Part shown: positions 1 to 64,000 of the stretch, in pieces
Position numbering within the stretch: position 1 is the first letter of the stretch
How the letters are laid out: every line of letters starts with the position of its first letter
DNA from: Zootoca vivipara
Taxonomy: Eukaryota
Length of the DNA: 64,000 bases
Direction of reading: 5' to 3'
Assembly (NCBI RefSeq): GCF_963506605.1
Contig: NC_083284.1
Span: 39,866,001 to 39,930,000, forward strand
Made by a program: the position numbers and the translations under genes
Notes under the pieces: generated by a model
What the model was told of the DNA's origin: nothing
Databases searched by the model: none
Seen by the model: only the letters and a program-made list of their open reading frames with translations

Positions 1-264
1 ATATTGTGCCAATATTAACTTTTTTGCAGGTGAGTTTATATACTTAAAATGGCGTTTTAAAGTTGTTAAAGGTTTGAAAAGTTTTAAGTGCTGTCTTTTT
101 GCTATGTTAATGTAGCAAGATGTACATCAGTGTAATGTAATCCATGTGATTCAGTTTCACTATCTTACGTTCAGCGTGTTCTTGTGTGAGCTAGGTAATG
201 TGGCCATGTGATGGAAATACTCTTAATTAGATACAGTATAAATAAAACATTCTAAATTGGTTTT

Positions 265-621
265 GGGGGACGCAGGTGGCACTGTGGGTTAAACCACAGA
301 GCCTAGAGCTTGCCAATCAGAAGGTTGGCGGTTCGAATCCCTGTGATGGGGTGAGCTCCTGTTGCTCGGTCCCAGCTCCTGCCAACCTAGCAGTTCGAAA
401 GCACGTCAAAGTGCAAGTAGATAAATAGGTACCGCTACAGTGGGAAGGTAAACAGCATTTTCGTGTGCTGCTCTGGTTCGCCAGGAGCGGCTTTGTCATG
501 CTGACCACATGACCTGGAAGCTGTACGCCGGCTCCCTCGGCCAATAATGCGAGATGAGCACCGCAACCCCAGAGTCGGTCACGACTGGACCTAATGGTCA
601 GGGGTCCCTTTACCTTGACCT
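265..621 (+). mobile_element. Sauria SINE, full length
   Basis: tRNA-like head with B box ggttcgaatcc, typical body, (ACCTTT)-type tail. 12-bp TSD taaattggtttt at 253-264 and 622-633. Confidence 0.92.
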
Positions 622-2535
622 TAAATTGGTTTTAGTATTGAAATGATTCCTGTAGTGGACAGGTCCATTGCTTTTAGTGGGTCTACTCTTGAGTATAGCT
701 AAGGGTTGGAATCCTAACCTCACATGTCTGAATGTAAGCCCCATTGAATTCAGTGAATTCATAACTTACTTCAAAAAAGACATGGCTAGGATTGTAGCCT
801 TAGTTGGATAGTGCCTTTAGTATTTAGACCTAGAGATGCTCTAGGTCTCTAGAGTTTAGTTGTAAGTAGGCACTGAAGGCATCAGCAGTCAGTCTTCCTG
901 TTCCCCTCTATAACTTTCCTACAGAGTTACTGTTTGTTCAGCATTCAGTTTTGGCAGGGAAATAGGAAAACTTTGGTTTAGGGGAGGTTTTTTAATCAGG
1001 AAAAGTGGGAGCATGCAAATATTAAACAAGAAAGTATAGTACGCAGCATAGTCTTCTGCAACTCCCAAAATATTATTCTTGTTTAGGGATCTAATCGTTC
1101 TGGAACAGGAGCCTTAATAGCACTAGTCAGGGCTTGATTGATGAGGATTGTAAATTGTGGCATAAAGGAATACTTCTTTCTTTCTTTTCCACCTTCCTAT
1201 AACATTTTCCTGTTGTGCTGTGTAATGCTAAAAGATTTGAGTGGACTATCATCAACAAACATGATCAATTTGCTGTGTATCAGAGTGGTAGAGATGAAGA
1301 CTCTGCATTTTTAAAGGAGATGACCTAATTCATATCTCCCAGGCTTAAACATGAATTGGAACATAATTTTGCAGTACAGTTTCTGGTTCATAATGTCCCA
1401 GCATGTGTTTAAAAATGCATTTTAGGATAGAAAGTTTAGGAATATGTACATTGAGATAAAATTCATACTTAAATATCAATATTTGTATGGACTTCTTTTT
1501 TAAATCAGATTAATGTGGAGATAGGACTGACCATACTTAAGAGTAAATGAATGTAAAATTGACCCAGGTCACATGGACTGATCTATCCATCGCTAAAAAG
1601 CAGAGGGGGAGGTTTCTGGAGAGGGAAAGAAAAAGAGTAGTAGTTCTGCTCTTCCTCCACCTGAAGCCTCCCTGTATAGTTTGGAGAAGAGCTTTATTTT
1701 AACCTCATGACAATCTTCTCTTTGACTTTAATCCTCCTAATTAATCCCAATTATAGAACGTTGAGAACTGTTACAAGATCACCCAGAACCATTTCCCTTT
1801 TTTTTCTAATAACACTGAACATTCTGTATCTCAACTGCCTTCAGTATTCTATAGGTCCTGGAGATTAAGGATTAGGTTCCTCTGGGGGCTTCCTCCCTTA
1901 CAACTAAATGCATTTCTGCAAACCTAAACAATCCCTTGCTATGAAGAAAGTACTGTCCATTTTTTAGATTTCCCCATTTCAGTTCCAAACAGATACTGTA
2001 GTCATGAAGCTATGCAGGTTTGATTGTCGTGTGACCGCTGATGTGTATGCAGGTTTTGGCACCGGAAAGGGAGCAGGGGCAGGGTTAGGGTTAAATGTGC
2101 ATAAATTGTAAATTACCTGTATCTAAAATATTGTGGTGGTTATCTAATACTGAAAAAGGTTATCAGGTGCTGGTATACAGCATTTTGACCTTGAGTTTCT
2201 TGTGTTAGTCTCAGCATTTTGATCTGTAGGTAGAACTAATAGTAATTTGTTTTTAGATTGCTTGGGAACATTTGTATTTTTTAGTTAGTACGGTAGTTCT
2301 AGTTTAGCTGAGGGAGCCCTTAACTATTCTCTTGTTGTTCTGTCCCTTGTGTTATGAAAAAGAGTAGAAGTAATTTACATTTCATGATATTTGCTAGTTA
2401 ACGAAAAGTCTACTGAATTTGGATACATATAGTTGGAAAGGTTTGTAAATATCTTGAAGGAACTTCCTTAAAGCACATAATTACTTAGTTAGTTAGAAGA
2501 ACTCAATGCATGCTCAACTTATTTCACTTTCAGGT

Positions 2536-2613
2536 ATGTCAGAAAACAGCAAGAATCCAGAAACTGTTGATGAACTTCACCAGGCTCCAGAAGAACTCCA
2601 GTCTGACTCTGAG
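2536..2613 (+). CDS. ARFIP1: Putative upstream alternative coding exon of ARFIP1 (exon 2534-2613; MSENSKNPETVDELHQAPEELQSDSE)
   Basis: Acceptor ttatttcactttcag ends at 2533, ATG at 2536, 26 open codons, donor GAG|gtgatt at 2614. Splices in frame (phase 0) to GAT TGT TCA ATG at 7092. Confidence 0.65.
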
Positions 2614-3835
2614 GTGATTGGGTGATACAAGTGGTTTAGCTATTTAAAATCAACCAATCCAGTAACAGGCTCAGACTGGGGGGGAAATTGAACCAATCTC
2701 TGTTTTAATTGTTCTTGATTATAACAGAATATTATTTGTCAAATTCAGAATATGATTAACTGAAAACAAATTAATGTTTACATTTGATTTTGTATTGCCC
2801 CATTAAACAGCAAAGTATTCTGTCAGAATGAGGATTTTTATAGATAACCTTGCAAGTGTTTTTGTTGTCCCTCAGCCTCATTTTTGTCCCCACAGGTTTT
2901 TTGGTAGTTGGGGCCACCTGGTGCTTTTTCAGGAAAGACACACATGACAGACCTCTGTGAACATATTGATCCAGATTCTTGTGTGTTTATAGATAAATAA
3001 TAATAAGATAGAATCACAGATGCTAGATGGTTTGATAAGTCTTTCATCACTATACCCTGGTACATCAGATCTCATAATAATCCCCCTCCCCCCTATGCCC
3101 ACTGCTGTTCTTTGGCAAAATCTCGCTGAAAAGCATGCACTTGGCCAGGTAGAAAACAGGAGAGATAACATACCAATCTTGGATGTTTGCATCCTCCTAA
3201 TATGGATCTTTGGCTACCAGTTATTTTGAGATTGAAAACGTTTCCTAGTCTCATCCCGAATTTGAGAGACTGTTAGTTTCAGCTTTTGTTGTAAGGGCAC
3301 AGCTTCCCCTTTTCGGGTAAGTAACTTATTTGGTGCTTGAGTAACTTCTTGCAAAGTGTCCTATTAAGATGTGGAAAACAAGAAAATGGCCAAATCCTGC
3401 TCTTAAGTCTGTCCTTGAACAGCTACAACTGGTACAGAATGCTCCAGGCCACTTTCAGGTGATTATTATATCCAGTTGTTGCTGCATCAGTTGTGCTGGT
3501 TGTATCCTAGGATAAGGGCAGAGCCTTATTGGTTGTGTACTATGGCAAGCTCTCCATAGTGCAGTCCACCAGAGCTTACACCTGCATCTTTTAGAACAGT
3601 TGTGGGAAGTTCTGTTTTTCTGTAAGGGGCCATACTCCCACTTGGTGCTGATCTCTTGGCAGCTGCATGTCAGTAGTGGGCAGGGACATTTTCTTTCTGG
3701 AATGACTCAATCAAGAGAAACACAAACATCAGGGGAAGGTGGTTGCAACTACCAGAGTCTCTAATGAATTGCTTTTTAACTTGTAAACTGCTTCACATGA
3801 TGGTTGACTGGGAACATTGGAGGAAGAGTCTATAC

Positions 3836-3971
3836 CAGGCATCCCCAAACTTCAGCCCTCCAGATGTTTTGGACTACAATTTCCATCTTCCCCGACCACT
3901 GGTCCTGTTAGCTAGGGATCATGGGAGTTGTAGGCCAAAACATCTGGAGGGCCGCAGTTTGGGGATGCCTG
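3836..3971. mobile_element. 136-bp palindromic hAT MITE
   Basis: TIRs caggcatccccaaact / agtttggggatgcctg. 8-bp TSD gtctatac. Confidence 0.9.
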
Positions 3972-5423
3972 GTCTATACATTGTAAAGAACCCTGTGAGT
4001 AGTGGCCACTCGGTGTTGGGAGTACAGGCTTGGCTTTGTTTTATCTCAAAATGCAGCTTGTCCCCATAGGAAGGAAGTGTAGCCATTCATTTAGGTGGGA
4101 AAAATGGACACCACTAGGTCAGCGGCAAAGCATGTCTCTGGTGAGTGCCCAAGGTGAGAAGGGAGAGAAGTCGGCCTGGCTGAATGTGGAGCACAAAAAT
4201 ATTCCATGCTGCTTTCAGTCTAGCAGGGGTTCGGTCCATCAAAGTACGACATTATGCATGGTCAGCCAGTGAACTTCATGACTGAGTGGGGATTGGAATC
4301 CTGGTCTCCTTGGTCCTAAAGCGACTTGCTAACCACTACACTACATAAGTGTGTTTGGGATTGAAGCCAGTTCCATTGGACTCAGTGGGGCTTACTTCTG
4401 AATAGACATGTGCTGGCTGCAAATGAAAGATGATGATGATGATGATAAAGATAGATATAATAAAGTTGTATACTGCTCTATACCTGCATGTCTCAGGGCA
4501 GTTCACAGGATAAAATTACAATATAAAAACACAACAAAACCCCCTTTCCAGCCAGTAGAGAAACAAAGTGAGATCTGATAGGAAGGGTAGGAAACTCATT
4601 CCTTCTTTCAGAAGTTCACTCAGCTTTCATGCTCACTGCCGAGGAAGATAAACCCCTTCCTCTGCAGCCATCTCAGAAACTACCAAAGGAGGGGCAGAGC
4701 AATTTGTCTTCCTTAAGCTCACCTGGCATCCCTCACAGCACATGTGTTGCAGACCAGATTAAAAGTATGTGGAGGGGGATGAAGAGACTGCAGGCTACAT
4801 AGGAATGTGCCATCGGTAAGTTTTTATATTGAGTCAGACTTCAGTACAATTTGGTGGTGTCTCCCTTTGGCTTTGAGAAATCAGGGAACACAACCCTATA
4901 TAAGAAAGACTTGTGATATAAAAGTATTTAAAATAATCATAGCTGGTTAAATTTTGACCTGACATGTGATTTCGGGCATTTTGTGTTTAGGCTTCTTAAA
5001 TTTTAGAACATGGTGCTATTGTGCTGAATTGTATAGCTGTAGGCTCAAAGACTACTTGTAACTCCAGAGTCGTATAATACATTGTAGATTTTATAGCGTG
5101 TACTAAAGTTTTATGAAGTGTCTTTTAATTTGTATTGAGAAACTTTTTATTGATTTTTTTTTTGCATAGAGCAATGCTTTTGATTACATCATGGGAAAAG
5201 TGTTACACCTACGGATAGTGATGCAATAATACTTTATTCCCTAGCATGAACATAGGATTGCATGTTGTTGGCAGGTGCTGTCTGTTTTATCCTTACAACA
5301 ATCCTGTGAATTAGATTAGGCTGAGAGACTATGACTGGCCCAAGGTCATGTAGAGAGCTTCAAAGCCAACTGGGGATTTGAAACCAACTGCAGTGGGTAA
5401 GGATTTTGTTAGCATATACTGTA

Positions 5424-5622
5424 CAATGGTACCTCGGGTTACGTACCTGATTCGTTCCGGGGTCTAGTACGTAACCCGAAAAATACGTAACCCAAACAAC
5501 TGCAAAAGCGCACGTCTGCACATGCGCGCACAGTGAACCCGAAAGTAAACGCTTCCGGGTCCACCGAGTATGTAACTCGGAAAGTACGCAACCCGAAAAG
5601 TATGTAACCCGAGGTACGACTG
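5424..5622. mobile_element. Tc1/mariner-type MITE
   Basis: TIRs caatggtacctcgggttac / gtaacccgaggtacgactg. TA TSD. Internal gtaacccgaa repeats. Confidence 0.85.
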
Positions 5623-6020
5623 TACTATGAAATCATGGTTCAGCATCAAGTAAACAGACTAGTAGAGGCAACAGAGGGGAGTGCCTTGGGAACTATTAAG
5701 TAGCATACATCAAACCATAGTTTGGTTAAAACTATGGTTTAATGTGATGCGCAAACCATGCCATTGCTTTAAGAACTGAATGCTACATTTAATTGATGCG
5801 ACCTGATCTGTGGCAAGGCGGGTCTGCTTGGATGACTATTGCAATATGTCATAAATTGTAATTTACAGTTTACCCTTACCAGGCTTAACTAATCCAGCTA
5901 GTGTCTTAGCACTTTCAGCACTGGTCACTCTGCATCGTGTACACTGTGGTGACTTGATTGGTTCAGGCTTTTGCCACATAGTCATGTGGACTCTTCGTTG
6001 GGTCTTTCCACAATCTAATA

Positions 6021-6156
6021 CAGGCATCCCCAAACTTCGGCCCTCCAGATGTTTTGGACTACAGTTCCCATCTTCCTCGACCACTGGTCCTGTTAGCTAG
6101 GGATCGTGGGAGTTGTAGGCCAAAACATCTGGAGGGCCGCAGTTTGGGGATGCCTG
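6021..6156. mobile_element. 136-bp palindromic hAT MITE (same family as 3836)
   Basis: Same TIRs. 8-bp TSD atctaata. Confidence 0.9.
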
Positions 6157-7100
6157 ATCTAATAAAACCCAGAAGATGCAGAAAGATACACTAGCCATGG
6201 GGCATATGCCATTTTGCAAAGATGAGCTAAAGTTATAGATAATAGCTATGTAGTGTTTTCATATTACCTTACACGTGTGCATTAGCCTTTTGATCTGCGT
6301 TCAATACCTTATAAAAACAGATGCCATAGTTACATGAGTTTTGACTAATAAATTTGCAGGTGTTGTGTGAAAGAGGAAACAATTTGCCTGTAAACTATTC
6401 AGCTGTTTACAGTATCAAAATTGTACATCTGCTCAGATTAAATATATAACCTATTATAATACTCCAGAGTTCATGTGGGAACACCATGGGAGGTATGTGA
6501 ACAGCCCTTGGTTGGTCTTAGTCTTATGTACACTTCTATAGAGAAACTGGGCAAACTAGAATTTTACCTGGCACTGTGACAATCAGGTGCTTGATCAGAT
6601 GCACTCACCAGCCTTACAGGCATTAATATTTGAGGCTGCACAACAAAAGGTAGATGACTCATAGGCGGTGCAGTTCTCTTAAGTCCTTCTGTGAGCATCT
6701 TTTGATAACTGAAAAGGGTTGCCATGTACCAAAGTAAATATAAATATTATGCTGTTTGGTAATGTTAAGCGTCAAGAATATTTAATGTACTGTGACTTGG
6801 AGGCAGAAATTACTGTGTGGGCCATCAATTGTTTTTATGTGTGTCTAGCACTGGGGTGGGAGCAGACTGACCTGAACAAAGGGTACTTGATCTACTACTT
6901 GCTTTTTGTTTAGGAGACTGAATAATTTAATAAGCTATGTTTCATGGGATCAGTGTGTTAGGATCTGCAAATATCCTCTTTGTGGTTCAGTGAAATGTGG
7001 TAGTTTAGTGAAATAGCTAAACATTTAATATTAATATCATTTTTATAACACTCAACATATAACACTCAACATATTTCTCTTCAAACTATAGGATTGTTCA

Positions 7101-7193
7101 ATGGCTGAAGAATCTCCAAAAAATTCAGCAGCAGAGATTTCTGTGACAAGTAATGGAGAACTTGAAGATACACATGAGCACAACTATAACAGG
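7101..7193 (+). CDS. ARFIP1: ARFIP1 exon carrying the mammalian-equivalent start (exon starts 7092; MAEESPKNSAAEISVTSNGELEDTHEHNYNR)
   Basis: Translation matches the recalled arfaptin-1 N-terminus (MAQESPKNSAAEIPVTSNGE). Acceptor ctatag at 7091, donor AGG|gtatga at 7194. Confidence 0.95.
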
Positions 7194-9459
7194 GTATGAT
7201 GCATAACTAAGCAGTTTAACAATATGTATAATAGCAATGGTTTTTAGTGTTTGAGTTTAATATATTTTCTCACCTAGTGGCTCAATAATTTTCTTGGGGA
7301 ATGTTACTTTTTGAATGATGAATTCGCACATATTTAGATCAGTTCAGAGTGGGGTTTTGCTATTGCTGTTAGTGTTTTTTTAAAAACTATTTTTGCTTTA
7401 AAAATGATTTTTGCTTAAAAAAATAGAATTTGTGGTACTGTAAGTTGCCTAATGGCATTTTGCATTGGGCAACACATGTATTAATATTAATTAATGATAA
7501 TCAATAATGATATAAGTATAGTGTAAATTAAATCCCTGAGCATTTCACCAATAATCAAATTATTGGTAAAATCAAATGCCTGGAGCAAGCAAATTATAGG
7601 AGGAAAGTATTGCCTAGATTAGTCTAATGTTCTCCTGCTTGGAGAAGGCTTGCCAGCCTTTTGTCTAGAGATGACTACTGTATAGGTTTTATACTTTCAA
7701 ATCACAAGATATGTTGCAAATAACTCCATAAAAGTAATAAAACATAGAAGAGTAAGATGCTGTAATGGTTTGATTTCTTGCAGTTAAAGTTATTTGTAGA
7801 TTTCATTTAATATTTTCTAGAGTATAATTTGTCCTGATTGTTGGGAATAAGGAAAGTCCAATATGCAGGTGAATAAATCAGATAATCTGAGAACGTATTA
7901 GACTGCTAGACTATTCAAGTCTTACTCCAACTTTAGTTGTATTTTGAAACATTAGCTTTCTGGGACTTAAAAAATACTTCATTTCTTCTATCAAGTTGTG
8001 GTGACTAGGAATTTTGCTTAGGTAAGTAGGGCTTGTTAATACAGGCAGGATGAGAATATGTGCCTGCAAGTACATGAGGCACAAGGCTTCCCAACCTCAA
8101 GCCACAAAGGGATGGGGAGGAGAGCAAGAGCTACATGCCTCAGCCACCACCCAACCATAAACATCTCCCTTCCAGCACCAGACTCACGGGACCAGCATGT
8201 TTTGCAAGCAAAGTAGGAATGTGCTGCCACCTCCCTCCAGCAGCCCGTTGGTTATGATTGCTATTTGAAATAGCATTCCATTGATACTAACTGATGGGAT
8301 CATGATGTTGTGTCAGTTTGAACTTGAGGATTCTGTCTTAACTGCTTTGTGAATCAGACAATTAATGTAGCTGCAGTGATTTGAGAGAACAGGAGGAAGA
8401 AGAATTCTAAGTATTGCTTTCTTTGCTGAGAGTGATAGGGGAGGTGTGGGAGCAAGTGGTGGTGGGATAACTGTAAATGGCAGGATAGCAGAGTGTAGTG
8501 GCAGTCCTAGATGTTTGCTCAGATGTAAGCCCCCATTGACTTCAGTGTAACTCCCATGTAAGTGAGTATGGAGTTGCAGCCTGAATTCTGAAGGTTTGTT
8601 ATTGATGCGAAGGATGCAAAAAGGTTTGTCTAGGTGGCCATGGAGAGGCTGATCAAAGTAATAAGTGATGAAAATCAGTGCTGAGGGTGTATAAATCTTT
8701 TGCATATGTGTCCTTGTTTTGCATGCTTTCTTTGGAGTTAATTATTTTTAACTTTCTTAGAATGTTTTCTGTGTTACTCCTTTTTGCAAAGAGCACCTTT
8801 TTCTGGCTGCAGGAGACCTACAAATATGGTGTGTGTTGGTTATTAGGGATTATCTTCTGGACATGTAAAACTATCATGCTCCCGTTAAAATTATCCATAA
8901 GCAGGCTTTGTTGGCATCCATTGTTGGCTTATTTACAAGGCTGACATTGTTAAGTGAAATATTCTTGCCAGCTGAAATGCCCCTATTCTTTGAGTGTTTT
9001 TAAATACGGATTACTATTGTAAAATAAACACTGCATGAATAAAATGAAATTGTAACATACTTTTGTGTCCACTAGGGGCTGCTCTGGTATAGGCTGTGTG
9101 GTTTGAGGGATAACCTCTTTCAGACTTGAAAAAAATCATATATTTTATACCTGGCTGGTTGGCTGTGCCCACAAAATGTTTGTAGAATCATCTGCTGCCT
9201 CTGTAAAAGTAGGAGAGCATTTTCAACAACTATTGAGGGAGATCAGATCTATTAATTTTCAGAGGGGAAGGAATGTACCAATATGAGAGGATGTGGCAGA
9301 GCGTTTACCAGTTTATTTAAATATTTTAAAAAGCTTTGCTACCACTTCATGTCAGTGGAGCTGCAATTTGCAGCCTAGCAGAGTTGCAATATGCTGCTAC
9401 AGAATGGATCTATGGAAATAATGGGGGCAGCCCTTCCCATTGTGTCATTCTGTGTAGGA

Positions 9460-9723
9460 CAGGGGTCAGCAAACTTTTTCAGCAGGGGGCCAGTCCACTG
9501 TCCCTCAGACCTTGTGGGGGGCTGGACTATATTTTGGAAAAGGAAAAAAAGAAAAAGAAAAGAATGAATTCCTATGCCCCACAAATAACCCAGAGATGCA
9601 TTTTAAATAAAAGCACACATTCTACTCATGTAAAAACATGCTGATTCCCGGACCATCTGCAGGCCGGATTGAGAAGGCAATTGGGCCAGATCCGGCCCCT
9701 GGGCCTTAGGTTGCCTACCCATT
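9460..9723. mobile_element. Non-autonomous hAT element
   Basis: Starts caggggtcagcaaac and ends ggttgcctaccc. 8-bp TSD gtgtagga. Confidence 0.85.
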
Positions 9724-9740
9724 GTGTAGGATGTTACAAT

Positions 9741-9798
9741 GCTGCTGCTGCTGCTGCTGCTGCTACTACCACCACCACCACTACTACTACTACTACTA
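9741..9798. repeat. Compound (GCT)n(ACC)n(ACT)n microsatellite
   Basis: Read directly from sequence. Confidence 0.9.
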
Positions 9799-10839
9799 AA
9801 AACGGCACCAAGGCTTTTGATTAAAGGAAATCATTATTGCCTGTCTGTCAGAAGGATTTCCTAAACACAACTCCATGTTGCTCCTAAGTCCCTTGCATAG
9901 CTAAAGTAATAGAAATTAATTGCTGCAAACTTGTATTAAAAGATCAGCTGTGTTCAGAGCTGATGAGATTAAGGTATTTAATTATTTAGACAGTGCATTG
10001 GAAAACAATAGCTCTTACCATCAGAAAGTTTTTTCTGATGTTTTAGTCGGAATCCTCTTATCACTTTGTTAAACTGGAAGCTATAAAAGGCTTTCAGAAT
10101 CTGTTCTTGAGTAATGCTGAATAGACGGCATTATCACATTAATTGCTGGAGTTCAAATGGAAGAAAGTATATGCACCCTTGAGTTCATTACTGGTAGCCC
10201 ATTAAATGGAGTGGCTGGCTGGCAGGTCCCTCTTAACTACTCTTTAGGACAGGAAACCCAGCAGACTAAATTATTCTGCAGGACACACAGTAAAGTTACT
10301 GCCTTATGCTGTATAAATAGTGTCAGGAAATTATCTTTGTCATTTCAATGCTTGCATCACTCATCTTTGCTCATTTGGGAGCACTTGACATATTAGCACT
10401 TCTAGGTGTGCCCCACAGAGGAGGAGAAATATTGCAGGGGTGGTGGTGGAAGGGGGTTTCATATGCCTGGTGTGTAGGGCACACTTTCCAATAACTAATT
10501 CTGCACTGTGATTGGGTTTTGCCCCCTTTTCAAAATTGGTTTTGGTCTAGGTTACTCGTTTAGTAACTCAAAGCTTCACAGCTGCCAAAAATGCAAGTTC
10601 CTGCAGATTTTCTGACATGAGACTTTAGCTCCTAAACTCATTTTCTAAAGTTGTCAGAGCTGTAGGGCAGCACACTTCAGCCTCTGACATTGGCATGGGG
10701 TCCAAGGACCCCCTGGGAAACTCCTTGCCTCCGCAGAAGTCAACTTGGATCCATCAGCCCCCAAAGGAGCAGCTACATGAATCTTGCTCCCCCTTCATCA
10801 GCCCCAGCCCCAGTTCTTCCCTCCCTATTTGTAAAAGCA

Positions 10840-11888
10840 TTGTTTAGAGTATAGGATGTTAATTTCCCTTCTTTTTTGTTCTATGAGTTTAAGGAGTTTT
10901 TTTGCTCCTGTTTGTAGTGTGATGAGAGGGTCGTAATTTTTGTTCTAATTTACCAATTTTGGAGGAGGCTTGTTTTTTTAAGTGATGCTCTCTCCTTTAT
11001 GCAGGCTCCTCTGGTGACCACTTTCATTGTGTCCCAGAGGAGGGGGTTATTATGTCGCCCACATCATTGTCCTTAAAGTAGCTTTGGAGAGTTTTCAAGA
11101 GACTCTCTCTAGCTAGTTGGTTTGTGATTAGGATGGGGCTGAAGGACCATGATAGGGTTGTTTGTGTTTCCTCTCCTATTTTGAGAGTAACTTCTACTGG
11201 GGTGTGGTCTGTGATTTTAATGTTACCAATGTTTGTTGTTTCTACCACGGGGATCAGGCCTTGTGTGAGCTGAATGCTGTCCAGTCTGGACATTGTGCCA
11301 TGGCGTTCAAACTGGAATGTGTGACTGGTGTCTCCTAGGTTCTTTTCTCCCTGGATGTCATAAAGGCCTCTGTTTCTTTGAATTTTCAGTAGTTTGTACG
11401 AGTCTCTAATTGTTTGGGGTTGTAGGATGGATGTCTTTTAGGGAGGTGCCTCTCATATTTAGGTTGAGGTCATCTCCTAGGATTGCTTCCCCTTTGGAGA
11501 AGGAGAGGAATTTGCTTAGTGTCTTTTGGATGAACTCCAGTTGTTTTGTGTTTGGGGCATTTATGGATCCATTTGTCAGTTTAGTTTTCCCATCTAGTAC
11601 CCCTTTAGCAAAAATAAATCTGCCTTTTACGTAGCACTGTTGTGGCTTTAAAATTTAGGTCTCTACTGAGTAGTATGAGTACCCCACGGACCTTACCTGA
11701 GCCAGGGGCGACTCATTGTTGATTGAAGCAGGGTTCGCTCAGGAGTTTGCTTCCTTTGAGTGAGTTGTGTATTTCCTGTAGGAAGGCAATGTGTGGTTTC
11801 ATTGTGCTTACATACGGGGTGATGTGTTTTCTTTTGATAGGGTTTCCCAGTCCCCTCAAGTTTAGTACAATTGGTTTAAGCTAGCCAT
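10840..11888 (-). mobile_element. Degenerate L1/Tx1-clade LINE ORF2 fragment (APE endonuclease region)
   Basis: Minus-strand translation with frameshifts gives LNLRGLGNPIKR, IAFLQEIH, RGVLILL, GRFIF, INAPN, ILGDDLN, SRLD and TDHTP, the ordered APE motifs. Confidence 0.85.
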
Positions 11889-12056
11889 TTTGCATGTCTA
11901 TTATATGTGAGGTCTTCCTGCCAACCCGTCTGGGTTGTCCTGTGTGTATCTCCCCTTACATTGTCTATCAAACCTAGAGTGTTGAGCTGACATATAGTGT
12001 GGGAGAAGGGGAGTTAGAGTTAGAAATGGGCTGAATGGGGGGAATAGATTATAGAG

Positions 12057-12383
12057 CAGGGGTCAGCAACCTTTTTCAGCCGTGGGCCAGTCCACTGTCC
12101 CTCAGACCATGTATGTGGTGGGCCGGACTATATTTTGAAAAAATAATAATGAAGGCATTCCTATGCCACACAAATAACCCAGAGATGCATTTTAAATAAT
12201 AGTACACATTCTGCTCATGTAAAAACACCAGGCAGGCCCCACAAATAACCCAGAGATGGATTTTAAATAAAAGGACACATTCTACTCATGTAAAAACATG
12301 CTGATTCCTGGACCGTCCGTGGGCCGGATTGAGAAGGTGATTGGGCCGCGACCCGCCCATGGGCCTTAGGTTGCCTACCTCTG
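12057..12383. mobile_element. Non-autonomous hAT element (family of 9460, with internal duplication)
   Basis: Same termini as 9460. 8-bp TSD ttatagag. The cacaaataacccagagatg block is duplicated. Confidence 0.87.
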
Positions 12384-24715: not shown

Positions 24716-26978
24716 GTAAGGAACTGCATTACTTCCTAATTTGCTATATACTTGAAATTCAACTTTGCATTATCAACTATATATTAGATCATGCAGTCTA
24801 TTGAATTTGATTATCATTGTCTCTTTTCTAAACTATTTAAACTTCTGGCAGGTAAGTACTAGAGTAGATTTGAGTAAGAGCATTAAATCAGATTCTTTTT
24901 CTATTCTTAACTCCTATTTGTTTTTGTTTTCTTGTTTGCGCATAGCAGGGCACCTTAAAATTATTTCAGTGTCATAATTTCAACAAGGGGTTGATAATGT
25001 ACCTGACTATTCATGAGGACCCTTGGAGCCCTTGAAGACAGATAAAATCAGGGCTCAACTGTTTATAAAAGTTCACCACTGTAAAGGGAGGAGTGGAGAT
25101 GTCATCTAACTTTGTATGCTTACTTGCTTCAGTTTTTGGAGGAAAGCTCGGAACATGAACTGAATGTTTCTGTTTCTGACATTAGGGTATACTTGGAAAC
25201 CAAACGCTGTAATTTTGGCTGGTTGGTCAGTGTTTGCTGGCCAATATCGTTGTGTTCCATTTGCAGTACTACCATTAGTAGACCTCTGTTTCCTGACCAA
25301 ATATATCATTTTGGCTAAATATGTGGACTGTAACAGCTATAGCTATTCTTGTTAACATATAAGTAGTGTTGATTGCTGTCAGAATTGGAGTACAATGAAC
25401 TTCTATACAAAAAGGGGCCGAGACACTTTTTTTCTCTTATTTGACAAGTAGCTGCGTTGGGCAAAGGCAAACCTCCCAAAAGATTGTTTCATGTGTAATA
25501 GCCCAGTGATTAAAAGTGCTAGTTTGAAGCAGTAGGACAACTCTATAATGAGTCACTATCTCACTATCTGACTGGTTAATAGTTCTTTTTGCACCATGTT
25601 AAGCAGCAATCTGGTACCTACCACATTGAAAGTACATATATATACTTCTAAGACAGTTCCATATTTATACCTGTTGTGTTGGCTCCTTACAGGGAAATGA
25701 GTGGCAGAAGCTGTGTGCAAGCTGTGACTGATGTGCGTGGGTTGAAAGGAGGGGAAGGTGGAGACTTCATCCTATGGACTGAATGTGGTTCTGTAATATT
25801 TGTCAGATAGTCAGTTTACTTGAAATACTGCAGGTTTCCCCTTTGCATCATTTTCATAAATTTGCTAAGGATAGCAATTTGAGGGTCAATAATTCTTAGG
25901 TTGATTGTCTTTGAATTCTGCCTTAATGACTTCATTAGCTATAGACACCCTAAGGGGAAGGAGGTTTGGCAGCCATTCAGATGTTAAGATAAATTGATAT
26001 CTTTGCTCTCTTCACAAAAAAAAGAAAGCTGTGCTGTCAATGTGCAGTGATAAGTGTCTGTAAGATGTCAGAAACTCTTTTGACAGTTAGTAGCACTACC
26101 TGTTATTCTAGCCTAGTCTATGTTTGCACAGATTGCACCTTTTTAAATGTAACAACAATATCCACTCTTGTATAGATCTCTACACATTTTGAGTAGCAGA
26201 ATATTCTGAAATGTCACCCCCACATCTGGGGTAAATAGTTTAGCAATGAAGCAATCTGTGGCAGTGATGGAAGGTCCTACTGGGATCCGCATGCTTCTGT
26301 TTGCGCACTAGTGGTTCCTTAAGTGCCTCATATAGTATTTATTCACTGTGGTGAACAGCAAATTCTGGTAAGCTCCCCTTGGTTTTGAGCCACATGCAGA
26401 CAAAAGTCAGAGGAATTTATGGCACCCAAATTAGGGTGTGTGTCATTTTCTCATGGAAATCAGTCTTCTTGATTTTGTCTGTTTGTAACCATGAAGCACT
26501 ATTTATATCTGTGGATTAGTTTTGGACATAGCAGTCCCCTCTTCCTTCTCTTCCATACACAAAAGACAAATATCTAAAATTTCTTCTGCTTTAGACCATG
26601 CATGGAGAATCTCCAGCCTGTGGGCATAGTTTGACCTGGCATGGATCCCAGTTTGGCTGTTTCCCCCAAAATACACCCTCCTGCACCACACCTGACATCA
26701 TGTGAGGTTGGTAGAAATGTAGCAGCCAAGGAACAATTGGGAACCTTAAAGTCCTTTCGGTGATTCCTTGGCAAGGAATGTTCGCTGTTGATGCCAATCA
26801 TTTGATCAGCAGTAACAGCATACAGAAAGCTAGATTTCAGGGGACAGGATTTTAGCCTTCTCCCGGCTTTCCTCAGTGACATACCTGCTGTTTGAGATTC
26901 AAAGCTAATGATTCAAAGTTGTGGCTAAGAAGAAGCCTTTAAATATTTGATACTGAAAGATAGAGGAATATAGGAATA

Positions 26979-27256
26979 CAGTGGTACCTCGGTTTATGAA
27001 CACAATTGGTTCCGGAAGTCTGTTCATCAACTGAAGTGTTCATAAACTGAAGCGAACTTTCCTATTGAAAGTAATGGAAAGTGGATTAATCTGTTCCAGA
27101 CAGTCCGCGAAGTACTTAAACTGAAGCGTTCATAAACTGAAGCGAACTTTCCCATTGAATGTAATGGAAAATGGATTAATCCGTTCCAGATGGGTCCGTG
27201 GCGTTCGTAAACCGAAAATTCGTAAACCGAGGTGTTCATAAATCGAGGTTCCACTG
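26979..27256. mobile_element. Tc1/mariner-type MITE
   Basis: TIRs cagtggtacctcggtttatgaac / gttcataaatcgaggttccactg. TA TSD. Internal duplication of about 90 bp. Confidence 0.88.
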
Positions 27257-27638
27257 TATAAATAATTGCCTGAAAATAATTTTGCAGGCCTCTGGATTGC
27301 AGTGAAATCCACTTCTTCATGGGAAGATTTGAGGGAACATAATTGTTTTGCAATATCCTGTTTTTGAACTGTGTTGATCTTAGAAGGGTGTGTGGGAGCC
27401 ATGGGACCTATAATTTTCTCCCTTAAGTTGCTGAGTTCTATACCATATACTCCTTTAAAGCACCTGTGTCTCCAATAAATAAATGTAAAGTGTTAAAACT
27501 TCAGGACAAGGAAACTTCCAGAAGATCTGTCATCTTAAATAACTATATGTGGCATGGCTCACAGATTTGAGGTTACTAGTTTGAGGTTACTGCATTAAGT
27601 TAAAAAATGCATTTAAAAGCCTTTACCGTCTTCTAATG

Positions 27639-27992
27639 ATGCGGGTGGCACTGTGGGTTAAACCACAGAGTCTAGGGCTTGCCGATCACAAGGTCAGCAG
27701 TTCGAAGCCCCACGACAGGGTGAGCTCCTGTTGCTCGGTCCCAGCTCCTGCCCACCTAGCAGTTCGAAAGCATGTCAAAGTGCAAGTAGATAAATAGGTA
27801 CTGCTCCGGCGGGAAGGTAAACAGCGTTTCCGTGCGCTGCTCTGGTTCGCCAGAAGTGGCTTAGTCATGCTGGCCACATGACCCAGAAGCTGTACGTCGG
27901 CTCCCTCAGCCAATAAAGCAAGATGAGCGCCACGACCCCAGAGTCGTCCACGACTGGACCCAATGGTCAGGGGTCCCTTTACCTTTTACCTT
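27639..27992 (+). mobile_element. Sauria SINE
   Basis: Same consensus as 265-621. TSD taatgatg. Confidence 0.92.
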
Positions 27993-28405
27993 TAATGATG
28001 GCATTAGTAAAAGATAAAGCTACAGTTATAGTAACATTCATAAAAATGTGCTCTGTTCCATACATTCTCAACAGTTTTGAATATTTTGAACACGAGCTAC
28101 CGGTAGTTTTATAGATGTGTGTTTAGCATTCAAATAGTAAATGAAAAAAGCATACATTTTTCCTTGTTGCCACTTCCCTTTTTATAGAAAGTATTCAGAT
28201 ATGATGGCTTGTATCCTATGCTTACGCTACAGAACTTACAGTTTTGCTCCTTCCCTGCACCCCCCCCAATCAGTTCTGGGGGGGCCTCCAACGTTTTGAA
28301 TATGATTTTGGGAGCGCTCAGAAGGCTGGAGGGGACAGTATAGGAAATTTTACTGTCTACCTACTCACATTTTCAGGTACACTTCTAGGAGGACTGTATC
28401 ATGTA

Positions 28406-28765
28406 AAAAGGTAAAGGACCCCTGACAGTTAAGCCCAGTCGTGACCGACTCTGGGGTTGCAGCGCTCATCTCTCTTTACTGGCCGAGGAAGCCAACGTTT
28501 GTTCACAGTTTCTCCGGGTCATGTGACCAGCATGACTAAGCCGCTTCTGGCAAAACCAGAGCAGCGCACGGAAACGCTGTTTACCTTCCCGCCAGAGCGG
28601 TACCTATTTATCTACTTACACTTTGACGTGCTCTCAAACTGCTGGGTTGGTAGGAGCTGGGACCAAGCAACGGGAGCTCACCCCGTGGCGGGGATTTGAA
28701 CTGCCGATCTTCCGATCGGCAAGCCCAAGGCTCAGTGGTTTACACCACAGCACCACCCGCATCCC
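28406..28765 (-). mobile_element. Sauria SINE
   Basis: Reverse complement of the consensus. TSD tatcatgta / tatcacgta. Confidence 0.92.
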
Positions 28766-29814
28766 TTATCACGTACATTTTCTGAATTTGTATTCAGCCT
28801 GAAGTGTATGGGTTGAATGCAGATTTTCCCCTCCGTTAATGGAAGGGCTCCTTCTTTTATGGAGGCAACTGATATCCAGTGAAGGTTTCCTGCTGGAGGA
28901 GCAGAGTGGATAGACAATTTTGTCAATTTCTTCTGAACCACTTCCCACATTATTCTGCAAAGAGTCCCTGCCCCATTCCCCAGTCTTTCAGAGCAGCTTT
29001 TCAGGGACTGCAAGAGGAAGGAATTGGAATTGGTGGAATTGGCATAAGCAAAAGTCTGTTGAGCAAATGTCTAGATCCAATGTCTAGAAGTTTTGGTGGA
29101 AGGAAATAGGCCTATGAAAGCATTGGGGACTGGAGGTTAAGACAGTATGTTCAAAGAGAAGCAGAAATATTGGAGCAAGTTGAATTGGTACAGATTGGTA
29201 ATACGGTAGTACCCTTCATATTTCATTGTCATTCAGCCAATTTTATGGAGACACCAGTTATTTGGCTGCCTGAATGTGACTCTCTCAAGTCCCTCTGGGC
29301 TTTGGGGGGTTTTATGCTTTCTTTTACTTCAGTGTTGCTCTGTTGGTATGTATGAGTACTGTATTGCCAAGACTATTATGGGCTGACATTAAAAGTATTG
29401 TGAATTATAAGCAAATACATAACTCAAAGCACTTGATTTTAAAATTCTGTTCAGTCAGTAAAATACAGCAATGTCTAGGTGTGCTGTCTGAGTATTGTAA
29501 TCAGATGTTATTTTATTTTAAGTGTGTCCATCCCACATAGTTCACCCACGAAGTCTGATTTCCCAGCCTTTAGTTGTAAACACCCAAAAGCCTGAATAGT
29601 AAAAGAAGTGAACAATGAACAAATAGTTGCCATACAGCACTGATGCCTTTTTTCACATTAGCTTTTATTTTGATGTGTTGCAAGATTGCCACTCTATATT
29701 TTTGCTTATTAAAGGGAAAGAATATCAACTGAGATCATATTTGTTTGCCTTGTAACAAAATTTGCTACAGGGAGTCCAAATGGTAACTGCTACAGTTAAC
29801 TGATGTAGCATATT

Positions 29815-29945
29815 TCCGGATGTTCTGGAGGGATAGTCATGTTTATCTGTTGTAGCAAAACTAAAGGGGAAAAAAAAAGACTTGTAACACTTCAAAAACT
29901 AACAAATTTATTATGGCATAAGTTGTGGATCAGATTCATGGAAGT
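29815..29945. mobile_element. Possible Penelope-like terminal repeat remnant
   Basis: gatagtcatgtttatctg...actaacaaatttattatggcataag resembles reptile Penelope termini as I recall them. Heavily diverged. Confidence 0.45.
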
Positions 29946-29971
29946 TTTTTTCCTAAGCTAGAAGGGGTGTG

Positions 29972-29973
<2 letters not shown>

Positions 29974-30040
<67 letters not shown>
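29974..30040. repeat. (GA)n microsatellite
   Basis: About 33 uninterrupted GA units. Confidence 0.97.
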
Positions 30041-30045
<5 letters not shown>

Positions 30046-30856
30046 GAGGAAACAAAAGTCAATTTTGTGGAGGTGAAATAATAACAGAAAAGGATGATAG
30101 TACTTCTAAATTTTAAGAATAGCTACTGATCAAAATTGAGAATGTATGTGAAAAGATAAAGCAGACGCCTCTCTTATAGGAGTCCACAACTTTTACTAGC
30201 CTCCTTCACAGGTTTCCATCCATTCAGTCATCTGCAGCATTTCTTCTGCTCTTCTGGACATATCTGAAAGAAATTCATTCTTACTGTTTTCACCTGAATG
30301 GTGTCCATTGTTCCTCCTGGACACTTAGATTGGAATATTGGCTGAATTCCAGCCAATTGTTTTCCAGCAATGTCCTGTGAAGAAAGTGGCAGTCCATTCC
30401 CCCTTTTTGTTATTTATAATTAAAAACCTCTCATCTATATGTAGCATCATTTGAATTATATGATCTGTGCTGTTGCCATTTTGAAGAATGTCTGCAGATG
30501 TAGAATGTTTGACCTACCTCCTGAAGACTGTAGCTTGTTGGAAGATACTTGACCTAATCCAGGGTGTGCCATGGCTTGAAATGATGGCTTAAGAATTTAG
30601 GATTTTTTAAACTCCGAAGCTTTAAAACTCTTGGCCTCCATACACTGCACTCTTGGCCTCCATACACTGCACTCGTTTCCCCTCTCATATCAACAGCTAC
30701 CGTACTAATTCCACATCTGCCCAGCTTTTTAACTGTGAAGAATGCTGGAAAACTATTTGTTTTTTCTTAAAACTGGAACACCTTGGGGTTAACCTCTGAT
30801 CTTCTTCAATATTCAGTTACATGCCTTTTCATCTTTAACTTTATCCTTGTCCACAG

Positions 30857-31015
30857 GTGAAAGTATTGCACAATCAGCTTGTTCTGTTCCACAATGCCAT
30901 TGCAGCATACTTTGCGGGGAATCAAAAACAGCTTGAACAGACTCTTAAACTATTCCATATCAAATTGAAAACGCCTGGAGTAGATTCTCCATCCTGGCTT
31001 GAAGATCAGCAATAG
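30857..31015 (+). CDS. ARFIP1: ARFIP1 last coding exon ([52 protein letters not shown])
   Basis: Acceptor ccacag, TAG at 31013-31015. Exons from 7101 sum to 1125 nt, i.e. 374 aa plus stop. Confidence 0.97.
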
Positions 31016-33990
31016 GACCACAGCATGAAGATCCCTTGATCAACCAAGAATATTGTACATCTAAAGAGAATCAATGAATTTGTATAAGGAGGACTGTTTG
31101 TAATGATACTTGCACAAGCAGCTTTATTTTCCCCCTTGATAATGAAAACTATAATAGTTTGGGAGGGTGGATGGATGTAACCAAATGTAACTTGCCATTT
31201 CAGAAACAGATCTTTTTTGTATTTGAGGGTGGATGGTTTTCTGTAGTAGGGAAATATAGATTTGCACTGACAAAGATGTTCGTGATCTCCGGTAATTGTG
31301 GTGGCTAGATGAGAATTTTTTCAAAGGGAGATGCTCATAGTTTGTATCAACATCTGATATTTTATATAAATGTATTAAACCTATCTAAAGATTCTTTTTT
31401 CATGTAAATGTGTTAAAAGAATAAATATTTTACAGAGTAATAATATAAGGAAGGCCTTCAAGCAACATCCACAAAATATCAGTGGCTGGCTGATACGTGG
31501 AATTGCAGCAAATAGCTTTTTTAAAAAAAATGTTGGATCATTCAATTTTGTGGTTCAGGAACACTAAATATAGAATTGCCATCTTGGTCTGAAGCTTTGA
31601 AAACACATTTTAGCATTGTAAAGATGACCTGCTGGAGAAGCAGACCTTAGCCCTACTTCTTTAATATTTAAATGTCTATTAAAAATACCTTTACTTGCCT
31701 TAAATTCAGAAGTGCCTTTTGCGACACACTTTGTACCCAGTGTACATAATCTGTAAGAAGCCCTCTTTGGATTGATGACTTTTTAAAGAGACAGTCTGAG
31801 GCCAGTCTGGGTTGTGTGTGCTTCTGTTGAATGGCAGACCATGTCACATGACTAAAATGACTGTTTCTTTTCTCAATAGTGTAACCTTTATTAAACATAC
31901 ATTTCTGTTCTCTTATAGCCTTTTAAAATTCACTGTTATGGAGCATCCTCAGTTGCACATTATCCACTGCTTTTTGTGTTTATATAAATGAAGTACTTAA
32001 AATAACTCAACACAGTTTATATGGATTGTATAATTATGTATTATATGTTGAAATGATTCAGTTGCTACTTAAAATGGTTAAGTTTAAGTCTTAATGTAAT
32101 GTGTGTATCAAGTACATTTTAAATCATTCCTTAATACATTCTTGTCTGTTCAATGACTTTTTGCAGTTGGATTTTTTTCTCTGGCAATAACTTCACCAAG
32201 TTACCATTCCTCAGAATGTGCCTCCATTGTTAACTTTGTTTTCATACTAAAGGTGTTTGCTGCAGTCTGTTTCCTTTATTTCATGGGCTTTGTGGATTAA
32301 CATTTGCACAAACCTTCTTTTTCTTCCTGCTAGCCATGAGGATGCTTTTATTAGCCATAGCCCTACAAACAAGATATGATTAGCTGCCTTTCTGACTGGA
32401 ACTTTTTTCCTCCAATGGCTTTTTTCCTCCACTGCTAGGAAGGGAAGCAAATATTCTTGAGGAAGCAGGGCTGCAGCAGTAATGTACCGGTACTCTTCTT
32501 TGTTCACTTGTACCCCTTTGTTCACTTTCCTCCAAACAGCATGTTCTGTTGTTTTGTCCTGTGTGGATTTACAGCGGGAACGTTGGAGATGGGATAAAAA
32601 CTTATCGGGGTAGACAAGGTGAGCCTGTGGTACCAAAAAAAACCCCTCTGAATACAAGTGGTATTCATATGTTTCCATGTATTGTAATGTTTTTAAATGT
32701 TGACAGCTAAGTTAACAATCATCCTGGCTTTTGTACTAGTTGGCTGGAAATTTGCTTGACATATAAACAAAAACTTTCTAAACTGTCTCTTCCCTGCTCA
32801 CATCTTCATGGCCACAGCTCTGGTAATGTGAAATGGCTAACTCTCAAGATGACAATATAGCAAAACTTGTGTGTCAACTGGGTAGATTTAGTTGTCTCCC
32901 CCTAATTCTTGAGTCTTTCCTATGAAAATTCTTTCTTTTTTTAAAGTACCTGGCCCCAGTTATCATTTTATACTTTCCTCCAGCCCCAGTGCTGTGCTGT
33001 GGGAATCTTTCATAAGTTTCAACTTTGCACGTGACATCTCCATGCAGTAAAACTGCTAGAGTTTTCAAACTTCCTCCTTTAAAATTTATCTGGCATTTTC
33101 ACAAAGCAACTATTGGCCAAGTGTACATCTTTTGTGCCTCAGTTTGATAATAACTGACTTCACATAAACCCAGAGTTCCTAGAGTTCTGGTTTTACTTGT
33201 CACTGTTGTTTTCCTTCTCTATTTGCATTTCTCATTTCTTATGGCACTGTGTGACATGGTGAATTTCTGTATATCAGTTTGAGAAATTGTCTGGACCTGT
33301 ATTTTGAGGTACAGGTCATGAAATATTTATCAAAGAATTTCAAATTCTGCACTGAAGAATTTGAAATCATCACACAAGGAAAACCTTTAAATATACATTA
33401 CAACAGTCTTTTGCAAAATAATCAACATACACAAATAGGTGTAACTTGAACGGGGTACTTTGTATTATGCAATCTTTTCTTTTCTTTTTTACAGTGGTGC
33501 AGGTTGTCATACTGCCATAGGGTGTCAGTAGCATAGATCAGTAGTAACTGAAATAGAAATCAGGATCACTTTTGTCTCAGGTAGTTGGACTAGATGACCC
33601 TGGGAGTCCCTTCTTACTCTTTAGTTCTAAGACACTATGAACAGTAAGGCACAATGCAATCCCACTATAAATGCACTAAATTCCACCACTTTTCTAGCTT
33701 CAGTGGTTCTATGAAGAGTGCACTAGTAAACATTGCAGTGTCTAAGCTCTTAGTTGTAAGGATAGTTCTTTATAACTAGATCAAAGACACTGGGACTATA
33801 TCAAACCCAGCTTGATGTGGATGCAATAAAATGGAACATTTCAAAGGATGCTTAGTGCTTTGATATTTTTTTTAGTAAGGTTTGTAAGATATCTTAGAAA
33901 GCTGGGATCAGGGAAGTTGGTGTTTTTGGAGGGGAGGAATTTTTTTGAACTTTGTTAGGAGCATTGGCTTCTCCACTGAAAGGAAATAAA
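31016..33990 (+). other. ARFIP1: Probable ARFIP1 3' UTR with candidate poly(A) signals
   Basis: AT-rich, repeat-poor sequence after the stop. AATAAA at 31420, 33825 and 33985. The true 3' end is not determinable from sequence. Confidence 0.5.
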
Positions 33991-34088
33991 CACAGATAAA
34001 TGAACCCAAAGTGGCCTACTGTGGAGGTCCCTGTTCTACCCACTGAAAGCATGGACAGGAGAAGCTACTACCAGTGGTAGTCAATGTA

Positions 34089-34659
34089 CCATATTTCACT
34101 GCATAATAGTCGCACCCCCCCCCCCCTTTTAGGACCCTAAAAGCCATCCCCAGGGCATTCCTCACACAATAGTCACAGGGTTGAAAATGCCTTGCCGGTG
34201 GGACATTAGTTTTGCCCAACAACATTTGCCCACTTTTGTAAATGAAATTGTTATTAGCACAGCTGTTTCCCAGCCTCTTCCTGTACCTACCTGTGGAACT
34301 TGCTTTTTAGCGGCACACAGAGGATGGAGAATGAGGCAGCCTCATATGAGGAGTGAAGGCGGCAGCTGAGGAGGCCTCACCCGAGAGGAGTATGGAGATG
34401 GAGGAGAAATGTGGTGGCAAGGTCCTGGCCAGAGGCATGCGGCTTGGGCCCGTGGGTGTGCCCAGCAACTGTAAACTGCCTGCTATTTGCAGTGGGCCTA
34501 CTTCTCCGTGGGGGGGCTTGCAGGGCGGGGTTAAGAGACCTAGGCTAAGCTATGCATTTACTGTATTTCAACGCGTAATGGTTGCCACCGCATAAATTGC
34601 ACCCCTCTTTTTTGAAAAGAAAAATCGGCGTTAAAAATGTGACATGCGGTGAAATGCAA
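34089..34659. mobile_element. Tigger/pogo-like non-autonomous DNA transposon
   Basis: TA-flanked imperfect TIRs ccatatttcactgcat / atgcggtgaaatgcaa. Internal cgcacccc motifs and a GC-rich core. Confidence 0.65.
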
Positions 34660-36879
34660 TAACCCTGGAATGAAGGATTATGGAACTGATCTAGCCAAGG
34701 AGCCACTGGACCCTAAGGTACTCTTATCTATTGACAACTCTTGTGAGGAGTCTGAGCCACACCTGTTTGCTGCGTTTGCTGCGCCAGCCTGGAGCTGGTG
34801 CAACAAATGTATACTTTTTGCGCCCCACTCTGGCTGCCACAAACGGTGGAACACCAGATGCCATGCCGCAGTGACTCCATCACTCACTACTTCCCTCCAG
34901 GAGTTCAGATTGTGCTCTTTATCTCATTGTTAAGGAAATAGTGAAGGATTTCACAACCACTCATTATACACTAGGAGTGTCCCATGTACCAAATGCAGGA
35001 GTTAAATACAAAATTCCTCACATGAATCTTGAAATAGGTTACTGACATGCTCTCTGTTGTTGCATAGATAGGCACATTTTGAGGTTCAGACAGAACATAT
35101 TATCCAGAACTAAGTAATTCATGACTTAGCTGGATTGGTATTACAGTTAAACCTGTGAACAATAAACTGTCCTTGGTAGAGTGGCATACTGTTACCATTT
35201 TTGTTGCAGCTACTGATGATGGTGGGAGTTTACCGTCTGCATAAATGATAAAGGGAGGCCTTCGCGTATATGTCATCCTCAAAGCTTGGCCCTCTAAAGA
35301 CAATGTCGTAAGTGTGCAGAAGGACAGAATGTTGCCTATGAAGAATTGTGCGCTGTGTGGGCGGCTGGCCACTGCTCATAACACAAACTCACAAACCCAA
35401 GTGGAAATTTTCCTCTGGGCTGTGAATATTCATAATGATTAGTAGAAATTACGTAATCGTTATTACCATCCCTGACACAATTCCAATATGTGAACAAATA
35501 GGTCTACTTTTTCTAATCTCGACTGTAAGCTTGTATTTTCTTAGAACGTGTATTACATTTTTGAGTGTGGCCTCTTGAGTGCTATATTACTGTGCAGACT
35601 CCTGAAAGCTGGTCTTCTGGATTATCCTTGGTCTGGATAATGAATGATATCAGTTGTGGGATTTAATTGTGAAATATACATTATCCACCAATGTTAAGTG
35701 CTTTAAAATTAAATTTTCATTTGATCACAATGGGAGAGATTAAAGCACTTAATTGATTTTAATGCAATAAGACATAAGTGTTTAGCTTTGGTTAGATTGT
35801 TTTGTTTAGGTTGTTTCTCAATATGTCAGAAACAATTTCCTCACATAAAGGGAACCCCCTTTTTTGCAGAAAGCATGACAGAGTAAATAAGGATGAACCC
35901 TCTCCCTGCTTTTGGGACAACAAGAATGCTTTGCTGTTGTAATACCATTTCTGCTTACAATGCATTGATTTTAGTTTCTATGGTGCGTCTCTGTGTAAGT
36001 GCACAAAATCCAGCAACCCTAGACACTAAACACTGGATTGGGAATGCTGCCCTGGAATCACACAGATAGCACAAGTTCATGCAATTAACAGCAGGGTCGA
36101 ATTGTGCTTTGACTTGGAGTGATTGCAGAGCATTGACATGAGTCTAGTAAAAATCAACAAAGGTGATGCCCCCTTAGCTGTAGTTGTTAATTATTAAGGA
36201 GACTTACTATAATGATAGTAACATTTTTTAAAACAAACCGCCAGTACAGAGCAGGGCTGTGTGAACCCTACAGAAGCACATTCTGGTTTAAAATAATTAA
36301 GAGTTACTTTTATATATAGGTGGTGATGCTTGTGTGAGAATCTGAACTCCTTTTAAAGAGTTTTTGCATAAGCCTGATGGCAAGCTGGCCCCTTCACCTT
36401 GAGCAGCCTCCGCCATCACTGCTTGTGTTTTTTCTTTCTTTCTGGTTTTCAAAATGCTGACTCCTCTCTTCTACTCACTATGTGCTGCTCCTGTGTGAAC
36501 TGTCTAAGCTTCTTCCCGTAGCATACCCTGGCCTCCCAGATACTCTGGGAATTTGTCAGAAATTATTAGGATTTAGTGACTTGGGGGAAGGGCATGCAGT
36601 AACGGGCTGGTTTTCTGAGAGATGGTGACTGGAGGAAACCAGAATACTTGCAAAAATTGAATTGTTCTCTTCATTCTCCTTCAGCACTAATGACCCTCTG
36701 TACTTGGTGTAAGCAGACATCCATGCACACTATATTAATGCATTCAAAGCAACAAAACTTCTAGTTCTGTCCTCGGAACTGTGTTTACACTTCTAGTTAG
36801 ATGGTTTTTAATTCTAAAAAGAGAGAGCACTGCAGAAAGGAAAGAAGCATTTACAGAACCATGTAATGTTCAGGACACA

Positions 36880-37085
36880 AGCGTGGTATAGACGTCGGGG
36901 TGCTTGGAGACACAGGTTCAAATGCCCACTCAGCCATGATTGACTCACTGGGTCAATCATTGTCTCTCAGCCCAACCTATCCCACAAGGTTGTGATGAGG
37001 CAAGGATAAAATGGGGAGATGGAAATCATGTGCACCATTTTACACCTCCTTGGCGGAAAGGCAGACTTTAAATGTAATAATAATA
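36880..37085 (+). mobile_element. MIR-like (CORE) SINE
   Basis: B box ggttcaaatgcc, core tctctcagcccaacctatcccacaaggttgtgatgagg, AAT tail. Related minus-strand fragments at about 4260-4345 and 5290-5385. Confidence 0.7.
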
Positions 37086-39011
37086 TTATTTAGGTACAAT
37101 ATTTTGATGTACAGGTAAAAAATCATGCATATCAACTTTTTCTACTATACATCAGTTTCCCTATAGTCCAATTTTCTACCGATGCACAATAAGCCTAATT
37201 AAAGATGGAATATAACTAATAATAATAACAGTATCCCAGACAAACTTAGAAAATATGTAAAAATAATATTAAAAATACATTAAGCTAAAACCAACATCAG
37301 GGGAAAAACACTTCTCAGAGTGCTCACAATCAGATTTTTCACATGCTCACAAGCACTCACAGACACCAATAAAAAGGTGCTTCATAAGCAATATTCAGAG
37401 CTGAAATAGAGAAAACGCCTAATGCGACTCTACAAGCAGGCAATCTCATAAGGAGGCTGTGACATTGGAGAAGACAGTCTTCAATAAAGCAGATACAGTC
37501 ACAACAAAAGATGTCGCAAAGAGGGCAGATGTGGATGTAAATGTGCATTGGGTATGAATACTCCCATTAACAAGCTACTTGTATCACCTAACACCCAAGA
37601 TTCTTCACAAGGCAGCAGTTGGTGATACACTACAATCCTATACATGCCTACTTGGAAGTAAGTCTCACTGAGTTCAAAGGGATTTGCTCCTAGGCAACCG
37701 AAAAAAGGCTCCCGAAATGGCTTGCAAACATTGCTCCTAAGACAGAGCCTGTCCTCAAGCTTGCAGTCTAAAACTTCTGTGCTATGATGGCTCATTCATC
37801 TTTTATGAACATATATGTTTCTGTGATCTGGTATACCTCCCAGTTCCAGGGAGGGTGAAGGCAAAAAGCTTGTCTTGCTGAAGCCATGGGGAGTACAGTA
37901 CAATATACAGTATTTTGTGTTATGGAATTTCCACATCTTCGGCCATATGTGAGGTAGTTTCAGGTACCTTGTAAAGACTTAGTCCAGGCTTTCTTTACCC
38001 CTGATTTATGTATCAGAATCCCAGTGAACTCCTATTTTATTTGCTGTTATGCTGCTGTACTATTGGCTTTTGGTTGTATTTTTCGCATTTTAACTATATT
38101 GTTCTTATATTGCACACCACTTAGAGGTTTTAAATATATAAAGTGGTTTATAAATGCTAGCTTGTCTTCTAAGACTGGCTTCCAGGATCTGGCCTTAGCC
38201 AAAGAAGGCTATCTGCACTTGAACTGGCAATAAAGTCTGCGTCTACAGAAAGGCTTATACCTCTCCTGCTGTTTCCTCTGCACAACACTTGAGTGTGTTT
38301 TGTGTTTATTTAGGGGGCCTCTCTGTAGTGGGGGCCAATGTGTTTTAAGGTATTTGCATATTATCAGTTCTTAAATACTTCCCAATCTGCAAACTGCCTT
38401 ATTAATGGTCTCGACAATTTGACAGCTTGTTCTGCAAATGTGAAACTGAGATGGAGCGACTGATTTGCATAAGGTGACCCGGTGTGGCTGGAGGACAGAG
38501 CTGTGGTTTTACATTACCCAGGTGTGTCTGATCCAAATGTGCACTGCCCATGGCAGCTATATTTATCTCAGCTTCTTCAAATACTGTAAAACATTTGAGT
38601 TTAAATCTTAAATGCTCCCAGGTCATAGGTGTGCTTTCTCCCGATAGATAAGAATCTTACCTTAGAGAGGGGGGGAAACATATAAACCATCAGTTATCTG
38701 ACTGCAGGCAAAATGGCACTGTGAGCAGGCTCAGGGGAATCCCAAGGTTTTAGAAGTACAAAAACAACAGCAACAAAAAATTAGGAGTGGAAAACCTGGA
38801 ACATGGAGCAACCTGATGTTTGGTGGCCATGGAACGCTGTTTCTGTATGGGAATGGGGAAACTGGAAAACTAAGGGAGATGGACTGTGCAGTATCTGTGA
38901 AGAAAGTATGGGTAGAATCCCGAACAGGAATTCTCCACTCTGCAAGGTTTTGTTGCAGGTCCCACTCATTTTCTGATTTTTTTGTATTCCCGTTTGGTAA
39001 TAAAAGCAAAA

Positions 39012-39252
39012 CAGTGGTACCTTGGTTTAAGAACAGCCCTGTTTATGAACTATTTGGTTTATGAACTCCGCAAAACTGGAAGTAGTGTCCCGGTTTGTGA
39101 ACTTTACCTCGGTCTAAGAACGGAATCTGAACGGTGGAAGGGCAGCAGCGGTGGGAGGCCTCATTAAGGAAAGCGCACCTCGATATAAGAACGCTTTTGG
39201 TTTAAGAACAGACTTCCGGAACGGATTAAGTTCGTAAACCGAGGTACCAATG
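39012..39252. mobile_element. Tc1/mariner-type MITE
   Basis: TIRs cagtggtaccttggttta / taaaccgaggtaccaatg. Confidence 0.85.
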
Positions 39253-40184
39253 TAAAACAAAGTTATTTTTTCCTTACTTACGCCTGTCCCAATTTTCTCC
39301 TGTTTTATTTTTTCTATATACTTCCAGCATAAATGTAATGTTTTGTTCATCTCTTGATGTGCATGCAGGGTTTCTGCATGTGTAAGTGCCACAACCCTCA
39401 CCAAGGGGCAACTCCACCCAAATAGCTAAAATGGGGGAAGCCATATATTTGTGGGCAGGTGTGTAGGAAATGCACACTGAAGACTCCAAAGTCACAATAC
39501 TGTGATCAGGGTGACTGCTTATAAACGTGAGCGTGCTTTGTTTACAAAGGTGGACCTGGCAGCAGGTGCTCGCCTCCCATCCTCCCATTGTGAATCCGGT
39601 GTAACATGTTTTGGTCTTGCTACTACCTCCAGCATTAATTGGCGTCCCAGCCTTGTCCCTCCGCACAAATAGGCTGGGTCTGCTGTATGGAACCTAGGAA
39701 TCCTCACTACCGACACTGCAGGTATATGGAATTGAAAATGAAATGAGAAACAATATTTAACTGAAAGCAAGAATGGAAGCTGCAGTGGCTTCAGCTTGAG
39801 AAACACAGTTCTTTCTCTCTCTCGTGTGTATGTTAGCTACTGTGCAATATCTTTTACATATTCAAAGTACTAAAACCAGAGGCTTTTTGGAGTGGAGGCA
39901 GGGAGCGCTGCTAGGGCTGGGGTCTCTTCTTACACGGTACCAGGATTTCTCCAAGTGTTCTAGCAAATGCAGGGGGTTTGAGCAAGGGGCACCCAAGTGC
40001 AAAAAGAATTAGTGAGAAGTGGCACATGGCATAGCGTTTCAATTGCGGTTTGATAGTGGAAAGAGTAAATGTGAAAACGTGATGGCATCTCAAGTGGCTC
40101 TGTTTAACTGGATCCAGTTTGTGTGTGTGTGTGTGTGTGTCCCTGTGGCCTTTCATTCATTCACTAGTCTATACTATTGTATAG

Positions 40185-40300
40185 GGACGTTTTAATGTTT
40201 GATCATTTTATTATGCTTTTATATTTGCTGGAAGCCTCCCAGAGTGGCTGCGGCAACCTGGTCAGCTGGGCAAGGTACAAATAATAAATTATTATTATTA
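40185..40300 (+). mobile_element. L2 LINE 3' end
   Basis: gaagcctcccagagtggctg...ggtacaaataataaattattatt is the reverse complement of the L2 tail at 41525. Confidence 0.75.
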
Positions 40301-40568
40301 GTAGTAGTAGTAGTATGGCCACCCAACCTCTTAGATCACTCTGTTTTCGCCTCCTAGGTCCTTGGCCACTCTGCTTTATGTTCAGGGACATAGCTGAACA
40401 TATTGAGAAGCAAACTAAGTTAAAGGAAGAAGTGGAAGAGAGTGTTGCTCTTTGAACTCCCTCCTTCAGCACTTTTCAAGGGGGAAGGGAAGGGTAAGCA
40501 TTTTTAGCACCTCATGGCAGGTGGGTGGGTACACATATTGAAGTATGAATGGATTCAGGTTGTAGTAG

Positions 40569-40572
<4 letters not shown>

Positions 40573-40616
<44 letters not shown>
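40573..40616. repeat. (TG)n microsatellite
   Basis: Read directly from sequence. Confidence 0.97.
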
Positions 40617-40619
<3 letters not shown>

Positions 40620-41309
40620 ATTCAGATCAGACATACTGAAATCAATAGACTTAAAGTCGATTTTTTTTCTGTGGATCTACTCTGAGTATAACCATCAAAT
40701 GATTGGGAATAATAATGAAATAAAGCATTAGAGCCTGGAATGGAAGTTGTGAAATTATCTATCCTAGAGTTTCTTCAGGAGATGGGATGATAAGCATCTT
40801 CTGGGAGCGACTGTAGTGGGAAATTTTATCCCTGGAGAGAGTTTGACACTGACCATCAAGGTTCCTTTTCACTTGTCTAATATGATACATTATTAGTATG
40901 TGAGTAGCCCATAGATTTCAAAGGGATTGCTTTCATGTAATTGTCAGGCTGGTTGAGCACAAAGTGTGGAATGTCAGGAATGTATGCTAATTGCAATTTA
41001 AATTGTTATTCAACTACCAAGCAACCAGGTATCCACAGACATAATTAATTTCCTTCACGTTGTGTAATACATTTTTATCCCTCTGCGTTTGCTTCATATT
41101 ATAAAACAAAAAATATTACACAGCCACGGACCTGGTAGAAGTTTCTTACTTGTCAACCCACTACCCATCTCCTTTAGATTCAAATTCATCCTATTTTAGC
41201 CTTCTGCTTCTTTCCTGTGCAGCTATATACAGGGTGATTCACTCATATCCCCTTTCAAATATCTCCCCCCCCCCCTGCACAAATATGTCTTGTACCTGTT
41301 TTGGGCATA

Positions 41310-41515
41310 ACCTCTGAGGATCATCTTGTCCAACCCCCTGCAATGCAGGAATCTCAGCTAAAGCATCCATGACAGATGGCCATCCAACCTCTGCTTAGAA
41401 ACCTCCAAGGAAGAAGACTCCATCCCCTTCCAAGGAGGACCATTCTACTGTCAGAAAGTTCTTCCTGATGTTTAGTCAGAATTTTTTTTCTTGTAACGTG
41501 AATCCATTGGTTTCG
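41310..41515 (-). mobile_element. CR1 LINE 3' fragment
   Basis: gatcatcttgtccaaccccctgcaatgcagg...ccatccaacctctgctt...agaaagttcttcctgatgtttag, typical of the CR1 ORF2 end and 3' UTR. Confidence 0.85.
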
Positions 41516-41524
41516 GACATAGCT

Positions 41525-41860
41525 AATAATAATAATAATTTATTATTTATACCCCGCCCATCCGGCTGGTTTTCCCCAGCCACTCTGGGCGGCTTCCAAC
41601 AGAAGAATAAAATAACCGATTAAAGATTAAAAGCCTCTCTAAACAGGGCTGCCTTCAGATGTCTTCTAAAAATCTGGTAGCTGTTTTTCTCTTTGACATC
41701 TGATGGGAGGGCGTTCCACAGGATGGGTGCCACTACTGAGAAGGCCCTCTGCCTGGTCCCTGCAACTTGGCTTCTCGCAGTGAGGGAATTGCCAGAAGGC
41801 CCTCGGCACTGGACCTCAGTGTCCGGGCAGAATGATGGGGGTGGAGACGCTCCTTCAGGT
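41525..41860 (-). mobile_element. L2 LINE 3' fragment
   Basis: AAT tail, then tataccccgccc...ctgccttcagatgtcttctaaa...gggagggcgttccacagg (encodes the LWNALP motif on the minus strand). Confidence 0.85.
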
Positions 41861-42752
41861 GAAACCCTAGCCCTGTCTACACAGAATGTAGAATGAATTC
41901 AGTGGGGCTATCTCCTACATAAGTGGGGTTAGGATTACAGTCTTTCTATACAAAGCCAAGAATCCTATCCGTTGCTCCACACACTGTTCCCTCTGGCCTC
42001 ACCCTCCACTAGGATGCGCTCCTTGAAACGTTGCAGAAGATGGAATGCAGCACCCAGCTGAAAAAAAAATTCCCACATAGATCTCAGTGACTTTTAGTAC
42101 GTAAGTGGACTCCTCTCCAGTAATTCTAGTGAATCCCATTTTCAGTTTGCATTCATGAAATCCAGCATAAAAGGACTTCAGTGAAGGGAATAAATGCAGA
42201 ACAGGATATACCATAGCTTTACCTTATCCTTTGTCGGTCACATTCTAATTGCTCTTCAAAACTTTACAGAAACTCTCAAAAGTGTGTCTCAAGACATTTT
42301 AGTCTCCAATGTAGAGTACATTCTTAGCTACGGAAGCCAATTAGTCTGAAAGTTGAATCCTACTCCATCACTAGCAATGGGATAGCATTCTCTACCATAT
42401 CACACCTGAAGCAACAGACTAATGGCCGGGGGTGGGGGGGAGCACAGCAGTGGCAGACCTTGGGGCCAAAAATTCCAGCAGCACCCTGTGCAACACTAAA
42501 ACAACTGCCTACCACCAGCAACCATCTAAGGTGTTTGCATAAGGTGGCTTTAGGGTAATGCGACCGGTTCGGCCACACTGGGTGCTGCACTGCAGAGGGT
42601 GCCACAACAATACTGTAGAATGGAGTGCAAATGGCAGAGGGCTCTGAACTGCAGCATTGAACAGGGCACCATTGGTAGTTGCTTCCCTCTGCCTAATGGC
42701 CCTAGCTGCTGTCCAGGGGTCCTTTTACCTTTTTCTACCATGAAGCAGCGAA

Positions 42753-43114
42753 GGGACCCAGGTGGTGCTGTGGGTTAAACCACTGAGCCTAGGGCTTGCT
42801 GATCAGAAGGTCGGTGGTTCAAATCCCTGTGACGGGGTGAACTCCCGTTGCTTGGTCCCAGCTCCTGCCAACCTAGCAGTTCGAAAGCACGTCAAAGTGC
42901 AAGTAGATAAATAGGAACCGCTACAGCGGGAAGGTAAACGGCGTTTCCATGTGCTGCTCTGGTTTGCCAGAAGCGACTTTGTCATGCTGGCCACATGACC
43001 TGGAAGCTGTACGCCGGCTCCTTTGGCCAATAACGCGAGATGAGCACCACAAACCCAGAGTCGGTCACGACTGGACCTAATGGTCAGGGGTCCCTTTACC
43101 TTTACCTTTACCTT
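42753..43114 (+). mobile_element. Sauria SINE, full length, about 0.5 kb upstream of the FHDC1 CpG island
   Basis: Consensus match, (ACCTTT)3 tail. 17-bp TSD taccatgaagcagc(g/a)aa. Confidence 0.93.
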
Positions 43115-43499
43115 TACCATGAAGCAGCAAAAAGGCTTGCTTGTGTGCAGACAATGGGCCTGGCTTCTTTTGTTCTGTTCTCTTTACCAATCACTGCCCT
43201 ATAGAGACTGTTGTGACCCCAGCTTTCCTCCAGAACTTTCCCCCTGTACTTGCCTGCCTCAATGACCCTTGTAGACGTGGTCTACTCAGAAGCAAGCCCC
43301 ATGGAGCTCAATGGGACCCACTCCCAAATCAGGATCTGTAAGGGTCCGTTGAGTCCAGTGGGGACCTATTCCTCCCCAGTGTAGGATCTGAGAGCCCCAC
43401 TGAGTTCAATGGGAGGTCCTCTCCGTATAAAACTCCCAGCTCGCATCCGGGGCACCACGGTTTGCTTGCCTCTCAACTTTGGCCATTCATTCCCACCGG

Positions 43500-45500
43500 A
43501 GCCTGGTCGAACCGAGAGGCTGGGAGGAGGAAGAAAAGAACCTATATAGCCAGAATGTCCCCAGCACCAGCCTTTCGGCTTGACTCGGAGAACAGGCTGG
43601 TGGCGTTACCTGAAACAGCCCCGCCTAACGCCGCGCCTGCGCGGTGCCGCCTCCCTCCTCCGCCCGGGCCGCAGTGAGAGCGAAGGGAGGAGGCAGAGCA
43701 GGGGAGGCGGCGGCGGCGCAGCAGCTCTCTCTTCGCAAGAGTTGGACAGGCAGCGAGAAGGACTCCGGAGTCCGCGAAGGAGTCCCGGGTGGCCGAGGGC
43801 GGCGCGCACACAGCTGGGGGGGCTGGGTAAGTCGAGGCAGCAGCAGCACCCGCTCCGTCTGGGAAGGCGACGCGTAGACGGGTGGGGGGGGGCGGCAGTG
43901 GCTCTTTCCAGGGACAGGTTCTCTAGCCCTGTGCGGCTAAGCGGGGGCTTCCCACACCCGCTCCCCGCCCCTTCGCTTCATCCCGGTAGGGGTGTCTCGG
44001 TGCGCATCTTCCATGGGACCACGGAGCTGCTTTCCTCGAAATTGCGACCTGGTAGCAATCCCGCCCCGCGCGACATCCTGGGCACTGCAATCTAGTAATC
44101 CGATCTGTAGGTGTCCAGGAGGAAATTAAAATCCGGGCACGGGGCCTTGGACGAGGGAGGACCCGGCTTTTTTTTTGGTCCTCTAGAATAACAGAAGCCG
44201 TGAAACCTCCCCTCCCCACGGCCCATTTAAAACCTATTCATCGCTGAGCCCCGGCAGAGGCTGCTGTAATTATGATTAGACGGCAGCAGGCTGGCTCTCC
44301 GGGGATCCTGGGCGCCCCCCGGGTGAATCTCCTTCCCAGATTTCTCCTCGCTCGCTCGGGGTCTGCTGGGTCCTCCTCGAGGGCAGCAGAAATGTTTGCT
44401 GGCGTTACGAGGAGGAGATCTGCGGCTTTCCGCCCGCCGGGTCGCGCGACTCCGCTGGCGAGCGTGAAAGGGGAGGGGAGGCTGAGCGGACCCTGCAAGG
44501 GCAGAGGAGCGCAGCAGCCTCGGCCTGGCTCTCCGGGCGTTGAAAGATAATTTTCTTTTTGCTGAAGTTGGAAGTCTGTAGCTGCTTCTCCCCCGCTCCA
44601 ATTAGTGTGAGGTGGAAGCGAAACAGGGAGGGAAGGAAGAAACCTCTCCCCCCCCCCCGCGCCCTCTCCACACTTTTAAAATACGCCGCGTATTGGTGAC
44701 CCTTTGATTGCAGCCGCCTCGGCCGCCTCTTGTCTCCTCAGGGCTGACCTAAGGCTGCCAAACGCGATGCTCTTATTGCCCTTTTCCTGGGAACCATAAA
44801 GTTGGACGCGGGGTGAGGCCGGGAGAGCGAGCGAGCGAGACGGCGCACGTGAGAGGAGGACTTGGCCGGCTGGCGGCGAGAGTTGGCGGTGGGAAGCTGC
44901 CGCTGGGTGTCCTTTCCCGGGGAGTCACCCTCCGCTCTGTCTCCCGCCGCGCATCCCCCCCCCCGCCCGGCCAGCCTCGCGCGCTTCCCTCGGGCTGTGA
45001 GGGGAGGAAAACGGCGGAGATCTGATTACAAAGCGCCGAGGCCACCTTGGAGCAGCCGCTGCCGCCGCCGCAAGGTGCCTGAGGAGCTCGTGTGGGGAGG
45101 GGGGACGACGAGGAGGACAGGGCCCTGGGGAGCGCGCCGGGAAAACAATAGGGCTGCGGAGAGGGCGAGGGGGGCGATTTTTCTTTCACACCCCGTCGAG
45201 GAAGGAGTGTGAGGAGAGGAGGAGGACGCCTCAGCCGCCGCCGCCCGCGGGGAAAGGAGCTCTGGCTACGGGAGAAGGAGGGCGAGCTAAGGAAACGCCA
45301 GTGTGGGAACTCCTGAGCCGGCGGGAGGCGGAGGTCTTGGGACCGCGCACGGGGCAGCGGGGGATTCGGGGCGTCTGCCGCCGCCTGGGCTGCTTTGGCG
45401 GCGGCCGAGGTCTCTTGGCTGCCGCGGCTCCCGAGGGGGCGGCAATCTGGTCTAGGCTGCCGCCTCGCCCCATCTGAAGAGAAGAGCTCTCCTCCAACTT
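43500..45500. promoter_or_regulatory. FHDC1: CpG island / FHDC1 promoter region (bipartite, about 43.55-44.1 kb and 44.3-45.5 kb)
   Basis: Very high GC and CpG density against an AT-rich background. GC boxes (ccccgcc at 43619), TATA-like ctatatag at about 43542, reverse CCAAT (attgg) at about 44692. Lies upstream of the first FHDC1 coding exon. Confidence 0.85.
43672..43826 (+). other. FHDC1: Putative non-coding first exon of FHDC1
   Basis: Strong donor CTGG|gtaagt at 43827 inside the CpG island. The start is guessed from an Inr-like CAGT. Confidence 0.55.
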
Positions 45501-45596
45501 GGTCTCTCTTGGCGGTGGGCTTGTTATTTTTAATTGGCCTGTTCTTTTCTTCTCCCCCCCTCCAGGATCCGCCCTGAAACAAAACAAGCAATTAAG

Positions 45597-45597
45597 A

Positions 45598-45643
<46 letters not shown>
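45597..45643. repeat. (AAT)n microsatellite at the CpG island edge
   Basis: Read directly from sequence. Confidence 0.95.
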
Positions 45644-45647
<4 letters not shown>

Positions 45648-46591
45648 GGCTGGGGAGGGTGATGATGAGGGAAGGGGCGTTTTACACTTTTGTTGCCGTT
45701 CATCCAAAAGTAGGGGCCAGGACTCGAGGAGGGAGAAGAGTCTGTCTCGGTTTTTGGTTTTTTTTGTTAAATCACACCACACTCCCTATAAAACACGGGC
45801 TAACAATGGAGTTTCCAATTTCAAGTGTTGCATCCAGGCAACGATTGTTAACCAAACCAGGAGCGGGGCAAACTTAGGTGAACCTTTTTCTTAATGATCA
45901 ACTAGTAGTCGCATTTTCATGCCCAGCCCCTCTTGGGTGGTCTTGGGTGGACAAGACAATTCTATTCTTCCGAGTTCATGCCCCCTCCACTTTTGCTTTT
46001 ATTAGCACGGAGGAGGTGCCTTTTAGCTGGTGAAGTGCAGGTTGCAAGTACTGTAAGCAAAAGAGAAATTAAAATTGTTTTTCAGATATTTAAGGGTGGG
46101 GTGTATTTTTTTCCTGTTGCAAAAACATGCTTTTTTACAACCTCCAGTAGCCTTAAATTGCATGTTGTGCTGCTAGCCAGAGGGACATTTGGGTTAATTG
46201 CTTGAGCTAGGACTATAATATTTCTTTTGGTCTGATTTATACAAAGTGTGTTGCTTTTAAGAGAACTCTTTTTTTATTCCAGAAGGTATCTTAAGGTTAA
46301 TTCAAGGTGCTGAAACCCCATCCTTTTAGTGGCTTACTGGTGGTAGCCCCAAAGAAAACTAGTGTGTCACTATATCTCAGCATCTTCTTTAAAGAGAGTT
46401 GTACATAGGCTTCTGGGGAGGATATTCTCTCCAACTTTGCAAATTCAATTTTGGAAAGCAACATTTGAGAAGAGGGTGCTCTGAGGTTACAGGTGCCTGC
46501 CAGTAGATGCCAGCAGCAAAATCACCAATAACATCCACACATCATTTTGCTTTCAGTAGTTGTGCTACCAGAAGTAATATTCACCTGGTTA

Positions 46592-47768
46592 CCGTGTTTC
46601 CCCTTTTTTAAGACGTAGTCAGAAAGTAAGCCATGGCAGCATTTTTTATCATTAGTGAAATCTAAGACACCCCCCGAAAATAAGACATACCTCCATGCGA
46701 GACCGCCAAGCGCCCCAGCCAGCCAGAGGGGCCTGGAACCGGCTGCTGTTGCTGCAGTGAACGCATGGAGCGCCCTGCAGCACCTGGCCTCTTTTTTTCT
46801 TTTCTTTTTTTTGGGCTGCCCGAGGCCTGCCGCCCCGCCACCGGAACCGGCGGCTGCAGAGCGGAGCGCTCCGAAACAGCGAGCGCTCGGAGCGCCCTGC
46901 AGCACCTGGCTTCTTCTTTTGCGGGGGGGGGGGGAGCTGCCCGAGGCCTGCCGCCCCGCCGCCGGAACCGGCGGCTGCAGAGCAGAGCGCTCCGAAGCGC
47001 CGAGCGCTCGGAGCGCCCTGCAGCGCCTGGCCTCTTCTTTTTTTGGGGGGGAGGAGCTGCCCGAGGCCTGCCGCCCCGCCGCCGAAACCGGCGGCTGCAG
47101 AGCAGAGCGCTCCGAAGCGCCGAGCGCTCGGAGCGCCCTGCAGCGCCTGGCCTCTTCTTTTTTTGGGGGGGAGGAGCTGCCCGAGGCCTGCCGCCCCGCC
47201 GCCGAAACCGGCGGCTGCAGAGCGGAGCACTCCGAAGCGCCGAGCGCTCGGAGCGCCCTGCAGCGCCTGGCCTCTTCTTTTTTTTTGGGGGGGAGGAGCT
47301 GCCCAAGGCCTGCCGCCCCGCCGCCGGAACCGGCGGCTGCAGAGCGGAGCACTCCGAAGCGCCGAGCGCTCGGAGCGCCCTGCAGCGCCTGGCCTCTTCT
47401 CTTTTTGTTTGGCTGCCCGAGGCCGGCGGCTGCAGAGCGGAGCGCTCCGAAGCGCCGAGCGCTCGGAGCCCCCTGCAGCGCCTGGCCTCTTCTTTTGGGG
47501 GGAGAGCTGCCCGAGGCCTGCCCCCCGCCGCCGGAACCAGCGGTCTGCAGCGCCGAGCGCCCGGAGCGCCCAGCAGCGCTGGGCGGAGCGCCGAGCCAGC
47601 AGCCTGCCGCCTCGGTGCCGCGCAGAGCGCCCAGCAGCACCCCGAGCCAGTGGCCTGGCCCTTCCGAGGAGGCCTTAAGGTACAAGGCATCCCCTGAAAA
47701 TAAGACACCGTCTGTTTTTTTGAGTAAAAAAAGTTATAAGACGGTGTCTTAAAAAGGGGGAAACACGG
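46592..47768. mobile_element. Young Tc1/mariner (pogo/Tigger-like) non-autonomous element carrying a GC-rich minisatellite
   Basis: 23-bp TIRs ccgtgtttccccttttttaagac / gtcttaaaaagggggaaacacgg (1 mismatch). TA on both sides. Subterminal gaaaataagac motifs. Confidence 0.88.
46768..47560. repeat. About 120-bp GC-rich tandem repeat, about 6.5 units
   Basis: Units start near 46768, 46890, 47011, 47131, 47251, 47373 and 47466. The central units are nearly identical. Confidence 0.95.
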
Positions 47769-48759
47769 TAGTACAATATTGTGGTTTTCAGCAATGAGAA
47801 ACTGAAAATTGCCAGCAATGGATTTGCTTCTGAGCAATGGAGTATTATGTGAATTGCTGGCAAGGAACAATTAGCATTAGCATTGCATGGAAAGATTCAG
47901 TGCTTTTCCATGGAAATAACATGGACTTTATTCCCAGTTTAAATGTATAGGATTGGGCTATATCTTTTAGTATGCTAAGCAAAACAGGCTTGTGTTCCTT
48001 TCTTTTTGGGAAGGAGTAGGATTCCAAGTGCCATTTATTGAGCTCCTGCTAATGCATAACAGTAGTTCTGGTTAGTTGCTCTCTTTACCCATTTTGTATG
48101 GATGATGTTATTGGGGTACTGAGTTGAAAGGCTGTGTTATATATGAAACTTAAGACATCACAGTTCTGATATGGAAGCATGTATTTTGACTTGAGTCTAT
48201 TCTGCACTCATTGCTTGTGGCAGGATCTCTGCCTCCTATGCTCGCTTTATATTGAATACAGCTGAATATTGCTGAGTAGACCTTTTATTTTATTTTACAG
48301 ATATTTTAATGGTAGCCTGTTTGTTTGGAAGAATATAAACAAATGGTGAAAAGGCAAATGTAGCTTATTTCTGGAGCAATCCCAATTTGTCTATGGATCC
48401 CTGGTGTTAATTACTATCAGACAGACCCAGACGAATGAACTATTTGTAATTTGTTGCTTAAACCTGGTGATGGTCTACTTGCTTTAGACTGGAATTCTGT
48501 TCTCTCTCATTAGTCTTGTCTCTATGAAATAATAAAGTATAAACTGGTCTTGCATATTCTAAGCAGCACCATTCCATTGCACAGTTGTCTTGTTCCTCTA
48601 GCACTTTTGGCATAATGTACTCAAAGGGATCTTTGCTGTGTACACAACATACATTTAAAGCAAATATTTTCCTTCAAAGAATGCAGGAATCTGTTGCCCC
48701 CTGCCCCCAAGCCACAGTTCCCAGGTTCCTCTGGGGAAAGTCATGTGCTTTAAATGTAT

Positions 48760-48905
48760 GGATTGCTCAGTTGGTTAGAGTATGGTGCTGATAATGCCAA
48801 GGTTGCAGGTTCGATCCCTGGCTGCATATTCCTGCATTGCAGGGGGTTGGATTAGATGATCCTCAGGGTCCCTTCTAACTCTACAATTCTATGATTCTGT
48901 GATTC
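48760..48905 (+). mobile_element. tRNA-Ile-derived SINE with CR1-type 3' tail
   Basis: Head gctcagttggttagagtatggtgctgataatgccaaggttgcaggttcgatccc. Tail cctgcattgcagggggttggattagatgatcc...(attctatg)n. Confidence 0.85.
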
Positions 48906-50090
48906 CATTCAGCCTTGTGTGTCACTTTTGCAGCAAGGTGTTCAAGTTCCCCTGGTGTGGTACCATCAGTACAGAGGTCCTTGGTCCCACTAAGGAGGAG
49001 GAGCAGAGAGGCTCTTCAAACATAGCAGAGCTAGCACACCACAGTTTTGAAGCAAGTGAAGTGATACACGTTACCAGCTGGAAAGTGCCCCATTCCTCTC
49101 CAGAGTTCAGAATAACCTAACTGTGCCACTGTGCATCAGCTTTTACATTGCAAAGCAGTTCTGTGTATCTTTTTTGTGCAGAACACAGGTGTGTGTGTAT
49201 ATGCTATGTATGATGGTGCTGTGAGAGCGAGCCTTGGGTATGCACATCCCCCTCCTGGCCGCCCAGCATTCACTCACACCCTTTAATGTAAAGCAGGGCC
49301 CTATGTGAGGCTCACTACTGTACCCCACCTGTGTAACCTGAACACCTGGGTTGTATGGGAACCAACCCTAAGACCTCTTAGAATTGAAACGCCAGTTCCT
49401 TTCAGACTGGTTGTTCAGGCTGTTATCCCACATGCAGCAAAGTGTGTGGCAATAGCCTCCAGTTTTACTCTCGTACTTGCTTACAGGGTAGGAGACACCT
49501 GCTGAAGCAAATTGAGCAATAGTTTTCCAGGCTCCTGTGTAGTTTGATAAGTCTCATTTTCCTGAATCACTGGGGACTGTATGGTGAATTTGCCTTAAGG
49601 TAGACCTTGGGTAAAACGAGCATCAAAATAAAACCATGTAATTCCTTCTCCAATTGTTGGGTTTCCGTGCTGTGCCACAATGAAGTACACCCTTGCCTAA
49701 AGCAGATACAACTGACACAACTGTGTGCATGCATGGGTTTTTTTTGTGTTTATATATACACACACCCTGCAATAAACAAAAATTGGATGTTTTATCTAAA
49801 GTGAACCTTCAGCAAGACTAAGAAACATGCCTGTTTCAAACCTGAATTGAACTGAAATAAGATACTTCAAATATAGTTCTGGAAGCAAATTTATTGGGTT
49901 GTACTGTTTTAATAGTCAATTTCGTTCTCTGAAATGTTTTACCAGGAGAAGCCTAACCAAATCTAAAATTGGCTACAGAATCTGGAATTGAAATACCACA
50001 GTCAGATTTTCATCTGTGTCTGCTTAAATTCATTTTTATTATAACCTCTAGGTTTCCTTGAAAATTCTGGCATTATGTGGATTTGACAAC

Positions 50091-50250
50091 TGGATAGCTC
50101 AGTCCGTACCGTTAGAGCATGGTGCTGATGACACCAAGGTCACAGGTTCGATCCCCATATGGGGCAACTGCATATTTCTGCATTGCAGAGGGTTGGACTA
50201 GATGATCCTCAAGGCCCCTTCCAACTCTACAACCCTATTATTCCTATCCT
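50091..50250 (+). mobile_element. tRNA-Ile-derived SINE with CR1-type 3' tail
   Basis: Second copy of the 48760 family. Confidence 0.83.
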
Positions 50251-52607
50251 ATTTTTTATTTTTTTTAAAAAAACAAACAAACCTGGAGTGAGTCAGAGAT
50301 GTAAATGTGTCAAAGCAGCTTACAGTAAAAATAAAACCTATATTGGTGTCAGTCTTAAAATAGAATAGGTTATGTCTTCTAGTCTTCTCCTCTGAGGATG
50401 TTCACACAATCCCCGAGGAAACAGAAAGTACCTAACATGTGAAATAGTGTTAGGCATGTGACCATAGCAAATCCATATGTATGGAAGCTACTACCATTTA
50501 TTGTGCTTCTTGTCTGAATGGTGTGTCTTTGGTGGGGGAGATGGTGAAGCCCATCTGTGGGTATCTTGCATGTGTGATTTCACTACTACCATAACTTACC
50601 GTTTCCAAAAACCTGGCAATTCTCTAGTTGTGCCAAGAAAAATGGCTGCAATACTGCAGAAAGAACTTACTGCAAATTGTGCATGGTGCCCAAATAACCA
50701 CTGAAAGCTGTGGGTATGTACGTAGATACCGTATCTTCTTTCTCACCTTGCTGTTTCTCAGCTCTTGTGGGGGCAGAGGAGCTTCAGAGAGAATTCTTCC
50801 ACAATTGTATCATAAAGCTATGTATGTACATAGAAGGCAGTTTTCAATTCAATTTGTAAAACTTGCATCGAAGTGATGTGTAGAATAGAATTATTAAACA
50901 AAGTAGTGGCTTCTCTTGCCACTTCCCACTGTCTTTGCCACTCTATGATGCTGCTCAGGAGGCGTGTTTTGTGTCCTCTCCTCTTGACTATAAAGGATTC
51001 TCCTCCCTCAACCTCTTGCATCTATTCATTCTGCGCATCAGTGCAGTATTATGAATGTATTAATCACTTCCTTTTAGATCATCCATTACCTGCTTCCTTT
51101 ACTGATGGACAGAGCAGAGAATAATTTGTAGCATTCATACTTATCTTGCACATGAGATGTAATTTGGGATTACTGGGCTTCTGTGAATGTTATGTATGTG
51201 TGTGATACATTTAGAATGGTTACCGTACTTAATTAATGCACATATTGAAAGCTAGACAGTCTAGTGTGGAAGGTAACTTCAATTCAGTCCTCCCTGTTGC
51301 AACAAAACGTCCTAAGTTAGATGTCTTTTTCTTAACCACTCTTTACGATTTTCTCAATTAAGTAGCATGTTGTCAAGCACCCCTACTCTGTTTTTGAATG
51401 CATTAGTTGTAGATCAAAGAAGCCAGTCTTGGAACAATGGCAGTAATCTCATTTAAAAAGCAACATGGTTCTTCAAAACATATTTTAGAGCTGATGGTTA
51501 AGTACCAGCACCCTTCAGCAATTGGGCACAAACCCATGGAAGTTTGCAGTGACTGGGAATTGCATTTAAAAACGCCAACATTGTGTGACTTGCAAAGAAA
51601 AAGATGAGATGAGTTTCAGCCATGGAGAATAACCAGAATAAGGGAAAATATCCATTTCTGTGGATGTCTTGAATTTGTATAGCTTCTGAAGCCATTTGCC
51701 ATGCTGGCAAATCCTTGATATATTTCATTATAATTATTGCATAATCTGAAGAATCAAACTCATTTTTTAAATATCCCAGCAATCCAAAATAAACCTCTTT
51801 TCTTATAGATGATCTTTGTCCAGTATGTATTTACCTTTAATCCAACATCTTCATTCTGTCTCCCCCACTCCCAGGAAGTTTTAGTAATCTTTCAGTATTC
51901 CTGTAACAAAGAACTACATTGTTGTGCTAATGCAGAATAGTAATTGTGCTCTTTCTGCTGCAAGCTTTTTATTCTCTAAGACTTGCTTGTGATCTTATTA
52001 TCCTATGTCTGTTATGCACAGTTGAGTAAAACTCCTGCTAATATGCCTTTTTTGCTCAGCATGGTTTTAATTTCACCATATGCCTCAAACCAACTTCTTG
52101 GTCCTTGTAATCCATATTTCATCGTGTATTGAAGTTGAATTTTTAGATCTAACAAGTTACAGGATAAGGATCCTGCTTCAGGTCTGTTAACTGGTTCCTG
52201 GTTACCATCAATTTAGTAACTTGGCTCTGTGTACCTTTAGACACTGAAAAAAAGCCCACTGTTGTGCATCCCTGCACAACAACACTGCTGTGTGTTGGTG
52301 TTGTGTTTAAAAAAAAATATTATAAAAATATTTCTATACCTCTATTCATAAATATCAGACTAGGTTAGAACAATAGTGCAAAAACCCCATACAATAAAAA
52401 CCATATTAAGAAAGCTAAAATCAGGAATCCACCAACTACTGTGGAAAGATATCTTAAGTTTTCAGTATTTTATCCTAGTAGCTCATACTTGTGGAAGGAA
52501 GCACCATGTGCCACTATAGTAAAATAGTTCCCCCCCAAACTATCAAGGGGAAGAAACTGCTTTGATAAACTTACATCACCCCCCAATAAAACATTGTATG
52601 TGTATTG

Positions 52608-52692
52608 TATAGTATAGTATAGTATAGCATAGCATAGCATAGCATAGCATAGCATAGCATAGCATAGCATAGCATAGCATAGCATAGCATAG
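52608..52692. repeat. (ATAGT)n(ATAGC)n pentanucleotide microsatellite
   Basis: Read directly from sequence. Confidence 0.96.
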
Positions 52693-52761
52693 TAAACTCT
52701 GCCACTGAGATGCAACCTATCATATAGCAGACTTGATTTACAGATGGTGTTTTCATATTTG

Positions 52762-53087
52762 AAGGTAAAGGGACCCCTAACCATTAGATTCAGTCGCGAC
52801 CGACTCTGGGGTTGCGGTGCTCATCTCGCATTATTGGCCGAGGGAGCCGGCGTACAGCTTCCAGGTCATGTGGCCAGCATGATTAAGCCACTTCTGGCGA
52901 ACCAGAGCAGCACACGGAAATGCCGTTTACCTTCCCGCTGTAGCAGTACCTATTTATCTACTTGCATTTTGACATGCTTTCGAACTGCTAGGTTGGCAGC
53001 AGCTGGGACCAAGCAATTGGAGCTCACCTCATCACAGGGATTCGAACCATCTTCTGATGGCAAGCCCCACAGCACCACCCGCGTCCC
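52762..53087 (-). mobile_element. Sauria SINE with small deletions in the tRNA head
   Basis: Reverse consensus. Imperfect TSD ttttcat(a/c)ttt. Confidence 0.9.
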
Positions 53088-53182
53088 ATTTTCATCTTTA
53101 AGTTAACATAAATTGCTTTGCCCTTGCTTTAATACTTGCCTATGATAAAATTGGACACTAATAAAGAAAGTATCACCATTCA

Positions 53183-53330
53183 ATAGAATCATAGAAATGT
53201 AGAGTTTGAATGGACCACGAGGGTCATCTAGTCCAATCCCTTGCAATGCAGAAATATTTTTTGCCCAACATGGGCTTGAACTGAGAACTCTCAGATTAAG
53301 AGTCTGATGCTCCACCAACTGAGCTATTCC
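53183..53330 (-). mobile_element. tRNA-Lys(CTT)-derived SINE with CR1-type 3' tail
   Basis: Reverse complement reads tagctcagttggtggagcatcagactCTTaatctgagag...gttcaagcccatgttgggc, followed by the same ctgcattgca...ggactagatgacc...tctatgattcta tail. Confidence 0.85.
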
Positions 53331-53402
53331 GATAGCTTTCTTCAAAGGAAAGGAGAAAGCATACAAGAAAAACTCTTTAGTGATATTGTCAATCACTTAG
53401 AG

Positions 53403-53776
53403 CAGGCATAGGCAACCTCCGGCCCATGGGCTGGATCTGGCCCACGGAGGCCATTTAACTGGCCCATGAGCCACCTGCTCGGCAAGTCCCCCGCAGGCTG
53501 TGCTAAACCGGTGTGGCGCAGGGACTCGCTGAGTGGTGCTGGAAATGGCATCTGTGCACACGCAGATGCCAAAAATTGCGTCTGTGCATGCCCAGACGCC
53601 GAAAATCGCTTCTGTCCAGGTGCTATTTTCGGCTTCCGGGCATGCGCAGAAGCGATTTCCAGTGCTGCGGACATGCGCAGGCATGATTTCCGGCATTGCA
53701 CTGTGCATGTCCGACCCACAGACGATTGTCCATGGGAATGATCTGGCCCATGGCCGGAAAACCTTGCCAACCCCTG
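53403..53776. mobile_element. Non-autonomous hAT element with internal tgcgcatgcgca-like repeats
   Basis: Termini caggcataggcaacc / ccttgccaacccctg. 8-bp TSD acttagag. Confidence 0.87.
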
Positions 53777-53931
53777 ACTTAGAGACAGTCATGGCAAGCA
53801 TTTGCTATATGCTATATGCAGGGGGAAATGATCTAAAGTATGGCTTGCAAGTTTCTAAACATCTAGTAGACATGTACCTGGATGACATGACGGTCACAAC
53901 TGCATAGTTATGTGTCACACCATAATTCTTA

Positions 53932-54283
53932 AAGGCCCCTGACCATCAGGTCCAGTCGTGTCCGACTCTGGGGTTGCGGCGCTCATCTCGCTCTATAGGC
54001 CGAGGGAGCCGGCGTTTGTCCGCAGACAGCTTCCGGATCATGTGGCCAGCATGACAAAGCTGCTTCTGGCGAACCAGAGCAGCACACGGAAACGCCGTTT
54101 ACCTTCCCGCCAAAGCGGTCCCTATTTATCTACTTGCACTTTGATGTGCTTTCGAACTGCTAGGTTGGCAGGAGCTGGGACCAAGCAGCGGGAGCTCACC
54201 CCGTTGCAGGGATTCGAACCGCCGACCTTCTGATCAGCAAGCCCTAGACTCTGTGGTTTAACCCACAGAGCCACCTGGGTCCC
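53932..54283 (-). mobile_element. Sauria SINE
   Basis: Reverse consensus. 13-bp TSD accataattctta. Confidence 0.92.
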
Positions 54284-55895
54284 TACCATAATTCTTACTA
54301 TGGCACAAAAAACCTGCTGCATCAAGCATGAATGGGCCCTTATTCAGTTCACTTAGTCTCACAACAGCCATACAGATAATTACTACTCCCATTTTATGGT
54401 ACTCATTGTGTAGTTCCAAGTCTAGTACTATTGACTGCAGTGTTAGTTTTCCTTGCCTGTTTTTTTTTTTAAAGTTGTACCTCTTACGCATTTTTAAAAT
54501 GTGGTTCATTGGATGTATCTGAAACCTATCTGACCATTATATGGTGACACAAGAAAGGGAATTCTCTGTAGTAGTGGAATTCCTTCTCTGTGGAACCTAG
54601 TTTGTCCCTCTCAGTGACAACTTCCCAATATCCACTGAAAACACAACTGTTCACTTGGGCTTGCGGGTAATGATAGTGATATTGAGCCTCAAAGTTAGTC
54701 TTTTTTTATTACTGTGTTATGGAAATGGTTTTGGCTGATGGATATAGTTTAATACTCTTAATTATTTTTAGAATTGGTTGTTTTCTGTGTGTTTTGTCTA
54801 TAAACCACCCTGGGATCCCATGGGAGGAAAGGCAGTTTAATGATATGTGCCCCTTTTCTGCCATAACTGTGTCTGATATCCCATCTGCATGTTACTAAAA
54901 TGAAAATATTTAGCAGCTTTTATATGTTTCTCCACACATGTTTAGGGAGTGCAAGTAGGATGATTGGTTGCTAAAATTTCTGTTCTTAGCAACTGCATTA
55001 ATCCTGGTTTGGCTTCCTTTCTACCAATTGTGCTACATTCGTTTTCTTGTGGGTTTTCCATTCACCTTTTTCTGTTTACTGCTTTAAATGTTGTAGTTTT
55101 CCTATAATGCAGTTGTGCTGTTTACCACATCCCTGGTTAAGCCCTCTTCCTTATCTGATTCTTTTGCTTCATCATTTGAATTAGACAGGGTTTCACTGAA
55201 GCATTGGTAAAGACTGAGAATAAAGTAGTTGTTGTTTTAAAAAGAGAGAATGAATTTACACTTTAGGATGATTCAGATTTCAAAACCATAAAAGACTAAA
55301 TTTAAAAATACGTATTTGCTTCCAATGCCAACTTTACTTGCTGGATGACGGCAGTACAATTATATGGTTGTTGTCTGGTTGTTGTCTGAGCTTTGAAAGT
55401 TCCCATTAAACTGGTATGAGGCAATCTGGACATACAGGTTTGCCTATGTAAATTCTTAGCTTTGCACATATGCAGAGTTTAAGGTACACATCTTCCTCTC
55501 CACGTATGATCATTTATTTTACTGACTTTGCAGTAGCAGTGTGTGTCCATGGAATTTTTTTATTTTTTTTACCTAATGCTGCTGAATTTCATTACGTAGT
55601 TTTGCCAACAGGTGTTGGACTGTTGGGCTGCTCTCGAAATATATCAGGATTGCTTGGGGATCCTTGGTTCATCCAATATCCAGAATTTGGTCTTCAACAA
55701 TTATATTAATTTTACAAAATTGTTAATACTCTTAGTGTGTGGGTTTTAATATTAAGACCATGGCTTCTGCAATAAACTGCCTCTTACATTTAGAGTGAAA
55801 TATATACAGTATCAGGAATTTCTAACTAGTGTATCATTTTAAATGCTTAGTGGAGGCACCACAGTTACAGAACTCATTTCTGATTGATTGAAGTA

Positions 55896-56122
55896 CAGTG
55901 GTACCTCTACTTACGAATTTAATGTGTTCCGAATGCACATTTGTAAGTCGAAAAAAATTGTAAGTCGAATCCCATAGGAATGCATTGGGAGAAAAAATTC
56001 ATAAGTGGAAGCAACCCTATCTAAAAATTCATAAGTAGAAAAAATCCTATCTAAACCGCATCCAAGATGGTGGATGGAGCTCCATTCCTAAGTAGAAACA
56101 TTCGTAAGTAGAGGTACCACTG
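55896..56122. mobile_element. Tc1/mariner-type MITE
   Basis: Perfect TIRs cagtggtacctctacttacgaat / attcgtaagtagaggtaccactg. TA TSD. Confidence 0.9.
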
Positions 56123-56134
56123 TATACTGGAGTA

Positions 56135-56299
56135 CTGTATATTCCTGCGTATAAGACTACTTTTAAACCCAGGAAAATCTTCTCAAAAGTCGGGGGTCGT
56201 CTTATACGCCGGGTCATATTTCTTATACAGCGAGTATATCCCAAACTCTATATTTTAACTGGAAAAGTTGGGGGTCATCTTATAAGCTGGAATATACGG
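56135..56299. mobile_element. Tigger/pogo-like MITE
   Basis: TA-flanked ctgtatattcc / ggaatatacgg. Internal ggggtcgtcttatac motifs. Confidence 0.8.
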
Positions 56300-56339
56300 T
56301 ATATCTCTTTCCAATGCTCGCCTTCCCCAAGGGTACAAA

Positions 56340-56475
56340 TCGGGTGGCTAACCTGTGGCCCTCCAGATGTTGTGATACTCCAACTTCCACCAGCACTCAG
56401 CTAGCTTGCCCAATGGTAGGGAATGATGTGAGTTGTAGTCCAGCAACATCTGTAGCACCACAAATTAACTACCTT
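56340..56475. mobile_element. Old palindromic hAT MITE
   Basis: ggccctccagatgttg...gagttgtagtccagcaacatctg. Confidence 0.7.
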
Positions 56476-57676
56476 AGTGTACATGGTTTATGTGATTCAG
56501 TGAAGCTATCGCATAGATAGCAATGTGTACCATTCTGATGTGTCTTAAACAGTACATCTTGTGTACATTGCTCTGTGAAAGCATGGCTTTGAAAAGTGCC
56601 ATATTAATACTTTGAATGAATTACAAATTAGTCCATTATACAGAGTATCTATATCACATGTGGACAGTTTATTAGCATTTCCTTTTATTGCCATGGTGAT
56701 AGAGGGGTAAGATCATTTTCTTTTTATACTTTGTTACATTTCAATTAAATAGCCAGTTTTAATCTTTATAATGGCAACTGGCTACACAATTAGGTGGTTT
56801 TTTAAAAATCTGTTTTGTAATAGAGAACCATTTTCTAAGGCAGGAAAAATGGCATTTGGTTAAATATAAGTTTCAAGTCCTGCTATGTATGTGGGCAGTG
56901 GTTCGGAAACTCAGTGTGTGACTATGGCTGTATACAGACTTGTCCTTTAAAATCTGAATTTAAAAAATGAGAATTTTAGTTGGTAAACACCTGACTCCAG
57001 AAGGTTGACAATTCACAAGATTTCATATTAATTTCTCAGAGTTTGAAAACTGTGGCTTCCTATTCCCTTGACATATCTTTCATGGGAAGCCTTGACTTCT
57101 GCACTCAGTTCAGGATAATTCTAAACTGTTCCATACAAATGTTACTCTGAACAAGGTGAAATGACTAAATTGCTAAACAATTCCAATGCAATTAAATAAA
57201 TGTTTGGAGTATTGTTCTGTTATTATTAGTCATCAAGTTCCCATGGCAAGCTTTTGTGGAGAGTCTTGCATGCTTGAGGATAACAATGTTAGATAGTACT
57301 ATGCAATATGTAAAGCATGCCTTCCTACTGTAGCTTGGCATCCATACACGTGATATTAATGATATGAAAGAAATGTAAATGATAAGCAGTGATGATGAAG
57401 TGATGAGTCCAAGGTCTACAATTAACTTTTTGTTTTTAATGCAGTTATAACAAGGTTTTAAGTGTTGGTATGATGAGTTTGAGAAGACTACCTCAATATT
57501 TTTTTCATTAAGCTAGTGTAGATCTATTTATCATACAAGTTGCTATTAAGCTTTCAGATTACCTTTTGTGTTGCATTTAAAACAAGGAAGCTAAACAGTA
57601 TTGAATTTTCACACATTAGGTGAATGGAGATTTGTCTTAAAGTACAAATTTGTCTTAAAGTACAGACTATAGCAGC

Positions 57677-57715
<39 letters not shown>

Positions 57716-58040
57716 TTATTTCTACACCCCCCAACAGATCATTAAAAACAGAATAAAACTTCAAATTTTCAAAACTTCAAACTTCAAAACATTAAAAACT
57801 TCCCTAAACAGGATTGCCTTCAGATGTCTTCTAAAAGTCGGCTAGTTGTTTATTCCCTTGACATCTGATGGGAGGGCGTACCACAGGGCGGGCACCACTA
57901 CTGAGAAGGCCCTTTGCCTGGTTCCCTGTAACTTTGCTTCTCGCAGTGAGGGAACTGCCAGAAGGCCCTCAGAGCTGGACCTCAGTGTCCGGGCTGAACA
58001 ATGGGGGTGGAGACACTCCTTCAGGTATACTGGGCCACGG
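57677..58040 (-). mobile_element. L2 LINE 3' fragment with (AAT)n tail
   Basis: Same family as 41525-41860. Confidence 0.85.
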
Positions 58041-58125
58041 CTAAAATAAATTTTAGATTTACTCAGTTAATGGAATGAATAATACTTTTCCTTTTTCAAA
58101 GCTGCATATGTAATTAGCATCCCAT

Positions 58126-58463
58126 ATTAGCTCAGTGGTAAACCATCTGCCTTGAATGCAGGAGGTCCCTGGTGCAATCTCTGACATCTCCAGTTAGGGC
58201 TGGAAGAGCATCCCTGCCTGAAACTCTGGAGAGCGATTGCCAGTCAGTGTAGGCCAGGCATCCCCAAACTCGGCCCTCCAGATGTTTTGGGACTACAGTT
58301 CTCATCATCCCTGACCACTCGTCCTGTTGGCTAGGTATGATGGGAGTTGTACGGTAGTCCCAAAACATCTGGAGGACCGAGTTTGGGGGTGCCTGCTGTA
58401 GACAATACTGAGCTAGATGGACCAATGGTCTGATTCAGTGTAAGGTAGTTTCCTATGCTTCTA
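58126..58463 (+). mobile_element. Squam3-like tRNA-derived SINE, interrupted by a MITE
   Basis: tagctcagtggta...cctgcctgaaactctggagag...gccagtcagtgtag | acaatactgagctagatggaccaatggtctga...ttcctatg matches the Squam3 consensus as recalled. Confidence 0.82.
58255..58395. mobile_element. Palindromic hAT MITE nested in the Squam3-like SINE
   Basis: caggcatccccaaact...gtttgggggtgcctg. Imperfect TSD gtgtaggc / ctgtagac. Confidence 0.88.
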
Positions 58464-59096
58464 AAAAATAAGTAACAATGTCCTAACACTGGTTGCATAA
58501 TAAACTCTTTGAGTATCCCTGTGGATTGTCATGGCTGTCTCCTTCGTTAAGGTGCCACCTTCATTTGTAGGGTCTTGATTTCATTGCTCAATTTTACTGC
58601 CAAAGAGGCAAGGTCCTTTGGTGTGGAATGGAACTACTTCAGTAAAATCATGGACATCCCTCATGTGCATAACCTCCTCCTTTGGATCATAGTCTGTACA
58701 CTCAAAGATCAGGCTAACAAGCCTTGGGCATGAAGGTTTTAAGCAATGGTTCCTGCCTCTGTTGTTTACAAACATGCCACTGAGATGTCTCCTAGAGCCC
58801 AAGAGCCATAGGGTGGAGCTAGTAATTGGTGTGTCTGGATTGGTCATCTTATTTGCACACAGCTACAAATTGATGCTTCAACCATGCTACTCAGCATATC
58901 CAGTCTAATTTTGTTTCTCTCTGCTATTATTTTGTTGCAGGTTTCTGAGAAATGACTGATTTCCTGCATTCCCCGTCGCTGATGGTAAATTAACAGTTCT
59001 GGTGTGCAAATAATAAGTTGCCGCTGTGTGTTTGGTGCTCCATGCACATCTGAGGAAGTAAGTCTCTCTCTCTCTCATAGAGAGAGAGGCTGTAAA

Positions 59097-59570
59097 ATGC
59101 ACGTTATGAATTGTGTCTCTTTGGTCAATGACAAAGAAAATGGAGCTCTTTCAGCTGAAGCTGGATTAATGATTGGAGATACAACAGAACCAGAAGAACA
59201 ACTGTCTCCAGCACCGCCACCGCCGCCACCTCTACCATGTCCACCTGCAGAACCTGGATTTTCTTCACTAGAAGTGGTGCCACCCCCTCCACCCCCTCCA
59301 CCTCTAGCACTGAGCAGACCTCCACTGCCGCAGCTGGTAAATGGGCATGGCCACCAGAGCAAGAAAAAGAGACTACGTAGCTTCTTCTGGAAAACTATAC
59401 CTGAAGAACAAGTCCGTGGCAAAAACAATATCTGGACTATTGGTGCTAAACAGAATTATCAGATTGACACCAAGACAATGGAGGAGTTTTTTGGCCAGCA
59501 AGAAGAGACGCCACCCCGAGATTCCAAAACCAAAACTTTAAGGAGGTCCTTTAAAGATACTAAACAAGAG
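59097..59570 (+). CDS. FHDC1: FHDC1 (INF1) first coding exon: FH1 polyproline region and start of FH2 (exon begins 58941)
   Basis: MHVMNCVSLVNDKENG...PPPPPP...KKKRLRSFFWKTIPEEQVRGKNNIW...YQIDTKTMEEFFGQQE matches FHDC1. Acceptor tttgttgcag at 58940, donor GAG|gtaagt at 59571. Syntenic downstream of ARFIP1. The gene continues beyond the window. Confidence 0.96.
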
Positions 59571-60879
59571 GTAAGTGTGAGCGTACTTCCTCTTCGTTAA
59601 AGAAAACCTTATGTGTTGAATTTCTTGCCTTCATTTCCCTTGCCCACTGTTCTTGTGCTGTAGCCTTATTCCTATCAGGGAAAATGTTTATTAAATCTGT
59701 ATACCACTCTTCATCTGCAACTAGAGCCTAAATTTGTGCGTCGCTCAAAATTGATGGTTGAAGGTGTCTGTAGATCAAGATGTGTCATGCAATGATATGG
59801 GGTTAATGTATTAGCAATTTGACATTGCCTGAAGTATTTAAGGATCGTTGGGACTTTGTATATTGCTGTGCGGTTCAAATATATCTGCTCTCATGAAAAG
59901 GGCAAGCCCCTAGCTCTCATGAAAAACTTGGACAGTGTCTCAAAACTTGTGCTGTCCACAGTTCCCACTAGTTTTTTATTTGTTACTGACCAACCCAATA
60001 TTTGTCACCAGAACACACTCTCTTTACCAGGTAGAGGCCTGCCTGAAATGCATCTCCTGCTCCTCAAAGTCCCAAAAGGTCAGAGCTGGAGTGTGGCGAG
60101 GCTCCTTGTTCCTTGGTGCCTCTATCATTCGAGCTCCAAGCTTCCAGCATCGGAAGGGAGAGGCAGAGGTGGACTGTCTTGCTGTGCCTCTGAGCAAACA
60201 GGTGCTCAGAGCTGGAAGGGAGAGGCAGAAGCTGGTTCTGCCTCTATGCCTGACTAGTGTTTAGGAGCCCTCCACCTCTTCATCCCAGCTGCCAGAGCTG
60301 AAGGTGGGAGGTAGAGGCTTGTAATGGATCTATGATAGCACCCAGTAAATCAAGCGCGGCCCTACCATTGGGCATAGTGAAGTGACACCTCAGGCGGCAC
60401 ATGTTGGAGTGGTGGTATTGCAGGAAGCTTCCCTGGCTGTTTCTCCAAAGCCTTCCCCCCAGCCATTCCTGTCTGTTGGTGGGTGGAGACTCTCTCTCTC
60501 TCTTTTTGCTACTTGGCCTGTCCTGCCCCCTCTCCTGCTAAAAAACCCCGCCCTATCCTGCTGTCTCAGGTGCAGTGGTGGATATCATCTTGCCACTAGT
60601 GATGAAGTAAGATTCCAGCACCAGTCTATGGTTAGTTTCTCTATTGGGAAGGGGTGCTTTTACCCATCTTGATGAATTTAATTTTTAAAATTTGAGGCAG
60701 TTTTAAAACAGATAACTAAAGCAGGTTTGTTTTATTGCATGGCTTTGCACATAGCATTTGCATTGTTTGACACAGAATACATGAGAGTGGTGGTATTTTT
60801 TCTTAATGAATGGATGGCTCTGTAGTCCGCAGCTCACTTCTTTTCTTCTGACTTTGAGGCAGTGGAGGTGACCCTAGTT

Positions 60880-61015
60880 CAGACATCCCCAAACTCGGCC
60901 CTTCAGATGTTTTGGGACTACAACTCCCATAATCCCTAGCCAACAGGACCAGTGGTCAGGGATGATGGGAATTGTAGTCCCAAAACATCTGGAGGGCCGA
61001 GTTTGGGGATGCCCG
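60880..61015. mobile_element. 136-bp palindromic hAT MITE
   Basis: 8-bp TSD ccctagtt. Confidence 0.9.
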
Positions 61016-62478
61016 CCCTAGTTCCTGGAGCAAGGAACCTTCCTGAATCAGTATGGGCACACATGTTTCTGGTGTGCTTAAGGTCCTTGTCTTGGCTACT
61101 TGTTAGATCTGTTTGCACATAATTCATTTCTTCATTCAGGACAATTGAGGGCTAGCTTAGTGAATGCACACTATATGATCTGTACTAATGAGCTGGTGAA
61201 TATTAAAGGGATAAGACGGTTGCACCACTAACTATGTACAGTAGAAAGAAGTAAAAGCAGTCTAAAACTTGGAGGTTGGGCACTGCATGCATGAAGGGCT
61301 TCCTTCAGCAAAGAAATATTTGTGTCAGAAGTGGCTTTCTTTTCAGGAAATGCTGTATAAAAATTGTGCATTGTGCCATCACCCTCATAAAGTTAGTTGT
61401 TTGGATTGTAGCCAGAAGAGTTAGTAGAGCACATTTGCTGCCATGAATCCTAAACTGTGTTAATGTTGCAATCCTAAGCACACACATTAGTGAGTCAGCT
61501 CCTTTGAGCTCTGTGGACTTGCAGTCCTAAGCATGTTTACTGAAAGCATTGCATGACGTGATAGGAACATGTTAGCTCTTTTTGAAAAATTAAAACCCAT
61601 TTAACTTTTATCTCGTAGCAAATGCCTCTAAAATAACTTATGGGAGATTATTACAAATGCATAAGACTAAATCCATAAAACAACGCTGCATTTTTGTGGA
61701 AATATCCTTGTGTTTTATCAAATTATGTGTTTCCTTAAAAAAAAAAGATACCTTGATACACTGCTTATTTATCATTCCCGAGTGTATGTTCTATAAAGTG
61801 ATTGTTCTCTTTTTATAATACGCTAATATGTTTGGGCTGTGCCTTTTGAAGCTTTTGCCTCTTAGCATTACTTTTGTGTTGAAAATGCAATCTAGACTCA
61901 GACTTTTGGAAAGCTGCTAATGTTAGGTTTTGCTAGGATGGGTGTCTGTGTGGGGACGTCATCATGTGGTTTGGGAAAAATGTCTAAGATAGTGTGCAAG
62001 CACAATTAGAAGAAAATAATGATGCACTCTGTGGTAGAAATTTGTAGAAAAGACAAGTTCATGCATATAGAACTAAACAACAACCACCTGATAATTCTAG
62101 GAGCGCATTTAGAAAAATCTGCTTGGAAGCATCTTTCTGTCTGACTACAGATTGTTACAAGTTGGTGAAGGAGTTTGTGTACTATGACTAAACACATACA
62201 CATATTTGGTAAGATTGAAAGGGAGGGTAGGGAAGTGGGTGTATATACTTAAGTGTGTTAATCATAGCTGTGTGTACATTTGAAAAGTTACTTCAAGTTC
62301 TTGTCCACCTCCTGCAGAGAGGTTGCCACCTGTAGTTTTCTTGTTGATTTTAATAGCTGACCTCAAACCACTTTATTCCAGAGTGGTTCTATAAATGTTT
62401 AATAGCGTTGTCACACAGAAAATAGTTTGAGGTCTCAAAACAAATTATTTCTTTGCCATGGAAAACCAATATATACAT

Positions 62479-62838
62479 AAAAGGTAAAGGACCCCTGGAT
62501 GGTTAAGTCCAGTCAAAGGCGACTATGGGGTGTGGCGCACATCTGGCTTTCAGGCAAAGGGAGCCAGCGTTTGTCCACAGACAGCTTTCCGGGTCATGTG
62601 GCCATCATGACTTAACCGCTTCTGGTGCAATGGAACACCATGACAAAAGCCAGACCACACAGAAATGCAATTTACCTTTCCGCCACAGCAGTACCTATTT
62701 ATATGCTTGCACTGGGGTGCTTTCAAACTGCTAGTTTGACAGAAGCTCGGACAGAGTAACAGGTGCTCACCTAGTCACGCGGATTTGAACTGCCGACCTT
62801 CCAATCGGCAAGCCCAAGAGGCTCAGTGGTTTAGACCA
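62479..62838 (-). mobile_element. Older Sauria SINE, 5'-truncated
   Basis: aaaggtaaaggacccctg...ggcaagcccaagaggctcagtggtttagacc, more diverged than the other copies. Confidence 0.87.
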
Positions 62839-63422
62839 GAAAACATACTGCACGTAAGCAAAATGTGATGATCTGAAGGAATTTAAATATTTCGCGTGAA
62901 ACTGTTGGGTTAGCTTAAACTCCTGCCAAGTAAAAATCTGCAGTGAAGACCAGGTTGTTCTATGGCAAAGGATGCAAAGGTGACCCATGGCACAGTGTAG
63001 TTTGCCCATGACTGTGTATCTGTGATATTTAACCAAAATATGGATTTATATGAGTGCAGACAGAAGCTGGGGTAAAGACAGGTGTACTGTTAATACTAGG
63101 GCTCTGGACTAATCCTGAATCAGGCCAAATAAAGTTTAAAACCCTGATTAAACATGTGGTTTGGAGGGGGATCACATATTTAATTAGGATGCATCGTAGG
63201 CATACCAACTTCCAGACACCGATATACAATTGTGGTGGTGAACTAAAAGTCATTCCATGCTGTCTTCAGCATGTGGCGCAGGCATGCGTATGCCTGGTTC
63301 AATGTGACTGGAAAGCAGCAGAAATTGATTGGAAGCTTTTGATTCCCACTATTACGATCCTGAGAATAGGCCCCTAGAGAGCAGTTGAACAGCTGCACCA
63401 CAAATGACTGGATGCTTTCCAG

Positions 63423-63558
63423 CAGGCAGAGGCAAACTCCGGCCCTCGAGATGTTTGGGACTACAATTCCCATCATCCCTAGCTAACAGGACCAGTGGTC
63501 AGGGATGATGGGAACTGTAGTCCCAAACATCTTGAGGGCCGGAGTTTGCCTATGTCTG
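63423..63558. mobile_element. 136-bp palindromic hAT MITE variant
   Basis: caggcagaggcaaactccggccctc / gagggccggagtttgcctatgtctg. 8-bp TSD ctttccag. Confidence 0.88.
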
Positions 63559-64000
63559 CTTTCCAGTGTTGCAGTGATGAAAAAACATGGATCTGAGGCA
63601 TATCTCCATATGATCCCTCATAATTTTTACAAGCAATTCCACCTATTAAACAGTAGGCCACCCAGTATATGAATTCTGTGATTCGGTGATGGTTTTTCTT
63701 GTCAGCCTATGCAAAAATCATGAAGATCCATGTGGATCTGTGCCTTGGATTGATGTCTTTGTGGCAAGCACTGGATCTGATTATTATTATTTTTTTACTC
63801 TACAGTCTACCAGCATAAACTTTATTTTGGTGGTGTTTTGGGGAAATTCAAGAGAATCCAATTTAATTCCACTGCATCTGATTTTTATCCAGATCTTGTG
63901 GAAATTAAAAAAAATGTGTACACTCATCCACATGCACAAATTATGTATTTCTGTTTGTACAAGTGACAAGTGAGGGAGAGGGGGAAGAATGAACCAGAGG

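What the first reader, a model, noticed from the sequence alone, without database searches (positions are those of the whole stretch)
2519..2620. In-frame upstream exon adds a 29-aa acidic N-terminus to arfaptin-1, and its acceptor is also a donor
Seen: an 80-nt exon (2534-2613) with ATG at its third base encodes MSENSKNPETVDELHQAPEELQSDSE. It splices in frame through GAT TGT TCA (DCS) into the 7101 ATG, giving 403 aa instead of 374. The 7101 ATG has a pyrimidine at -3 (weak Kozak). The exon begins GTATGT, so splicing to it regenerates a 5' splice site (AG|GTATGT) stronger than its own GAG|GTGATT donor. Established: this architecture matches vertebrate RS-exons. Inference: competition between the two donors switches between long and short N-termini, and the long form is absent from the canonical mammalian protein as I recall it.
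Basis: partly seen in the sequence, partly recalled or inferred. Interest (0 to 1): 0.7.

Follow-up and report, generated by a model that had tools for sequence, protein, structure and literature searches.

The report
Ancient optional start exon of arfaptin-1
A short exon in this lizard's arfaptin-1 gene is spliced in or skipped and is predicted to add 29 acidic residues to the front of the protein; gene databases already predict the same extension in reptiles, birds and many mammals, and the proposed two-step (recursive) splicing switch remains untested.

Summary
The exon is real. Reads join exon 1 (3 kb upstream of the window, GC donor) to 2534 and 2613 to 7092, and one contig skips it. The 403-aa product equals RefSeq XP_034967940.1, so the isoform is already annotated. 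It is not lizard-specific: a Met-Ser extension of 27-29 aa stands in 181 of 245 proteins held, from squamates, turtles, crocodilians, birds, monotremes and many placentals. The true junction rebuilds AAG|GTATGT. That only makes it a 'putative RS-exon', a class holding 3.6% of human exons, 93.8% of them constitutive (PMC6224609). By U1 pairing it is at most modestly stronger than the exon's own donor, and use of the site could not be tested. Most likely this is an ordinary regulated cassette exon with a weak donor and a UGCAUG (RBFOX-type) motif 27 nt upstream. Leads: one run uses the 3' junction without the exon-1 junction (possible first-exon use), and the conserved end EExxSDSEE resembles furin's acidic sorting motif. 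No paper on this isoform turned up.

The parts
1..2533 (+). Downstream part of the GC-AG intron (5,503 nt) that comes from exon 1. Exon 1 itself lies outside the window, about 3 kb upstream in a CpG island (G000:C9:39862848-39863030 = L014 248-430); it has no ATG and ends in a GC donor, AAG|GCAAGT.
   Evidence: CpG island; joint L014 428->5932 with 3 ambiguous letters = GC..AG at +2, and contig X2 covering L014 248-431 and running on into exon 7092; no ATG. The 5' end is the contig's end, not a mapped start.
2502..2517 (+). Two CTCAA branch-point-like stretches (A at 2505 and 2516) flanking the UGCAUG motif
   Evidence: Read from the sequence; branch-point use is inference from a recalled yUnA consensus
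2507..2512 (+). TGCATG, RBFOX-type motif, 27 nt upstream of the acceptor; overlaps an in-frame ATG at 2506
   Evidence: the only 1 of 9 coding exons with the motif within 60 nt upstream; 13 copies in 31 kb. Six database models from lizard, python, three birds and a turtle begin M-H-A here.
2518..2533 (+). Polypyrimidine tract and AG acceptor
   Evidence: used by 11 reads in X18 and 4 in X17, 0 in X19
2534..2613 (+). Alternative 80-nt exon with start codon at 2536; codes residues 1-26 of the 29-aa extension; starts GTATGT
2614..2670 (+). Weak donor GAG|GTGATT and downstream intron that appears conserved to birds
   Evidence: 6 Watson-Crick + 2 G-U pairs to U1; a pigeon model reading through the donor gives SEVIG...NQPI, both present here (protein-level only)
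7092..7193 (+). Next exon: 9 nt (DCS in the long form, 5' UTR in the short form) then the canonical ATG at 7101
14582..31015 (+). Remaining coding exons of ARFIP1: 14582-14690, 15099-15194, 17666-17778, 20294-20515, 21885-22042, 24541-24715, 30857-31015 (stop)
   Evidence: Mapped with P0056; Arfaptin domain PF06456 hits

Best explanation
The exon at 2534-2613 is an alternatively spliced cassette of ARFIP1 that carries an in-frame start codon, is predicted to add 29 acidic residues to arfaptin-1, is likely inherited from the amniote ancestor, and is most likely switched by ordinary exon recognition rather than by recursive splicing. Shown: transcripts from the CpG-island exon 1 either splice GC donor -> 2534 and 2613 -> 7092, or skip to 7092; exon 1 has no ATG, so the first AUG is 2536 (G at -3, U at +4) when the exon is in and 7101 when it is out. 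Inferred: the exon's weak donor makes it marginal, and an RBFOX-family protein on the UGCAUG between the two branch-point candidates would block its acceptor in some tissues, as described for calcitonin exon 4. Inferred: the GTATGT start is largely a by-product of a common acceptor context plus Met-Ser. Inferred and weakest: the extension is a disordered tail whose conserved end (EExxS[DN]SEE) is a casein-kinase-2-type acidic cluster that tunes binding at the trans-Golgi network.
For: Inclusion joints: exon 1->2534 11 reads (X18), 4 (X17), 0 (X19); 2613->7092 19, 2, 15 reads and contig X1. Skipping: contig X2, depth 86.8; depth ratio of this exon to exon 7092 is 0.32, 0.22, 0.10. Share of exon-1 end depth joined to 2534 about 0.72, 0.53, 0 (rough), so use differs between samples. 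Coding constraint: 177 of 181 extensions are exactly 29 aa, all net acidic (-2 to -9), identity to the lizard 35-100% against 77-100% for the adjoining canonical N-terminus in 17 species compared. UGCAUG at -27, in 1 of 9 exons, background 0.04 per 100 nt; repression from upstream UGCAUG by blocking SF1 (PMC2777236, passages). Putative RS-exons are common and mostly constitutive (PMC6224609, passages).
Against: Mature-mRNA reads cannot tell direct skipping from recursive skipping, so the mechanism is not tested. The rebuilt site is a good donor (7 Watson-Crick pairs, top 4.4% of 1836 GT sites in the gene) and replaces a GC donor, which would favour a recursive route. X19 has 15 reads on the 3' joint and none on the exon-1 joint (Fisher p = 0.008 against X18; likeness cut-offs differed, 92 vs 98), which a pure cassette does not explain. 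No orthologous DNA could be had, so conservation of UGCAUG and of GT rests on predicted proteins. Tissues of the runs are not given. Translation of the extension is not shown. The sample of proteins was drawn with the extension as query and is biased toward it.
Confidence: 0.62

Rival explanations
1. Recursive switch: exon 1's GC donor always splices first to 2534; the joint AAG|GTATGT is then a canonical GT donor that competes with GAG|GTGATT, and exon-junction-complex occupancy decides long versus short N-terminus.
For: Junction shown and donor-like. In-register U1 pairing -6.8 vs -5.7. G at exon +1 implied in 34 of 35 upstream-extended models, and a pyrimidine at +2 in the 6 with Ser/Cys if the exon structure is the same. 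Ser2 holds in 95 of 96 29-aa extensions, the exception being a non-homologous horse exon. PMC6224609 reports physiological RS at some alternative exons.
Against: No direct signal: intronic depth is zero just after 2613 in the three raw runs, so intermediates are not seen either way. Sequence does not predict EJC sensitivity (PMC6224609). The intron is 10,061 nt and the exon is coding, unlike the cryptic stop-bearing RS-exons of long introns (PMC5126111). Met-Ser and acceptor context explain the bases. ARFIP1 is not named in that paper's text or its 5 supplementary files.
Confidence: 0.2
2. Hybrid exon: in some tissues a promoter inside intron 1 makes this the first exon, so the long protein is set by promoter choice.
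For: X19: 15 downstream and 0 upstream junction reads with exon 1 well covered, the skew used to call hybrid exons (10.1101/2021.05.27.446076, section 5). Six database models in six sauropsids start at the ATG 28 nt upstream of the acceptor.
Against: No depth at 2300-2470 in any of the 4 runs; X19 has little depth over the exon at likeness 98; small counts, two different cut-offs; another upstream exon or a back-splice would look alike; X17 and X18 use exon 1.
Confidence: 0.13
3. Neutral 5' UTR cassette whose open frame is incidental and barely translated.
For: Extension diverges faster than the adjoining N-terminus; AlphaFold gives residues 1-154 pLDDT under 50 (weak model); not seen in the anthropoid, marsupial and most muroid proteins held.
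Against: Met-Ser, frame and 29-aa length kept from lizards to placentals, with near-invariant E19, E20, S23, S25, E26; it is the first AUG when included, with G at -3.
Confidence: 0.05

Closest known systems
RefSeq predicted arfaptin-1 long isoforms (XP_034967940.1, 403 aa, Zootoca vivipara; 402-aa forms in cattle, pig, bats, lemur and others)
   Same: The window's nine-exon model equals XP_034967940.1 residue for residue; homologous extensions are annotated across amniotes.
   Different: These are automatic predictions; I found no paper that describes or tests them.
Human arfaptin-1a/1b (PMC4366199)
   Same: Same gene; the N-terminal region supports Golgi localisation, most critically residues 100-153.
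   Different: The published pair differs by the internal 32-aa exon (window 15099-15194), not by this exon; 1b is 373 aa, without the extension.
Annotated putative RS-exons (Blazquez 2018, PMC6224609)
   Same: The upstream junction rebuilds a donor-like site at the exon's first base.
   Different: Use of the site, EJC sensitivity and the MaxEntScan threshold were not testable; here the upstream donor is GC and the site overlaps the start codon.
Cryptic RS-exons of long introns (Sibley 2015, seen only through review PMC5126111)
   Same: YAG|GT junction with a competing downstream donor.
   Different: 10-kb intron, coding in-frame exon without a stop, often included.
RBFOX-repressed exons, e.g. 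calcitonin exon 4 (PMC2777236)
   Same: UGCAUG in the branch-point zone upstream of the acceptor (-27 here, -34 there).
   Different: One copy only in 2230-2920, none in the exon; binding untested.
Furin phosphoserine acidic cluster (QEECPSDSEEDEG; PMC5584140)
   Same: EExxSDSE[ED] in 34 of 100 distinct extensions, E[ED]xxS[DN]SE in 71 of 100; both proteins act at the trans-Golgi network.
   Different: As a rule two, not four, acidic residues follow the second Ser; placentals mostly have SNSE; arfaptin-1 is a peripheral BAR protein, not transmembrane cargo.

Membership tests
Alternative cassette exon | Both flanking junctions are spliced | tested here: met
   Exon 1->2534: 11 and 4 reads in X18, X17 (0 in X19); 2613->7092: 19, 2, 15 reads
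Alternative cassette exon | A skipping junction exists | tested here: met
   Contig X2 runs from exon 1 into exon 7092; raw-read counts of this joint were not obtained, as the two exons lie 10,061 nt apart and were laid in separate calls
Putative RS-exon (Blazquez) | Preceding exon-exon junction rebuilds a GT 5' splice site | tested here: met
   AAG|GTATGT; 7 Watson-Crick pairs with the genome's own U1 5' end
Putative RS-exon (Blazquez) | MaxEntScan score of the rebuilt site above the species threshold (5.52 in human) | not testable with these tools
   No MaxEntScan; by recall this 9-mer scores well above 5.52, but no call gave a score
Functional RS-exon | Rebuilt site outcompetes the exon's own donor | tested here: inconclusive
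   -6.8 vs -5.7 in register, -6.8 vs -6.8 unconstrained
Functional RS-exon | Rebuilt site is used (lariats, saw-tooth coverage, spliceosome crosslink, EJC sensitivity) | not testable with these tools
   Raw runs have next to no intronic depth outside repeats
Cryptic RS-exon of long introns (Sibley) | Cryptic, stop-bearing exon in a very long intron, normally excluded | tested here: not met
   Coding, in frame, 10-kb intron, about half or more of exon-1 end depth in 2 of 3 runs
Hybrid first-internal exon | Excess of downstream over upstream junction reads | tested here: inconclusive
   X19 15 vs 0; X18 19 vs 11; X17 2 vs 4; cut-offs differ
RBFOX-repressed exon | UGCAUG in the upstream flank | tested here: met
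   2507-2512, -27
RBFOX-repressed exon | Motif conserved in orthologous DNA | tested here: inconclusive
   Only M-H-A in six predicted proteins (ATG CAY GCN); no orthologous DNA found
RBFOX-repressed exon | Binding and response to RBFOX loss | not testable with these tools
   No CLIP or knockdown data
Phosphoserine acidic cluster (furin type) | Two serines with acidic flanks fitting casein kinase 2 | tested here: met
   SxSE in 86 of 100, S-x-x-E at 23-26 in 91 of 100; sequence only; kinase consensus recalled
Phosphoserine acidic cluster (furin type) | Run of four acidic residues after the second Ser, in a transmembrane cargo tail | tested here: not met
   Two acidic residues then mostly neutral; furin EEDE from PMC5584140
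Phosphoserine acidic cluster (furin type) | Phosphorylation-dependent binding to AP mu subunits | not tested

The most novel reading that the evidence does not exclude
An amniote-wide recursive switch in which a GC first-intron donor is converted by splicing into a GT donor built from the start codon itself, so that one six-base element is acceptor edge, rebuilt donor and initiation site, and toggles a furin-like phospho-acidic module on arfaptin-1 that links this BAR protein to AP-1; overlooked because the human and rat isoforms studied lack it.
Probability: 0.08. Interest if true: 0.65.

Novelty: already known. Interest (0 to 1): 0.27.

Why it matters
As it stands this confirms an annotated but apparently unstudied isoform. 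Its value is modest: the arfaptin-1 work I read concerns human isoforms without this N-terminus, while many amniotes, livestock included, are predicted to make it, and it has kept its frame, length and an acidic serine motif across amniotes. If the rebuilt donor is used, it would be a compact natural model of recursive splicing controlling a protein's N-terminus; if the acidic motif binds AP-1, it would tie arfaptin-1 directly to clathrin sorting at the Golgi.

Tried and rejected
Run search: no RNA holder listed by index; raw RNA runs of the same species label were laid instead. Loose-end tables in both lays were filled by repeat reads, so raw counts of the skipping joint and of what precedes 2534 in X19 were not seen. 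Orthologous DNA: a metagenome scan with placental peptides gave 1 locus of 57 pattern matches (L017), which I first took for a mammal copy; it is GC-rich, lacks Met-Ser and splice sites and does not align, so it is a chance hit. The structure model is poor (mean pLDDT 51, 22 sequences); it fits disorder but is weak. PDB search found only arfaptin-2 BAR domains, residues 179-402. Shuffle test of EExxSDSE[ED]: 18 and 37 of 200,000, but the pattern was chosen after seeing it, so it is no test. The weak-Kozak argument was rejected as general. Minus strand near the exon: longest stop-free stretch 42 aa. Earlier scan findings: none. Sibley 2015 was not held. Rows outside the count of 181: horse P0200 (unrelated 29-aa exon), pigeon P0144/P0145 and sparrow P0170 (longer inserts), and the short or otherwise-extended forms; only 120 of 413 hits were listed, so amphibians, fish and human were not examined.

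Full report
Observation. The window is G000:C9:39866001-39930000 and holds an Arfaptin-domain gene. The exon 2534-2613 is 80 nt, begins GTATGT after a TTTCAG acceptor, has ATG at 2536 and ends GAG|GTGATT; it encodes the stated 26 residues. Nine exons mapped with P0056 give 403 aa identical to that protein, and 374 aa from the 7101 ATG. P0056 is RefSeq XP_034967940.1/XP_034967941.1, 'arfaptin-1 isoform X2', Zootoca vivipara; the top hit lies on a contig of the same length as G000 C9, so this is very likely the species. The isoform is therefore already annotated.

Splicing. On 2300-7400 the joint 2613->7092 (GT..AG) is read 2, 19 and 15 times in raw RNA runs X17, X18 and X19 (about 6% of each run read, all on the sense strand) and in a contig of another organism, X1. 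The three raw runs come from one study. Exon 1 lies in a CpG island about 3 kb upstream of the window. On L014 1-6200 the joint 428->5932, with three ambiguous letters, resolves to AAG|GCAAGT ... TTCAG|GTATGT, a GC-AG intron of 5,503 nt: 11 reads in X18, 4 in X17, 0 in X19. Contig X2 runs from exon 1 straight into exon 7092, so skipping exists. Depth of the exon relative to exon 7092 is 0.32, 0.22 and 0.10; the share of exon-1 end depth that joins 2534 is about 0.72, 0.53 and 0 (X17, X18, X19; rough, from binned depth, small counts). Exon 1 has no ATG, so the first AUG is 2536 (context GAAGGT ATG T) when the exon is in, and 7101 (TGTTCA ATG G) when it is out. GC-AG introns are about 0.8% of coding-gene junctions, enriched in first introns, and their genes are more prone to alternative splicing (PMC7242645, abstract).

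Conservation. Three homolog searches and three cluster look-ups left 245 proteins; 181 have a Met-Ser extension before the canonical Met, 177 of them exactly 29 aa, 100 distinct, all net acidic. They come from geckos, skinks, lacertids, iguanians, snakes, turtles, crocodilians, birds, platypus, echidna, afrotherians, armadillo, bats, carnivores, ungulates, whales, squirrels, colugo and lemur (names; sequences). In 17 species compared, identity to the lizard's 26 residues falls from 100% (Podarcis) to 35-38% (placentals), against 77-100% for the adjoining canonical N-terminus: relaxed, but with frame, length, M1-S2 and E19-E20-x-x-S23-x-S25-E26 kept. The extension was not in the 2 marsupial, 4 anthropoid or the rat, mouse, vole and hamster proteins held, though one muroid model (P0151) has it. 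Absence from annotation is weak evidence: an otter protein lacks it while other carnivores have it. Only 120 of 413 hits were listed, so human, amphibians and fish were not examined, and the sample is biased toward the extension. No orthologous DNA was obtained.

Is it recursive? The real junction rebuilds AAG|GTATGT. Against the genome's own U1 5' end it forms 7 Watson-Crick pairs, -6.8 kcal/mol; the exon's own donor forms 6 plus 2 G-U, -5.7 in register and -6.8 unconstrained; the GC donor of exon 1 gives -6.7. The proxy is crude (it ranks a good donor, CAT|GTAAGC, low), and MaxEntScan was not on hand. By the definition of Blazquez 2018 this is probably a putative RS-exon, but that class is 3.6% of human exons, 93.8% constitutive, and sequence did not separate EJC-sensitive from insensitive members (PMC6224609, passages); ARFIP1 is not named in its text or in 5 supplementary files. 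In this gene 3 of 9 junctions put GT after the joint, and the last gives AAG|GTGAAA at -5.0/-6.9. Four of the six bases are the start codon and the first base of Ser2. In favour of the recursive idea: the rebuilt site replaces a GC donor; 34 of 35 upstream-extended models imply G at +1, and 6 imply a pyrimidine at +2 if they share the exon structure (the exception is a Crotalus model with Asp). Intronic depth in the raw runs is nil after 2613, so neither saw-tooth coverage nor intermediates can be judged. It is not a Sibley-type cryptic RS-exon (review PMC5126111, passages; the original was not held).

A likelier control. TGCATG sits at 2507-2512, 27 nt before the acceptor and between two CTCAA stretches; it is the only such case among 9 exons, against 13 copies in 31 kb (noticed after the fact). 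Six predicted proteins from lizard, python, three birds and a turtle start M-H-A at this spot, which fits a conserved ATGCA(T/C)G. RBFOX proteins repress exons from upstream UGCAUG, and at -34 of calcitonin exon 4 they block SF1 at the branch point (PMC2777236, passages). A pigeon model that reads through the donor gives SEVIG...NQPI, as the lizard intron does, so the weak donor and its flank look conserved. I take ordinary regulated exon recognition as most likely; the RBFOX step is inferred.

Unexplained. X19 has 15 reads on the 3' joint and none on the exon-1 joint although exon 1 is covered about 31-fold at its end (Fisher p = 0.008 against X18; cut-offs 92 and 98). Such a skew marks hybrid first/internal exons (10.1101/2021.05.27.446076, abstract and section 5), and the M-H-A models need RNA upstream of the acceptor. 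But there is no depth at 2300-2470, and another upstream exon or a back-splice would look the same.

What the extension may do. The N-terminal region of human arfaptin-1 supports Golgi localisation, most of all residues 100-153 with S132 (PMC4366199, passages); the isoforms discussed there differ by the internal 32-aa exon. The extension's end resembles furin's QEECPSDSEEDEG, which is phosphorylated by casein kinase 2 and binds AP mu subunits (PMC5584140 and 10.1101/286633, passages): EExxSDSE[ED] in 34 of 100, E[ED]xxS[DN]SE in 71 of 100. It lacks furin's four acids after the second Ser, placentals mostly read SNSE, and arfaptin is no transmembrane cargo; this is a lead (about 1 in 5), not membership. 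The fold prediction leaves residues 1-154 at pLDDT under 50, mostly coil, in a poor model; solved relatives cover only the BAR domain.

Literature. Searches: ARFIP1+isoform+exon, arfaptin-1+amphipathic helix+N-terminal, ARFIP1+RBFOX+alternative splicing, ARFIP1+splicing, arfaptin-1+isoform; listings read (20 of 25, 8 of 10, 1 of 1, 30 of 50, 20 of 39), and ARFIP1 passages in PMC11465180, PMC9554796 and PMC11544703. None described this exon: one names 'exon 4', one has a primer in the HGFDST exon flanking the internal cassette, one does not say which isoform. The library lacks most subscription papers, and supplements other than those of PMC6224609 were not seen and may list the event.

Verdict. 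Real, conserved, alternatively spliced and already annotated; recursive mechanism possible (about 0.2) and untested. Interest 0.27.

Noticed in passing
L014 428-438 (G000:C9:39863030, upstream of the window): ARFIP1's first intron uses a GC donor, AAG|GCAAGT, for both the inclusion and the skipping joint.
   Followed up: partly
window 2506-2535: In-frame ATG upstream of the acceptor gives MHAQLISLSG; near-identical starts are predicted in python, three birds and a turtle. May reflect a conserved splicing element, a first-exon form, or both.
   Followed up: partly
window 15099-15194 and exon 20294-20515: The known internal 96-nt cassette (arfaptin-1a/1b) is here; some lacertid models (P0003, P0004, P0006) also lack 22 residues inside the BAR domain, at the end of exon 20294-20515, which suggests an internal alternative donor.
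   Followed up: no
L014 1-414: A few reads on the opposite strand at the CpG island (X17, X18) hint at divergent transcription from this promoter.
   Followed up: no
window 30857: The last exon's junction also rebuilds a donor-like site, AAG|GTGAAA.
   Followed up: no
window 3835-3975 and 6021-6160; about 270-620: Two copies of a ~140-nt abundant repeat, and a SINE-like repeat, draw hundreds to thousands of reads from elsewhere.
   Followed up: no
L004 6440-6930: GC-rich tandem repeat about 13 kb upstream of the window; not a promoter-like island.
   Followed up: no
window 43500-48000: A second, larger CpG island downstream of ARFIP1, probably the start of the next gene.
   Followed up: no
P0144, P0145, P0170: Pigeon and sparrow models carry longer inserts between this exon and the next (donor read-through in pigeon), showing further splice variation at this spot.
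   Followed up: partly
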